The position numbers were made by a program, and so were the translations under genes. A stretch of DNA of 64,000 bases, taken from positions 544,001 through 608,000 of the forward strand of contig CP009479.1 of the NCBI GenBank assembly GCA_000965745.1. The letters are read 5' to 3'. The number at the start of each line of letters is the position of its first letter. Position 1 is the stretch's first letter. The DNA comes from an uncultured archaeon (GTDB lineage: Archaea; Thermoplasmatota; Thermoplasmata; Thermoplasmatales; Thermoplasmataceae). Of this stretch, positions 1 to 64,000 are shown piece after piece. The notes beneath the pieces were generated by a model, which did no database searches, was not told the origin of the DNA, and saw nothing but the letters and a program-made list of their open reading frames with translations.

Positions 1-81
1 AAATTTTAATACCACATTCATATTTTTTGCACATTTCTTCAAATCATTAGGCCACAATACTTAAGACACATCAAGACAGAG

Positions 82-618
82 CTAGAAATTGATGGGCGGG
101 GCCCTTCTCTTCATGAAAAGTGAAACAAGTATTGTAACAAAGCCAATGAATGCGGATATCCCGCCAGAGGAACTAAGATAGCCTGAATACATCAGAGGGA
201 TTGACGGAGTTATGGTGAAAGCAATAACATCATTTTCTGGTTCAACAAATGCATACGAACCGGATTTGACGTTGTTGAAATATATGTCTACGGTATTGTT
301 ATAGGGCTTTTCAACATTGTATTGCCTGAAGTTCGAAGCGTTTACGTGAGAAAGGTCAGATTGAGGTACAAGGGCAAACTGGCCAGGTACCCCTCCGCTC
401 GAGGGCTTTGGGACAAACATCATGTCAGATTCCTGGTTTGTCAGCTTGGGTGGAACATCAATTACGTAAAGCCCGTTTTCCTGCTTTGTGTAGTTGGATG
501 AGAAGTGTATCTTTGAGGATTTTCCGTGGAAATACGGGTTTATTACAAGACTTACAGAGATTAGTGATATGCCCACGATGAAGAGTGATACTCCAGCCAG
601 GAACAATATTCTGTTCAT
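82..618 (-). CDS. hypothetical membrane protein (N- and C-terminal TM helices flanking a soluble domain)
   Basis: Hydrophobic N-terminus ILFLAGVSLFIVGISLISVSLVI and C-terminus GISAFIGFVTILVSLFMKRR; ATG at 618 preferred over TTG at 621. Confidence 0.7.
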   Translation of the reverse strand: MNRILFLAGVSLFIVGISLISVSLVINPYFHGKSSKIHFSSNYTKQENGLYVIDVPPKLTNQESDMMFVPKPSSGGVPGQFALVPQSDLSHVNASNFRQYNVEKPYNNTVDIYFNNVKSGSYAFVEPENDVIAFTITPSIPLMYSGYLSSSGGISAFIGFVTILVSLFMKRRAPPINF

Positions 619-761
619 CAATTATTGCAAACGGGTAGAATTTATTATAGTTATCGCTCCAGCAATGCCGAAAAGAACAAGGAGGAGAAGTGCCACTGGA
701 TAACCCCTAAGATGCATTATCTAAGCTTAAAGCGGCAAAGAAATAATTTCAAGTGTTCTTT

Positions 762-1904
762 TCAGAATGATGGCGGAAGCCCAAGAGAGTGCCTCGCTAT
801 CAGTGAAAGCGTCATCTGCTCCGAAACGGGGCCGACCCTGAACAGCCTCAGGTTTCTCCAATGCAGTTCTACACCCATGTCTATGGAAAAAGACATCCCG
901 CCAAAAACCTGCATTGCGTGATCTGCGATTTCATACGCAGATTTTGCTGAAAGGTACGCAGCAGCATTTGCCTCAAACATTCCATCCTCTCCGGAATCCC
1001 TCTTTCTTGCTGCTTCATCTATAAGGCGCCAGCTTGCCTCCAGCATAATCCTGCCGTGGGCAAGTGGAAACTGAATGGACTGGTTTGAGCCGAGCTGCCT
1101 CCCGAAAAGTTTTCTGTCCTTCGCGTATTGTGTGGCAAGATTCAGGACTAACTCACCGGTCCCCATGGATATTGATGCCGTTGAGAGGCGCTCAAGGTTC
1201 AGTATTCCCGTCAGTGCACGCCACCCTTTTCCTTCTTCTCCTAGGATGTCGTCTTCGGAAAGTTCCACGTTGTCAAAGAATACTTCGCATGAGCCCAGCG
1301 ACCTGAGAGCAATATCGTCAATTCTTGATGAAGTTATGTTCTTGTGCTCCTTCGGGTCAATTGCGAACAGTGTCAGCCCCTTGGTACTCTTGGTGCTTTC
1401 CTTGGATGTGCGTGCAAGAACAAGCATAAGATCTGACATATGGGCCATGGTTATCCAGATCTTCCTTCCCGAAAGAACTAGCTTTCCGTTTGCCCTTTCT
1501 GCGTGCGTGGAAATGTTCAATGTGTCTGTTCCGGCGTTTGGCTCGGTAATGGCAATTGACGATATGACCTCATTCTTTGCAACCCTGGGAAGAAACTTCT
1601 CCTTCTGATGTTCATTTCCTAGGGATGCAATGGAGTAGGCTCCGAATACGTTGTGAGCCATAACGAGGTCTCCTGCAGCGACACCATGTATGGAAGATAC
1701 GTGCTTTACAATCCGCACGTAATCTGATACTGAAAGACCGCTGCCCCCATATTCTTCTGGAAGAAAGAGCGTCGTTAGGCCCAGTTCCTGTATCGATTTC
1801 AGAAACTCCGAGGGAAATTCCGCCTTCCTGTCCTTCTCCACCCAGTATCTGTTGTCAAATTTTTCAGTCCCCTGGTTTATGTAGCTGATAATTGTATCGA
1901 GCAT
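762..1904 (-). CDS. acyl-CoA dehydrogenase
   Basis: LPEEYGG, AITEPNAGTD, GRKIWIT, LNLERL, AMQVFGG motifs. Confidence 0.93.
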   Translation of the reverse strand: MLDTIISYINQGTEKFDNRYWVEKDRKAEFPSEFLKSIQELGLTTLFLPEEYGGSGLSVSDYVRIVKHVSSIHGVAAGDLVMAHNVFGAYSIASLGNEHQKEKFLPRVAKNEVISSIAITEPNAGTDTLNISTHAERANGKLVLSGRKIWITMAHMSDLMLVLARTSKESTKSTKGLTLFAIDPKEHKNITSSRIDDIALRSLGSCEVFFDNVELSEDDILGEEGKGWRALTGILNLERLSTASISMGTGELVLNLATQYAKDRKLFGRQLGSNQSIQFPLAHGRIMLEASWRLIDEAARKRDSGEDGMFEANAAAYLSAKSAYEIADHAMQVFGGMSFSIDMGVELHWRNLRLFRVGPVSEQMTLSLIARHSLGLPPSF

Positions 1905-1923
1905 CTTTGTTCACATCCATATT

Positions 1924-4281
1924 CTATTGAGCGGCCTTTGGTTCTCTGGACTTCTCAATAGCTTTAAGAACTTTTTCTCCCCAGAATGGAAGAGAGGTAA
2001 CCCTTCCATTTGTTGCATCGTACACCGCATTTCCAACTGCCCCGGATATCATGATAATGCCCATTTCTGCAATTCCCTTGCCGCCAAATGGACCCTCTCT
2101 GCTTTCCGATTCAATGAATTCAACCTCTATCTCCGGAATTTCGGTTATGCCCGGGACCTCGTAATCGGAGAAGCCAGTGTTGACGACCTCACCCCGCTCG
2201 GTAGCAAGTTCCTCGAATAGAGTGTGCCCCAAGGCCTGGGCAGCCCCCCCTATTATCTGGCCCTTGGCCCCCTTCGGGTTGATGATTGTGCCGCAGTCCG
2301 CGACAACCACGATCTTAAGGGGCGTAACTGCACCGGTTTCAGTGTCGACTTCAACAAGGGCCGCGGTTGCTCCGGTCACATAATCGGACGAAATGTTCCC
2401 TTTATTGGTTTTGGTATCTGCCATCTCGGTGTCGGGATCAAAGTAATGGTAACTGAGATATGTCTTTCCATTGTTCCTGAAATGGGACTTTCTTACAAAC
2501 TTGCCGAGATCCATGGTCTTTGAACTGTCAGACCTGGATTTGATTATGCCCTGCTCTATGACCAGGTCCTCCAGATCCGTTTTGAGCAGATCTGCAGCAT
2601 CTTTCAGAAGAGTCTCCTTCAGCTCCCCCGCCGCCCTCTGTGCAGCGGCTCCGTTTACAAATGTGCCTCTGCTGGCGTGTGTGGCCGTGTCCCATGGCCT
2701 GAGTTCCGAATCGCCTTTGTAAACGACGCTGACCTTTTCCAGTGGGACACCTAGCTCAGAAGCAACGATCTGTGAAAGTGCCTGTATGGAACCCTGCCCG
2801 ATCTCGCTTATCCCTGTGAACAGGGTCACGTTGGCGTAATCGTCCATTTTGAGGATAGCACCGCTTCCGTCGGTGTGGTAGACTCTTGCCCCGCCGCCTA
2901 CATGGAAGAGGCCTGAGAACCCAATTCCACGCTTTTTTGCTCCATTGCCTGGTTGCATGTGGGGGCCCTTCCAGCCGATCTTCTCAGCAGCAATTTCCAG
3001 GGCCCTCTTCAGGTTTGAGTTTCTGGCAAACATTCCCTGAGGAGTCATGTAGTCTCCCTGGTGTGCATTGACCAGCCTGAATTCAAGCGGGTCCATTCCA
3101 AGTTGTGAGGCGACCATATCATGGTGCGATTCCAGGGCGAAGTCCATCTGGGGATTTCCTGCACCCCTCATGTTGATCGTGTACACATTGTTAGTGTAAA
3201 CAGCCCTGGCGTCGAACTTCACGTTCTCGACCTTATAAAGGCCTGTAACAGTAGAAGCCATCACCCTGGCATCAAAGGCTCCCCATGAAACATATGCTCC
3301 CGTGTCAAGGATGGCGTCTACCTCTCTTGCGAGGATTTTTCCACGCTTGTCCACGCCAGTTTTGATCCTGACTTTCAAGGGCTGCCTGGTTGGCGAATAC
3401 TTGAAGTCTTCGGTCCTGTCCAGGACTATCTTCACGGGCCTTCCTGTCTTTAACGCCAGGGAGGCAACTATGACCTCGAAGGGATAGAGTGCCATACCCC
3501 TGCCGAACGTTCCGCCAATGTAGGGCTGGGATATCCTTATTCTTGAGGGGTCGAAATTGATTGCCTCACCAAGCTCCCTCTTCAGCTGGAACGGCTGTTG
3601 GGTATTGGACACAAGTACCAGATTCCTCGACTCGTCAAATTTTGCCAGAGCAGCAAGTGTGCCCATTGGCGCGAATGCCACCCTGGGGACGCTAAATTCG
3701 TCCTCCCTCACCAGGAAGCTTTTGCTGAAGCCTTCCCCAATGTCTCCCGACTCCACATTGAAATTTGCTTTCACAACGTTTGAGCCAGTCTCCTCGTGTA
3801 CGAGAGGGGCTCCTTCCCTTAGTGCAGCATCAGCGTCGAAGACCCCTTCGTACGTTTCATATTCAATCTTCACGTCCTCCTGCACATCGTGTGCCGCCCT
3901 TTCAGGATCAGTGGTTGCAATCGCGAGAATCTCGTCTCCCAGCGACCTGATCTTCGGATACTTGAGAGGCGGGTTGTCCCTCAAGGGGCCAATCATGTTG
4001 AAGCCGGAATCTTTTCCGGTTATGACAGCCTTCACATGATCTCTTTCGAGCAGCTTGCTGTAATCAATGCTCTTGATCACACCATGTGGAATTGGGCTCC
4101 TTACTATGTAAGCATAGAGCATCCCTGGCAATTCCATATCGTTTATGTACTCTGCAAAACCCCTAACCTTGTCTTCCCCGTCGAAAGTCCTTGGAACTGA
4201 TGTTCCTATATACCCCTGCCTTTCTTTCTTCAAGTGTTGTATCTGCTGGGTCTCCGGATTTTCTTCAACTGCTCTTGACAT
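1924..4281 (-). CDS. xanthine dehydrogenase-family molybdopterin-binding large subunit (HcrA/CoxL-like)
   Basis: RSPIPHG, IGGTFG, MRGAGNPQ, EIGQGS, ASRGT, DCGTIINP, GQIIGG, GPFGGKGIAE motifs. Confidence 0.92.
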   Translation of the reverse strand: MSRAVEENPETQQIQHLKKERQGYIGTSVPRTFDGEDKVRGFAEYINDMELPGMLYAYIVRSPIPHGVIKSIDYSKLLERDHVKAVITGKDSGFNMIGPLRDNPPLKYPKIRSLGDEILAIATTDPERAAHDVQEDVKIEYETYEGVFDADAALREGAPLVHEETGSNVVKANFNVESGDIGEGFSKSFLVREDEFSVPRVAFAPMGTLAALAKFDESRNLVLVSNTQQPFQLKRELGEAINFDPSRIRISQPYIGGTFGRGMALYPFEVIVASLALKTGRPVKIVLDRTEDFKYSPTRQPLKVRIKTGVDKRGKILAREVDAILDTGAYVSWGAFDARVMASTVTGLYKVENVKFDARAVYTNNVYTINMRGAGNPQMDFALESHHDMVASQLGMDPLEFRLVNAHQGDYMTPQGMFARNSNLKRALEIAAEKIGWKGPHMQPGNGAKKRGIGFSGLFHVGGGARVYHTDGSGAILKMDDYANVTLFTGISEIGQGSIQALSQIVASELGVPLEKVSVVYKGDSELRPWDTATHASRGTFVNGAAAQRAAGELKETLLKDAADLLKTDLEDLVIEQGIIKSRSDSSKTMDLGKFVRKSHFRNNGKTYLSYHYFDPDTEMADTKTNKGNISSDYVTGATAALVEVDTETGAVTPLKIVVVADCGTIINPKGAKGQIIGGAAQALGHTLFEELATERGEVVNTGFSDYEVPGITEIPEIEVEFIESESREGPFGGKGIAEMGIIMISGAVGNAVYDATNGRVTSLPFWGEKVLKAIEKSREPKAAQ

Positions 4282-4414
4282 TCAATGAAAGCTAGCGTTA
4301 GGGCTGTATTTATTTTTATGTGTCTCAGAAATGCTCTGTGCTATTCACTTATATACCATGAATAAGAAATTAGTGGTTTTCATAGTTTCTTTTGGAAGAA
4401 ATGAAAAAGAATGT

Positions 4415-5383
4415 TCAGAGATCGATCTCTGTGAATTCATTCTTCTCAATAGCTTTCTCGTAAAGGTATCTGGCGGATATCACGTCAAGAGTCGCGTATC
4501 CAACGGACTTGAAGATCGTTATGTCCCCGTCCCTCCTTTCCAGTTTGGACCTGCCCGATATAAGGCCGTCCAGTTCAAGGAAATCTTCTATCCTCAGAAT
4601 TCCGTCATCAACTGCGGACATTATGTCACCGGCCTCCTTCATGACGTATTCTGTCCTGTCCAGTATCACGTGGTTTGCGCGCTCAATTGTCGTTCGGTCA
4701 AGCTCCCTTCTGTTCGGAAGTGTTCCTATACTGGAAATGTGGCATCCTTTCTTCAGGTGTTGGCCATCAAGCACAGGAACTTCAGAATCTGTAGCAACGA
4801 TCAGTACGTCCGCATCCTGCACAGCCTGATTTGAATCGGACGCTTCAGAAACCTTCTGGCCCATTTTCCTGATCTTCTCTGCGAAGCTTCTTCTGTGCTC
4901 AGGGTTTGGGCTGAAAACAGTAATGCTTTCAAAGTTCCTTGATGCGATGGTTGCCTTAGTGAGGAAATCTGCTTCTAGGCCGGAGCCTATCACGCCAAGC
5001 TTCCTTGAATCTTCCCGTGATGCGTATTTTGTCCCAAGCCCAGCCATTGCCCCTGTCCTGAGGGCTGTGACGTAATTTGAGTCCAGAACTGCAAGCACTT
5101 CACCGGTGGATGCCTTGGAGAGCATTGTGAGGCCTGTTGCCTTTGGAAGTGATTTCTTAGGGTTTCCCTTGTATTCTGAAACCAGTTTCACCAGGAATGT
5201 ATCCCTGGTGAAATCAACAACCGGCATTGAGAGCCAGACTGATCTGGATTCCTCAATAGTGATGACCTGCCTCATGGGGAGAATGCCCTCAGTCTTCCTT
5301 ACTATCTCTTTTTCCAGGTATCCCAGAAATTCGGCCATATCTGAAACTGATTCAGAGGTCTGGTAGTTGATGAATTTTGTCAC
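4415..5383 (-). CDS. ornithine cyclodeaminase / mu-crystallin / archaeal alanine dehydrogenase family protein
   Basis: TALRTGA, VIGSGLEA, HISSIG, ITIFKSVGYATLD motifs. Confidence 0.9.
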   Translation of the reverse strand: MTKFINYQTSESVSDMAEFLGYLEKEIVRKTEGILPMRQVITIEESRSVWLSMPVVDFTRDTFLVKLVSEYKGNPKKSLPKATGLTMLSKASTGEVLAVLDSNYVTALRTGAMAGLGTKYASREDSRKLGVIGSGLEADFLTKATIASRNFESITVFSPNPEHRRSFAEKIRKMGQKVSEASDSNQAVQDADVLIVATDSEVPVLDGQHLKKGCHISSIGTLPNRRELDRTTIERANHVILDRTEYVMKEAGDIMSAVDDGILRIEDFLELDGLISGRSKLERRDGDITIFKSVGYATLDVISARYLYEKAIEKNEFTEIDL

Positions 5384-5389
5384 GCTGAC

Positions 5390-6526
5390 TCACTCCTTTG
5401 CCCCGGGCATGTTGAGGGTTCTTTCAGCTATACTGACCAGTGCCAGCTGTTCGGATATAGGCCCCATTCTGTAGTATCTTATGTCCCTGTACAGTTTCTC
5501 AACAAAGCCAGACAGGTATCCGCTGGCTCCCAGAGTCTGAAGAGCTGCATCTATGGCCATAGAAGCGGCATTGACCGAATGGTAATATGCGCCCATTGGA
5601 ATGTCCCTGTTCCTGTCAATTTCACCGTTGTCCATCATTTCCGAACCGCGAAGGATGTACGCCTCTGATGCTGACAGCTCAATGAAAGCTCTTGCCAATG
5701 GAAACTGGATTCCCTGGTTTGAGCCTATCTTCCGTCCAAATACTTCCCTCTCCCTGGCATATTCAGCCGCCCTGTCCAGTGCCATCCTCCCCATTCCGAC
5801 AAACATGGCGCCAAGGGCAAGCCTGTCTGCGGCAAAGGTTCTTGATAGAAATGACCACGCCCTGTCGATCTCTCCGAGCACGGCATCCCTGGATACTTTG
5901 ACTCCGTTGAATGATACCGAATATAGCGGCAGAAAATTCAGCCCCATTTTTCCAAGACTCACAAAGCTCGTTTTGGCTGGCTGCTTTTCTGTTATCACGA
6001 ATGTTGTCAGGCCGTGGCTCTTCTTATCAGAAGGGGGAGATGTGCGGGCTGCAACCATGAGGTAATCCGCACCCTTGCCGTTCGTGACACAGTACTTGTC
6101 ACCGGTGATGCTGTAGTTACCGTCACCTGTCTGAACCGCCTCTGTATTTATGGAGAGTGCATCGGCCCCTGACTGCTCCTCCGTAAGGGCAAGATTCACC
6201 TTCGCCTTTCCTGCCATCACCTCTGGAAGCAGAGACCTCAGCTTCTCCGTGCCATGGTCGTCAAAGAGCTTTGCAGAAAGATTCTGCGCAACAAAATAGT
6301 AGGTGAGCGTCCCGGCTCTCCTGCTCATATCAAGAATATTCTGCACGAATTCCGAAAAACTGATTTCTGATCCTCCGTTCTTATTTGAAACCAAGAGGCC
6401 GAACCTGTTGTCCGCTCCCAAAGCAGAGAAAAAATCCTCCGGAAATTCATTCTTTTCAGAAACATGATCATAATAGATTTCATCGTACTTGGAAGTAAAT
6501 TTGCTTACCCAGTCTTTTTCCAACAA
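5390..6526 (-). CDS. acyl-CoA dehydrogenase family protein
   Basis: ALTEEQSGAD, GDKYCVTNG, REVFGRKIGSNQGIQF, LQTLGASGY. Confidence 0.9.
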   Translation of the reverse strand: MLEKDWVSKFTSKYDEIYYDHVSEKNEFPEDFFSALGADNRFGLLVSNKNGGSEISFSEFVQNILDMSRRAGTLTYYFVAQNLSAKLFDDHGTEKLRSLLPEVMAGKAKVNLALTEEQSGADALSINTEAVQTGDGNYSITGDKYCVTNGKGADYLMVAARTSPPSDKKSHGLTTFVITEKQPAKTSFVSLGKMGLNFLPLYSVSFNGVKVSRDAVLGEIDRAWSFLSRTFAADRLALGAMFVGMGRMALDRAAEYAREREVFGRKIGSNQGIQFPLARAFIELSASEAYILRGSEMMDNGEIDRNRDIPMGAYYHSVNAASMAIDAALQTLGASGYLSGFVEKLYRDIRYYRMGPISEQLALVSIAERTLNMPGAKE

Positions 6527-6701
6527 TCAACACCTATCCTTCTTCATAATTACATCAAACATCCATTTATTCTTACTGGCCGAGTATATCGCGACGGGAA
6601 ATAGAAGGCGCCATGCCGGCCATTGTAAGGCCGGTAAAGGCGTACTTTGCATAAGGGCCTTCCATGGTGTGCAGCTTCTGTACACACCGGAGAGCGGCTT
6701 C

Positions 6702-7472
6702 CTACTTTCCCGAATAATTCGCTTTTCTTTTCTCCAGGAAGGCCTTTATACCTTCTTTTAGGTCGTCAGTGTAGAAAAGTGACGAGTTCTCTTTGAGCTG
6801 GTACTCCATGCCTTCATCAATGCTCATCTCTGCCCCGTTGTTTACTACGGACTTTATTGCGCCCATTGCAAGCGGGGCCTTCTCTGATAGTGCAGAACTT
6901 ATTTCCTCAACTTTCGCCATCAGTTCATCGGGCTCCTTGACCCAGTTAACAAGACCAAAGGACATTGCGGTGTCAGCAGTCATCCATTCCCCGAGGAGAG
7001 CTATTTCCTTTGCCTTGAGCTTCCCTACTATACGGGGAAGCCTGACGAGAATCCCTGCGCCAGGGCTTATTGCCACGTTAACCTCTGGAAGCCCGAATTT
7101 CGCTTTGCTCGATGCCACAACCATGTCCACGGCCTGTATCGTCTCAAGGTTGCAGTGGCCGTTAACCGCTGCAATTATTGGTTTCCTGACATGTTCGAGC
7201 AGCCTGAACAGATCTATTACTTTCCTGTTGAAGCGCTCAATGCCTTTTGAGTCGAAAGCGAGAAATTCCTGAAGGTCGCCCCCCACCGAAAACGCCCTCC
7301 CCTTTCCTGTAAGCACAATCACTCTTGTATCATCGTCATACTTTGAATTGTTCAGGAAGTCTGTAAGTTCATCCACCAGCGCCTCGTTCCATGAGTTCAG
7401 GCTGTCGGGCCTGTTGAAATACACTGTGGCAACCTTGTTGTTCTTTATAACTTCTATATTCTCATAATCCAT
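6702..7472 (-). CDS. enoyl-CoA hydratase/isomerase family protein
   Basis: NRPDSLNS, GRAFSVGGDL, KPIIAAVNG, FGLPEV, EGIKAFLEKR; start placed at MDYENIE (7472). Confidence 0.92.
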   Translation of the reverse strand: MDYENIEVIKNNKVATVYFNRPDSLNSWNEALVDELTDFLNNSKYDDDTRVIVLTGKGRAFSVGGDLQEFLAFDSKGIERFNRKVIDLFRLLEHVRKPIIAAVNGHCNLETIQAVDMVVASSKAKFGLPEVNVAISPGAGILVRLPRIVGKLKAKEIALLGEWMTADTAMSFGLVNWVKEPDELMAKVEEISSALSEKAPLAMGAIKSVVNNGAEMSIDEGMEYQLKENSSLFYTDDLKEGIKAFLEKRKANYSGK

Positions 7473-7627
7473 AGAACGTACCCTTCGTGACATACGGTGT
7501 TGAAGTATTAAATTTTGTTGCAATCAAATCATGAGCTAGCATTCAACGCCACCAAACAGAAATTTTTCCCCTTTTTTTAATAAATTTTGCCTTAAAGTAT
7601 GATAGAATCTATTATGTTGAAAACAGA

Positions 7628-7640
7628 AAAAATTTATAGA
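7628..7640 (+). promoter_or_regulatory. archaeal BRE/TATA promoter of acdAB (probably a leaderless transcript)
   Basis: AAAAATTTATA, with the TATA ending 22 nt before the ATG at 7661. Confidence 0.5.
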
Positions 7641-7660
7641 TAGTCTACCGTTGATATCTC

Positions 7661-9055
7661 ATGCTCAAAGATCTTTTCAGCCCACACGCAGTGGCCATAA
7701 TAGGAGCTTCACAGGACCCCACAAAAATAGGCAATGCAATCCTCAGAAATATGATAGATTCGGGCTACAAGGGTAACATCATTCCCATAAATCCCTCGAG
7801 CCAGGAAGTTATGGGGTTGAGGTTCTACCCATCAATTGACAAAGTGGACGATACGCCGGAGCTTGCAGTGATAGCGCTCCCTGCCTCCAGGACCATTGAT
7901 GCCCTCAAAGGTTGTGTTGAAAGAGGGGTCAAATTCGTAATTATCATAGCTGGAGGGTTTTCTGAGCTTGGAAAGGAAGGCAGAGACAGGGAATTGCAAT
8001 TGCTCGACATCATCAAGGGGACTGATACCCGCATCATAGGCCCGAATACACTTGGAGTGTATTTTCCCCATATCGGTGTGAATACAGCCCTCACGTCACC
8101 GGGAAGAATGGCATTCCTGCCAAAAGGGGAGATTGCGTTCGTATCGCAGAGCGGTGCCCTTGGCCTTCTCACCATGGACGGCGTTTCTGAGTATAATGTT
8201 GGAATCTCTGCATTTCTCAATCTCGGGAACCGGGTGGACCTGAATGAGGTTGAACTCCTTGACTATTTTGCGGCAGATGAGCTGACAAAGAGCATAGTCC
8301 TATATCTGGAGAGTGTTCCGAAAGGAAGGGAATTCTTCAGCAAGGTCAAGGAGATAACCATGAAGAAGCCAGTCGTAGTCCTTAAGTCAGGAAGGACAGA
8401 GGAATCTGCTGTCGCTGCATCCCTGCATACAGGGGCCATGGCTTCTGACGATGCAGTCGTAAATGGCGCGATTTCCCAGGCAGGTGCGGTTCGGGCATAC
8501 GATGAGACCGAGATGATGGATTTTGGAAGAGTGCTGGCGTACTCAGGAAGGATCAGTGGAGACAGGATCGCCATAATCACCACAGCAGGGGGTGTTGGAG
8601 TCATCACTGCAGACTACATATCCTCTAAGGTCAATGGAATAGGCATGAGGCTTGCCAGCCTGTCAGATGAGACCAAGAGGAGAATCAGGGAAGTTGTTGT
8701 ACCGTTTGCATCAGTTAATAACCCGATTGACCTCACAGCAGATGGAAGCGTCGATAATTTCGACAAGGTAATAGGGATACTTGAAGAGGATGATGAAGTG
8801 GACGGCATAATTGCATATCCGCTTCCACAGACTCCTAAGATGGGTGTTGGAGTCGTTGATGTGATAAATAAGTACAAGGGTGGCAGGAAGCCCATTATTG
8901 TTGGAGTGCTGGGTTCCAAAATTGCCAAAGAACTCATCATAGAGTTTGAGAAGAGGAAGATTCCGGCATACCCGTCGGTCCACCGAACTGTGAAGGCTCT
9001 GGAGGCACTGCGCTCTTATAGCAGATATGTAGAGAGAAGGAGGGGTTCTAGATGA
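7661..9055 (+). CDS. acdA: ADP-forming acetate/acyl-CoA ligase, alpha subunit
   Basis: AIIGAS, RIIGPNTLG, VSQSGALG, GNRVD, KSGRT, SLHTGAMA (phospho-His), NNPIDLT. Confidence 0.92.
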   Translation: MLKDLFSPHAVAIIGASQDPTKIGNAILRNMIDSGYKGNIIPINPSSQEVMGLRFYPSIDKVDDTPELAVIALPASRTIDALKGCVERGVKFVIIIAGGFSELGKEGRDRELQLLDIIKGTDTRIIGPNTLGVYFPHIGVNTALTSPGRMAFLPKGEIAFVSQSGALGLLTMDGVSEYNVGISAFLNLGNRVDLNEVELLDYFAADELTKSIVLYLESVPKGREFFSKVKEITMKKPVVVLKSGRTEESAVAASLHTGAMASDDAVVNGAISQAGAVRAYDETEMMDFGRVLAYSGRISGDRIAIITTAGGVGVITADYISSKVNGIGMRLASLSDETKRRIREVVVPFASVNNPIDLTADGSVDNFDKVIGILEEDDEVDGIIAYPLPQTPKMGVGVVDVINKYKGGRKPIIVGVLGSKIAKELIIEFEKRKIPAYPSVHRTVKALEALRSYSRYVERRRGSR

Positions 9056-9774
9056 ATGCACAGGATGCCAGGAAGCTGATAAAGGAGGGGGGAGTTACAG
9101 AACATCTTCTCAAGGAGATGCTTGGACTATATGGAGTGTCAGTGCCAAAAGGGGTGGTCGTCAGGTCGCTGCCAGATCGGATCGACCTGAGGTTCCCGGT
9201 GGTCTTGAAAGTTTCAGACCCCGAAATTCTGCACAAGACTGAAGTCGGCGGAGTCAAGGTAGGCATATCCAGCCTTGCTGACCTTAGGGATGAGTTCTCA
9301 AAGATGTCAGGAAAATTCACTGGAAAGGATTTCCTCATAGAGGAGATGGCTGATCCCGGGGTGGAAATCATCATCGGAGTTCTTAGAGATTCCAACTTCG
9401 GGCACGTGCTGATGCTGGGAATGGGCGGCATATACACGGAACTCTACAATGATGTTGCATTCAGGCTTCTGCCCATAGAGAGAATCGATGCAGAAGAAAT
9501 GATTGAAGCTGTTGGAATAAGGAGATTTGTCGACGGCTTCAGGGGGAAAAAGATTTCAAAGCCTGACCTTGAAAACCTTCTGATCAGCATCTCTAAAATG
9601 GTTGTCGAGCTTGGGCCTGAAATAAAACAGCTCGACCTCAACCCCGTAATTCTCAGCGGGAATTCGGCGGTTGTTGCAGATGCTAAACTGTTGTCGGATA
9701 GATCGGATCAGGCCGATCAATCCTATTTTTCAACTTCTGTGAGCGGGAAATCCCCTTCCGAAAGGGAGGGATGA
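9052..9774 (+). CDS. acdB: ADP-forming acetate/acyl-CoA ligase, beta (ATP-grasp) subunit
   Basis: FPVVLKV, ILHKTEVGGV, EIIIG, FGHVLMLGMGG, LDLNP, ADAK; overlaps the acdA stop. Confidence 0.9.
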   Translation: MNAQDARKLIKEGGVTEHLLKEMLGLYGVSVPKGVVVRSLPDRIDLRFPVVLKVSDPEILHKTEVGGVKVGISSLADLRDEFSKMSGKFTGKDFLIEEMADPGVEIIIGVLRDSNFGHVLMLGMGGIYTELYNDVAFRLLPIERIDAEEMIEAVGIRRFVDGFRGKKISKPDLENLLISISKMVVELGPEIKQLDLNPVILSGNSAVVADAKLLSDRSDQADQSYFSTSVSGKSPSEREG

Positions 9775-10001
9775 AAGTGAACCTATTTGCGTCACAAACA
9801 GATGTAATTCCTGTTCGCTGGCAGACAGAAGTGAAAGTGGTCGGATAGCATATTGCTCCATGCATGCCTGCGTCCGTAAAGTCAGGTGGCTGAGCATGGA
9901 GGACATAGTACCTTCGGGCCAAGGGGAATTCAAGCCTGTGGAGATTCCGCCAGCAACCTTTGAAGCAGGAAGCTCCCTGTGAAAGCTGGGAGAGGAGGTC
10001 A

Positions 10002-11201
10002 CTAATTCGAGAGTGCCATTACCCCTTTGTTAAGAAGGTTGGAGTTGTATCCGAGCCCTCCAAGGCCGGTTACAAGGCCGTTTCTGCAGTCCTTTATCTG
10101 CCTCCCTTCAGCCTCACCGCGAAGCTGCTGTATTGCTTCTACGAACAGTGAGAAACCGCCTGCAGTTCCTGCCTGGCCCCCTGACAGCTGGCCTCCTCCT
10201 GTGTTCACCGGCAGATCCCCCCTGAAGCTTATATCGTTACTCTCAAGGAACTTCCCGCCTTTCCCCTTCTCCGCGAAGCCCAGTGCTTCAAGCTGCATAA
10301 GAGTGATGATTGTAAAATCGTCATACAGCTGCAGGAAATCAACTTCCTTCCTGCTTATTCCCGCCTGCTCCAGAGCACTGTCAGCAGCGTTCTTCATCCT
10401 CATGTCAGTTATGTCCCTGAGTTCATTTTTCGACTCTGTATTAAGCGCTGTCTCGAATCCTTTTATGTAGACCGGTTTGTCTGTTAGCTTCCCAGCTTCC
10501 TCTTCACTTGAGATGAGCATTGCATATCCGCCGTTTACGGGGATAACCGCGTCCATTACCCTCATAGGCGTGGCTATCACAGGAGATTTCATGTATTCCT
10601 CGACTGTGAGAGGTTTCTTCAGGTATGCGTTTGGATTCAGTAATGCGTGGTTCCTCGCAGCTATTGCCACCTCTGCCAGGTTCTCCCCGGTTGTTCCGTA
10701 CTGGTGCATGTGCCTTTTCATGATCATTGCTCCCTCACTGAGTGGGCCGATCATGCCTATTGGCATCTCATAGTTGATCTCATACCTCCAGGTTCTCTCC
10801 GGCCTGTGGGTGGACTGAGGTGGTGCCGGAATCATTGGTGAATCCGCCCCTATGAGAAGGAAATGGTCAAATCTGCCGGATGCGATTGAAAGATACGCCT
10901 GAATCATTGAAAAGAATGCAGCTGCGCCTCCATGGTCTGAAACAAACGTAAGCCCGGGTGAGAGCCCGAGATTGGCCATGACTTCGGAAGACCAGATCAT
11001 AGCGTGGGGCCACATGGGCCTGTTTAGTCCTACTCCAAACTTCATTGTTTCAAGGTCCTTTCTCTCAAGGCCCGTGTTCTGAAGAAGCTTGCTAAGTGCA
11101 AGAGCCTGATACTGCTCTGTGGTAAATGCGTCTTCGCCTTTGTCCTTCCTCCCCCTTGATGGCTTAACTATGGAATACCCTGAAACTGCAACTCTTTTCA
11201 T
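10002..11201 (-). CDS. thiolase-superfamily protein, SCP-x/Ltp2-like (no catalytic Cys)
   Basis: NPNAYLK, LQLYDDFT, LPVNTGGGQLSGG, QQLRGEAEGRQ motifs. Confidence 0.88.
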   Translation of the reverse strand: MKRVAVSGYSIVKPSRGRKDKGEDAFTTEQYQALALSKLLQNTGLERKDLETMKFGVGLNRPMWPHAMIWSSEVMANLGLSPGLTFVSDHGGAAAFFSMIQAYLSIASGRFDHFLLIGADSPMIPAPPQSTHRPERTWRYEINYEMPIGMIGPLSEGAMIMKRHMHQYGTTGENLAEVAIAARNHALLNPNAYLKKPLTVEEYMKSPVIATPMRVMDAVIPVNGGYAMLISSEEEAGKLTDKPVYIKGFETALNTESKNELRDITDMRMKNAADSALEQAGISRKEVDFLQLYDDFTIITLMQLEALGFAEKGKGGKFLESNDISFRGDLPVNTGGGQLSGGQAGTAGGFSLFVEAIQQLRGEAEGRQIKDCRNGLVTGLGGLGYNSNLLNKGVMALSN

Positions 11202-11287
11202 AACGTAATGTTAAGAAACCTAAAACTCTTAAATCTTGTTATGCCGAGATTAGTGGCCTGATGCCGTGTAATCAGTGAATGACTGCC

Positions 11288-12772
11288 CTAGGGGTCAGGC
11301 GAAGCATTTTCCTCACTTTCAAGTAGTTTATGCAGTATTTTACCAAGTGAGGATTTTGGCAGCTCCGTTCTGAATTCCACGATTCGGGGAACTTTGTATG
11401 CAGATATCCTGCCCCTGCAAAACTGGACTATCTCGTCCTTTGTTGTGGAGCATTTTGGAACCACGAATGCCTTTACTGTTTCTCCGTAAATGGGATCCTT
11501 TACGCCTATAACTGCAGTTTCCCGTACACATTCATGCTCCATCAGGGTGTTTTCGACCTCCGCCCTCCATATCTTGTACCCGCCTGATATGATCACGTCC
11601 TTCGTCCTGCCCAGGAGATACACACCATCATGGTTGACGTAACCGGAATCACCTGTAATCAGGTACCCGCCGCTGGTGAACACAGTCAGGTTTTTTTCGC
11701 CGTTCTTCCAGTATCCTGACATTACCTGTGGCCCCCGTGCTGCAAGCATTCCCTGTTCTCCATCGGGGAGTATTCTGCCAGCTTCGTCAACGGATACTAT
11801 CTCAGTCCCGGGAAGCGGTTTTCCCACATAGTTCTCCCTGAAGGTGCCGAGGGGAGCCACAGTAAGCTGTGGAGAAGCCTCAGTAAGGCCCCATCCTATG
11901 TCTATATGCTTTCCGGTTTGGAGAAAGAATGAGTTTTCAATATTTTCCTGCATCTTTGCACCCGAGGAGAAGAACACCTTTACCGAAGAGAGGTCCCTCC
12001 CCGACAGTTCAGTGTTCTTTACAAGACTGCTGTAGACAGTGGGAACCCCGACAACTACTGTTGCCTTCCTTTCTTCTATTATGTCGAGCAGCGCTTCCGG
12101 ATCGAATTTCTCCATGAAAACTGCCTTTCCGCCGTTATACAGGCAGGTGTTCATGCTGCAGTTGAACCCCCCGCTGTGAGTCATTGGTAGAAACTGGACA
12201 AATGTTTCACTGTGTTTCTCGAGTGACCAGGCACTGCTCAGGCTCCTTATAACGTGAAGAATATTACTGTGAGTTAGCGGAACGCCCTTTGGAAACCCGG
12301 TTGTCCCTCCTGTGTAGAATATAACTGCAGGATCGTCCGGGTCATATGAAGGCCATTGGGACAGACCTTTCGCGGTAGGGAAGTCAAACTTCCTGTTTGA
12401 GAAAATTGTTTTCCTGCAGTATGGTGATGCGCATTCCTTTTTCTCCTCATCAATGAACTGCAATGCTGCCTCCGTGTTTTCTACAATGTATTCCAGCTCT
12501 CTTTGGCTTGACCTGTAGTCGACTGGAACTGCTATGCCGCCTGCCTTTATGATCGCGTAAAATGCAACAACGAATCTCCAGTCGCTCTTCTGAAAAATTG
12601 CAACGCGTTCCCCCTTGGAAAGTTTGCATTCACCTATCAGGTATTCAGCCAGAGCAGAAATCCTGCCAGATAACTCTCCGTAAGTCAGCGTCTCACCCTT
12701 ATCGACTATGGATACGCGATTCCTGTCACTATTTGATATTATGTCGTGCAGCAGTTGTGAATCCGGCAACAT
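11288..12772 (-). CDS. AMP-forming acyl-CoA synthetase (adenylate-forming family)
   Basis: YTGGTTGFPKG, GWGLTE, TGD, GRTKDVIISGG, LPKSSLGK. Confidence 0.93.
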   Translation of the reverse strand: MLPDSQLLHDIISNSDRNRVSIVDKGETLTYGELSGRISALAEYLIGECKLSKGERVAIFQKSDWRFVVAFYAIIKAGGIAVPVDYRSSQRELEYIVENTEAALQFIDEEKKECASPYCRKTIFSNRKFDFPTAKGLSQWPSYDPDDPAVIFYTGGTTGFPKGVPLTHSNILHVIRSLSSAWSLEKHSETFVQFLPMTHSGGFNCSMNTCLYNGGKAVFMEKFDPEALLDIIEERKATVVVGVPTVYSSLVKNTELSGRDLSSVKVFFSSGAKMQENIENSFFLQTGKHIDIGWGLTEASPQLTVAPLGTFRENYVGKPLPGTEIVSVDEAGRILPDGEQGMLAARGPQVMSGYWKNGEKNLTVFTSGGYLITGDSGYVNHDGVYLLGRTKDVIISGGYKIWRAEVENTLMEHECVRETAVIGVKDPIYGETVKAFVVPKCSTTKDEIVQFCRGRISAYKVPRIVEFRTELPKSSLGKILHKLLESEENASPDP

Positions 12773-12845
12773 TCAGCCTACTGTGAAAATCTATTTAATT
12801 CCTTCCATGCCGGAGTATGGCAAACATTCGTTCTGATCTCCCAGT

Positions 12846-13256
12846 TCAGAGCAGCTCGAATGTTGGAAGGCCTACATCCTGGTTAACCTGAACCGGTACG
12901 GACTTGACCTTGTCTCCAATAGATGCTTCCTTGTTGCCTTCATTATTTATACGGCCATAGAGCCTGACACCTTCTTTCAGCTCAATCGATGCTATGGTGT
13001 AAGGGACTTCATCGTTGAACTCCTTGGAGTTCATGATAACCCTGTTTATGCTGGTAAGCGAGTAAATGGTGCCTTCACCTGAGCTTTCTACCCATCCAAG
13101 TTCCACAGATGAGCAGTTCACGCATATCGGCTTTGGGTAGAATTGCAGATTGCCGCATTTTGAGCATTTCTGAATGAGGAGCCTGTTTTCACTCAGGCCT
13201 TTGAAGAATTCGGAATTGACTGGGTCCAACTCAGGTAGTGGTTTGTCGCTTGCCAT
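12846..13256 (-). CDS. DUF35 Zn-ribbon/OB-fold protein (ChsH2 C-terminal-like)
   Basis: CSKCG...PKPICVNC, GEGTIYSLT, PYTIASIELKEG. Confidence 0.9.
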   Translation of the reverse strand: MASDKPLPELDPVNSEFFKGLSENRLLIQKCSKCGNLQFYPKPICVNCSSVELGWVESSGEGTIYSLTSINRVIMNSKEFNDEVPYTIASIELKEGVRLYGRINNEGNKEASIGDKVKSVPVQVNQDVGLPTFELL

Positions 13257-13304
13257 CGTGAAAATAAACTGCTGCCTGTTTAATAATATTTGCCTTGTTG
13301 AGGA

Positions 13305-14186
13305 TTATGGCCGTCCATAATCTCCAAGGTCAACGACATTCTCAGGGTGCCCCTCGAGGAACCGCTTGACATTTTCACACGCCTTGAGAGTTGCATCTCT
13401 GAGGGTTTTTTCCGTGAACCCTCCAACGTGTGGTGTAAGCATGGCGTTTTCGGGTATAGGGACTGTCAGTTCCGGCTCACCCCACCAGACATCGGAAAAG
13501 TAGAACTTTTCGGGATTATCCTTCAGAAACTTGAGCATGTCGTCCTTATCGACGACTTCTGCCCTTGCAACATTCACAATGTAAGTGCCCTTGAACTTTG
13601 AAAGGAGGCTCCGGTTTACCATACCCCTGGTTCCCTGATTAAGGGGGGTGGACACCACAACAACGTCAGATGAGGAGAAGAGGTCTTCCGGCGTTTTCAC
13701 GAGCGCATCAAGAAAGTCGTTGTTCTTCACAGATCTGGAGTAGGCAAGAGTCTTCATGTCAAATGCCCTGGCCAGCCTGGCCACCTGCCTGCCAATCCCG
13801 CCATATCCTAGCACACCCATGCTGAGTCCTTCCAGCGTCTCAATCTGTTCCCTCTTGAAAACGCCATTCTTGGTGTCCGCCGTAAATTTGCAGATTTTTT
13901 TCATGTGCGCAAGAAGCTGTGCAAAGACCATTTCTGCCACAACGTTGGAGTATGCTCCTGCGTTGCTGCATATTGTCACCCTGTCATTTGCCCCCGAAAA
14001 ATCGAGGTGATCCACACCAGCCGATGAGGTCTGAACCAATACAGTATTCTCCTTGATTCTTAAGCGTGAAAAGCCTATGATTATCTCTCCGGCCCCGTCC
14101 CTGTCAATCGAAGTTTCAAGTCCAGTAATTTTAGAACATTTTTCAACCGTATCCCTGTCGACATTATATGTTATAGAGACTCTCAT
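13305..14186 (-). CDS. D-isomer specific 2-hydroxyacid dehydrogenase
   Basis: SAGVDH, GVLGYGGIG, VNVARA, SDVWW, TPHVGG. Confidence 0.92.
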   Translation of the reverse strand: MRVSITYNVDRDTVEKCSKITGLETSIDRDGAGEIIIGFSRLRIKENTVLVQTSSAGVDHLDFSGANDRVTICSNAGAYSNVVAEMVFAQLLAHMKKICKFTADTKNGVFKREQIETLEGLSMGVLGYGGIGRQVARLARAFDMKTLAYSRSVKNNDFLDALVKTPEDLFSSSDVVVVSTPLNQGTRGMVNRSLLSKFKGTYIVNVARAEVVDKDDMLKFLKDNPEKFYFSDVWWGEPELTVPIPENAMLTPHVGGFTEKTLRDATLKACENVKRFLEGHPENVVDLGDYGRP

Positions 14187-14280
14187 TCGTGCTCAAGATA
14201 TAAAAAAATGATAAATAATTGATCTTGAAGACCAATTAACATTGATTCTTATTCAAAGATAAAAAAAAATAGTTTATGGT

Positions 14281-15960
14281 TTACTTCGAACCATCACCGA
14301 CTACAGTGCCATCGGCTCCTGTCTGCGGTACCCTGTATGGTGCCGTATATTCCTCGTGGTAGTACTCTTCCTTGAGTCCTGATGCGACTCCCCATGGGAA
14401 GAATATCAAGGTTGTAGCGAGGAACGTAATCAGAGTCCCCCAGGTGAACGGTATGAATCCGACGTGGACACCATACATTGTTCCTGGGCCTACTGTCTTT
14501 GAGAAGAAGACAATTACCAGCAGGAATGCGAAATACATGATGTACCAGATTGAGTTCTTTACCTGTTCGAAAGCCTTGAATGGCACTCCGAATATAATGA
14601 CTCCAATAGTGATCAGGAGCATAGCATACGGGTCAGAAGGCCAGCCGCTCCAGTATACCACCAGTGATGATACACCCATGGCTATGGGCCCGTAGAGCAG
14701 TGCTCCGCGGAACTTCTGATCCTCCCTTGTTACACCCTGCCTTCTCTGGACCCACATCGCAACTGGATGTGTGGAGAACCCGAGATATCCCGCAACAGTA
14801 GCATCAACGATCACACTGTAAACGCTTGGTGCCGGCGAAGATATCATGACGGTTACTGCCCCAACAATGGCAAAGGTTATGATTGCCCAGAATGGAACTG
14901 AGTACCTCTTGTGCAGATTCTTGAAAGCGCTTCCGAGGAAACCTGATCTGCTGCTGGAGAAGAAAATTCTTGCTCCGGCTCCAGAGTATATGTATCCTGT
15001 CACGAAAGGAGCCATAAGTCCTGCAATAACTGCGAATATGAATATAATTCCAAGTCCGTTAGAGTGCGCGAGTATGAAGAACGGGTTGTCCCCATGCATC
15101 GCACCTTTCAGTCCTGCGTAGTCTCCCGGCGTCAGTCCAAGGGCGTGCCAGTTGATACTTGCAAGTATCGCAACCGCAATCGAGATGTAAATCAAAGTCT
15201 CGAAAAGAACAGTCAGACCTACCGCCTTGACAATTGCATCATTTTTCTCAACTTCGTTCTTTCTTGTCTCTCCAGCCAGATCCGGTATAACCCTGATTCC
15301 TCCGAAATCATACATTGTCAGTGGCATGATCAACAGTATTGCTACTGCGCCGTATGGCAGAAAACCGCCATACGCATGGTTCGCAAAGTTGCCGAAGTTG
15401 TGAACAACGAATATAAGCCCAAGGCCCATGGATACATAGAAGAACAGCTTGACTGCTCCAATGTACTTTGTACTCTTTCCGAACATTCCTACTCCGAAGT
15501 AATTAAACGGAGCAAATGCCAGTACCAGAGCTATTCCAACTAGAACTCCCTCTGCGGTTGGATATCCGGATGCCCCAAGTAACGGGGACCCCGGCACTAG
15601 ATAGTTTATACCATCAACGATGGACAGTGCCTCAAGAGGCGGTATAAACACATACCATATGATATCCGCGAACGAGTTAATCAAACTCGTTGTTCTTCCG
15701 TGCGAGTACAGTGAAAACCTGGAAGGCGCTCCCGCCTCAGGATGTACCCTCGCCAGTTCCATGTAGGTCAGTGCGATAGTGACGTAGATTGCTCCTCCGA
15801 ATATGAAGGCAATAATTGCGCCGGGTCCGGCCACGGTGACCATTCCCACGGCGCCAAAAAGAGCTCCGTTACCTAGAGCTCCAGCCACTCCAATAAAGAC
15901 CAACTGAACGAGAGTAAGCTCTCTCTTTAGTTGTGGTTTTTTGGATGCTGCTGATTCCAT
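14281..15960 (-). CDS. APC-family amino acid permease
   Basis: LKRELTL, GALGNGALFG, AGPGAI, HPEAGAP; many TM segments. Confidence 0.9.
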   Translation of the reverse strand: MESAASKKPQLKRELTLVQLVFIGVAGALGNGALFGAVGMVTVAGPGAIIAFIFGGAIYVTIALTYMELARVHPEAGAPSRFSLYSHGRTTSLINSFADIIWYVFIPPLEALSIVDGINYLVPGSPLLGASGYPTAEGVLVGIALVLAFAPFNYFGVGMFGKSTKYIGAVKLFFYVSMGLGLIFVVHNFGNFANHAYGGFLPYGAVAILLIMPLTMYDFGGIRVIPDLAGETRKNEVEKNDAIVKAVGLTVLFETLIYISIAVAILASINWHALGLTPGDYAGLKGAMHGDNPFFILAHSNGLGIIFIFAVIAGLMAPFVTGYIYSGAGARIFFSSSRSGFLGSAFKNLHKRYSVPFWAIITFAIVGAVTVMISSPAPSVYSVIVDATVAGYLGFSTHPVAMWVQRRQGVTREDQKFRGALLYGPIAMGVSSLVVYWSGWPSDPYAMLLITIGVIIFGVPFKAFEQVKNSIWYIMYFAFLLVIVFFSKTVGPGTMYGVHVGFIPFTWGTLITFLATTLIFFPWGVASGLKEEYYHEEYTAPYRVPQTGADGTVVGDGSK

Positions 15961-16197
15961 TGCCGTTACATCCGGCTACCTTATAAGACTGTTTCGCAGT
16001 AAAACTTAAATAGTCATTATTTAAATTTATCTACAGAAATGGTTTTTTGATGCTCTCTCAAGCCAGTAGTCATGGTAGTCATTAATGAATTTATCCAGCT
16101 TGAAATTTGAAGCCCAATCCGGGAAAGCAACAAAAATGAATATGCTGGAAGAATTGTAAAAAATTAAGGTAATTAAAAATGGATAAGATATGTAGTT

Positions 16198-17442
16198 CTA
16201 TTTTTGTGTTTCAGGCCTGGAAATCTGGCGAGGAGGCTTTATCTGACTTATTTTCTGTATGTAGTCGTCTCCGAAGTGCATCCTGAATAGCCACTCATAT
16301 CCGCCCTTGAGGGATGACCAGTAAATTCTTTCCATGAATTTCTTTTCGACATAGTTTATTGTCGACGGAAATTTCTTTTCGACAGGCCGTTCATAGGTTC
16401 CCACAACAAAGGTCGCCTGATGGTATCCTGTCTCCATGGAACATTGCATTCTACCAGTGAAGAGATACTTGTCTGTCCCTCCCTTGTAATCCTCTATTAT
16501 GTTGCTGGCCACTGTGATGGCCTGAAGATGGGCTTCCACACCTGCTTTTGAAATAGGAATGTTCGTGTTGTCTCCTATTGAGAATGCATAATCGTAATCC
16601 TTTATGTGCATATCCCGCTTGTCTGTGATAACCCAGCCATACTTATCCACAAAATCCGATTTCTTCACAACATCCACTGTTCTGTGCGGAGGTACCAGGA
16701 TCAACTCGTCGTATTCTAGTGAGTCTCCCTCCAAAGACAGAATCTCTTTTTTCTGAGGATCAACATAGTCGAGGTTAAACCCTGTTACGATGTCTATGTT
16801 CCTGTCCTCGTACATCGGCGTTATCACTTCACTGATCGGTTCCGCAGGGTACGCCCTGAGATATGGAGTTACAAACGTGATTTCTACCTTTTCCCTCATT
16901 TTGCGTTTGGCAAAGAATTCGTCAGCCATGAATGCGCCCTCGTTTGGTGAGGGGGGGCATTTGTACGGGAGACCTGCGATGCCGACGACTATCTTTCCAG
17001 ATTTAACCCTGGACATTCTCTCGTAAAGCTCAGCAGATTTTGAGGCGTTGGTATGAAAGTCATGATTAGCTTCGGAAAGGCCGGGGATCTGGCCGGGGTC
17101 TGTCAAACACCCGGTTGCAACAACAATGGTGTCGAAATTATACCTGTTCACGCTTTTTTCAGTTATGACATACCGGTTTTCTATGTCTATAACTGAACAG
17201 TTCTCATGAACGAGCTTCACACCCGGATAGATCAACTGGGTCAGTGACCTCTGCATCCTGCTCGGCCGGGAACCCCTGAATGCCACTCCCAGGTATCCCG
17301 GTTGAAATTCATGGTTTTGCGAACCATCAAAAATTGTTATGGAAATCCGGCCATTCCTCAACTCGTCTCCCATTTCCTTGGCAAGTTTGCTTGCCAGTAT
17401 AAGGCCTCCTGCCCCTCCGCCAACTATCGCAATATCGTTCAT
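16198..17442 (-). CDS. sqr: sulfide:quinone oxidoreductase-like FAD-dependent oxidoreductase
   Basis: IVGGGAGG, YKCPPSPNE, VPPH, IGD, SKAG, CSMETG; in an operon with tusA and dsrE. Confidence 0.82.
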   Translation of the reverse strand: MNDIAIVGGGAGGLILASKLAKEMGDELRNGRISITIFDGSQNHEFQPGYLGVAFRGSRPSRMQRSLTQLIYPGVKLVHENCSVIDIENRYVITEKSVNRYNFDTIVVATGCLTDPGQIPGLSEANHDFHTNASKSAELYERMSRVKSGKIVVGIAGLPYKCPPSPNEGAFMADEFFAKRKMREKVEITFVTPYLRAYPAEPISEVITPMYEDRNIDIVTGFNLDYVDPQKKEILSLEGDSLEYDELILVPPHRTVDVVKKSDFVDKYGWVITDKRDMHIKDYDYAFSIGDNTNIPISKAGVEAHLQAITVASNIIEDYKGGTDKYLFTGRMQCSMETGYHQATFVVGTYERPVEKKFPSTINYVEKKFMERIYWSSLKGGYEWLFRMHFGDDYIQKISQIKPPRQISRPETQK

Positions 17443-17495
17443 TTTAACTCACTCCCTCTTTTTATATGGGCATAGTAGAGGACTGGGGTGATTTT

Positions 17496-17735
17496 TCACC
17501 TCGTCCTTTTCGAAACTATTCTTATCTCTACTTTGTAGACATCATTTTCCTCAGTGATGTTGAGTAGCTCATTCTTGGTCCTCTCGCACCAAGCCTTAGT
17601 ATCCGCTTTCACTCCCGGATCGGTAGCAAGAAGTTCTATCACATCTCCATTGCTGGATTCCCTGTAAGCCCTTATCAGATCGGTAATAGGGCCGGGGCAG
17701 GAAGTACCCCGGCTGTCCACCTTCAGAGTAGTCAT
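17496..17735 (-). CDS. tusA: sulfurtransferase TusA family protein
   Basis: VDSRGTSCPGP, ATDPG, AWC motifs; start placed at MTTLKVD (17735). Confidence 0.9.
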   Translation of the reverse strand: MTTLKVDSRGTSCPGPITDLIRAYRESSNGDVIELLATDPGVKADTKAWCERTKNELLNITEENDVYKVEIRIVSKRTR

Positions 17736-17746
17736 TCTTAACACCC

Positions 17747-18178
17747 TTAGATGAAGATTACCTCTCTGTCTTCGCACATCTGCAGAAATGCTGCTGCCCC
17801 AACAACATCATCAACAATCGGGTCAAGATCATTCTTCGTGTCTATCTTGAATGCGCCGGCCATCATTGAGCAGACATAGACCTTTACATCCCCCATTTCC
17901 TTGGCTTCTTTGAGCATATCGTACCAGGATGGTGCTTTCATCTCCTCCATTCCCTTCATTAGATCCGGGACAAGGTCCTCAAATTCCTTCGGCATTCTGT
18001 TAACCTTCTTGTATCCGTCTTTTCTGAATCCCTGAATTGCCCACCCTGTCACAAATATAGATACAGGCATCTCGAGATTAACCGCCGACTGTGTCAATAC
18101 ACCCAGCGGAATGAACTTATCCGCTGTTCCTGAGAACATTACAAAGTTTAGGCCTTTTTTTGCCATAGAGTCCACCAT
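17747..18178 (-). CDS. DsrE/DsrF-like (DsrE2-type) sulfur carrier
   Basis: FSGTADK, IFVTGWA, AKEMGDVKVYVCSM, VVGAAAFL, C-terminal IFI. Confidence 0.88.
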   Translation of the reverse strand: MVDSMAKKGLNFVMFSGTADKFIPLGVLTQSAVNLEMPVSIFVTGWAIQGFRKDGYKKVNRMPKEFEDLVPDLMKGMEEMKAPSWYDMLKEAKEMGDVKVYVCSMMAGAFKIDTKNDLDPIVDDVVGAAAFLQMCEDREVIFI

Positions 18179-18268
18179 AAAACTAGTTCCAGAAATCTAT
18201 TAATCTGGGCACCTTATGGTTAACGTACCGTGCAGGGTTCCACCGCTAACATTCCTGCATGATGGCTT

Positions 18269-19420
18269 CTATGAAAAAAGTTCTTTCGACACTCCTTTCA
18301 GCCTATCCTCCCTAATTAATTTTACCGTGTCCTTGAGTTCCTTAGTCTGTCGGGGTTTACTTGCCCTTGCAGACATAGCCTTCATCTTCTTCTCTGTCAG
18401 TGCATCAACGTGATCAACGAATTCAACACCCCTGGAAAGCATTGTCCATATGATCTCCAGAAGCTTCCGGGCAACTGCAACAATAGCCCTCTTCATGCCA
18501 ACACGTCTGACAATGCTGAGATACTTCTTCTTCATCCTTCCGGAGTACTTGATGATGTGATGCGCTGCATTCACGAGGATGAAGCGTATCATGGAAGGTC
18601 CGTGCTTCGTTATATGACCACGGTAATCAGTTCCTCCCGACTGGTCCTGTTTCGGCACCAGGCCGGCATAGGATGCAAGCTTCTCCTTAGATTCGAAGCG
18701 TGATACATCATCGATCTCTGAGACGATTGCAGCAGCTGAATAGACATTTATCCCGGGGATTGTCATGAGCAGCTTCACGTCGTTCCTTTCATGGCACATT
18801 CTTGCGATCTCGTCCTCCATTGTTGATTCCCGATCCTTCAGCTCCCTTATCCTTTCAATCATGTCTGAAACGATTATCCTGTCTGATGCACTCATCTTTT
18901 CAGAGGATCTCTCAATCTCACTGAGGCCACGCTTCCCGAAGATATCCGTGGCATCTATGGAGATGCCGTATCTTCCCAGTACAGCATGAACGCGGTTCTT
19001 TATCTCCGTGACCGCATCGCCCAGGGATTTCCTGTACCTGACTATGGAGCGTAGGTCATCTGCCTCCTTTGATGGCAGGTGCACTTCCGGCAATTCTCCC
19101 AGTCTCAGGAGCTTAGCTAGCTTGTATGAATCTTCCTTATCGTTCTTCTTCGAGGTGTTGAAGATCAGTGAAAGCTTCACAGGATCTGCCATGTGCACGG
19201 AGAATCCCATGTCCCTCAGCATCCTGGTGCAGTACTTTCCTGCGGTGGACACTTCCAACGCAATCTCAGGTTCCAGGTAAAGATACCGTTCCATGAACAT
19301 ATTCCAGGAATCGGTGTCATTGCCCATCCTGAACTGCTGTTCAATTGTGCCGCCATTTCCCATTTCCGTAACATACACGCTATTTTTATGTACGTCGCAT
19401 CCAATATAGATTACAACCAC
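18269..19420 (-). CDS. IS110-family DEDD transposase/recombinase
   Basis: YIGCDVHK (D), ALEVS (E), KNDKED (D,D), LMTIPGI, SYAGLVPKQDQSGG (Ser), ITKHG, AIVAVARKL. Confidence 0.96.
   Translation of the reverse strand: MVVIYIGCDVHKNSVYVTEMGNGGTIEQQFRMGNDTDSWNMFMERYLYLEPEIALEVSTAGKYCTRMLRDMGFSVHMADPVKLSLIFNTSKKNDKEDSYKLAKLLRLGELPEVHLPSKEADDLRSIVRYRKSLGDAVTEIKNRVHAVLGRYGISIDATDIFGKRGLSEIERSSEKMSASDRIIVSDMIERIRELKDRESTMEDEIARMCHERNDVKLLMTIPGINVYSAAAIVSEIDDVSRFESKEKLASYAGLVPKQDQSGGTDYRGHITKHGPSMIRFILVNAAHHIIKYSGRMKKKYLSIVRRVGMKRAIVAVARKLLEIIWTMLSRGVEFVDHVDALTEKKMKAMSARASKPRQTKELKDTVKLIREDRLKGVSKELFS
18271..18286. repeat. sub-terminal inverted repeat of the IS110 (transposase 3' end)
   Basis: ATGAAAAAAGTTCTTT versus the reverse complement of 19602-19617, ATGAAAAAAGCTCTTT. 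Confidence 0.85.
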
Positions 19421-19433
19421 CTCCTATGTGGTA

Positions 19434-19597
19434 TGTGAGAGTTTAAAGTCGGAGAATGCTCGACAGTCTTCTATTCACCCTTGTTTCAGGGTAGTATGTC
19501 GAGACGAAGGGCAGCAAATCTCGGGTACGATCTCACAGATCAAGCCATCATACTGCTGCCACTCCGACTCTCACGCTATCATCGTCATGATAGCGTG
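19434..19597 (-). ncRNA. putative IS110 bridge RNA (5' hairpin, target-binding loop, donor-binding loop)
   Basis: Nested stems seen by eye; a 12-nt loop matches the insertion flank 18257-18268 at 11/12; strand and boundaries are inferred. Confidence 0.72.
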
Positions 19598-19601
19598 GAC
19601 A

Positions 19602-19617
19602 AAAGAGCTTTTTTCAT
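19602..19617. repeat. sub-terminal inverted repeat of the IS110 (transposase 5' end)
   Basis: AAAGAGCTTTTTTCAT, inverted copy of 18271-18286. Confidence 0.85.
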
Positions 19618-19905
19618 TGACATCTCCAATAAGCGTGCATCGAGAGAATATGCCTGAACTGGCGAAACGGTTTTACAGGTTTTTAAAATGATTTGATGAG
19701 GGTCAGCAAAAAAAACCCAATTGCAGAAATCCTCTTGTTTTCCATTATATATCACTTCCCACATACTCTTGGCTTTTTCGCTTGTTGTGAGAAGGGTTTT
19801 TTTTCCTTCAACGGGATAGTATAATGGCCTATGTAGGCTAGTCTTAATTCAGGTCCCTTTCAATCTCCCGAATTAAGTATTTATCTTTGAACCTACTAAC
19901 TGTTT

Positions 19906-21042
19906 GTGCGTGACGCGATAGTGGTTGGTGCCGGTCCATCAGGCTCCTACCTTTCATACCTTCTTTCGAAGCTGGGCTATGATGTCCTGAATCTCGAGGA
20001 GCACCAGGAGATCGGTAAACCGGTGGAGTGCACCGGGCTGGTCTCCGAGAGGGTTTTCAGCTATGTTAAGAGCAATTCAAGAATAAATTCCGTAACCGGT
20101 GCAAATGTTTTCTTCCCGAACGGAAGAAGTGTTCACGTCGAGAAGCCCGAAAGAACAATAGTCATAGAGAGAGACACGTTCGATCGTGATGTTTCTGCAA
20201 TGGCCATATCTGCAGGTGCTGACGTTAAGATTGATGCCAGGGTGCAATCTGTCAAGACCGGGAGCGATGGAGTTACAATAAAGTACAAGGAAGGCGGCCA
20301 GATAAAGGAAGAGAGGGCAAAAATCATAGCAGGTGCAGATGGCGTCAACAGCATGGTCAGAAAGGAGCTTTACGGGGTGAAGTCAAAGAGGATAGTGTCC
20401 ACCTACCAGGTAGATTCAGCGACCCCAATGGAAGACCAGGACAGCGTGGAAGTGTATCTCGGTTCGGAATCCACAAGAGGCTTCTTTGGTTGGGCAACTC
20501 CGGCAGGGGAACTGACAAGGATTGGAGTTGGGACATACGGAATCTCTCCATTCAAGTACTTCGGCAGAATCAGCAAAAGATTTCCGAAGGACAGAATTAT
20601 AGGCGTCACAGGAGGGGCTATACCAATCGCGTACCTCAAGAAGACATACGGGTACAGGAACCTCCTGGTAGGCGATGCTGGAGGCATTGTCAAGCCTTTG
20701 ACCGGTGGTGGGATATACACTGGTGTTGTTTCAGCAAAGCATGCAGCGAAAACGCTTAACAATGCGCTTGAAAAGGAAGATTTCTCAGAGAAGCTCATGT
20801 CCCAGTATCAGAAGGACTGGAAGAGAGAGCTTGGGAGGGAGCTCTGGATTGACGGCAAAATTCAGAAGTATTTCTCATCCCTGAGCGACAAGACCCTGAA
20901 TATGATATATGAGGCAGTATCCAGGAAGAGGATGGTAGAACTGATTAATCACATTGGAGACATAGATTACCCGTCAACTGTTGTCCTGTCACTGGCTGTG
21001 AGAAACCCGAGACTGCTTATGAGACTGATAACAAGAACCTGA
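19906..21042 (+). CDS. geranylgeranyl reductase family FAD oxidoreductase
   Basis: VVGAGPSG, KPVECTG, RDTFD, GADG, GGAIP, VGDAGGIVKPLTGGGI. Confidence 0.9.
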   Translation: MRDAIVVGAGPSGSYLSYLLSKLGYDVLNLEEHQEIGKPVECTGLVSERVFSYVKSNSRINSVTGANVFFPNGRSVHVEKPERTIVIERDTFDRDVSAMAISAGADVKIDARVQSVKTGSDGVTIKYKEGGQIKEERAKIIAGADGVNSMVRKELYGVKSKRIVSTYQVDSATPMEDQDSVEVYLGSESTRGFFGWATPAGELTRIGVGTYGISPFKYFGRISKRFPKDRIIGVTGGAIPIAYLKKTYGYRNLLVGDAGGIVKPLTGGGIYTGVVSAKHAAKTLNNALEKEDFSEKLMSQYQKDWKRELGRELWIDGKIQKYFSSLSDKTLNMIYEAVSRKRMVELINHIGDIDYPSTVVLSLAVRNPRLLMRLITRT

Positions 21043-21043
21043 G

Positions 21044-21949
21044 ATGGCATCTAGAAACCAGTTTTTCTACCTTGGCCTTCTTCTCCTGGTTACTTTCTTC
21101 TGGGGGCTCACATTCCCACTGATAAAGAACTCCCTGGAATACATCTCCCCAGTGCTTTTTCTCTCGCTCAGGTTCCTTCTCTCATCACTCCTGCTGCTGC
21201 CATTCCTGAGAAACAAGAATGCTTTCTCCAAAACAAACATAAAATATGGTTTCATTGCCGGTGCATTTCTTTTCATAGGATACTATTTCCAGACGGTTGG
21301 CCTTGAGTTTACGACAGCAGCCAAATCAGGGATTATAACGGGGACTTACGTAGTCCTGATTCCACTGATATCATATTTCTATCTGAGAAAGAAGATCAGG
21401 AGGATGGATTCCATTGCTTCTATTCTGGCGTTCGCCGGATTGATCATAATGTCCGCAGGAAACATATCCAATACACAGGTGCAGATAGGCGATATACTCA
21501 CTCTTATCTGTGCCATCGGATACGCGTTCCAGATAGCATACGTTTCAAAATACACAAAAGATCTTGACTCAACTGTATTCACTTTCTACCAAATCCTTGC
21601 TGTGGGCATTTTCTCCACAATCGCGATTCCAACATACCCCCTGGCGGGACAGGCAATAAACTACTACGTGATCTTCACGATATTCTTCACTGCAGCTTTT
21701 GCGGGTGTTTTCGGATACTACATTAACACCAAGGCGCTCATCTTTGTCGAGCCGACCACGGCAGGAATAATCTTCGTAGGCGAACCCATTTTTGCGGCCA
21801 TAACATCGGTTCTCATCAATGGAGAAATACTCGGAGTTCTCGGCCTGATTGGCGGCGGAACGATGGTAATGGCAATGTTCTTCACAACATTCGACAAATA
21901 CCTTGCAAGCAGGAGGAAAAGGGGTCTTACTCTTCAGAGGGGTCCTTGA
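21044..21949 (+). CDS. DMT/EamA family transporter
   Basis: WGLTFPLIK, FQTVGL, GDILTLICA, EPIFAA; about 10 TM segments. Confidence 0.92.
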   Translation: MASRNQFFYLGLLLLVTFFWGLTFPLIKNSLEYISPVLFLSLRFLLSSLLLLPFLRNKNAFSKTNIKYGFIAGAFLFIGYYFQTVGLEFTTAAKSGIITGTYVVLIPLISYFYLRKKIRRMDSIASILAFAGLIIMSAGNISNTQVQIGDILTLICAIGYAFQIAYVSKYTKDLDSTVFTFYQILAVGIFSTIAIPTYPLAGQAINYYVIFTIFFTAAFAGVFGYYINTKALIFVEPTTAGIIFVGEPIFAAITSVLINGEILGVLGLIGGGTMVMAMFFTTFDKYLASRRKRGLTLQRGP

Positions 21950-23864
21950 TGCTCTTTATGCTGTGATGAGTTTTGACAGCAACACCGCTCCTGTAATCAC
22001 CAATTTCACGCCCGGAAACGCTTGCTCTGCCTACAGCTACAACATTGTCTTTTGAGTCCACCACAATTGTCTCGTTTGAGGCCACAATGCCCCTGTCATA
22101 CTCTGTTATGAACTTGAAAAACACGTTGAATCCCTTCGAGTTATATTCAGCGCTGTCGTCCGTGACTGAAACCCGGAGCCCGGGGTACTCTACTGCATCC
22201 CGGATCCTTTCGGCGCCAGCTACAGTTAGAGTGAAAAAACCATCCTGTGCACGCATAGTGGCCAATATCTGGTCATTCAGCAGTATGTTCCTCAGCCTTC
22301 CTGTTGCACGGGACGTTATTATTCTGCAGCCGTCGGGGAAGAGTGCCTTTCCCACACTATGCCCGAACTGGAGGTCGGCAACAGCCCTTATCTTTTCAAG
22401 GTTGAAATTCCTGGATTTTTCGGTAATATCGGAGTGATCCTTCATCTCTTTCTTCTCAAATACCCATCCCTTGCCGATTATCTTCTCCACCTTCAGGAGT
22501 TCATTCCGATGAAGCCTCTCATCAGTGATATCTGATGAGATGATCTGTTCAATGGGGTAGGTATCCTCAAGCTCAATGGGGACGTATGTGTTGCACCAGG
22601 GCACTAGGAGATTCATGTCATATTTTTCATATATGTCCCTGATAATTCCGTAATCTCTTTTTCCGGGGTTTCTTGAACCGAATGGAAGAATGACTGTTTC
22701 TTTCCTGTTCTCTGTAAGGAACCTCTCGGTGAATTCCGAAAGCCTCTTCAGAGTGGGGTGGCTGTTCGAGTAGCTGTCATAGTAATGAAAGGAGGCTTTC
22801 CTGTAAAGAGGCTCAAATCCCACCAGGTCGCCATTCCTTTCGAGTATGCGCCTGAAGGCCCTGTACAGATAGGGATGGCTGCGTGCCCTAGACTCGGCGT
22901 ACTGCCATAGATTATTCTGGAATATTCTTTCCTTGATCTCGTTTATTTCCATGAATATGGCAGCGAGATTGTGGCGTGACAAAGCTGCTGTCCGTTCTTC
23001 ACTTTCTGCATCCAGCAGTTCTTTTACTGTGTACTTACCGTATATCGGGCTCCATCGAGGAAGTGTCCTCAGCTTCACAAGGTCCCTTGTGCCATCGGGA
23101 TAGAGCATTCTTCCGTCTCTGGCATACTTGACGTATGAAGCGGAATCGAAGAAGTCCACTCCAAGCAGGACCGAAATTGCCAGGAACATAGGGTGTCCTC
23201 CGCCGAACAGGTGTATTGGCTTTGAGAAATCCGAGTTCATCCTGGCCGTAAGAACTATGTCGACGAGCTTGTCATACTGGTAAGATTCCAGAAGGGGCAC
23301 CACCCCGCCCACCGGGAGATATCCTGCATCACTGGAGCTCATGAGCCTAGCCGCCTTTTCCCTCAGGTCCTGATATACGGACCCCTGCACAGGTCCGGCA
23401 ATGATTTCACCGTCACCTACTTCTATTTCCCTCATTCTGCTGTATGTCTCATCGACGGCATCCCTCGCCATCCCGTATGTATCATCAGGTTTCGAGAAAA
23501 TATCCAGTATGGTGATTATATCGCTTCCTATCTTCCGCTGGAAGTCCACAATCCCCCTGTTGTCGTATTCCATGTCACCATATACGTAACTCTGAAACGT
23601 GCCGGAGTCTGTCATTATGGGCCCGTCAAAAGATACCAGGCTGTGGACGCCGTCCTTCAGTGCTTTTTCCCTAAGTGCGTCTGTTCTCCTTATAATATAG
23701 CTGTTGGTTATTATCCCCTGCGCTCCGAGAGATTTCATCTCTTCTGGCGTGATCGTGATCTTGTTGGGGTTGATTACAGGAAGCACTGTTGGAGTTTCAA
23801 TCACCCCATGCTTGGTTTTGAACTTGCCTATTCTGGCCAATCCGTCTCTATGAACCAGTTCCAT
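21927..23864 (-). CDS. tgtA: tRNA-guanine(15) transglycosylase (archaeosine TGT) with PUA domain
   Basis: DGLARIG, TDSGTFQ, GGVVPLLE, HLFGGGHP, DFFDSASY, C-terminal PUA; alternative TTG start at 23888. Confidence 0.95.
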   Translation of the reverse strand: MELVHRDGLARIGKFKTKHGVIETPTVLPVINPNKITITPEEMKSLGAQGIITNSYIIRRTDALREKALKDGVHSLVSFDGPIMTDSGTFQSYVYGDMEYDNRGIVDFQRKIGSDIITILDIFSKPDDTYGMARDAVDETYSRMREIEVGDGEIIAGPVQGSVYQDLREKAARLMSSSDAGYLPVGGVVPLLESYQYDKLVDIVLTARMNSDFSKPIHLFGGGHPMFLAISVLLGVDFFDSASYVKYARDGRMLYPDGTRDLVKLRTLPRWSPIYGKYTVKELLDAESEERTAALSRHNLAAIFMEINEIKERIFQNNLWQYAESRARSHPYLYRAFRRILERNGDLVGFEPLYRKASFHYYDSYSNSHPTLKRLSEFTERFLTENRKETVILPFGSRNPGKRDYGIIRDIYEKYDMNLLVPWCNTYVPIELEDTYPIEQIISSDITDERLHRNELLKVEKIIGKGWVFEKKEMKDHSDITEKSRNFNLEKIRAVADLQFGHSVGKALFPDGCRIITSRATGRLRNILLNDQILATMRAQDGFFTLTVAGAERIRDAVEYPGLRVSVTDDSAEYNSKGFNVFFKFITEYDRGIVASNETIVVDSKDNVVAVGRASVSGREIGDYRSGVAVKTHHSIKSIKDPSEE

Positions 23865-24056
23865 TTCAATCAATTCTCTTCGCGTCAAAGGTTTTCCTTC
23901 ACCTGCTGACCGAACTTGAATGCGGTGGGCAATAAATTACTTCGCAGTTCAGCGGCATATATTCTTCACACCCATCAAGCTGTTTCATCCAGCCGGAATT
24001 ACAGGTTCCGGATGCCAGTCAGGTTCTGTGTTGTAATCTAAGTGCAGTTCAGCCGT

Positions 24057-25829
24057 TCACTCAGAGTAATAATAATTGCCGGATTCCTTCTGGCTCCTGT
24101 CCAAGCTGCTGTCAGGCTTGTTTATCCTTGGCCTTTTCGTGGATTTGTCCCTCCTGAAGCTGATTCCGATGTTCTTCAGGAACCTGTTCATCCCTGTCTT
24201 CATGTCAGTGGGGCCGAATGATTCGCCACTTTTTCCCTGTTCGCCTGTAAAGACCATCAGGCTGTCCGAGATAAGGTCGATGAAGTATACGTCGTGGTCT
24301 ACTACGATGGCGCTTTTCCTGTTGTTTTCCATGGCTCTTCTTATCACCTTGGCGGCATTCATCCTGTAGGAACTGTCAAGGTGCGCCGATGGTTCATCCA
24401 GCAAGTAGATGTCCGCGTCCCTGGAGAGTGTCAATGCGATGGAAAGCCGCTGCAGTTCACCTCCGGATAGATCCTCAACTTCATTTTCCATCATGTCGGG
24501 TATGTCCAGCGGGTGCAGAATTTCATTGTTTACAAACGGGTCCGTCACCCTTTCCTTGAGAGAAGAATAAAGGAGTTCACTCACCGTGCCCTGAAAATCT
24601 GTTGATATATACTGGGGCTTGTAGGCTATTTTCGGGGAAATTTCAACTTCTCCCGAATCGGGTTTCATGACGCCCGCAAGTATCTTCATGAAGGATGTTT
24701 TCCCGAGAGCGTTTTTCCCCAGAACACCTATTATCTGGGTGGACTCTATTGAACCTCCATTAATCTTGAGGTGGAAGGAGTCCAGAGTCTTTTCCATGCT
24801 CCCCCAGTCTGATACTACTACGTTATGTGTAGTCCTCTTGTGGGACCTGTCCTGGAACTTGATTTCATATGGGCGGATCCTGACATTCTCCTCCCTCAGG
24901 TATCCTGAAAGGAACGAGTTGATCGCCCTGTTGCTAGTTCTTGTTTCAGTTATTACACCATATGCGCCGCTTTCGCCGTAGACCAGGTGCACTGAGTCCG
25001 CGAGCCAGTCAAGAATTGCCAGGTCATGCTCCACTATCATGACTGTCCTGGTTTTTGACAGGTCCTGGATGATGTTTGCCACCCTGATTCTTTCGTTTAT
25101 GTCCAGATATGAGGACATCTCATCAAAAAGATATATATCGGCATCCTTCAGGAGTGTCGTAGCGATTGCGAGCTTCTGAAGCTCTCCCCCTGAGCAGACT
25201 GATACATCCTTGTCTAGAGAGGATCCCATTGCCAGTTTGGAAACTACCTCGTCAAATTTGCCTGAAACATCGCTGTTCCTCAGAATCTCGGAAATAGTGC
25301 CTTTGACGACCATTGGAATCTTGTCAACATACTGGTTTTTCAGAACAGCTTTTTTCTTTCCGTCATAAAGATTCTTGAAATAAGTACCCATAACTGTTCC
25401 CGCGTATCTCTCCAGAACTTCTTCCTTGCCGCCGGGTTTCTCGTAGTTCCCAAAATTTGGAACAGTAATGCCTGCAAGAATGTTCATGGTAGTTGTTTTC
25501 CCCATTCCATTCTGGCCAAGAACGGCAGTAACCTTGCCCTCTGAAAGCTTGGGGAGGGAATATATCCTGAATGCATCAAGCCCAAACTGATGTACAAGAT
25601 CCTTGTTTAGCTCATCCGGAACCGTTATGATCTTGATTGCCCCGTATGGGCACCTCTTTATGCATATACCGCAGCCTATGCAGAGTGATTCTGTTATAAC
25701 AGGCTGTCCATCCGGGTCCGGAAAATCAATTGTCGGGGTTCCGCTTCTGACAGGTGGACAGTAATACTGGCACTCGTGATTGCATTTTTTCGGATGGCAT
25801 TTCTCCCTGTCTAGAATGGCTATATGCAA
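24057..25829 (-). CDS. rli: ribosome recycling ATPase ABCE1/Rli1
   Basis: N-terminal Fe-S Cys motifs CHPKKC..C...CP and CIGCGICIKRCP; two ABC domains; RPRINK. Confidence 0.96.
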   Translation of the reverse strand: MHIAILDREKCHPKKCNHECQYYCPPVRSGTPTIDFPDPDGQPVITESLCIGCGICIKRCPYGAIKIITVPDELNKDLVHQFGLDAFRIYSLPKLSEGKVTAVLGQNGMGKTTTMNILAGITVPNFGNYEKPGGKEEVLERYAGTVMGTYFKNLYDGKKKAVLKNQYVDKIPMVVKGTISEILRNSDVSGKFDEVVSKLAMGSSLDKDVSVCSGGELQKLAIATTLLKDADIYLFDEMSSYLDINERIRVANIIQDLSKTRTVMIVEHDLAILDWLADSVHLVYGESGAYGVITETRTSNRAINSFLSGYLREENVRIRPYEIKFQDRSHKRTTHNVVVSDWGSMEKTLDSFHLKINGGSIESTQIIGVLGKNALGKTSFMKILAGVMKPDSGEVEISPKIAYKPQYISTDFQGTVSELLYSSLKERVTDPFVNNEILHPLDIPDMMENEVEDLSGGELQRLSIALTLSRDADIYLLDEPSAHLDSSYRMNAAKVIRRAMENNRKSAIVVDHDVYFIDLISDSLMVFTGEQGKSGESFGPTDMKTGMNRFLKNIGISFRRDKSTKRPRINKPDSSLDRSQKESGNYYYSE

Positions 25830-25838
25830 AAACTACAC

Positions 25839-26276
25839 CTATGTTGGGTTCCAGTATTCGTCTGGTATTTCGTCATAAATCTGGGATTCCTTGTCTATAT
25901 CTTTCCTCGTTTCCACAATCCTCATCTTGGACAATTCAATAATCTTGCTGACGTTGAGAATCCAGTAATGTATTCTCCATTCCCTTCCATCATATAGTGT
26001 AGTTTCCTCCCTTTCTGTCTGGAGGACACCTATATCTTCCATGGTGTAGAAAGCGTCCCGGTCCTCGGGTTCAAGCATGTTATCAATAACTCTGTCATTG
26101 TAGCCGAAGAAGTTTATCAGATGCTCTGCTGCTTCCACAGATTCTTCCTGGCTCATCCTCCTTTGCTGGAGGCTCAAACCGGTTCCTATGGCTCTGGACA
26201 GTTCATCCAGATTAGTGAAATTCCTTGAGGCTTGTTCGGAATTCGAAGAGCCGTTGTTAGATTTCATAGTAATCAT
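25839..26276 (-). CDS. conserved Thermoplasmata hypothetical protein (DUF6015-like)
   Basis: FFGYNDRVIDN.LEPEDRDAFY...GREWRIHYW pattern recognised from memory. Confidence 0.7.
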   Translation of the reverse strand: MITMKSNNGSSNSEQASRNFTNLDELSRAIGTGLSLQQRRMSQEESVEAAEHLINFFGYNDRVIDNMLEPEDRDAFYTMEDIGVLQTEREETTLYDGREWRIHYWILNVSKIIELSKMRIVETRKDIDKESQIYDEIPDEYWNPT

Positions 26277-26479
26277 CTCGAAGCCTTCGTGGTTAGGATA
26301 ACCCTAAATGCAAGGGCATTAATAAGTTTAGCTTTTTGTCTACTTTTTGGCTGGTATTCCGATTTATTGGCTTCATTTGGTTCATTTTTCCGTACATATA
26401 TACTGAATCCGAGAATAAAAACCTATTTTATATACTCATGCGAATTTAGATATCACTATAAACCTGCACAAAATCCTGC

Positions 26480-27553
26480 TTGGTGAATGATGCAGTGATA
26501 TTCCCTGCCAGAAAAGGATTGCGAATAGACGGTGGCCTGGAGCCGCGGCGGTTCCTTTTTGAGGCTTACTCCCGTGATGGGGAAGGGCCTGAGTCTTCGA
26601 GGCTGTTGAATGAAATTGTGATAGAAGGCGAAAAATGGTTTCATTTCATCACTGACCTTGACCTGAAGGGTATCAGGGATTTTCTATTCATGAAGAGTGG
26701 ATACAGCGAGAAGCACGCCGGTTATCTCTCATCAAGGCTCATTGACAGATTGGTTTCTGATGCAACCAAGCCAGGAATAATGGGAATAGTTAATGTCACC
26801 CCTGATTCATTCTATCCGGGCTCCAGAATGCAAGGGAAACCAATGAGCGGGATCGATGCAATTCTCGACCAGAAACCCGATGTTATCGATATTGGCGGTG
26901 AGAGCACTAGGCCCGGCAGCAAGAAGCTGGATGCTGAGGCGGAAATTGACAGGATCAGGCCTGTACTGGATTATGTCTCATCAAGCTCCGACATACCTGT
27001 ATCATTGGACACGAGGAATCCTGAAACAGCCGAGTTCGCGCTGAGTTACGGGATAAAATACCTCAATGATGTCACAGGGTTCGAGAACCCGGAAATGATC
27101 CGGATAGCATCAGAGAACAACCTCGATTCAATAGTCATGCACATGCGTGGAGAGCCTGAAAACATGCAGAAACTTACCGAATATGGCGACCTTCTGTTCG
27201 AGATCAGCCTTTTCCTGCAAAGAAGGACAAAGAGAATGATAGAAGGAGGAATTCACCCATCAAGAATTATCGTGGACCCAGGCATAGGTTTTGCAAAAAA
27301 CATGTCCGGAAATCTTGATATCATACGCAATGTTGAAAGCCTTAATAGAGGATTCAGGGTCCTCGTCGGAGCGTCCAGAAAAACATTCATTGGAAGGATA
27401 ACGGGTGAGCCTGTTGAGAAGAGGCTCTCAGGAACTCTTGCAACTTCAATTTACCTGATGAATGGCAAATGTGACATCATAAGAGTGCACGACGTGAGGG
27501 AGAACAGGGAGGCGATTGATGTGTACAGGGCTATTGAGAACGGTTTGCCGTGA
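26480..27553 (+). CDS. folP: dihydropteroate synthase with N-terminal extension
   Basis: MGIVNVTPDSF, DIGGESTRPG, MHMRG, DPGIGF, GASRK, RVHDV. Confidence 0.95.
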   Translation: MVNDAVIFPARKGLRIDGGLEPRRFLFEAYSRDGEGPESSRLLNEIVIEGEKWFHFITDLDLKGIRDFLFMKSGYSEKHAGYLSSRLIDRLVSDATKPGIMGIVNVTPDSFYPGSRMQGKPMSGIDAILDQKPDVIDIGGESTRPGSKKLDAEAEIDRIRPVLDYVSSSSDIPVSLDTRNPETAEFALSYGIKYLNDVTGFENPEMIRIASENNLDSIVMHMRGEPENMQKLTEYGDLLFEISLFLQRRTKRMIEGGIHPSRIIVDPGIGFAKNMSGNLDIIRNVESLNRGFRVLVGASRKTFIGRITGEPVEKRLSGTLATSIYLMNGKCDIIRVHDVRENREAIDVYRAIENGLP

Positions 27554-27578
27554 GGACCGCAAAATCACTGGAAATAAA

Positions 27579-28013
27579 TCAGTGATTTTCGATCTGTTCC
27601 GCACTGTTGCATTCAGGGCAGAGTCCACGCATGACCAGGTTTGCTCCAGTTATTTTGTAGCTTGCCTCTGAAGAAAGATCTGCAAATCTGCCAGGGTCAA
27701 CCTCCACGTCTATGATCTTCCCACAGCTGTCACATACCAGGTTTCCATGGAACTGCACGTTTGTCTCGAACCATGTCTTGCCGTTCACTTCAAACGAGTT
27801 TATGTTGCCAGACTCCTTGAGAGCCCTAAGTATGTTGTACACTGTGGCCAGTGTGATCGTTGGTTCGCTTTCCTTAACGCTGCTGTAAACATCTTCAGCC
27901 GTGAAATGGTTGTAATTGCCTTTCTCAAGAAAGTTTATGACCTCAAGTCTCTGAGGCGTGATTTTGAAATTTGATTTTCTAAGATTTTCAACATAGGTTT
28001 CCTTCATGCTCAT
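27579..28013 (-). CDS. Fur/PerR family transcriptional regulator
   Basis: KITPQR, HFTAEDVY, LATVYN, CDSCG, GLCPEC. Confidence 0.93.
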   Translation of the reverse strand: MSMKETYVENLRKSNFKITPQRLEVINFLEKGNYNHFTAEDVYSSVKESEPTITLATVYNILRALKESGNINSFEVNGKTWFETNVQFHGNLVCDSCGKIIDVEVDPGRFADLSSEASYKITGANLVMRGLCPECNSAEQIENH

Positions 28014-28084
28014 GATCCGTTATCACTATTCAAACTCGGTTTATAAGATTAATTAATATTTCTAATTAAATCGTAGCAGTTGAA

Positions 28085-29401
28085 TCAATGTGTGGAATAT
28101 GCGAGGATCGTTCTGTACGCTGCCCACAAATCTATTTTGGAGACTGCACTGCAGAAATTTCTGCTAACGGAAACAACGCGAGCCATGTTGACAGCTTCAG
28201 GGATGCTCTTTGAAAATGCGGTTCCAATAGTCCCCCCACTGTGGAATTCATAGTTCTTCGGACTTTTTACGTATGGAATTCCAGCCTTCTCTAGACTGTC
28301 TTCAATTATGCCAAGCAATCGCTGAGACCTGGACGAGCCCCCGGTTGTGCCTATGATTGTTCCCTTACCTATCGGAAGTGGTTTGGCTGGGACTTCCTGA
28401 GAAGTCTTTGACTGTTTGAGCTCGAGATCCGTGACGTTGAGTATTCTGCTGAATTCGAATATATCCTTTACTGCGTTCTCGGATACTTTCTCAACAACTT
28501 TTTTCAGTATCGACTCTGCGACCTTTTCAGTAATCTCTTTGTTGTGATTCTTCCTGCTGCATTCACCTTTTTGAGTGTGGAAAATCACAACAACAGTGTC
28601 CTCAGGCCTTGTAAGGTCGGTGAGCGTTTTTAGTGATGCATAAACCGGCAGCAGCTCCCGGGCTCCGAAACCCTGGATCAGCGATCTGTCCGACCCCATT
28701 TCATTGGGCATGGATGCTGGTACGAGTGACAGCGTGGCGGAGTTCAACTCCTTTTCAGTCATTCCTATGGAATTCAGGAAAGCCTCAGAGTAGTGTGGCT
28801 TCTTGTCTTTGCCTTCAGGGGCAGCAGATCCAACCACGAGATCGTACTGCTTCTTGACCTTTTTGCTCTTTGCAGCCTTTTTTTCTGGAGCTGGCGCAAT
28901 GAAATATCCTGGTTCCTTCCTTGACTCGCCCAGTGTGAATGATCTTCTGGAATTGTCCTTTAAGATTCTAAGTCCGTGAATGGAGACGTCTGTTGACATC
29001 CACTCATCTCTGACATCTTCGTTGAGGGGGGAGAACCTTACGGTTGAAATATCTGATTCCGGAATTAACCCCGGACTTCTGGGGCCCAGTTCAACATTGT
29101 CCAGATCTATGGGGCACCCTATTATGCTTAGGCCCCTCTTCTGTATGTTAGAGGTGCCGAAAACACCTGCGGCAATGCATCCATCATCAAGATCTTCTAT
29201 GAAGCCAAGGCCGGGTGAGGCACTGGAGATCTTCGAAAGGTCAGAAAATCTGAAGTGCAATAATTTCCTGAAAATGTAGTCCTTCACTTCCCACTCAGTC
29301 TTTGTTGTCTTGAGAAAATCCAGAAAACCTTCAGAAATTGAGTGTATCTGGGAAACGCTGTTAAGATCAATTTGTCCCCAGAAGCTCTGAAGGTTTCCCA
29401 T
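28085..29401 (-). CDS. M18 aminopeptidase homologue, predicted catalytically inactive
   Basis: KTEWE, GLSIIG, SATLSLVPA, GSDRSLI, GGTIG, SKIDLW follow the M18 layout, but the metal ligands are replaced. Confidence 0.72.
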   Translation of the reverse strand: MGNLQSFWGQIDLNSVSQIHSISEGFLDFLKTTKTEWEVKDYIFRKLLHFRFSDLSKISSASPGLGFIEDLDDGCIAAGVFGTSNIQKRGLSIIGCPIDLDNVELGPRSPGLIPESDISTVRFSPLNEDVRDEWMSTDVSIHGLRILKDNSRRSFTLGESRKEPGYFIAPAPEKKAAKSKKVKKQYDLVVGSAAPEGKDKKPHYSEAFLNSIGMTEKELNSATLSLVPASMPNEMGSDRSLIQGFGARELLPVYASLKTLTDLTRPEDTVVVIFHTQKGECSRKNHNKEITEKVAESILKKVVEKVSENAVKDIFEFSRILNVTDLELKQSKTSQEVPAKPLPIGKGTIIGTTGGSSRSQRLLGIIEDSLEKAGIPYVKSPKNYEFHSGGTIGTAFSKSIPEAVNMARVVSVSRNFCSAVSKIDLWAAYRTILAYSTH

Positions 29402-29619
29402 GGGTCATTTAGGCTTTGTATTTATTTAAAAGTTTTTGGGTTATACCGGAATTTCACCTTCGACGGAATTTGCCATCCATCCACGTTGAGCTGTTTTCAA
29501 GGGAGTCATGATATGAGGACGTTCTCTCGATACATAAGAAGAAAAGTAGCAATTCATCTTGACAGGACTGTTTTCATTCCGAATCCATGGATCAGCTCTT
29601 AAACTGTTGGTGAGCATGA

Positions 29620-30172
29620 ATGAAAAAATCATATGATCTAGTTGTAATTGGAACCGGCTCGGCCATTATGCCAGCCACATTTTACTGCAGCTCAAATGGC
29701 ATGAGTACAGCTGTGATAGATTCGAAGCGGCTCCAAAGCAACGATAATCCATTGGGGGAGAAGGGTCCTTGAGAATTTTGACGGTAACAAGAGACAAAAG
29801 GGGAGTTCGTTGCAAATGAATATATGCAGAGCATATCCAATGAATCCGTATATTCTGCAGGGGACACTCTACGGTGGGAATGAAACTTACGCCTGTTGCA
29901 AATATAGAAGGGGACGCCGCCGCCTTCAATACCGCCAATAGGAACAACAGAAAGATTGATTACAGTGCAATACCGACGGTTGTTTTCTCCCTCCCTCCTC
30001 TGGTCATGGTGGGTGACACCGAGGAGGAAGACAGAAAGAAGGGGAGGGTGTTCATGGTAAACCCGGAGGATTCGTCCTCCTGGTACAATTCCAGGAGAAA
30101 GAGGCATAATCATTCATGAAACAAGATTCTGATTGACGAAGAGACCTCTAAAATCATTGGTGCACACATATT
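29620..30172 (+). pseudogene. fragmented pyridine nucleotide-disulfide oxidoreductase (glutathione/mercuric reductase-like)
   Basis: Pieces in different frames: MKKSYDLVVIGTGSA; NEYMQSISNESVYSAGD; LTPVANIEG..IDYSAIPTVVFSLPPLVMVG; KILIDEETSKIIGAHI. The central part is deleted. Confidence 0.85.
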
Positions 30173-30192
30173 CCCGGCAATTCAGAAGCATC

Positions 30193-31098
30193 CTACTGCG
30201 AAAGTATCGACTTCAATGCGGTCTCAAGTTCAGGGTATTCAAAACTGAAACCCGAGTCCTGCAGTTTTTTACTCGACACCCTCTGGCTTGTAAGCAGAAG
30301 ATAGTCTGCCATTTCCCCCAGCATACCTTTGAGTATTGCTGCCGGAGCAGGCAGCCTGGCTTTTTTCCCAATAGCTCTTGCCACGGTCTGCATGAATTCC
30401 TTATTGACAACCGGTGAAGGAGCAGAGAGGTTAACAGGCCCGTGAATAGAACCTTTCAGAAGGAAACTCATTGCCCTTGAGACGTCATGACCGTGTATCC
30501 AGGACATCCACTGTTTGCCGCTTCCAAGCCTTGAGCCGATTCCCCTTCTCAAGGGCGCCACTATCTGAGGGAGCGCTCCCTCATTTGAGTCAAGGACTAT
30601 GGATGTCCTTGTGGCAATTACCCGCAAGCCGTAATCCTGAGCCTTGAATGCCTCATTCTCCCAATTTACGCAGAGCCTGGCAAAGAAGTCATCTCCGGGA
30701 TCAGAGTCCTCCGTCAGGACTTCGTCTCCCCTGGACCCGTAATATCCTATTGCGGAAGCATTGATGAGTACTTCAGGTGCATCATCCATATTCCTTATTC
30801 CCTCCACAATTGACTTTGTAGAATCAATCCTGCTGTTATCTATGGCTCTCTTGACCTCCTCATTCCATTTGTCAGAAATGGATCTGCCGCTCAAGTTGAA
30901 TACCGCATCAATCTTTCCGGTTCTCTTTACCCAGGACATGTCATCTTGCTTTCCAGACCATTTTACATATGTTGCAATGTTGCCCGAATTGGAATTTTCA
31001 GACCTTGTCAGTACGACTATCTCGTTCCCGTCTTTGGACAAAGTCTCGGTCAGCCTCTTTCCGATAAGCCCGGTTCCCCCTGCAATGAGAATTCTCAT
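30193..31098 (-). CDS. TIGR01777-family NAD-dependent epimerase-like oxidoreductase
   Basis: MRILIAGGTGLIG, ASAIGYYG, GSGKQWMSWIH, SQRV; start placed at 31098. Confidence 0.92.
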   Translation of the reverse strand: MRILIAGGTGLIGKRLTETLSKDGNEIVVLTRSENSNSGNIATYVKWSGKQDDMSWVKRTGKIDAVFNLSGRSISDKWNEEVKRAIDNSRIDSTKSIVEGIRNMDDAPEVLINASAIGYYGSRGDEVLTEDSDPGDDFFARLCVNWENEAFKAQDYGLRVIATRTSIVLDSNEGALPQIVAPLRRGIGSRLGSGKQWMSWIHGHDVSRAMSFLLKGSIHGPVNLSAPSPVVNKEFMQTVARAIGKKARLPAPAAILKGMLGEMADYLLLTSQRVSSKKLQDSGFSFEYPELETALKSILSQ

Positions 31099-31476
31099 AA
31101 AGCTTCGATCAAATATACCACACATTGCATAATAATTTTTTCCGTGGGGCTGGATAGTTATTGTGCAAGGTTATTGTGGGTGCTTGCTTCATTCAAACCA
31201 AAGCCTGTAAATCCTTGCTCCATTTCCCAATTCATCATTTTCCGTCTCCGAATTTAATCAAACCTCCTGCCAAGCGGTTTGTTTAATAACAGCTAACATG
31301 AGTAGAGTTGAAGCGATTTTAAGAGCAGAGGACCCAGTAATTGATCGCTGTTATGTTCATGTTTCTTTTTGTACAGGATATTTTGTCAACTTTCAGAGAT
31401 GTAACAAAGATTCCTGTTCTGTTATAAGAAAACGTTCACTTTTAATACAGAAAGACTAACTTGAATGTGGTGAGAA

Positions 31477-32229
31477 ATGAAGAAAAGAGATTTTTTGAAA
31501 AATTTGGCAGTATTTGCAAAAGGTAGAACAAGAAAATTCTGGGTTGCGATCATAGTGATACTTATGAGCGGAAGCGCTACAGCAGCTGTAATGGCATGGG
31601 AACACCCAAGCAATTTCAACTTAACGAGTTCTCATGCAAGTGTTGCTTTTGAGACAGTCGTAACCGGCATATCCACGAATGCCAATCAGACCCCGCTGTC
31701 GATTAACGGGCACAACTACAACCTTGATAACGTGATCAACTTCAACTATATCAGCCATGGAAATGGAGGAATGGCCTCAAATGTGAACCTTCAGACAGGG
31801 AATTTCCTCCCGGGTGACTATGTGCAGTTTCAGGTAACTGTAACAAACACAGGCGGAACTACCCTGCTTCTTAATTCAACGGACAACAACTATACATACT
31901 CAAACTACTTTGTCAACTCACAGGGGCAGTACATTAACTCTCCAGATCAGCAGCTCTATGGAAACGGTTACAACAACTCAAGTTCCCCAATGAACTATAC
32001 AGGTTTTGGAGATGCTCCAACCACACAGCAGGTTTTGACACTGATGGGGTCATCCGGATGGAACATTAACTGGGTGAACTGGTGGGGAAGCGCTTCCGTC
32101 ATACCACATGAGCTTAAACATGGTCAATCTTTCACCTACGACCTGTATATCGGCCTTGGAGATCAAGCTGCATACAACATACCCGACCAGTATTTCAGTC
32201 TGAACGTGTTTATGCCTCCTGCCAGATAA
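31477..32229 (+). CDS. secreted Asn/Gly/Tyr-rich protein, TasA/camelysin-like
   Basis: Signal peptide ending AVMAW; NFLPGDYVQFQVTVTNTG motif; family assignment tentative. Confidence 0.6.
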   Translation: MKKRDFLKNLAVFAKGRTRKFWVAIIVILMSGSATAAVMAWEHPSNFNLTSSHASVAFETVVTGISTNANQTPLSINGHNYNLDNVINFNYISHGNGGMASNVNLQTGNFLPGDYVQFQVTVTNTGGTTLLLNSTDNNYTYSNYFVNSQGQYINSPDQQLYGNGYNNSSSPMNYTGFGDAPTTQQVLTLMGSSGWNINWVNWWGSASVIPHELKHGQSFTYDLYIGLGDQAAYNIPDQYFSLNVFMPPAR

Positions 32230-32235
32230 TCATTG

Positions 32236-32273
32236 ATTTTTTGGGGCTTTTGCCCTCTTCCCATTTTTTGTTT
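32236..32273 (+). terminator. probable terminator after the secreted protein gene
   Basis: T-tracts flanking a GGGC-TTTT-GCCC hairpin just after the stop. Confidence 0.4.
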
Positions 32274-32440
32274 GCCCTGGCGGCTGAGCAGTTCCGGGAA
32301 TCCGGAAAAGATTAGTCATGATTGTTCTAGATGATTGTTACATGTATGAATTGCAGAATATTCCTCTTGCTTGCGTGAGCAGCAGCAATTAACAATGGAT
32401 TGATCTCGCTGTTAATGGTGGGTTGCGATTTATGCTGCTT

Positions 32441-33175
32441 TCATAATCTCATGTGCTTTCCGTTGACGGAGTCATAATAATGCAGTTTCTCCATTATATT
32501 GCTGCCAACTTTGGTGATACGGTATACCTTCTTGTTTTCCTCGTCCCTTTTTACCTCAAGAAGTTGTTTCTTGATCATATCCCCTATTATTTCTTTGGCG
32601 TTCCTGTAGTTCAGGTTGCACTTGAAAATGATCTTGGTTATTGTCGCGCCCCCAGAGTCTGAAGTAGAGGATAGTATTTCGTGAATTATCTGGGTCCTGT
32701 CCCTGTATCTTTTCTTTGGTCCTCTTGAGAAACTGTTCTTCCTGTACTTAAGGGCGCCATTTTCCTCTGCCTCCGGCCCTCTCCCCCTGTAGGAATCTTC
32801 ACCGGTCCTGCCATTCAACAAGATTTCCATCCCCAGGGATGTTGACAGCATCTTCTCTTCCATAGCTGGTGCTGACTCGAAAATTATGACTGCCCGGGTA
32901 GAATTCACGTCCTTTGAGTGGGCGAAGAATGTAGCAATTCTGCCCATCCTGTCTTTGGCGTCGCTTTTCAGAAGCATGCATACAATCCTGTCCTCTTTCT
33001 TTGCAGAACTTATGAGAAAATCAAACTGATGCATTAGCCCCGATCTTCCTTCAACCCATGCGTTTATTGAATATGTCCAGTCATTCCCTTTCAGTTTGAG
33101 CTTTTGCAAAGCAGATACTAATGATATAGCTTCATCGAACCCTGAGCCATTCTCGTAGTAGTTATGGATCTCCAT
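32441..33175 (-). CDS. restriction-endonuclease-like domain fused to a C-terminal winged-helix domain (putative regulator)
   Basis: EGRSGLMHQFDF in the N-terminal domain; RDRTQIIHEIL..TITKIIFKCNLNY..YRITKVG winged helix. Confidence 0.72.
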   Translation of the reverse strand: MEIHNYYENGSGFDEAISLVSALQKLKLKGNDWTYSINAWVEGRSGLMHQFDFLISSAKKEDRIVCMLLKSDAKDRMGRIATFFAHSKDVNSTRAVIIFESAPAMEEKMLSTSLGMEILLNGRTGEDSYRGRGPEAEENGALKYRKNSFSRGPKKRYRDRTQIIHEILSSTSDSGGATITKIIFKCNLNYRNAKEIIGDMIKKQLLEVKRDEENKKVYRITKVGSNIMEKLHYYDSVNGKHMRL

Positions 33176-33482
33176 TGGGACACCGGCTGGCAGTAATAAT
33201 TATCTAGATTAATGCATGACTTCTACGTACTTAGAATATAAATTACTTTCCAATCAAGAACGACATGACAATGTCATACACACGTCGGAAACTGGCTAAA
33301 ATTATGCTTTTTCGGTTTCACATGGGTTTATAAATGCGTATTGTGCCAATGATGTTTCCTTTTGGTCTGACAAACTGAAATGCTGGTAAGTTAACCCATA
33401 GATTCTGAATCTTTACCAGAAAAGAAAAAATGGTTTTCCAGGATCAAAGCAAAATAATTGGCCAGAAAATGAGAGGCGGGGG

Positions 33483-34112
33483 TTACTCATATTCTACTGG
33501 CAGAGACCTTGAGAGCCATCTGGACATTCCACCAATGACGTTTCCTGCATCAAAACCATTATCCGCCATATACAAAGCGGCAGACTGGCTTCTTGAGCCT
33601 GATGCGCAGACAAGTGCATATTTCTTGTCCTTTGATAGTTCCTGCAGTTTTGCTGGAAGTTCTTCCATGGGTATTTTCAGTGAGCCGGGTATGATCCCTG
33701 AGCTCCATTCAAATGGGTCTCTCACATCTATTACCGTATAGTCATCGCTTTTCTCGTAGAGGTCTTCCGGTGTAATCTCTTTCATCTCTGCTGTTGGCAA
33801 CTGGGAGGACTCCCATCCATTCATTCCGTCTGAGATGACAGTAACAACCTTGAAGCCGTTTTTCCCGGCCTCTTCTTGTGCTGCCTTGGCGATTGTCTCG
33901 TTTGGGGCAAGAATTGCCACATCCCCAACATCATTTCCGAAATAGCTCGCTATTGCACTGCCCCATCCCGATCTGCTGTATGGTGCGCAAACCGATCCCG
34001 GTATGTGCTTCTTAGTATACTCATTTGCCAGTCTTGTATCGATGAGGAGGACCTCACCGTTGTTTATTCTCTTCCACAAAGCGTTGTAGTCAAAGTTTCC
34101 TTCTCCTTCCAT
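33483..34112 (-). CDS. tandem rhodanese-domain protein
   Basis: IDTRLANEYTKKHIPGS; IDVRDPFEW..IPGS; VCASGSRS (active Cys in the second domain); GGMSRW. Confidence 0.92.
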   Translation of the reverse strand: MEGEGNFDYNALWKRINNGEVLLIDTRLANEYTKKHIPGSVCAPYSRSGWGSAIASYFGNDVGDVAILAPNETIAKAAQEEAGKNGFKVVTVISDGMNGWESSQLPTAEMKEITPEDLYEKSDDYTVIDVRDPFEWSSGIIPGSLKIPMEELPAKLQELSKDKKYALVCASGSRSQSAALYMADNGFDAGNVIGGMSRWLSRSLPVEYE

Positions 34113-34874
34113 TTAATTAACCTCCATTTCTGTTCCTGTATTCACTGCCCTAATCTCCCTAGCCTCTTCAGGCGGTGGTTTAAGGAGTTTCATCTGTCTG
34201 TCGACAAACTCGTCCACATCGGATATCTTTGCAAGAAAGTTGAATTTCTTTTCATAACCTACTGTGGAGCTTGGTTTTTTGCTCATAAAGAGGCCTCCGC
34301 ATTTTGAAGCCCCGTAATGTGCCGGATAGAGTTCCGTGTAATCAGGCAGATTCAATATTTTTCTTACACTTTCGAACTGCATCCTTGAAGCTTGTATGAT
34401 TTCGTCATCTCCAGCATCCTGAAGATCAGGTCTTCCAACGTCTCCAACAAAAAGGGAGTCACCTGTCATAACAAGCATTGGATCGTCTCCCCTCTGGGTG
34501 TCCCTTACCACCAGAGAAATGCTTTCCGGTGTATGCCCCGGTGTTTCCAGGACTTCCACTTCCACTGATCCCAGAGAGAGTTTCTGTCCCTCTGAAAGAG
34601 GTTGAAAATCATAGCTCACAGCCGCCCTGGCCCCGAATGAGACCTTGAGGCCAAGGCTCTTGGCAAGTTCCCTTGCTCCTGACCTGTGGTCAGCATGAAC
34701 GTGTGTTTCCACCACATGATTTATAGTGATTCCCAGGTCCTGGGCAGTCATTATGTATTCTGTGGCCCCTACCGACTCCAGAGGGTCAACTACCATTCCA
34801 GTCCCGGTTACTTCGTCTCCGAGAAGGTAGGAATTGCATCCCAGGTTTTCGTCTCTCATGACTTTCCAAATCAT
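34113..34874 (-). CDS. MBL-fold hydrolase, persulfide dioxygenase/glyoxalase II-like
   Basis: ETHVHADHRSG, TPGHTPES, TGDSLFVGDVGRPDL, PAH; start placed at 34874 (alternative 34901). Confidence 0.92.
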   Translation of the reverse strand: MIWKVMRDENLGCNSYLLGDEVTGTGMVVDPLESVGATEYIMTAQDLGITINHVVETHVHADHRSGARELAKSLGLKVSFGARAAVSYDFQPLSEGQKLSLGSVEVEVLETPGHTPESISLVVRDTQRGDDPMLVMTGDSLFVGDVGRPDLQDAGDDEIIQASRMQFESVRKILNLPDYTELYPAHYGASKCGGLFMSKKPSSTVGYEKKFNFLAKISDVDEFVDRQMKLLKPPPEEAREIRAVNTGTEMEVN

Positions 34875-35105
34875 AGTTTTTCTACCTCCCTTACTTTGCA
34901 CATATCGAAATATTATAATAGTATTACGTAAGAATCGCTGTCACATAATATGTATAATTAATTGGGCAGAAAAGTGTTCATTTGCGGGCTGATACCCCTC
35001 TTCAGAGAATCCTTCGTCATGCCTGGTCCCTTGAAATTTGTGAAGTACACATGCCAGTCGGTGTAATGCATTAATTATTACCTTTGAATTACGGTATCTG
35101 TTCAG

Positions 35106-36062
35106 ATGATAAGCGGGAAAAAGATACTTGTTACCGGCGGTGCAGGTTTTATTGGCTCAAACATGGTTGAGCTTCTCCATAATGATAATGAGATTACGGT
35201 TGTGGATGACCTGAGTAATGTAGATGACAGGTATATCAGAAGTTTAGTTGAAAGCGGAAAGGTGATTTTCAGAAAAATCGATCTCACTGGGAAGAACAGC
35301 CTGGAGGATCTTGGCAGACAAGACCTCGTAATCCACCTTGCTGCAAATTCCGATGTGCGGGGAGGCTCTGAAAATCCAATCAAGGATCTTAACAGCAACG
35401 TAATAGGGACCATGGAGGTCCTGGAATATATGCGAAGGACTGACACTGGAGAAATAGCCTTTGCCTCAAGTTCAACAGTATACGGGGAGACTGATGTGCT
35501 TCCCACCCCTGAGACTTATGGGCCATACATGCCAATATCCTCGTACGGGGCATCAAAAATGGCGTGTGAAGGCTTCATTACAGCATACTCGCATTATTAT
35601 GGCTTCAAGAGCTCTATATTCAGGTTCGCAAATATTGTTGGAAAGAACTCCACACACGGAGTGATTTTTGACTTCATAAACAAGCTCAGAAAGAATCCTC
35701 AAGAGCTTGAGATACTGGGTGACGGTACACAGAGAAAATCATACATGCACGTTTCAGACTGTGTTGGCTCCATAATTTATGTGCATGAGAAAAGCAGCAG
35801 AACCGACATTTTCAACCTCGGCAATGACATGACAACCTCCGTGAAGAAAATTGGCGAAACTGTAATCGACAAGATGGGCCTGAAAGATGTCAGGGTCAAT
35901 TTCACTGGGGGAGTTGACGGACGCGGATGGAAAGGCGACGTGAAAATAGCACAGCTTGGAATAGAGAAGCTCAAATCCACGGGCTGGAAAAATTCGTACA
36001 CGAGTGATCAGGCAGTGGAAGCAGCTGTAGAAGAGACTCTGGCACAGCTGCCGCATTCCTGA
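35106..36062 (+). CDS. NAD-dependent sugar epimerase/dehydratase (UDP-glucose 4-epimerase-like)
   Basis: TGGAGFIGS, HLAA, SSSTVYG, YGASK, GDGTQRKSY. Confidence 0.93.
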   Translation: MISGKKILVTGGAGFIGSNMVELLHNDNEITVVDDLSNVDDRYIRSLVESGKVIFRKIDLTGKNSLEDLGRQDLVIHLAANSDVRGGSENPIKDLNSNVIGTMEVLEYMRRTDTGEIAFASSSTVYGETDVLPTPETYGPYMPISSYGASKMACEGFITAYSHYYGFKSSIFRFANIVGKNSTHGVIFDFINKLRKNPQELEILGDGTQRKSYMHVSDCVGSIIYVHEKSSRTDIFNLGNDMTTSVKKIGETVIDKMGLKDVRVNFTGGVDGRGWKGDVKIAQLGIEKLKSTGWKNSYTSDQAVEAAVEETLAQLPHS

Positions 36063-36084
36063 AGGTGTCCTGGGGCTGGAAGAA

Positions 36085-37128
36085 TTGAATTCAGAAGATA
36101 TCAGAACCTTTGGGTGGATTTGGAATAACAGGGCAAAATGCAGATATGACCTGTCAAGGAATGAGCTATACGAACAGGATCTCGCGTCCCTGGGAATAAG
36201 AACATCTTATGATGACTACCTTAAGGAAAAGGACCCTGAGAGGTATTTCAAGCAGACTGTGGCAGAATTGTATGGTGTGGACGAGGAGAATGTTATTCCA
36301 ACTATTGGCGGAACGGAAGCCATATTCATTGCTTCAGGGTATCTGGGGAGCCTTTCCAGGGAAATACTCATACCAGCTCCTGAGTATGAGCCATTATTCA
36401 TCGTTCCCAGAAATCTTGGAAGCAGTGTTGTCCTTAGACCCGATTTTGAAGCTGCTGAAGCATACTCCGGCGATGGATCCGCCATGCTCACTTCACCTGG
36501 AAATCCCGAAGGTGTTGAGCGAATCGAGCTCTTTGACCGGTTTTCAGAAAGGCTGGGGAAGAATTCAAGGATTTATGTGGACGAGACGTTCACTGAATTC
36601 AAGTTCAAGGACAGGCCCGATTCATTGTTCAACAGGGATCAGCGGACCATCGTGTCTGGAACCATGACAAAATTCTTCGGCCTCACGAAGATAAGAACAG
36701 GGTGGATCCTGTCGCATGAGGAAGATAGGAAAGGCATATTGAGAGTGAAATCCATGTCAAGTGCGGCGAACCCACGCTACCCTATGTGGCTGGCTGCAAA
36801 TGTCCTGAGGGGCAGGAGCCGTTTTGCCGGAATCGTGAAGAGGTTGATTCAGTCAAATCTGCCAGTGGCAGATGAATTTGTCAGCAGGTTCGACCGCCTG
36901 AGTTGGAAAAAACCTGATTCAGCCCCATTCGGTTTTGTCAGGTATGACCTCGATGTAGACTCTGTAACCCTGTGCAGCAGGATATACGAAGACACAGGAG
37001 TGCTGCTCGTGCCAGGATCTTTTTTTGGTGTAGAGCACGGATTCAGGCTGTGCTTCTTTCTTGAACCTAGCGTTCTCATAGAGGCTTTCGAAACACTCAC
37101 GCAGTATTTTGAGGATCACCTGTCTTAG
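36085..37128 (+). CDS. PLP-dependent aminotransferase class I/II
   Basis: GGTEA, PGNPEG, VDETF, TMTKFFGL (PLP Lys), RTGW, VPGSFFG, FRL. Confidence 0.9.
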   Translation: MNSEDIRTFGWIWNNRAKCRYDLSRNELYEQDLASLGIRTSYDDYLKEKDPERYFKQTVAELYGVDEENVIPTIGGTEAIFIASGYLGSLSREILIPAPEYEPLFIVPRNLGSSVVLRPDFEAAEAYSGDGSAMLTSPGNPEGVERIELFDRFSERLGKNSRIYVDETFTEFKFKDRPDSLFNRDQRTIVSGTMTKFFGLTKIRTGWILSHEEDRKGILRVKSMSSAANPRYPMWLAANVLRGRSRFAGIVKRLIQSNLPVADEFVSRFDRLSWKKPDSAPFGFVRYDLDVDSVTLCSRIYEDTGVLLVPGSFFGVEHGFRLCFFLEPSVLIEAFETLTQYFEDHLS

Positions 37129-38956
37129 ATGGGAAAGAATTGAACCATCTGATCATTTCTGTGATATACATCTCAAAATGCTTTTTCTCCCTGAAGCCGT
37201 GGCCTTCCCTCGGAAAGAGAAGCAGCCTGGCCTCTTTTCCCTTATCTTTCAAGGCCCTGTAGAACTGGTAATACTGCCCAACTGGAACGTACGGGTCTTC
37301 AATGCCGTGCATCAAAAGGATAGGTGTCTTAACATTTTCCACATACCTTATTGCAGAGAATTTCAGGAACCTGTCAAACGCATATGGGTCCTGATCATAG
37401 TGAATGCTGTCCCATGTTGCAAGGCTGGAAACTCCATGGAAACTTATCCAGTCAACGATTCCAAAGAGTGATGCTGAAGCAGCAAAACGGTCCGTTTGCG
37501 TGACCGCCCACGCGGAAATGAACCCGCCATAAGATCCTCCTGTGATGAATATCCTGTCCCTGTCCACCGGCTCATTTTCAAGAACGTAGTCGAGGCCCTC
37601 CATTATGTCCTTGAAATCCATTCCGCCCATGTCACCTCTGTTCAGTTCCGCATATTTTCTGCCCTTTCCCGTGCTTCCCCGGTAATTGGGGAGAAACACT
37701 GAAAAACCTGCTCCCATAAGGAGCGTTGAATAATCCATGAAGTTCTCGGTGCTGGCGGAAGTCGGCCCCCCATGGACTACTACCACTAATGGGGCACCTT
37801 CTCCGGCATTCCTGAAGAGTCCGTACGGTTCAACGCCATCAGTGGATTTCCACTTCACCATTTTTGAGTCATAGCTCCTGAGGCCTGAAAGATGGGAATT
37901 AACATCCGTGAGTTTTTTTGCTTCTCCATTGCCGTCAACCAGGTACACTTCCTGCGGCCTGTCTTTGGCTGTGAAGGCAAAAGCGAAAAGGCCGCCTTCG
38001 CTGGAGAACTTGGGTGAAAAAGCTGGAAGAACTGCCCCGAATGAAGACCATATGATCCTCCCCTCCCCAATGGACTGGATCTCGAATGTCCCCATATTGT
38101 TTCCAAGGGCGTAAATCACGCCGTTCGCCGTTTCCTTGAAGCAGCTGAATGATTTTTCAGCGTTTTCAGTCATATTCACTGCCTTGCCATTCTCAATGCT
38201 GCATGATATGATGTCCCCGGATTCTACTCCATTGTCGCTCATCAGGCTTTCAATAAAGAAGACCTTTGATCCGTCCTTTGAAAATGACGGAGATGAAAGC
38301 TGCCTTTTCTCCGGGGTGTACAGAGTTCGCTGTTCTCCGGTTTCAAGGTCAATCAGAGCAATCCTGGGTTCATACCATGACCAGTTATAGGGATACTCTG
38401 ACACAACAGCGGCAGCCCTGTTTCCAAGTGATGAAAAGTCCCAAACCTGAAAACCTGATGTGAGTCTTCTCATCCCGTGTCCGGGGGTGTATTTCCATAG
38501 CGAGTGGAACTTGTGGTCTTCCTCGAAGAAGTAGCCGTCGTTTCCCTCCTTCTTCTTTTTCTTCTCTTCTTTGTGGTAGTCCTCAACAAGAGCTACCATG
38601 GAAGTGTCATCATGCCATTTAAGTGAGTCTATCTTTCCATTGACCATGGAGCTTTCCTGTCCGTTGGAGTCCACGTCCCGGATGACAATATAATTTCTCT
38701 CCTTCTCGGAGCTCACATAGGCAAGCCTGGATGAATCCGGAGAAAATGAAAGAGAGGAGTTTGCTCTGCCTTCATCGGAAATGATCTCCTCTTTCCCTTC
38801 CGCGAGCTTCATGAGAATGACCCTGTTTTCAATGAGCCCCTTGAATTCCTTGTATGTATCTGATGATATGAACGCCACATATTTTCCGTCTGGTGAGAGA
38901 GTCACGTTGTTGAGTGTCTGCATTCGGAAAAAATCCTCTACTCCATGGTCTTTCAT
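37097..38956 (-). CDS. S9 family peptidase (acylaminoacyl/dipeptidyl peptidase)
   Basis: Beta-propeller SPDG repeats; HGGP, NYRGSTG, GGSYGG, HGIEDPYV, EGHG. Confidence 0.95.
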   Translation of the reverse strand: MKDHGVEDFFRMQTLNNVTLSPDGKYVAFISSDTYKEFKGLIENRVILMKLAEGKEEIISDEGRANSSLSFSPDSSRLAYVSSEKERNYIVIRDVDSNGQESSMVNGKIDSLKWHDDTSMVALVEDYHKEEKKKKKEGNDGYFFEEDHKFHSLWKYTPGHGMRRLTSGFQVWDFSSLGNRAAAVVSEYPYNWSWYEPRIALIDLETGEQRTLYTPEKRQLSSPSFSKDGSKVFFIESLMSDNGVESGDIISCSIENGKAVNMTENAEKSFSCFKETANGVIYALGNNMGTFEIQSIGEGRIIWSSFGAVLPAFSPKFSSEGGLFAFAFTAKDRPQEVYLVDGNGEAKKLTDVNSHLSGLRSYDSKMVKWKSTDGVEPYGLFRNAGEGAPLVVVVHGGPTSASTENFMDYSTLLMGAGFSVFLPNYRGSTGKGRKYAELNRGDMGGMDFKDIMEGLDYVLENEPVDRDRIFITGGSYGGFISAWAVTQTDRFAASASLFGIVDWISFHGVSSLATWDSIHYDQDPYAFDRFLKFSAIRYVENVKTPILLMHGIEDPYVPVGQYYQFYRALKDKGKEARLLLFPREGHGFREKKHFEMYITEMIRWFNSFPSKTGDPQNTA

Positions 38957-39646
38957 GCAAGAGTATCTGAGGAATATATTTATGGTTGCCCAAAATTCAG
39001 GGGCACTTTGGAATACCGCTGGGGAAAGCTTAATTTTAAAGGACCGTCGGTAAACACGGATCTGCTGCTCTATAAAGAGAAGTCATACCTGATCCTGCCT
39101 TCCGAAGGCGAGGAAAACAGATTCTTCGTCAGTGCTGATGAATCAGGAGTTGATTTCTTTATAGCGAGTTCGTCTGTGAGAAACTTTCAGGCGATGCGGG
39201 GATTCTTCACAAAGATGTATGACTGTTATGCCTCTGAGGAAGAGCCGGAACGAATTCAGTCTGGCGGGAGATTTGTAATGACCAACAGGAATATTATGAA
39301 GAAGTCGGCTTTCAGTTATTTCCCTGAGTTCCTGAGAAACATGATATATCTTCCTTCATCTGTGGAAGACTTAAAACTGCAGTATGAAGTGATAATCAGG
39401 TCCTCTCACAACTTCAGGAAGAGGAAGCTTTACAATTTCTGTGTCTACGTCAGGTTTGAGACAGAAGGATGGAACCCTGATGAGATGATGGTTTACGTGC
39501 GAAACGAAGTTGCACGCCTCAATAGCGAGAGAAAATGGAAAATGGGCATATCCACCAAGGGAAGAGTCAGGTTCAGGACTGATAAGTTCGATGATCCCAT
39601 GAAACTGTGTAATTTTGTCAGGATACCGATAGATGAGAAGGCATAA
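38945..39646 (+). CDS. hypothetical protein (true start uncertain, probably further downstream)
   Basis: Long ORF with protein-like composition filling the gap between recognised genes. Confidence 0.6.
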   Translation: MVFHARVSEEYIYGCPKFRGTLEYRWGKLNFKGPSVNTDLLLYKEKSYLILPSEGEENRFFVSADESGVDFFIASSSVRNFQAMRGFFTKMYDCYASEEEPERIQSGGRFVMTNRNIMKKSAFSYFPEFLRNMIYLPSSVEDLKLQYEVIIRSSHNFRKRKLYNFCVYVRFETEGWNPDEMMVYVRNEVARLNSERKWKMGISTKGRVRFRTDKFDDPMKLCNFVRIPIDEKA

Positions 39647-39820
39647 CGTTTGCAGGGGAGTCATGCCTGTATACTTGGTTCTTACTGCCATGGCAAACAG
39701 ATAACATTGCCTTCGAGAAAATTAATATATATTTGACAAAAGCATTTTGAATGCCCAAGTTTTCTTCTTGAACGCTCAAGCACCGTATCTTTTAATATTT
39801 TTAACCAATACCCCTGAAGT

Positions 39821-41266
39821 ATGTCCCAGAGATTTGAACCAGAAGGTTTATGGTCTGGAAAGGAGCTTAAAAACTGGGAGAAGGATTCATTTAACTTCTT
39901 TCGTCTCTGGGGTCCCCTGATACTTGTGTCCGGAGTTGCCGGCGGTCTCGGAGCTTACGTTTTTCGCGCTCTCATCATACTTAACCAGGACATTTTCTTT
40001 GGATTCATTGGAGGGCATGGTGTTCCAGTGATCTTCCTTCCTGTTATTGGCGGCCTCATAGTTGGGCCTATCATTTACAAATATGCTTCTGAGGCCTGGG
40101 GGCATGGTGTCCCTGAGGTCATGGAATCTTTGAGGACCAGGGGAGGGAAGATAAGAAGCCGTGTAGCCATTGTCAAGATCCTAGCCTCTTCAGTAACCAT
40201 AGGGTCAGGAGGAAGCGCCGGAAGGGAAGGTCCTATTGCACAGATTGGAGCATCCGTTGCTTCTGTTGTGGGTTCTGTCTTTCACCTTGACGAGAGGTCC
40301 CTCAAGCTTATGGTAATGGCAGGCGCATCAGCCGGAATCAGCGGTACATTCAAGGCTCCCATAGGTGGTGCACTTTTCGGGCTTGAGGTCCTCAACAAAG
40401 AGATAAGGACGACGGACCTGATCGTAATGGCACTTTCATCCCTAGTTGGATATGGCGTTTCTGTAGCCCTCCTTGGACCGGGTCCGATTTTCCTTGCCCA
40501 GGATCTTCAGTTTAACGACGCGGATCTTCCATTTTATCTCCTGCTCGGGGTAATAGGAGGATTTGCATCCTACCTCTGGACAAGGAGCCTTTACGGTGTT
40601 GAAGATCTCTTTGCAAAATTCAGAATTCAGAGGAAATGGTATTCCCCGTTTCTTGGAGCATGGGTTGTTGGAGCGGTTGGCCTGATGTTCCCGGAGTCTC
40701 TGGGGCTTGGCTACAGTGTTATCAATTCTTTCTTCAAGCAGGATCTTCCTGTCCATCTTGTTACCGGCCTGGCTTTATTCATCTTTCTTCTTCTTCTTGC
40801 AAAGCTTGCAACTTCGGCATTCACCATCGGTTCCGGCGGAAGTGGAGGCATATTTTCACCTTCCCTTTTCATGGGAGCTATGCTTGGCGCTCTGTTCGGC
40901 ATGGGTGTAGACGCCCTTTTCCCCAGCATATCGCCTGGATACCTTTCATATGCGCTGGTAGGAATGTGCGTGATTTTTGCTGGATCTGCCAAGGCACCTT
41001 TCATGGCCACAATAATAGTGGCGGAAATGGCAAGGAACTTCACGATGCTGCCTGCCCTCTTTCTGGCAAGTGTGGTAAGCTACCTGATCAGCGGCCCGGG
41101 ATCAATATACATGTTCAAGGTTGAAAGGACGGTAGGGCAGAACATACCCGACAAATACCTCGGAACCCCGCAGCCCCCTGCTATGGCACTGATGATTTAC
41201 AAAGCACTCAGATCCAGGAAGGCTACAAAAACAAAGGATATCAAGCAGGTTTACAAGAACAAGTAA
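39821..41266 (+). CDS. ClC chloride channel / Cl-/H+ antiporter family protein (no CBS domains)
   Basis: GHGVPE, GSAGREGP, FKAPIGGALFGLEV, GGSGGIFSP. Confidence 0.94.
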   Translation: MSQRFEPEGLWSGKELKNWEKDSFNFFRLWGPLILVSGVAGGLGAYVFRALIILNQDIFFGFIGGHGVPVIFLPVIGGLIVGPIIYKYASEAWGHGVPEVMESLRTRGGKIRSRVAIVKILASSVTIGSGGSAGREGPIAQIGASVASVVGSVFHLDERSLKLMVMAGASAGISGTFKAPIGGALFGLEVLNKEIRTTDLIVMALSSLVGYGVSVALLGPGPIFLAQDLQFNDADLPFYLLLGVIGGFASYLWTRSLYGVEDLFAKFRIQRKWYSPFLGAWVVGAVGLMFPESLGLGYSVINSFFKQDLPVHLVTGLALFIFLLLLAKLATSAFTIGSGGSGGIFSPSLFMGAMLGALFGMGVDALFPSISPGYLSYALVGMCVIFAGSAKAPFMATIIVAEMARNFTMLPALFLASVVSYLISGPGSIYMFKVERTVGQNIPDKYLGTPQPPAMALMIYKALRSRKATKTKDIKQVYKNK

Positions 41267-41351
41267 GCTCTTCTTGCATTATTTTGCAGATTATTTTGAT
41301 GTTATGAGTATATCCTCTTCATGTATCACCTTTTTATCCGGAGGAAAAACA

Positions 41352-41960
41352 TTGAAAAATTATGACAGAGTATACAGCAGGAGGGGGCTCTATTGGAGGA
41401 ATGATCCGAACAGCCTGTGCAGGGAGGTTGTGGAAATTCTCTCCCAGGAAGATCCAAGAAGAAAAAAGGTTATTGATCTTGGTTCCGGTGAGGGGAGGGA
41501 CCTGATGCACTTTTCCCGTAATGGATTTTCTGCCACAGGAGTGGAAATATCGCTCCCTGGCATCAACAAGTCCCTAGAATGGGCGAAAGGTGAAGAGGTC
41601 GAGATTGATCTTGTACAGTCCGATCTTAACGACTTCAAGCTTGAAAGTGAGTATGGTGTTATCTACTCAAGCGGTAGCCTCACTTTCATCAGGCCGGAAA
41701 ATAGGGGCGATGCTTTTGCGGATTACAAGTCCCACACATCTCCCGGAGGGCTTAATGCATTCAACGTATTCGTTGTGAAGCCTTTCATGGGAACTGTGCC
41801 CGACTGGGGGGACAATGAGTATTTCTACAGGGAGGGCGAGCTGGCTTCCTATTATTTTGACTGGAAAATAATAAAGTCAGAAAGTGAAACTTTCAGCTGC
41901 AATTCAGGGGGACTGCGGCACACCCACGCAATGGAAACCCTTATGGCAAGAAAAATGTGA
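41352..41960 (+). CDS. class I SAM-dependent methyltransferase (TehB-like)
   Basis: VIDLGSGEGRD, GVEIS, TSPGGLN; TTG start at 41352 after a GGAGG Shine-Dalgarno. Confidence 0.88.
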   Translation: MKNYDRVYSRRGLYWRNDPNSLCREVVEILSQEDPRRKKVIDLGSGEGRDLMHFSRNGFSATGVEISLPGINKSLEWAKGEEVEIDLVQSDLNDFKLESEYGVIYSSGSLTFIRPENRGDAFADYKSHTSPGGLNAFNVFVVKPFMGTVPDWGDNEYFYREGELASYYFDWKIIKSESETFSCNSGGLRHTHAMETLMARKM

Positions 41961-41986
41961 GAATTTATGGGAGCTTCACCAGGCTC

Positions 41987-43219
41987 TCAGAATTTCAGCT
42001 GAGCGGGGTAAGTCCCTTCTCCGGATTCCCACTTCAGACCTCCGCCTTCAATCTTCATTACGTTTGAAGCGTCGTGTGTGGACAGGGTTACCTTGTTTCC
42101 AGAAAGTTTGAGGCCGAGGATGCCGTAATTCATGGAGTCCATGAGGACCTCATCTCCTCTAACTATCTCGGGGTAAACAACCTTGCCATTGTACCTGCTG
42201 TATCCAAGCGTGCTCCAGTAATCGGGGGAAAAGGTAGTTGTATCGGTGAAAACCCTCAGGTAAGCTTCATGGTCTCGGTTCATGGCAGAGTGCGCTTTTG
42301 CAGACCTGATGAGGCTTATCAGCTCATCCCTTATCATGAATCCATCATTCCTGTGCATGTGGCTTCCCGAATATGTTACGTTTGCTGTGTAATACCCGGT
42401 CTTGTTGATTTTCCTGAATGTAAGAAAACTCATTATGTTCTCATAAACTACCTGATTGCCCTTCTTTTTGAGAACCTCCTTAAGAGCATCTTTCATCTGC
42501 TCCTGAGATTTCCAGCTTATTCCAAATCTGGATGGAAACTCCCAGGTGAACCATTCCGGAATTGCCTCACATTCCGATGATGCGGCTTCGTCGAATACAT
42601 CCCGGTATCTCTGGGACCAGTAGTCCCTCGGAAGGAATGACTGCGGTATTTTCCTGAATTCCTGGAAATCTATCTGGCATTCCCCGTACTTGAACTTGCT
42701 GGATGTAGCGTCGTATCTTATTGCCCTTTCATTTGGCCCGGCAAAGAATATTTTGTTGTCTATCATTCCGAGGCCTATGATCGACCTTGATATCAGATCA
42801 TAGAGCAGTCTCTTTCCAGATTCGATCCTGAGCCCTACTGAGTTCTCAGCTAGCTTCCTGGTTATCTCTTCAAGCCTTTCCTGCTGAGGCTGGTCCCATT
42901 CAGACGGGTCAGATGTTGTTACAAGCCTGGCTGAGACAACGTGTTTCTCGCTGTCAAAATCCCTGAATCGTGAGTTGAGCGTTATGATGGAGTCTTCGAA
43001 AAGATTGAGCTTGTCCATGCTTATGCCGTCCTGGCCGACACATTCACAGAAAACGTACCCCTCGTTCTCCTCTAGAAGGACATCATGGATAACTCCCAGG
43101 GTCTCATAACGTGGCACGACATTTTCTCCCCTGGACACACAAAGCGCTGCATAGGCCATTTCAAGAAGCCAGCCTTCCAGAGTAAGGTTGCCAGCCCAGT
43201 CTTCTTCAGTCTTCTCCAT
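41987..43219 (-). CDS. hypothetical protein with a PD-(D/E)XK-like N-terminus and an internal repeat
   Basis: GWLLE...HDVLLEE..YVFCEC; repeated segment L.D....(S/G)I.GL....NK. Confidence 0.65.
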   Translation of the reverse strand: MEKTEEDWAGNLTLEGWLLEMAYAALCVSRGENVVPRYETLGVIHDVLLEENEGYVFCECVGQDGISMDKLNLFEDSIITLNSRFRDFDSEKHVVSARLVTTSDPSEWDQPQQERLEEITRKLAENSVGLRIESGKRLLYDLISRSIIGLGMIDNKIFFAGPNERAIRYDATSSKFKYGECQIDFQEFRKIPQSFLPRDYWSQRYRDVFDEAASSECEAIPEWFTWEFPSRFGISWKSQEQMKDALKEVLKKKGNQVVYENIMSFLTFRKINKTGYYTANVTYSGSHMHRNDGFMIRDELISLIRSAKAHSAMNRDHEAYLRVFTDTTTFSPDYWSTLGYSRYNGKVVYPEIVRGDEVLMDSMNYGILGLKLSGNKVTLSTHDASNVMKIEGGGLKWESGEGTYPAQLKF

Positions 43220-43302
43220 ACGGTTTCAGATTCCGTTTATAACGTATAAACTTTTCTTCACGCAGAGCTGGATTTTAAGCTTAAATTCTAGAATAGCAGG
43301 GA

Positions 43303-43656
43303 TCAGTGCCTGAATGATTTGAGGATGTTCGAGAAATACACTTTTTCACTCCCGAGCCTGGAGCTGACCCCTTTTCCCATAGAGAATATCTTCCTGCCCT
43401 CAATTTCAAGGTCCAGCCGCCTTGAAGATCTGTTGAGTGCCTCAGCAATGCGGCTTATGTTCCCGAGTTCAGAGAATCTGTGCTTTATCCCCTCGAACAT
43501 TATGTTTGAAAGGTGTTTCTCTGTGATTCTTACTGTAATGACTCCCCCAGAGGCTTCGATCTCGACCGGATCTTCCTGGTTGAATCTTATTCCTACTTTT
43601 CCGGATATAAGTGAGGAGAGTGCACAGGCTGCAAGTGTCTCCGCCAGATCATTCAT
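43303..43656 (-). CDS. hypothetical protein
   Basis: 117-aa ORF whose start overlaps the stop of the small upstream ORF. Confidence 0.7.
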   Translation of the reverse strand: MNDLAETLAACALSSLISGKVGIRFNQEDPVEIEASGGVITVRITEKHLSNIMFEGIKHRFSELGNISRIAEALNRSSRRLDLEIEGRKIFSMGKGVSSRLGSEKVYFSNILKSFRH

Positions 43657-43825
43657 GCATCGGCCTTACAACAATGCTGATCCTGCCTGTTACATTGATC
43701 TTGGTCTGAATTGATGATATGCCAATCTCAAGGTTTTCAAAACTAAGCTCTGTTGTGCTCTTTGTGTTTTCCACAGCTCTCAGGAAGCTCTCTATAATTG
43801 TTTCGTCTTTTTTCTCATCTGCCAT
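43649..43825 (-). CDS. small hypothetical protein, 58 aa (not in ORF track)
   Basis: MADEKKDETIIESFLRAVENTKSTTELSFENLEIGISSIQTKINVTGRISIVVRPMHE; overlaps the next start; AT-rich TATA-like sequence upstream. Confidence 0.7.
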   Translation of the reverse strand: MADEKKDETIIESFLRAVENTKSTTELSFENLEIGISSIQTKINVTGRISIVVRPMHE

Positions 43826-43897
43826 AATCGTCTAGCTGGATCTGAATAATATATGTTGCTGTATGTGAAAAGATAATTATTTTAATGACTGTGGGCG

Positions 43898-45961
43898 CTA
43901 CTGGTTCTGCTTTGCTGCCGCTCCCCTTTTCCCTGAATTCCTTCCGGATTCCCTTGGAGCCTCGAGCTCAAATGTCCTTTCCGTGAACGTCCTTCTCGTG
44001 CCGAAGGGCCTGAAAAGCTTTCCGTTCCCGGTGAAGAACTTGGAGAAGAACTCCACGTAAATAAGCCTCGCTCCCTGAATTCCAGGTTCAAACACCGCTA
44101 TTACAAGGTTGAAAAGCTGGCCAAATACGAGAATTATCACCCCGACCACGGCCAATTCCGGGGATTTGTTTACTCCCTTCAGGAATATCAGGTCGATGAT
44201 CTGCGACAGGATGACCGAAGCCAGGAGGATTCCCAGGATCCTTGTATACGAAAGAATATGGCTGATGATTGATGGTATCTCCATGCCTCCCTGTGCCTTT
44301 TCCGTTGCGATGATCAGGCCCAGCCCCACTACAAGCATGATTACATAGATTAGAGTTGCAGGGCTCTGCGAGAAATTGAAGGAAGCCTGCCCATGAATTA
44401 GCGCAAGGCCAAGAAGTGCAATTCCCCAGGCGAAAACAAGCCATCCTAGCTTGCCCACTGCCTCCTTTGTCTGTTTGAACCTGATCCTGTTTACCATTCC
44501 GAAGACAAGGCCGAGAGATACCATGCCCAATCCTATATAACCGGAGAATAACAGCAGTTTCCTCACCATGAAGTCAACGCTGAACAGTTCCGTGGCGGTT
44601 GGCGGGAAACCGTATACAGTAGTGCCGCCAAATCCAGTGCTTACAGCAAAGACAGTGTATGGAAGAAGCGGGAATCCGAAGAAGTTGTTGAATAGCAGCC
44701 CTACCGCTATTGCAACTATCGCACCGGGAATAAGGGCTTTACCGAGTGTCTTGAGAGACTCCGGGCCCATTATGGTGAGGACGAACCTTGACAGGAGCTT
44801 TGGAATATGGCTTTTCCTAACCGGATTGTTGATTCTGTGAATCATCCAAAGTGAGATCCCAAGAATGGTCAGGCCGTATCCCCAGTCTCCAACCATGAGG
44901 CCGAAGAATACCGGAAACACAATGGCAAAGATCATTGTAGGGTCTATTTCCCCGTGCTGGGGCAGAGAGTAAAACCTTACGAAGAATTCAAACACTTTGA
45001 ACCTTCCTGGATTGCTCATTACAGTCGGGGGCATTTCGTTCGTATCGACCTTTCTGAAAATCATCCTTCCTTCAGTCAGTTCATGAAGCTTCTGCTTAAG
45101 TGGAGAGAAGTATTTTTCAGGGATCCAGCCCTCCATGGCGAAGGTGTCCCTTGTCGAGGAAAGCTTCTCTGATGCTTCCATCTTCTTAACCTCTATTTCA
45201 AGGGCCTCCCTCAGCTGTGCAATTATAGCGTAGACCCGGTCTGCAAGCTCATTGATGTCTGTCCTTAACTGGTTCAGTGATCTTCGATTCTCACTGAGCT
45301 TCACGTTAAGAAAATCATGGTACTCACTAGGCCTGCCGGTCATCATTGGAACATGTATAAGCTTGAAGTTCTGCCTGCTGGCAATCTGGGCTAGATCAGA
45401 ATCCTTCTCCTCAGGCACAGCTATCAGAACATAGTCATTCCCGAGGTCAAGAACCTTGGAATTTGCAAGAGAGGATTCAACGATTTCCTTGAAATTCCTG
45501 TTTTTCTCCTTCTTGACAATGAAAGATGCAACGTATTTGTTGTTGAAAACCGACAGATCATAGTCCAGGTGCTTCAGTAAGTTCACTGCCGAAAGCCTCT
45601 GCTCTATCTCCCTGATCTCAGTGAGTATGTCCCCCTCCTCTTCTCTCAGCATCCTGATGTCGTTTTCAACCTTCACGGTGGATGCTTCTTTAAGGAGTTC
45701 TTCGATTGATTCGAACTGTTTCTTGCCCGAGACCTTTCTCCTTGGCAGTTGAGTCTCCATGCCCCTGAATTTCTGGAGAAGGCTGTTCAGTTCCTTGTAA
45801 TAATGATTTGTTGCTCCCTGCTGCAGAAGTTTTGAAATCTCCTCAGAAACGGGCTCAAGCTGTATTATTCCATAATCGTGAAGTGCTGACACTATGGTGT
45901 CCTTGACAGAATTTGCCGCTATTATCCTTACCCGTGCCATTTTTTCAGGGAACAGTGCCAT
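43898..45961 (-). CDS. atpI: A/V-type ATP synthase subunit I (a)
   Basis: MEGWIP, YSLP..GEIDPT, FFGLMVGDWGYG, SHILSYTRI, ARLIYVEFFSKF; start placed at MALFPEKM. Confidence 0.96.
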   Translation of the reverse strand: MALFPEKMARVRIIAANSVKDTIVSALHDYGIIQLEPVSEEISKLLQQGATNHYYKELNSLLQKFRGMETQLPRRKVSGKKQFESIEELLKEASTVKVENDIRMLREEEGDILTEIREIEQRLSAVNLLKHLDYDLSVFNNKYVASFIVKKEKNRNFKEIVESSLANSKVLDLGNDYVLIAVPEEKDSDLAQIASRQNFKLIHVPMMTGRPSEYHDFLNVKLSENRRSLNQLRTDINELADRVYAIIAQLREALEIEVKKMEASEKLSSTRDTFAMEGWIPEKYFSPLKQKLHELTEGRMIFRKVDTNEMPPTVMSNPGRFKVFEFFVRFYSLPQHGEIDPTMIFAIVFPVFFGLMVGDWGYGLTILGISLWMIHRINNPVRKSHIPKLLSRFVLTIMGPESLKTLGKALIPGAIVAIAVGLLFNNFFGFPLLPYTVFAVSTGFGGTTVYGFPPTATELFSVDFMVRKLLLFSGYIGLGMVSLGLVFGMVNRIRFKQTKEAVGKLGWLVFAWGIALLGLALIHGQASFNFSQSPATLIYVIMLVVGLGLIIATEKAQGGMEIPSIISHILSYTRILGILLASVILSQIIDLIFLKGVNKSPELAVVGVIILVFGQLFNLVIAVFEPGIQGARLIYVEFFSKFFTGNGKLFRPFGTRRTFTERTFELEAPRESGRNSGKRGAAAKQNQ

Positions 45962-45962
45962 A

Positions 45963-46286
45963 TCAATCTTCCAGGTATTGGTTGAGTGCATCCAGCACTA
46001 TTTTTTCAATGTCCTTGTCAGAGATGCTCAGCCTGATAGTAGTGGCCTTTGCCTCCCCTTCCTCAATAATTTCAAGCCTCTTGGTCTCAAGCTCCCTCTT
46101 CAGCTCTTCCATCTTCCGGTTGTACTGATTCTCAAGCTCTTCCCTTTTGCGTTCTACTTGTGAAGTGCCGCGCGTTCTGGCATCTTCATATTTCTTCTTC
46201 TGCGACTGGAGAAATTCTTCAACCTCTTCATCGGCCGACTTCTCCTTGTCGCGAATTACCTTAAGTGTTTCAAAATCCTCAGTCAT
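45963..46286 (-). CDS. atpH: A-type ATP synthase subunit H (peripheral stalk)
   Basis: Charged coiled-coil, IRDKEKSA; position directly before subunit I. Confidence 0.82.
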   Translation of the reverse strand: MTEDFETLKVIRDKEKSADEEVEEFLQSQKKKYEDARTRGTSQVERKREELENQYNRKMEELKRELETKRLEIIEEGEAKATTIRLSISDKDIEKIVLDALNQYLED

Positions 46287-46460
46287 TTAGAGCACCCCTG
46301 CCAAAATAAAAGCCAGGACAATAGCAGACACTACGATGTTGAACATGAATATTGTTTTTCGTATCCTTAGGAACTTCCTGAGATTCCGGTTGCTCTTGAG
46401 CGTTTCCGAAGGGATGTTCTGCTGCTGGACCTTCCATTTGGGCTTGTAGTACCTGTTCAA
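46287..46460 (-). CDS. small tail-anchored membrane protein inside the ATP synthase operon, 57 aa (not in ORF track)
   Basis: TTG start overlapping the subunit D stop; TAA stop abutting the subunit H ATG; C-terminal TM IFMFNIVVSAIVLAFILAGVL. Confidence 0.72.
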   Translation of the reverse strand: MNRYYKPKWKVQQQNIPSETLKSNRNLRKFLRIRKTIFMFNIVVSAIVLAFILAGVL

Positions 46461-47101
46461 CTCTCCTCAGCCTCCGCCCTTTCAGTAATCTTCCTTTTAA
46501 TGATCTTGAGAGTGGTGAAAGTGTCCCTCTCCAGTTCATCCAGCCTCATCCTTATCCTTTTCTGGGTCTGGACAAGATCCGGTATCAGTATGTTTTCAAT
46601 CGCGTTCGATCTCCTCTTGGTCCTGTCTATTTCATAGAGGAGTTTTCTCATAGAGTTTTCCTTCTCTGCAATCTCAACAATAAACCTGAATATTTTTTCA
46701 AATTTCTTTATTGCATCGTTCACCGGTGCGGGCACCGATACGACGCGATACATCTCCGAAAGAATTGTCTGCGCATAATTGACGGTGAGCTCTGGAATCC
46801 TGACGCCCATGATGTTCTTCGAGCCTATTCCGACACTTGAATCCGCTGACATGAATGCAATGCGCTCAACAGTCATGGTGCCTTCCAGGACCTCAGCCAT
46901 TTTCAGTGTGCTTATGGCCTCCCCAACATCCTTCCTCAGGTCCTCCCTCATTCCCTTGACCTGCCTGCTGATGTTGAAGAATTCCATCACAAGGGATGAT
47001 CTCTTCATCTTGAGCAGATCAAGGCCTTTTCTGGCAAGCTTTACCCTCCTGCCAGTTCGAATGAGTTCAATCCTTGTTGGTCTTACATCCTGCGACGGCA
47101 T
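46457..47101 (-). CDS. atpD: A/V-type ATP synthase subunit D
   Basis: PTRIEL, GLDLLKMKR, KNIMGVRIP, TKRRSNAIE; start placed at MPSQDV. Confidence 0.96.
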   Translation of the reverse strand: MPSQDVRPTRIELIRTGRRVKLARKGLDLLKMKRSSLVMEFFNISRQVKGMREDLRKDVGEAISTLKMAEVLEGTMTVERIAFMSADSSVGIGSKNIMGVRIPELTVNYAQTILSEMYRVVSVPAPVNDAIKKFEKIFRFIVEIAEKENSMRKLLYEIDRTKRRSNAIENILIPDLVQTQKRIRMRLDELERDTFTTLKIIKRKITERAEAEES

Positions 47102-47103
47102 TC

Positions 47104-48492
47104 TTAATCCTTTTTCCACTTCCCGTACTTTTCTATGTGATCCCTCTTGACCCTCTTCATTTCATCTTCCGGGAGCTCAGAAAGAAGTTCCCAGCCGAGA
47201 TCAAGAGTCTGATCTATTGTCCTGTCCTCGTATATGTCCTGGTTAACATATTTCAGCTCGAAATCGTCTGCAAACTTCAGGTACTTCCTGTCGTTTGCGC
47301 CAAGTGCCTCCTCGCCTACAATCGCGCTTAGAGATCTCAGGTCTTTTCCACTTGCGTATGCTGAATATAGCTGGTCAGCAACTCCTCTGTGATCCTCTCG
47401 TGTTCTGCCCTTTCCTATTCCCTGGTTCATCAACCTGGAAAGTGAGGGGAGAACATCTATTCCGGGATATATTCCCTTCCTCTGCAGGTCTCTTGATAGC
47501 ACTGTCTGGCCTTCGGTAATGTATCCAGTAAGATCCGGGATCGGGTTCGTGATATCATCGCCCGGCATCGTCAGTATCGGGAGCTGTGTTATCGAGCCGT
47601 TCTTTCCCTTTATCTTTCCTGCTCTTTCGTAAATCGTGCTGAGGTCGGTATACATATAACCGGGATAGCCCCTCCTTCCGGGGACTTCTTCCCTTGCGGA
47701 TGATATTTCCCTCAACGCTTCACAGTAATTTGTCATATCCGTCAGAATGACTAGAATATGCATTCCCTCCTCGTATGCCAGATATTCGGCTGTTGTGAGT
47801 GCTACCCGTGGAAGCACGATTCTTTCCATGGACGGGTCTGATGAGAGATTCAGGAACATTACTGACCTGGCAATGGCCCCTGTGCTCCTGAACTCATTGA
47901 TGAAATAGTTTGCCTCTTCGCTGGTTATACCCATGGCACCGAATATGACAGCAAATCCCTCTTCTTTCCCAATCACCTTCGCCTGTCTTGCAATTTGTGC
48001 GGCAAGCTGGTTATGGGCGAGTCCTGAGGCTGAAAAGATTGGAAGCTTCTGCCCCCTTACCAGGGTGTTCATACCATCTATTGTTGATATTCCTGTCTGA
48101 ATGAACTCTGAGGGTTCTTCCCTTGAGTACGGATTTATTGAGTCCCCCACAATTTCGATTTTCTCTTTGCTGACTATCTCAGGACCGTTGTCTATAGGCT
48201 CACCGAGGCCGTTAAAGATCCTGCCCATCATGTCTCCCGAGATAGAAACTCTGGCAGTGCTGCCTGAAAACCTTATTCTTGTGTTCGTTGTGTCCATTCC
48301 GGAAGTTTGGCCAAATACCTGAACGATGGCCATTCCTTTCCTTGTGTCAAGAACCTGGCCTGTCCTCTTCTCACCGTTGCCCAGTGTTATTTCTACAAGC
48401 TCGTTGTAGGCGGCATTCGGCACACCTTCAACGAAGATAAGCGGCCCGCTTATTTCTGCAATTGACTTATAGCTGACTGACGGCATTTTCAC
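47104..48492 (-). CDS. atpB: A/V-type ATP synthase subunit B
   Basis: [43 protein letters not shown]. Confidence 0.98.
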
Positions 48493-51400
48493 TGCACCTC
48501 CAGAAGGCTGCTGAACTGGTTCTTGATGTCTGCCTGTATCTCGTTGTAGTAATCTTCAAAATTGTCATCCTTAATTTCCTTCATTCTCGAGATCTTTTGC
48601 CTGACGGGCAGGCTTTGAATTGCGTTCATTGAAAGACCCCTGTCTACAGATTCGGATTGTTTCCTTCCCAGTTTCAGTATTGAGTCAAGCATGAGGTACT
48701 GCTTCTTCATTGAGCAGTATGTGTCAACTTCATCGAAGGCGCTCTGCTGCAGGAAATCCTCCCTGATTGTCCTTGCAACATCAAGGACAGCTTTCTCCTT
48801 TTCCGGAAGTGCATCATACCCTACCAGCTGAACTACTTCCTGCAGTTCGGATTCTTTCTGCAGGATTCCCATAGCTTCAGAATAAAGATCATTCCAGTCC
48901 TTTGAGATGTTCTTCCCATACCATTCCTTCAGTGTGTCAAGATAGAGTGAGTAACTGTTCAGCCAGTTTATCGAGGGGAAATGCCTCCTTGAAGCCAGGG
49001 AGGAGTCAAGCGCCCAGAAAACCCTGGTAACACGGAGAGTGTTCTGCGAAACTGGCTCAGATATATCCCCTCCCGGAGGCGATACTGCACCTACGATAGT
49101 GATGGACCCCTGCCTTTCTCCTTCTGAAACAACAAGGGCGTTTCCAGATCTTTCATAGAACTCAGAAAGCCTTCGCCCGAGATAAGCAGGGTAGCCTTCT
49201 TCTCCGGGCATTTCTTCGAGCCTGCCTGAGATTTCCCTCAATGCCTCTGCCCATCTTGATGTGCTGTCTGCCATAAGGGCCACATCATAACCCATATCCC
49301 TGTAATACTCAGCTATCGTTATTCCTGTATAGATACTTGCTTCCCTGGCGGCTACAGGCATGTTTGATGTGTTTGCTATGAGAACTGTCCTCTCCATAAG
49401 CGGTCTTCCGCTCCTAGGGTCCTCAAGCTCTGGGAAAGTTGTAAGAATTTCAGTCATTTCGTTTCCTCTTTCCCCGCAACCAACGTAAACGACGATGTCA
49501 CTATCTGCCCACTTGGACAATTGATGCTGGACAACTGTGTTATGAAGAATAATTCCACCGTAGCCGCCGACAAAATTCATTCCATAATCCGGAAGCGAGA
49601 CATCGTAAACATCAAACGGGCCTGATATCTCTTCAATTTCAGCTATCCTGTCAAAAAATACATAGTCTAGGGAGCTAGCAAGGTTTTCAGGACTTTCTTC
49701 TTGAAGAAGATTTCCGGAGGATCTGCTGATCGCTTTTGAGGAACTCCTGAAGGTACCTGCCCCCATCTGTTCGACATTTCCGATGTAGTCTGATATCTCT
49801 ATGCCCTCACTGAGGTGTTCTGAGTATGCTGCATTTCGGTGAAGCTCACTGGTGACCTCTCCGGAAATAGGCACGATGTCTATGGAATCGTACGCGGAAT
49901 TTTTTCCTTTGACATAATCCGAAATTTTCTCCACCTTTATATGGTCTGTATTGAACAAGCTCAGCAGCTTACCAAGATTTGCGATTCCCCTGACACATAT
50001 ACTGTGGTAAACCCTGTCATTGTCATTCCTGGTTGCCATCGTATTCATTATTCCGTATCTGGAAAGGATGTAAGATAGCTGAGCTGATAGCCACTTACTT
50101 GCAGTGCCGAACTCTACCGTGCTATTGCTGAACGAGCCGCCACCCATGAAGTATGATATCATGAAAGAGGATATGCTGGAGTTGCCTGACCTCATAAGTA
50201 CGTCTGGGACCTTCCTGGAATATGCATTGTTTCCTGTTCCAAGAATTTCCAGGAAACCTACCAGAATTTTGCTGTGCAGGAGAACTTTCGGTATCTTTCC
50301 TTCCTGGCATTCCATCAAACCGATTATGCCGAAAAGATCGAATGCAAGTTTTTTGAACCTTTCGAGGAGTTTTTCGTCCCTGTTCGTAAATACTACTGTT
50401 TCGTTCCCGCGCACATAGCCTTGAGATATGTAGTATCCGAGGAATTCAGCCAGCCCATCGTTCATCTTTTCTGGAATCCGAACTGGAGTGCTTTTCCCAT
50501 CTCCGATGAGAAGCTTCGGGTGAGGTAGAGGTCTTGCCATCTTGGTGCATATCTCTTTGATCCAGGAGAGTTTTGGGTGCACGCTTTTTTCATTTCTGCC
50601 CAGGCTATGCTTTGTTATTGGAGGCAGATCTATAGTTATTCCTTTTGAATAGGATTCTTTCAGAAGTTGCCCTATGTATGTTTTGATGTCAGCGTCGAAT
50701 ACTCTGGCATTTCCCATTTCATAGATATCTATCGGCTGGTCCTTGGATTCTATCTCAGTATTCTTTGCAGAAACTATGTAATCTCCTACTGACAGATCTT
50801 TCGCCTGTGTTTCGACAATCTCTCCATCTCCATTCAATTTGAAAAGTTTATGGACTGGTGTCACCCTGGCCTCTCTTCCCGTCCTTGTCCTTACCCTCAC
50901 AACTGAATCGCTTTTTCCCTTGTAGAGAAGGGATGATTTGCTTTTCTTTATCTTGCCTTCAGTGAAAGAGAGCATTTCTATTGGTTTCTTGAGCCTAACA
51001 ATCTCTTCGTTACCTGATGTGGACCTCATTCCTCTGCTTTCATACCTTTCATAAAGCTCCTTTATCGGAATTACAGAACCATCACCCATAAGTAAAGGTG
51101 TATCTCCTGTTACGCACTTTCCACTTCCGAAAGGTCCCGGAACTGCCACCGTCCCTCCCTTTGCAACCGGGAAGAACGTGTCAATTACTCTCTGCCCTGT
51201 AATCAGTGGCGTCTCAGGCGGGAATTTCCTCAGCACTCTTCTGGCGCTTCTGACTGGCCATTCCTGTTTCAGCTTCAGTGGCACATCAGAGCCATTGTTT
51301 TCTGAAAGAGTGCCAAAGACATCACTCAGGGTGTAGTCTCCATCCTTTATCTCCTTAATCTTGCCGAATTTTCCGAATGGAACCATAACCTTGTGGGTTA

Positions 51401-51824
51401 TGATCCCGGTTTCCTGAACTTCACCTATTATCTGGCCTTCTTTGACTTCATCGCCAGGCTTGGCTGTCGCAGTGAAGTGCCATTTCTTTTTCTCATCCAG
51501 TGGTGGAGCTGTGTAACCTCTCCTGATGAAGTCTCCTGTCTGCTCTCTGATAACGTCAAGAGGCCTCTGAATACCATCATAGATGGACTTGAGAAGGCCT
51601 GGCCCCAATTCCACAGAGAGTGGTCTCCCTGTGGTTTCTATTTTCTCCCCTGGCCTCATGCCACTCGTGTCTTCATACACCTGAACAGTAACTTTTCCTC
51701 CGGATATCTTGATTATCTCGCCAACAAGTTCGAGGTCTCCTACTCTTACGACATCGTACATTCTGGCATTCTCTAGGTCTTCCGCGATTACGACTGGACC
51801 TGAAACACGAATTATCTTTCCCAT
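48489..51824 (-). CDS. atpA: A/V-type ATP synthase subunit A containing an intein
   Basis: GPFGSGK|intein|[30 protein letters not shown]; the spliced product would be 585 aa. Confidence 0.98.
49539..51116 (-). mobile_element. intein (526 aa) in the P-loop of subunit A, with a degenerate LAGLIDADG endonuclease
   Basis: Starts CVTGDT; block B VTPVHKLF; ends VYDVSLP..NFVGG.GGIILHN followed by Thr. Confidence 0.95.
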
Positions 51825-51828
51825 TTTT

Positions 51829-52152
51829 TCACCCGCTGATATCTACTCCAAGAATTCTCTTTGCAAGCTCCGAGACCGATTCCTCCTCCTTTCCGCCTGG
51901 AAGGGGAATAAAAACCACTAGTGGGTTCGTGGAAGTCTCTATTGTATCCAACATCTTTCTGTCCATATCACTTTTTATGTTTTCTGAAGCCATAATAAGT
52001 GAGTATTTTTTTGATTTGTAAAGTTCAAGGAGCTTCTCAACTCCCTTCTTTCCTTCAGCCATGAAGGAATTCTCGACACCTATGAGCCTGAATCCTAGAA
52101 CCAAGGCACGCTCGCCCACTACAGCTATGTTTCCAACCTGCTCTTTTGCCAT
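51829..52152 (-). CDS. atpF: A/V-type ATP synthase subunit F
   Basis: IAVVGE, LGFRLIGV, KRILGVDI. Confidence 0.94.
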   Translation of the reverse strand: MAKEQVGNIAVVGERALVLGFRLIGVENSFMAEGKKGVEKLLELYKSKKYSLIMASENIKSDMDRKMLDTIETSTNPLVVFIPLPGGKEEESVSELAKRILGVDISG

Positions 52153-52159
52153 TAAGCAC

Positions 52160-53221
52160 CTACCTCAGAATTATTATGTTGCCCAGTTTTTCAGGGTCAA
52201 GCTTGTACGTCTTTGCATACACAATTGAATGTAAATTCTCCCTTTCTATTTCAGCCCTCAGGAGAAGTGAGAAGATCGAACCTATCGAGAGGGATTGTGA
52301 TTCGAAGGTTGGAAGGTATTTTTCAAGCCTTTCCTTTTTCATTCTGGTGTCGAACTGCCCCAGAGTTCCCTCTAGGTTGTAGACCCTGAGTTCCTCTTCA
52401 AAATTATACCTGTCCTTAAGCCTTGCAAGAACATCTTCAACAGTCGGAAGTGAGAACAGTTCCTTCAGATCGTCCATTGACAATGTGCCTCCAGGTATCA
52501 CAAAGCTGGAGATCCGGTCAACCCCCACATCAAGGTCCTTTGCCTTAAGCAGCACCATTATGTTATTGCTGTCAATTTCCTCCCTGAAGAATCTGATCAG
52601 TGGGCCCTCATCCCCATTGTAGAACTTGAGCAGGGACATGAGCCTGGAATAATAGAATGCGTCAAGGGATGAATAAAGCATTGAAACATCTTTTGTCTTT
52701 CTGTAAATCTCCAGATGCTGAAGAATAGGCTGGTACCCGAATTTAAGAAGATAGTTTATCATGTCTTCTATTGAGCCCATTGAGAGCATGATCCTGAAGT
52801 CCTCATGGCTCATTGTTCCACCAAAAATGCCCATGGGAACATCCCTGAAGCTTATGAGGAAAGCCTCGGACTCTTTTATTGTATACCCGAGGTATTTCGA
52901 AGACATTATTGACTTTATATTCTGGATGTCCCATTTTGAGAGGTACGCCTTGATGAGGTCTTTTGATGCTGGTGGGGGCGCAAAAAGGGCAACCTTGTTT
53001 TTTGTTATCAGATGCCTGTTTATTGCCATCTCTAGAAGCACAGGGTTCTTGTAGAGGGCAGAAAGGGCATCAATGTCCTCCCTGTATGAAGTGTTGTACA
53101 ACTGCCTTGTTATCTCCTCCAGATCGTCGATGTGCTTAAGGTCCTCGACGAAAGAAGGTCTAAGAAAATCGGTTGTGTAAGCCTTTATACGGCCATACGC
53201 TCCTGCATAGGTAGGGTCCAT
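52160..53221 (-). CDS. atpC: A/V-type ATP synthase subunit C (d)
   Basis: YGRIKA, KWDIQNIK, EIDSNNI, EIERENL; operon position. Confidence 0.93.
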   Translation of the reverse strand: MDPTYAGAYGRIKAYTTDFLRPSFVEDLKHIDDLEEITRQLYNTSYREDIDALSALYKNPVLLEMAINRHLITKNKVALFAPPPASKDLIKAYLSKWDIQNIKSIMSSKYLGYTIKESEAFLISFRDVPMGIFGGTMSHEDFRIMLSMGSIEDMINYLLKFGYQPILQHLEIYRKTKDVSMLYSSLDAFYYSRLMSLLKFYNGDEGPLIRFFREEIDSNNIMVLLKAKDLDVGVDRISSFVIPGGTLSMDDLKELFSLPTVEDVLARLKDRYNFEEELRVYNLEGTLGQFDTRMKKERLEKYLPTFESQSLSIGSIFSLLLRAEIERENLHSIVYAKTYKLDPEKLGNIIILR

Positions 53222-53787
53222 TAATCCTCTCCCAGATGTTTTACAAATTCAAGGGATATTTTCTCCCTAAGATCGTCCATAACAGTTCCGATGGTCAGAT
53301 CAAGCTCTCTATTTCCATCTGAAGATTCTGCTATTATCCCGGGCTCCTTGATATGATCCTTGGCGATCCTTATCCTGTTCATGTCCTGAAGAAATGATAG
53401 GTCTGCCTTTCTTGCATGAACAATACAGTTTTCGCCAAGTATCTCCATGCTGAGATTGACCATCTTCCTGAGTATCTGAGAATATTCCCTGGTGTCTGCA
53501 ATATTTCTAAGGAAAAAATCTGCTCGTTGCAGTGCATTATTCATAAGCTGAGAAATCTTTTCTCTTTCCAGGCCTTTGGCCTCCATTTTGGCGAGTTCCA
53601 CCTCCCTCCCCCTTAGGGCCCTGGAATCCTCTTCCAATTTCCTGGAGTAATACGCCTCAAGCCTCTGAAGCTCTTCTTCAACCTCTGAGTTCACACTGCC
53701 GATCTTGGTTTCGTACTCTTCGGAGATCTTCTTGATCTCCTGGTCCTTCCTTTTTTCCACTTCCTGTAGAATGTCCTCAAGAGGCAT
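53221..53787 (-). CDS. atpE: A/V-type ATP synthase subunit E
   Basis: MPLEDIL coiled-coil N-terminus; GIIAESSDG..ELDLT C-terminus. Confidence 0.9.
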   Translation of the reverse strand: MPLEDILQEVEKRKDQEIKKISEEYETKIGSVNSEVEEELQRLEAYYSRKLEEDSRALRGREVELAKMEAKGLEREKISQLMNNALQRADFFLRNIADTREYSQILRKMVNLSMEILGENCIVHARKADLSFLQDMNRIRIAKDHIKEPGIIAESSDGNRELDLTIGTVMDDLREKISLEFVKHLGED

Positions 53788-53798
53788 TGTCCGAACCT

Positions 53799-54029
53799 CT
53801 AGAAAATTCTCAACAGCAGAATTATACCCAGAATAAATCCAATTATCCAAAGCGTCTCCGGAATAACGAAAAAGAACAGAACCTGGCCGAACTTCTCCGG
53901 CTTTTCTGCAATGATTCCCATTCCGGCAGCTCCGATTCCCTGCTGAGCCATTCCAGTTCCGATCAGACCGCCGGCTATTGAAATGGATGCAGCTATAGCG
54001 AGTAAAGCTGACGTGTAATCAACTGCCAT
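53799..54029 (-). CDS. atpK: A-type ATP synthase proteolipid subunit K (c)
   Basis: Single hairpin, GIGAAGMGIIAEKPE, IPETLW. Confidence 0.95.
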   Translation of the reverse strand: MAVDYTSALLAIAASISIAGGLIGTGMAQQGIGAAGMGIIAEKPEKFGQVLFFFVIPETLWIIGFILGIILLLRIF

Positions 54030-54363
54030 TTAATTTTCACCGAACTATCATTGAAGTGGGTTATATAAAAGTGATCTGCATATACGCAAAATTAGCTCAT
54101 ATTCAGGACCCCAACAACTATCCATAAAGGTATAGATACCTTATCAGTAAGGGATGAAAAAAAGGATGTATTTAACAATTATAAATTTAGAAGAATTTCT
54201 ATTGTTTAAACCCTGAAACGCGGGTTACTCGTAACATTCTCCAGATCATTCCCAATTTCAAATCTCATTAAAATATTGATTGGAATCGGTAATGAATTCC
54301 GACAAATGTTAAATAAACCAGAAGTGTTTAGCCAGATATTACCCCTGGCAGGTGCTAAAAATC

Positions 54364-54603
54364 ATGAATAGCAGCATTGAATCGCTTAAATCAGGCGTTC
54401 TGACATTTCTCACTCAGAACAACAGGAGCGGCTTTACAGAGAATCAGATTCTTACGGCATTCTTCGGGAGTCCGGAAAAAGCTTCAGATGAGGACAGGAA
54501 TGAAATAAGTTCCATACTGGAATCCCTAGTAGAAGGAAAAGCTATCTCCAAGAGTACATTAAGCACGAAGTCCGGGATGAAAACATACTACAAAGGATTT
54601 TGA
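54364..54603 (+). CDS. small hypothetical protein, possibly winged-helix
   Basis: FTENQIL...ILESLVEGKAISKS...KTYY pattern; AGGTG upstream of the ATG. Confidence 0.6.
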   Translation: MNSSIESLKSGVLTFLTQNNRSGFTENQILTAFFGSPEKASDEDRNEISSILESLVEGKAISKSTLSTKSGMKTYYKGF

Positions 54604-54607
54604 ACAA

Positions 54608-55153
54608 TCAGGGCCCGAGCTTTACCCTGCTAGCCCTTGAACTGTTTATCCTGCTTTTTCCTGACGGGTCTTCAATGATCATTGTCATTTCGGGTGCGTT
54701 CCCGTTCAGGATCCCCTCCAGGACATTTCTTATTTTTTCCATTTTCTCAGGATCTTCCGCGTCTTCACCTATGATATCCAGTTTCTCAAGGATCCTGCTA
54801 AGTATCCCCTCGACCGTTGTGATCTCGCCTGTGGCTGACTTACCGGGAAGCACTTCTGCTTCTATCTCCGGAATCTGCAAAACGGCCTCTGTCGATCTGT
54901 AGACAACAACGCGGAGGTCGTCCTGGCTCCTCAGCTTAAGGGTTGTCCTCACCGGATCTCGCCGCTCCATAGGTGCTACAGCACTCTGTTTGAAAAGGCA
55001 TGACTTGCAGTAATAGGTCTCGATACTCACACCTTCCTCGTATGCTATCTGAGTGTTGTAGAATATCAGGTAAAGGTCTTCCCCGCAAGACGGGCATTTG
55101 AGATTTGTCTGAAATTCCTGGGGAATCTCCTCGTCTTCATCCATCTTGCTCAC
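54608..55153 (-). CDS. ZPR1-type zinc finger protein
   Basis: CPSCG, CKSC, VVYRS, ITTVEG, IEDPSGKS; GTG start overlapping the fni stop (alternatives 55144, 55174). Confidence 0.9.
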   Translation of the reverse strand: MSKMDEDEEIPQEFQTNLKCPSCGEDLYLIFYNTQIAYEEGVSIETYYCKSCLFKQSAVAPMERRDPVRTTLKLRSQDDLRVVVYRSTEAVLQIPEIEAEVLPGKSATGEITTVEGILSRILEKLDIIGEDAEDPEKMEKIRNVLEGILNGNAPEMTMIIEDPSGKSRINSSRASRVKLGP

Positions 55154-56202
55154 TTCCGATAATAGTTGAACCATGACTTAAGCGGTTCAGTGATGAAGAG
55201 CCTGGCATTCCTCAAATCCTCAACATTTTTTGAAGCAGTGAGGAACATTGCAATCTTGAAATCACGGATTAGAAATGATATCTGTTTTTTCAGTTCGTCG
55301 AAAGATGTGTCTGCATTCTTCAGTAGATGCCTTGCAAAGCCTCCAGCAGTGGCGCCTACCATTACAGCCTTGGCAAGATCAAGGCCATTTCTCAAGCCTC
55401 CGCTACCTATAACGGGCAACCCCAGAAGACAGTGGTTTATTGCTGCAGGTGAAGGAATGCCCCAGTTCCAGAAGGATAGACCGGTGTGCATTTTCTCTTC
55501 GTCGTTTGAGCTTTTGGCCCTGTAATACTCTATTGCTGCAAATGATGTCCCGCCAAGGCCTCCCACATCTATGGCCTTCACACCTGCGTCCTTAAGCTGA
55601 ATGGCAGCTTCCCTGGATATGCCGTTCCCGGTCTCCTTTGCTATGACTGGGTAGCTTTGCGCTATCTCCGAAACCCTTTTCAGTATTCCCTCAGAATTTC
55701 TGTCTCCCTCAGGCTGCACCATTTCCTGAAGGAAGTTGAAGTGAACAATAAGAAAATCCGCATTTATCAGGTTGAAAACGTATTCTATATCCTTGTCTGT
55801 GAATGCCGGTTTCCCCTGCTTGATAAGCTGGGGGGCACCTATGTTTGCTATTCTTGCCCTCATCTTGTAATCATTTATCACCGAGAAGGTGTCCGCAAGC
55901 TCCTTTTTCTCCACTGCGGCCCTCATGCTTCCCACTCCCATGGCAAGGCCGAACTCTTCTGCTGCAGCCGCGAGGTTTGAGTTTATCTTCTTGGCCAGCT
56001 GTGTCCCACCGGTCATAGAAGATATTATGATGGGATAGTCAAGTTTCTTTCCAAGCAGGCCTACGGAGGTGTCAATATTGTCAAAATCCACCTCGGGGAG
56101 GGGCTGATGAATAACGTGGATGTCATCCCAGTAATTATGGTCAGAAGTGACAGTCTCATTTTCCGCGATTCTTATGTGTTCCGTCTTTCTGTTTTCTATC
56201 AT
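55150..56202 (-). CDS. fni: type 2 isopentenyl-diphosphate delta-isomerase
   Basis: RKTEH, SSMTGG, GVGSMR, QEMVQPEGD, KETGNG, GGTSF, SGGLRNG. Confidence 0.97.
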   Translation of the reverse strand: MIENRKTEHIRIAENETVTSDHNYWDDIHVIHQPLPEVDFDNIDTSVGLLGKKLDYPIIISSMTGGTQLAKKINSNLAAAAEEFGLAMGVGSMRAAVEKKELADTFSVINDYKMRARIANIGAPQLIKQGKPAFTDKDIEYVFNLINADFLIVHFNFLQEMVQPEGDRNSEGILKRVSEIAQSYPVIAKETGNGISREAAIQLKDAGVKAIDVGGLGGTSFAAIEYYRAKSSNDEEKMHTGLSFWNWGIPSPAAINHCLLGLPVIGSGGLRNGLDLAKAVMVGATAGGFARHLLKNADTSFDELKKQISFLIRDFKIAMFLTASKNVEDLRNARLFITEPLKSWFNYYRK

Positions 56203-56933
56203 GATATCATTGTTCCCAGGAAGTCTTTGGTTCCTATTTCCCTGAGCCTTTCCGGCTTAGCCCCGTTCAACATATATATTTCGGGTACAAATTCTTTCAT
56301 CTTTTTCATTGTCTCAATTTTCCTCTTGATTCCACCGGTAACATCTGCGGCACTCAATTCGAACGTTGCATCGTCATATATGCTCCTGAGGAGCCTGGCA
56401 TCCTTGTGCAGCTTAGGGTTCTTATCATAGAGGCCGTCTACATCACTCACAAAAATCGCCCGCTCAGGCCTCAGCCTTTCCGATAGATCAAGCATAATCT
56501 GATCTCCCGAATATATGCCGAACTCATTCCCTCCCATCAGGTATACATCTCCGAAACTGACTGGAGTCATGCCAGCATCAAGGTAGGCGTCGAATATGTC
56601 GTAATCTCTTCTGTTTCCAAGGATATATGAGGATGGAGGTATGGAGACTGCACTTATTCCGTTCTCGATAAGAATGGAAGTTACCATCTGGTTCAGTTCC
56701 ACCATGTCATTATGTATGATAGCTGCTCCAATTCTTCTTTTTTCAGTTATCCCTCCGGGGAGCTCATACTCTCTTGCCATTATGTGTCCAAAGGAACCGC
56801 CGCCGTGAACGACAATCATTGTTTCGTCCATGTCTGCGAGTTCTTTTATTATGTGCTCAGTAATTCTTTTCCTGAACGTCTTGTATCTAGATTTGTCTGT
56901 TATGATGCTTCCTCCGAGCTTTATTATGATCAT
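56199..56933 (-). CDS. ipk: isopentenyl phosphate kinase
   Basis: IKLGGSIITDK, HGGGSFGH, SGD, DVDG, DVTGG; adjacent to fni. Confidence 0.93.
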   Translation of the reverse strand: MIIIKLGGSIITDKSRYKTFRKRITEHIIKELADMDETMIVVHGGGSFGHIMAREYELPGGITEKRRIGAAIIHNDMVELNQMVTSILIENGISAVSIPPSSYILGNRRDYDIFDAYLDAGMTPVSFGDVYLMGGNEFGIYSGDQIMLDLSERLRPERAIFVSDVDGLYDKNPKLHKDARLLRSIYDDATFELSAADVTGGIKRKIETMKKMKEFVPEIYMLNGAKPERLREIGTKDFLGTMIS

Positions 56934-57005
56934 TTGCTGCCACTATCGTATAAATTCAACATATTTATTGTTTGGATTGCGATCTTGCGTGAGATGGGGA
57001 CAGGC

Positions 57006-58238
57006 TCATGCTGCGCTACCCTGTTTACCGGTTCTTTTGAGGCTTCTTATGAATTCACCTTTCATGTTGCCGCTTATGATGATATAAGATGTGAAAAACA
57101 GAGCTGCGGATGGCAATCCGGCTACTGCACCAAGGAGCCAGTTTCCATTTCCGACATAGAACACCGCCAATGGCGGGTACTGCGTAGAAAACTGTGCGAC
57201 ATGAATCGCTGAAATGCTAGGCATTAGCTCCAAAAAAACTGTGGAAAGAGCGGCAGAGAAATAGATTATTGGCAGTGATGCAAGAAAAGCAAGTGTGAGT
57301 ATTTTCCGCCCTCTTCCATTCGTGAAGCCCATTGGTAGAATGGCTATAGATGCGATCTTCATGAGTGTCGGGGTGATCACAATGATGGGGCTGATGTCCC
57401 CCAAATTCCCTGTGATATGCAGATTGATTGGTAATGTAGTTACACGCGGAATCCCCATGGGTATTGGAATGAGCATCTGAGCCGCCACGATATCTGCCAG
57501 AATGAAAAGTGATAGGGCGATGGCTATAGGTGCTGTATTCTTTCTAGACAGTAGTTTCCTAGAAGAAATTATGAGCACTAGTGCGTAAATGAATAGCGCC
57601 AATGCTATTGATCCTGCATCATTTACCGCACTTCCTCCCCCTATCGGTATCTGCATGTATGGAAAGTTGAAGAACGGCGTCATCAAGGCCACAATTCCAA
57701 GCAATACAAAGGCTCTGCTGATTGGGTTCTGAGGATAGGCAACAATTGGGGAATCCTCTTCCCGTATGAAAAATTCAGAGTACATACTGGGAACTGACAG
57801 CACAACAGGCATATCCCTTATCCGTCTCTTTCCAAGACTTAGAATGATCTTTTGGATTTCTTTTTCAGAAATCTGCCCCCCTTCAATATAATTAATGAAG
57901 ATGAAGGGTCTTCCTGTTTCCCCAGTTTTACGTCTTCTCGCGCCCACTTTGAGACCTCTGGCATTTCTGACCAGTAATACATCCTCTTTTTCAGATTTCA
58001 GTTTGAGTGCTATGAAGGCAGCCGCAGTGCTCCTCTTGGATTCCTTGTAGGAATCTATCAGGAAGATGTTCTTTTTGTCATTGTTTTGTTCCCATTCCAG
58101 TATATCTTTGCATATCGAATCAAGAGATGTTGATTCCCTGAATGCTAGGCTGCGAATGCTGTCTACGTTTACTGAGAAATAATCGTAAAGATTCTCATTC
58201 ATACTATTATCGAGCGTGTCAAGAAAATCTATTTCCAA
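57006..58238 (-). CDS. hypothetical membrane protein (soluble N-terminal domain, multi-TM C-terminal domain)
   Basis: About 170-aa hydrophilic N-terminus followed by about 6 hydrophobic segments. Confidence 0.7.
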   Translation of the reverse strand: MEIDFLDTLDNSMNENLYDYFSVNVDSIRSLAFRESTSLDSICKDILEWEQNNDKKNIFLIDSYKESKRSTAAAFIALKLKSEKEDVLLVRNARGLKVGARRRKTGETGRPFIFINYIEGGQISEKEIQKIILSLGKRRIRDMPVVLSVPSMYSEFFIREEDSPIVAYPQNPISRAFVLLGIVALMTPFFNFPYMQIPIGGGSAVNDAGSIALALFIYALVLIISSRKLLSRKNTAPIAIALSLFILADIVAAQMLIPIPMGIPRVTTLPINLHITGNLGDISPIIVITPTLMKIASIAILPMGFTNGRGRKILTLAFLASLPIIYFSAALSTVFLELMPSISAIHVAQFSTQYPPLAVFYVGNGNWLLGAVAGLPSAALFFTSYIIISGNMKGEFIRSLKRTGKQGSAA

Positions 58239-58392
58239 AACCTGGTCTCCCCATGCCTTTGTAGTGTCATAACATATTTAGGTATAAACACCTGACGAGG
58301 GTCTACGGGCAGATGAGACAAAAGGATAATGCATTCTATTCCGAACAAATTTATAATGGACCTTCTAATAACGTTCTTACTGCAATTTGCAG

Positions 58393-58464
58393 GGGCCGGT
58401 AGATCAGCGGTAGATCGCCTGCTTTGCAAGCAGGAGGTCTCGGGTTCAAATCCCGACCGGTCCA
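58393..58464 (+). tRNA. tRNA-Ala(UGC)
   Basis: Acceptor stem GGGCCGG/CCGGTCC with G3:U70, anticodon arm CCTGC-TTTGCAA-GCAGG, GGTTCAAATCC T-arm; CCA not encoded. Confidence 0.97.
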
Positions 58465-58513
58465 TTTAATCTATTAATCGAATACTTTTTATCTCGCCAC
58501 TCGTTATGTTCTC

Positions 58514-59803
58514 ATGACCATGCAGCCGAAGTATCAGGAACTGCTTCTTGATGATGATTTACGAAGATGGTACGAGAACCTCAGGGCAAAGTCAGTTCTC
58601 ACGGCAACAGTGGCATTGAGAAATCTGGGCCACTATTGCGAGCTTACAAACACGAATCCAAAAGAAATACTGGTCAAAGCAAAAGGCAACGAGAAAGATT
58701 TCCGTTATGAATTCACAGATTTTGTAAGGATGATGGAGAAGGAAGGCAAAGCAGGATCATACATAGCGAGATTCAAGAAGGTCATTCTCTCCTGGCTGAA
58801 GTTTAACGGTATCGGTTTGCAGTTAACCGTTAACATATCTGGGGAAAACGAAACACCGACGATAGTTAACGAAAGAGTGCCTAGCAAGGAAGAATTAGCC
58901 AGAATCCTCAGGAAAGCCACTTCGAGAGGGAGGGTTGCCGTTGCCATTATGGCATTCTCCGGTCTCAGGCCTGAGTCCTTAGGAGACTATGAGGGCACCG
59001 ATGGCTTAAGGCTTGGAGATATCAAGGACCTGAGGATATCGGAGGAAATCCAGTTCGATAAGACACCTGCAATGATTGTGGTCAAGAACAAGCTGAGCAA
59101 GGCAAGACACCAATATTTCTCTTTCATAGAAGAGGAAGGCGCCACTTATATCAAGGAATATCTGGAAGAACGTAGAAAGCAGGGGGAGGAGCTAACTTAT
59201 GAGTCTCCATTACTGCAATTCGATGTTCGCGGAGTGAAAAAGAACGATTTCCTCCGAACCACTCTCGTTACAAGAGATATACGAGAAGCGATAGAGAACT
59301 CAGGCCTGAAGATGCGCCCATATGTCCTGAGAGCATATTTCAGTACGGCTCTTGACATTGCAGAAGCCAAGGGCCTCATATCTCATCCCTGGAGGCAGTT
59401 CATAATGGGCCACAAAGGAGACATTGAGGCTAGATACAGCACCAACAAGCGCCTGCCTCCAGATGTCATAGAGGAAATGAGGGAGGCATACAGGAAGAGC
59501 ACCAAGTTCCTTGAGACCAGATACAGCGAACTTGAGGAGGACAAGGCCAGAATGTACCTGCAGCAGCAGTTGCTATCAGCAGTGGGCTACAAACCGGAAG
59601 AAATTGACAAGATGGATCTCACTAAGATAAGCAACGATGATTTCCAGAAGCTCCTCCGGGACAAGGTGGCAGGAGCCATGGCAAGCAACGGCTCGAAGCA
59701 GAGGCTCGTTCCAATGAACGAGATTGAGAAGCTCCTGAGCGAAGGGTACGAGTTCCAGGCAGTCCTGCCCAACGGAAAGGCAGTTATGAAATTACCTTTT
59801 TAG
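58514..59803 (+). CDS. tyrosine recombinase/integrase
   Basis: FSGLRP (R), LSK (K), YVLR (H/YxxR), MGH, ARYS (Y). Confidence 0.92.
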   Translation: MTMQPKYQELLLDDDLRRWYENLRAKSVLTATVALRNLGHYCELTNTNPKEILVKAKGNEKDFRYEFTDFVRMMEKEGKAGSYIARFKKVILSWLKFNGIGLQLTVNISGENETPTIVNERVPSKEELARILRKATSRGRVAVAIMAFSGLRPESLGDYEGTDGLRLGDIKDLRISEEIQFDKTPAMIVVKNKLSKARHQYFSFIEEEGATYIKEYLEERRKQGEELTYESPLLQFDVRGVKKNDFLRTTLVTRDIREAIENSGLKMRPYVLRAYFSTALDIAEAKGLISHPWRQFIMGHKGDIEARYSTNKRLPPDVIEEMREAYRKSTKFLETRYSELEEDKARMYLQQQLLSAVGYKPEEIDKMDLTKISNDDFQKLLRDKVAGAMASNGSKQRLVPMNEIEKLLSEGYEFQAVLPNGKAVMKLPF

Positions 59804-59826
59804 AGCAATAAAGCATCCGATGATAA

Positions 59827-60375
59827 GTGGACCTTAACGACGCCCCGTATAAGTTCATTATTCCCAGTTGCCCTGGCTGCGAGATGGTTTCAAACCGGAT
59901 AAGGGAACAGCAGGCACCAGTGATGGTGAAAGACCTCTACGCATACTTCGAGAACGGGGAAAGAAGACATTCGCCCGAATACATGACCCATAAGGCAGTG
60001 AATACGCATCTCACCCATCTTAAGAGGTCCGGATACCTCAAACGGGCATACGATGAGGAGAAGAAAGGTGTTGTGCTATCAATCTACGAGGCAAAGGTCT
60101 ATCTCGACATGTATCGCAGGGGTATACATTTTAAGGATGAAGCCGAAAACACAGACTTTGAGGAGGATATGAAATTCATATCCAACAGCCTCAAACAATC
60201 GGACAAGATCATTTTTGACAAAGCGAGAAAATGCGTGTGCGGAAAAGTCTACAAACCAAAGATGGACGTGATAGAGCCCATCAACGCAGGCAAGCAGGTC
60301 ATTCTGTTATTCTCGTTCAAATGCCCTGACTGCGGCCATGAAAGGTCATTTTCACTAATAGTATATAAACCCTAA
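59827..60375 (+). CDS. hypothetical protein with winged-helix-like and Zn-ribbon motifs
   Basis: CPGC; AVNTHLTHLKRSGYLKR; KCVCG...CPDCG. Confidence 0.7.
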   Translation: MDLNDAPYKFIIPSCPGCEMVSNRIREQQAPVMVKDLYAYFENGERRHSPEYMTHKAVNTHLTHLKRSGYLKRAYDEEKKGVVLSIYEAKVYLDMYRRGIHFKDEAENTDFEEDMKFISNSLKQSDKIIFDKARKCVCGKVYKPKMDVIEPINAGKQVILLFSFKCPDCGHERSFSLIVYKP

Positions 60376-60410
60376 ACGATACAAGTATACTCCCTGCATA
60401 TACTTATTTG

Positions 60411-60602
60411 ATGTCTACCCAACAGGACGGTAAGATCGACTTGTCCAACCTGAAGAGAGATTTTGCAAGTCGTTTTCCGGATAGTCCGCTTACGCCTGTA
60501 CTTCTGTCGGAACCGGATACGCTTAGTTTCGGGGACATGTTGGCAAAAGCCGGTACATGGCTGGTTCTGCTGGGGAACGACAAAAGGAGTAAAGAAATAT
60601 GA
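60411..60602 (+). CDS. small hypothetical protein
   Basis: MSTQQDGK...; ATGA overlap with the next gene. Confidence 0.6.
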   Translation: MSTQQDGKIDLSNLKRDFASRFPDSPLTPVLLSEPDTLSFGDMLAKAGTWLVLLGNDKRSKEI

Positions 60603-60952
60603 GGAGAGTAAGAGTGAGACCGATTTCGGAAGAGGCAGAATATGTTGGCTCACAGCCTGAGATTGTGCAATACGAGATTGAAAATCCACAGAAGAAAGGC
60701 ACCATAGAGAGATTGCAGGAAACGGTTATCGATAACACGGTTAACCGTTACGAGCTTGAAGACCGGAGGCAAATAGCAGCCATACGAGAGTTTATGGAGC
60801 GGAATCCCGACATAAGCTACGTGGAATACGAATCAAATCCGGTTCTGAGGATGGACCTAGTGATAACGAGGCGCGGCCTGATCTTCAAGCGCGAAGAAGC
60901 ATCAATATCCGCAACGCTGACTCCGAACAGAAGATTCAGGGCACAGAGGTGA
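60599..60952 (+). CDS. hypothetical protein
   Basis: 117-aa ORF with GGAG upstream; coupled in an operon. Confidence 0.7.
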   Translation: MRRVRVRPISEEAEYVGSQPEIVQYEIENPQKKGTIERLQETVIDNTVNRYELEDRRQIAAIREFMERNPDISYVEYESNPVLRMDLVITRRGLIFKREEASISATLTPNRRFRAQR

Positions 60953-60955
60953 ATC

Positions 60956-61360
60956 ATGGACGAGGATGTTCTGACATTTGGATTCCTGATCACCTCATTA
61001 GCGGTGTTCATAACCGGTCTGGTATGGCAGGGCCTCTGGCCCTTCTTGTTTGCCATGACAATGTCAGGAAACTTGCTCTATGAGATAATAGGAGTGTCAG
61101 GCTTTTTTCTGACATTCATCGGAGCTCTTGTCCTGCTATATTGCGCGCTTATCCTTATCGTGTACGTCATATTTTTTGCAGTCATATTCGGCATACCTGC
61201 GTACCTGGTATATCTTGCCCTTGGCATTGAGAACAGCATAATTCTCGCTGTAATTGTTGGCGTTATCATCCTCATTTACCTGATAGAAACCCGCACAGTA
61301 AAGGTGGAACACTACACAGTAACGCTGAACCTTCACAAACGATATGTTGTAAAAAGGTAG
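60956..61360 (+). CDS. small multi-pass membrane protein
   Basis: 3-4 hydrophobic segments; GAGGTGA Shine-Dalgarno. Confidence 0.75.
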   Translation: MDEDVLTFGFLITSLAVFITGLVWQGLWPFLFAMTMSGNLLYEIIGVSGFFLTFIGALVLLYCALILIVYVIFFAVIFGIPAYLVYLALGIENSIILAVIVGVIILIYLIETRTVKVEHYTVTLNLHKRYVVKR

Positions 61361-61366
61361 CGGGAT

Positions 61367-63145
61367 ATGAATAAATATTTGGAAAGCCAGAATACGATTA
61401 TGAGGGAATATGGCTTTTCTGAGCTCATAAACGCAAGGCGCGTATTATCGAAGCCACTCATAGAGCTACCTCTTAGGAATGAGCAGAGGCTATTCTATGA
61501 CCTCTCAAGAAGGCTGAGAAGATTTGCAGGCCACACAGCCCTTGCATACAACATCATACCCGATGTGGAAAGAGGAAAGTTCAGGAGAGAAGAATGCTCG
61601 CCCAAAGCAGCATCCCTCAGAGACTATGTGCTTCATAAGGGAAACAGAAATGTATCAATTACCGGTGTGTCGGGTCAGGGGAAGAGCTATCTGACCACTC
61701 ACCTGATTTCGATTTTCAAGGACAAGGAGATAATCATATTCTCCTTCAAGCCCAATGACCATGAATTGCATCTTGGAATCCCAGTAGTGGATGCAAAGGA
61801 GTGCCTGCCCAATCCCTTCAAGGATGTGAACGCCTTCTCCGAGGCTTATATGACCGCCTTCTTCGGCGAGAAGACCTCATCCGGCATACAGCTTCAACAG
61901 ACTCCGGGATTCTTGCAGGAGATCGCCTCAGAGAGCAGCAGCTGGAAGGATTTTATGCTGAAACTGAGCGAGAGAAAGAGATCCGCATCCAAGAATCAGG
62001 TGGAGGCTCTGAACGCAATTGAGCAGAACGTAAAGAGCCTGATCATTGCCGATATGGGGAGCGTGGTCCTGGATAATGGAAGCATTGTCTTTGACTTCTC
62101 ATCTCTCCCGACTAAACAGGCCCAGAATTTCTATGCTGAACTGATGCTGAGGCAGATATACAGGGAAATGGAGGAGCGCAAGAGAAACGGCGTTCTTATC
62201 CTGATAGACGAAGCCCATCGACTGACTAAGTCCTACCATACAATCCTCGATGTCATGTCCAGGGAGATAAGGGACAAGGGAATGCTCTGGATAATCACAC
62301 AGAACCTCATTGACATATTGCCGGAAATGAGAGCGAATTTCGGTACAAAGTTCACCTTCAGGCTTGGTGATGCCGATCTTAACCTTCTATCGTATAACCC
62401 CCTTATGAGATATGCCGTTGAGATACTACAGCCAAGGCAGTTCATAGACATAGAGTTCCCAGAAGGCTCATCGTTCTCCCCCGTGTTCACATACGTTTCA
62501 AACGGTTTGGAGCACAAGGAAACACAAAAGGTCGCCGCGGCGGTATCTGAACCAAAGAGGGAAGTGGGAGTCGGAGGGAGAGGGGAGGAGATAGACTACA
62601 GGAGGGAGGCCCTGGAGATACTCAACGAGAGGATGTCCTATGCAACGGAAATGGGAAAGATAATCGCTGAGAAGTATGGAATTACGAAGGATCAGGCAAA
62701 GCTGAAGCTCAAATCCGTACTGGAAGAGCTGAAGAATAACAACGAAGTCGGCAGGGTGAAGTATCTCAGAAATGGAAAGCCAATAGTGATGTATTACTCA
62801 AAGAGCCCTAACCTCACCAACCTGCACACAGGAATGCAGAGCCAGGCTGTCGACATGCTCATGGACCTTGGTGTCAGCATCAACAGAATATCGACAACGG
62901 GCGAGAGAAACGCCTTCGACATAGAGACAGACTTCTTCATGGTGGAGATTGAAACAGGCCTCAAGCACAGTATGGAGGACTTGAAGGATAGGATAGAAAG
63001 CACGAACCTTAGAGTCATAGTAATCGTCCCCAATAGGGAGCTTATGGACAGGTATCACGATCTCGGAGAAAGAGTAGTCGTCACGACAATTGACTCCCTT
63101 GGAGAGGTGCTAACAGAGTCTGAGAAGGACCTCAATCCTGAATGA
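61367..63145 (+). CDS. HerA/FtsK/VirB4-like ATPase with a C-terminal nuclease-like extension
   Basis: Walker A TGVSGQGKS, Walker B LILIDEAH, ITQ sensor; FDIETDFFMVEIETG near the C-terminus. Confidence 0.82.
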   Translation: MNKYLESQNTIMREYGFSELINARRVLSKPLIELPLRNEQRLFYDLSRRLRRFAGHTALAYNIIPDVERGKFRREECSPKAASLRDYVLHKGNRNVSITGVSGQGKSYLTTHLISIFKDKEIIIFSFKPNDHELHLGIPVVDAKECLPNPFKDVNAFSEAYMTAFFGEKTSSGIQLQQTPGFLQEIASESSSWKDFMLKLSERKRSASKNQVEALNAIEQNVKSLIIADMGSVVLDNGSIVFDFSSLPTKQAQNFYAELMLRQIYREMEERKRNGVLILIDEAHRLTKSYHTILDVMSREIRDKGMLWIITQNLIDILPEMRANFGTKFTFRLGDADLNLLSYNPLMRYAVEILQPRQFIDIEFPEGSSFSPVFTYVSNGLEHKETQKVAAAVSEPKREVGVGGRGEEIDYRREALEILNERMSYATEMGKIIAEKYGITKDQAKLKLKSVLEELKNNNEVGRVKYLRNGKPIVMYYSKSPNLTNLHTGMQSQAVDMLMDLGVSINRISTTGERNAFDIETDFFMVEIETGLKHSMEDLKDRIESTNLRVIVIVPNRELMDRYHDLGERVVVTTIDSLGEVLTESEKDLNPE

Positions 63146-63352
63146 ACATTGATAAAAGGCGTATATAGAAACGTTTTTAATACCTACCAGAGCACTCTGA
63201 GTGGGTGTATAACAATGGAAGGCGGAGGTTACAGCGGTTGAAAATAAGAATTCCGAGTTGACGAATTGCCAGGAAGGCGGAGGCATATCAGGATAGAAAC
63301 ACCAGGCTTGATGTCAACGCTTGGCTACAATTTTTGCTTTATATTGCCAGCG

Positions 63353-64000
63353 CTAGTTAATCACCTCTGACAACTCTGTGCTCGATCTCTCTCCCCTAAA
63401 GCCTACATTTTCACTTTCCTTCTTATTGTCATATATCACTTTCTCAACCCATTCTTCCTTGTATTCTTCAACTAACAGTTTATACTGATTCGTGTAAGTG
63501 TAGTCGAACAGCCTGTAAGGTATAGTTCCAACGAGCACCTCTTCAATCTTGAGCGGTTTGATTTCGTAGCCGGAAAGATTCTCTTCCATTGTGTTAGCAA
63601 TTTCCCCAATTCCACCGTCGCGGCTAATTATGTTGTAGTTATATGCCGGCACAATGTAGAAAATACCGACAGGAGAGGCGATATCACCGATTAAGGTGTA
63701 CTTTGATGTCGGATTATCGGAGCCTCCAAGGATGTCTCTCAATAGACGATCTCTCTTTGCTCTGATTTCTTCCTGGTTAACCACTGTTGAGAAAAGGATA
63801 TCGGAATGCAGCGGCAGATCCTGAATTGCTGTAATGCGCTTTATTACACCTCTATCGTGTAGCCTGGTGTACGCGTAATCAGACAGACCGTTATCAAATC
63901 CGTATTTCTTATCTATCTCGGACAGGTTGATGCTTCCGTCGATGCACAATTCCTTCAGTACTGCCCATTCTCTCTTGAATATCTGGTCCTCGTCGGGCCT
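63353..64000 (-). CDS. 5'-truncated protein with an Lrp/AsnC-like helix-turn-helix
   Basis: Frame is open to the window edge; VLKELCIDGSINLSEIDKKYG..YAYTRLHDRGVIKRIT. Confidence 0.6.
   Translation of the reverse strand, partial: RPDEDQIFKREWAVLKELCIDGSINLSEIDKKYGFDNGLSDYAYTRLHDRGVIKRITAIQDLPLHSDILFSTVVNQEEIRAKRDRLLRDILGGSDNPTSKYTLIGDIASPVGIFYIVPAYNYNIISRDGGIGEIANTMEENLSGYEIKPLKIEEVLVGTIPYRLFDYTYTNQYKLLVEEYKEEWVEKVIYDNKKESENVGFRGERSSTELSEVIN

What the first reader, a model, noticed from the sequence alone, without database searches (positions are those of the whole stretch)
19434..19597. Archaeal IS110 bridge-RNA candidate whose guide loop matches its own insertion site
Seen in sequence, reading the transposase (minus) strand. 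(1) A 5' hairpin, CACGCUAUCAU-GACG-AUGAUAGCGUG. (2) An enclosing helix: plus-strand AGTCGGAG (19447-19454) pairs with CTCCGACT (19562-19569). (3) Inside it, two stem / internal-loop / stem units. Unit 1 (19560->19510) is GGCAGCA-[GUAUGAUGGCUU]-GAUCU-GUG-AGAUC-[GUACCCGAGAUU]-UGCUGCC. Its 12-nt left loop matches the chromosomal flank just outside the other IS end (GCATGATGGCTT, 18257-18268) at 11/12, and the one difference permits a G-U wobble. Its right loop GAGA is complementary to TCTC, the core plus the first base of the far flank. Unit 2 (19503->19459) is CUCGACA-UACU-ACCCU-GAAACA-AGGGU-[GAAUAGAAGAC]-UGUCGAG. It contains GACAU and AUAGA, which fit the predicted circle junction TGACA-TCT-ATG; this match is weaker. 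Established: IS110 recombinases such as IS621 use a bridge RNA with target- and donor-binding loops. Inference: this is an intact RNA-guided recombinase from a probably acidophilic archaeon. Its long guide reads the strand opposite to the transposase, which from memory is the reverse of the IS621 arrangement.
Basis: partly seen in the sequence, partly recalled or inferred. Interest (0 to 1): 0.88.

Follow-up and report, generated by a model that had tools for sequence, protein, structure and literature searches.

The report
Archaeal bridge RNA with swapped ends
This is the guide RNA of an archaeal RNA-guided jumping gene (IS110 family), and its loops track the insertion sites of many relatives; it is a known kind of system, but a sister lineage with the same RNA and swapped DNA ends suggests the 'reversed' guide order is only a matter of orientation.

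Summary
Confirmed, with corrections. The region encodes the predicted bridge RNA of an intact 1.36-kb IS110-family element (DEDD and catalytic serine present) of Thermoplasmatales-type archaea. The core is CT, not TCT. The left target guide has 11 nt with the core (10/11 plus a wobble). The right guide has 9 nt; it fits this site poorly but pairs 7 nt in a row at a second site of a 98% identical copy. Across orthologs both guides track their own flanks (0/50,000 permutations), only in the anti-transposase polarity. Donor and handshake guides change together with the element ends. This polarity, the long subterminal repeats and the 7/3 end spacing are known IS1111 traits; an upstream RNA with IS1111 ends is already tabulated (ISHvo9, ISMac14). 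Not found in the papers read: a sister clade (about 50% identical) keeps the same RNA with its ends swapped, giving IS621 polarity. So guide order looks like cassette orientation, not a different mechanism. Expression and activity were not shown. This scan earlier noted a Thermoplasmata relic and an Asgard element with reversed polarity.

The parts
18257..18265 (+). Left target (LT), host DNA read by the left target guide
   Evidence: 8/9 plus one U-G wobble to the guide; a near-identical copy at another site shares GATGG
18266..18267 (+). CT core at the LT/right-donor junction
   Evidence: CT in 30/34 orthologous junctions; a contig with another flank diverges exactly before 18266
18268..18270 (+). 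3-nt terminal extension of the element (right donor, TCT), read by the right donor guide
   Evidence: TCT 29, CCT 4, ACT 1 of 34 junctions whatever the target; covaries with the guide
18271..18286 (+). Subterminal inverted repeat at the transposase 3' end (10 bp perfect, 15/16 with its partner)
   Evidence: sequence; conserved in orthologs
18269..19420 (-). IS110-family recombinase, 383 aa as called (likely 380 aa from ATC at 19411); D9/E56/D94/D97 and S261
   Evidence: PF01548 and PF02371; NF033542 232 bits against a cut-off of 140; motifs; start codon comparison
19435..19597 (-). Predicted bridge RNA: 5' hairpin, enclosing helix, target-binding loop, donor-binding loop
   Evidence: fold and covariation; transcript ends not measured
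19572..19597 (-). 5' stem-loop with a conserved loop
   Evidence: 6 of 9 pairs with compensatory changes
19543..19553 (-). Left target guide, 9 nt plus core CU, followed by a conserved UG(A/G)
   Evidence: permutation test 5.16/9 against 2.78 +/- 0.31
19520..19528 (-). Right target guide, 7 nt plus core AG
   Evidence: 3.63/7 against 1.78 +/- 0.24; core plus 5 nt paired at the L049 site
19518..19519 (-). Target-loop handshake guide (AU), pairs donor positions 6-7 after strand exchange
   Evidence: complementary to the donor in 27/28 distinct guide sets, four states
19496..19500 (-). Left donor guide GACAU (5 nt, no core; partly inside a predicted stem)
   Evidence: equals donor positions 3-7 in 20/24, four states
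19466..19474 (-). Right donor guide AUAGAAG (19468-19474) and donor-loop handshake AC (19466-19467)
   Evidence: complement of core plus right donor in 23/24, three states
19602..19617 (+). Subterminal inverted repeat at the RNA-proximal end
   Evidence: sequence
19618..19623 (+). Left donor TGACAT (6 nt here; 5 nt in 25 of 41 orthologous ends)
19624..19625 (+). CT core at the left-donor/right-target junction; end of the element
   Evidence: CT in 40/41; contigs with other flanks diverge after 19625 and 19626
19626..19632 (+). Right target (RT), weakly matched here (3 of 7, only the first base next to the core)

Best explanation
The region encodes the bridge RNA of an autonomous IS110-family insertion sequence (window 18268-19625 plus one CT core). 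The RNA is read from the transposase strand and has the IS621 layout: 5' hairpin, target loop (left guide, right guide, handshake), donor loop (left guide, right guide, handshake). It brings together a host target (ideal GTATGATGG-CT-CGGGTAC) and the element's circle junction (TGACAT-CT-TCT-AT) for exchange at the CT core by the DEDD/serine recombinase, driven forward by handshake pairs (1 before, 3 after exchange, as in wild-type IS621). The 'top' strand of target and donor is the strand opposite to the transposase: the long end extension lies upstream and the 3-nt extension downstream, as in IS1111 elements. Shown here: sequence, structure covariation, guide-target and guide-donor covariation, boundaries. 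Inferred from IS621: transcription (possibly from the circle junction), protein binding, tetramer chemistry. This copy was placed mainly by its left guide.
For: Clade A permutation: left guide 5.16/9 against 2.78 (18 guides, 27 sites), right guide 3.63/7 against 1.78 (19 guides, 33 sites), both 0/50,000, and unchanged without the window element; the IS621 polarity gives null values. A 98% identical copy with identical loops sits at another site that fits both guides. Handshake equals the donor complement in 27/28; donor guides 20/24 and 23/24. Handshake pairs rise after exchange in 17 of 25 insertions and never fall; IS621 values from PMC13626964. Catalytic residues match IS621 D11/E60/D102/D105/S241. 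The one left-guide mismatch is a U-G wobble only if the RNA is the minus strand (sequence).
Against: No transcript or activity was observed. Orthologs are kin, so the permutation p-values overstate independence even after removing duplicate guides. The left donor guide lacks the core and overlaps a predicted stem, unlike the longer IS621 guide. At this site the right guide matches only the core plus one base. Some orthologous sites fit poorly (L001, L009, L014, L050, L096). The left-guide register varies by one base between orthologs.
Confidence: 0.9

Rival explanations
1. The RNA guides only the target; the donor is recognised by protein contacts to the long subterminal repeats (the seekRNA view for IS1111), and the second loop is a structural part or is processed away.
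For: 10-16 bp inverted repeats; short, core-less left donor guide partly buried in a stem; Siddiquee et al. found 70-100 nt seekRNAs sufficient for ISEc11 (PMC11187229).
Against: Both donor-loop strands and the target-loop handshake change in step with the donor across 3-4 sequence states; in the sister clade the right donor guide follows the swapped end. A purely structural loop would not do this. A hybrid (RNA plus repeat contacts) remains possible.
Confidence: 0.07
2. This copy is a fixed relic: the RNA fold persists but the element no longer moves.
For: One full copy in the genome, plus end fragments; the same site is occupied in runs of two studies; likely non-AUG start.
Against: Open frame, catalytic residues, both ends and all guides are intact; near-identical copies occur at other sites; the ATC/ATA start is shared across the clade. 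This rival concerns activity, not identity.
Confidence: 0.15
3. The match is chance or a local duplication of flank into the element, and the structure is a translational or terminator element.
For: Both strands fold similarly.
Against: The same guide occurs in a copy at a different site with a matching target; 18-19 different guides each match their own flanks; the 12-mer is rare in the genome.
Confidence: 0.01

Closest known systems
IS621 / ISCro4 (IS622) bridge RNA and recombinase, IS110 group (PMC11208160, PMC11208158, PMC13626964)
   Same: RNA upstream of the recombinase; 5' hairpin plus two internal-loop units; CT core at positions 8-9; left guide then right guide; AU handshake pairing donor AT; 1 pair before and 3 after exchange; DEDD plus serine.
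   Different: Target and donor top strand is antisense to the transposase; 10-16 bp subterminal repeats instead of 2-3 bp; guides up to 9+2 and 7+2 nt against 7+2 and 2+2; left donor guide of 5 nt without the core; the two loops are enclosed by a further helix; the protein is only distantly similar (E 4e-9 to ISCro4).
IS1111-family seekRNA elements (ISEc11, IS4321, ISKpn4; PMC11187229)
   Same: [quoted passage not shown]
   Different: The RNA lies upstream, not downstream; donor guides lie in a simple internal loop; placement of the protein with IS1111 proper is unresolved.
ISHvo9 / ISHvo10 / ISH18 and ISMac14 (archaeal; ISHvo9 and ISMac14 listed as 'LE, IS1111' in the supplement of PMC11208160)
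   Same: Archaeal, IS1111-type with the RNA predicted in the left end. Haloarchaeal elements whose N-termini resemble ISHvo9 (35% identical to this protein) show the same 5+2+3 donor, guides and polarity.
   Different: Different hosts and cores (CT or CA); I found no published reading of their guides. The link of L127/L144/L145 to ISHvo9 rests on N-terminal resemblance only.

Membership tests
IS110 family (broad) RNA-guided recombinase | N-terminal DEDD RuvC domain and C-terminal Tnp domain with catalytic serine | tested here: met
   PF01548, PF02371; NF033542 above cut-off; D9/E56/D94/D97, S261
IS110 family (broad) RNA-guided recombinase | Short core at both boundaries, conservative insertion | tested here: met
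   CT at both ends; 30/34 and 40/41 in orthologs; boundaries seen in other contigs
Bridge RNA (IS621 type) | Conserved fold with two internal loops | tested here: met
   donor-loop stems are invariant and thus weakly tested
Bridge RNA (IS621 type) | Target loop covaries with both target halves | tested here: met
   0/50,000 for each guide
Bridge RNA (IS621 type) | Donor loop covaries with the circle junction | tested here: met
   right guide 23/24, left guide 20/24 but only 5 nt and without core
Bridge RNA (IS621 type) | Handshake guides favour the exchanged state | tested here: met
   27/28; mean 1.3 pairs before, 2.6 after
Bridge RNA (IS621 type) | RNA is expressed, binds the recombinase and is needed for recombination | not testable with these tools
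   no RNA holder listed; needs bench work
IS110 subgroup (IS621-like) | RNA in the left end, upstream of the recombinase | tested here: met
IS110 subgroup (IS621-like) | Short or absent subterminal repeats; guides read the transposase strand as top | tested here: not met
   10-16 bp repeats; IS621 polarity gives null values. Not filed in this subgroup.
IS1111 subgroup | Subterminal repeats of 7-17 bp with 7 bp left and 3 bp right extensions | tested here: met
   5+2 upstream in 25/41 (6+2 in the window), 3 downstream
IS1111 subgroup | Reversed guide order relative to IS110-type | tested here: met
   against PMC11187229
IS1111 subgroup | Non-coding region downstream of the transposase | tested here: not met
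   the stop codon abuts the right end; published exceptions exist (ISMtsp17, ISHvo9, ISMac14). Not filed as IS1111 proper.
IS1111 subgroup | Transposase groups with IS1111 over its full length | tested here: inconclusive
   deep forks open, long branches, one IS110-group reference only

The most novel reading that the evidence does not exclude
Within one archaeal clade the recombinase-plus-RNA cassette has flipped between its two symmetric ends. Clade A (this element) has IS1111 polarity; its sister clade B, about 50% identical and with the same upstream RNA, has the same 5+2+3 donor in IS621 polarity, and B is the derived state. The 'reversed guide order' taken as a sign that IS110 and IS1111 may work differently would then be only cassette orientation over one shared mechanism, and these elements are an upstream-RNA, long-repeat link between the two subgroups, with targets of up to 18 bp.
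Probability: 0.7. Interest if true: 0.55.

Novelty: new variant of a known kind. Interest (0 to 1): 0.43.

Why it matters
Siddiquee et al. (PMC11187229) concluded from the reversed guide order that the IS110 and IS1111 mechanisms cannot be assumed to be the same. Here an element with IS1111-type ends and order follows every IS621 pairing rule, including the handshake, and a close sister clade has the ends swapped. The A/B pair makes that question directly testable by exchanging RNAs, ends and proteins. It also gives a fully readable archaeal bridge system with a CT core and longer guides (up to 18 bp) as a candidate for archaeal genetics and ortholog screens; I found no bench study of an archaeal bridge RNA in the library searched. 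The mechanism itself is known, so this extends a class and does not found one.

Tried and rejected
TCT core: rejected, because the 3 nt next to the repeat are invariant or follow the donor guide, not the target. My first reading of a 1-nt guide overlap fell with it. IS621 polarity for clade A: null. Rfam: nothing near a gathering score. RNA runs: no RNA holder listed; this says nothing on expression. Empty orthologous site: congeners G001-G003 lack a match to the element, but the intergenic DNA is too diverged and rearranged to show the empty target. A conserved natural target gene: the 14-nt ideal site occurs once in 103 family genomes, like the reversed control, and no site better than 14/18 exists in this genome. 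Insertion of orthologs beside tRNA genes: flanks looked tRNA-like but ARAGORN found none. A sigma-70 promoter scan does not apply to archaea and gave chance levels. Deep placement in IS110 or IS1111: unresolved. Two parsing scripts failed and were redone; one search holds no valid target-loop parse. No fold or complex prediction was run, as family membership was clear from profiles.

Full report
Setting. The finding lies just upstream of a 383-codon ORF (18269-19420, minus) with DEDD_Tnp_IS110 and Transposase_20 domains that passes the NCBIfam IS110 cut-off. D9, E56, D94, D97 and S261 correspond to the IS621 catalytic residues. The element sits between a DsrE/TusA/oxidoreductase cluster and an FAD-dependent enzyme gene. 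The 2.23-Mb genome has one full copy. Relatives at 55-72% identity come from Thermoplasmata, including Cuniculiplasma and E-plasma. Archaeal origin is therefore well supported; acidophily is an inference.

Observation. The minus strand folds with z -6.0 and the plus strand with z -5.7. In 23 orthologous RNAs the structure has 17 pairs with compensatory changes, beats all 500 shuffles and collapses when partners are slid. The loop-flank match is rare: 8 sites within one mismatch in 4.45 Mb, two being the guide and this flank.

Boundaries corrected. Nearly all orthologs end, on the transposase strand, in repeat-CAT, then AGA or AGG, then AG, whatever their target. So the 3 nt at 18268-18270 belong to the element and the core is CT at 18266-18267 and 19624-19625 (30/34 and 40/41 junctions). 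Metagenome contigs with other flanks leave the window sequence just before 18266 and just after 19625-19626. The empty site is GCATGATGG-CT-CCAATAA and the donor junction TGACAT-CT-TCT between two repeats (10 bp perfect, 15/16). Most orthologs have 5+2+3 nt between the repeats; the window has one extra base.

Target loop. With this core the left guide is GUAUGAUGG-CU and the right guide GUACCCG-AG. A 98% identical copy with the same loops (L049) lies at a different site, CTACGATGG-CT-CGGGTCA: 7/9 plus a wobble on the left, core plus five bases on the right. The same site appears in run X4. The right guide is thus long and real; the window copy was placed mostly by its left guide (right side 3/7). 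Over clade A, left guides match their own flank at 5.16/9 against 2.78 +/- 0.31 under permutation (18 guides, 27 sites) and right guides at 3.63/7 against 1.78 +/- 0.24 (19 guides, 33 sites), 0/50,000 each, with matches highest near the core on the right. Leaving out the window element changes nothing. The IS621 polarity gives null values. Kinship inflates these p-values, but each distinct guide was counted once. Imperfect natural sites are common; partial-match insertion is described for IS621 (10.64898/2026.08.31.748434), though there for donor-half matches.

Donor loop and handshake. The right donor guide is the complement of core plus right donor in 23/24 guide sets over three states. The 5-nt left donor guide equals donor positions 3-7 in 20/24 over four states. 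The two bases after the right target guide complement donor positions 6-7 in 27/28 over four states. For the window, handshake pairs go from 1 to 3 on exchange, the numbers given for wild-type IS621. One oddity stays: the left donor guide lacks the core and its first three bases lie in a predicted stem, so the long repeats may share in donor recognition (inference).

Polarity. The 5' guide is complementary to the transposase strand beyond the downstream end, the reverse of IS621. Siddiquee et al. report this order for IS1111-type elements, with repeats set 7 bp and 3 bp from the left and right ends, and note a few with an upstream non-coding region (PMC11187229). The window's ends fit that geometry, and IS4321 ends in the same CAT-AGA. 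The supplement of Durrant et al. lists ISHvo9 and ISMac14 as IS1111 with the RNA in the left end. Haloarchaeal and Pseudosulfitobacter relatives at about 35% identity show the same upstream RNA, 5+2+3 donor and reversed polarity; Bradyrhizobium relatives share the ends but their sites fit the left guide poorly. The reversal is hence a known trait, not a property special to this element.

Sister clade with swapped ends. The same genomes hold a clade B, 45-51% identical, sister to clade A (98/98). It has the same upstream RNA scaffold, but its upstream end is CT-ACT-repeat and its downstream end repeat-GACAC-CT: the clade A ends exchanged. Its donor and handshake guides follow these ends. Its target guides fit the IS621 polarity (p 0.005 and 0.03 with a flexible register, 7-8 partly related elements) and not the window's; a fixed-register test of the left guide was null because the junction has a short ACT repeat, so the target test for B is modest while the end sequences are plain. 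An AU test rejects a clade of window-polarity elements without B (p 0.0003), so B is the derived flip, given a root outside these groups. I did not find this in the papers read. It argues that guide order reflects which way the cassette sits between symmetric ends.

Verdict. A real, well-supported bridge RNA gene that works like IS621, with IS1111-type ends. It is a member of the broad IS110 family but fails one defining feature of each subgroup. Expression and activity are untested. Earlier notes of this scan describe a Thermoplasmata relic and an Asgard element with reversed polarity; they were read after my analysis and are not evidence. Interest 0.43.

Noticed in passing
window 19409-19424 (minus): The codon 6 nt after the GGAGGTG ribosome site, where L050 has ATG, is ATC here and ATC or ATA in most clade A members. 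A non-AUG start would give 380 aa and may limit expression.
   Followed up: partly
G000 C1:1500226-1500284; motifs at 1613122 (-) and 984238 (+): Relics of related elements in this genome: a left end with only the 5' hairpin, and two lone right-end motifs.
   Followed up: partly
L001 about 2300-2330 (also L003, L010, L118): A clade A and a clade B element sit head to head, joined as A left donor-CT-B right donor. The far end of A carries the B-type ACT, and the B left guide fits the flank there (7 nt). Possibly a composite that moved as one.
   Followed up: partly
L074, L094, L100; clade B L104-L107: Extra 3-nt units at the right-donor junction (5 of 49 clade A junctions; ACT-ACT in clade B), perhaps slippage of the right donor guide; some may be chance target bases.
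   Followed up: partly
L021-L023, L122-L124: A third Thermoplasmatales IS110 clade (30-34% identity) has a long upstream extension, a short downstream one and a long structured region downstream of the gene, the usual IS1111 layout. Its RNA was not analysed.
   Followed up: no
L062, L075-L084: These orthologs are inserted inside IS5-type transposase genes (DUF772 upstream, DDE_Tnp_1 downstream).
   Followed up: no
L066-L074, L085: The same recombinase protein occurs with different target loops (P0007 with two loop sets) and different proteins share one loop set, which suggests exchange of RNA modules between elements or chimeric assembly.
   Followed up: no
L013 / L039:3213-3383: A clade A element interrupted by other DNA within its 5' part.
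   Followed up: no
window 16198-18178 (minus): DsrE-like, TusA and sulfide-dehydrogenase-like flavoprotein genes in a row: a likely sulfur-handling operon directly downstream of the element.
   Followed up: no
window 21927-23888 (minus): Archaeal-type tRNA-guanine transglycosylase with TGT_C2 and PUA domains, consistent with an archaeal host.
   Followed up: no
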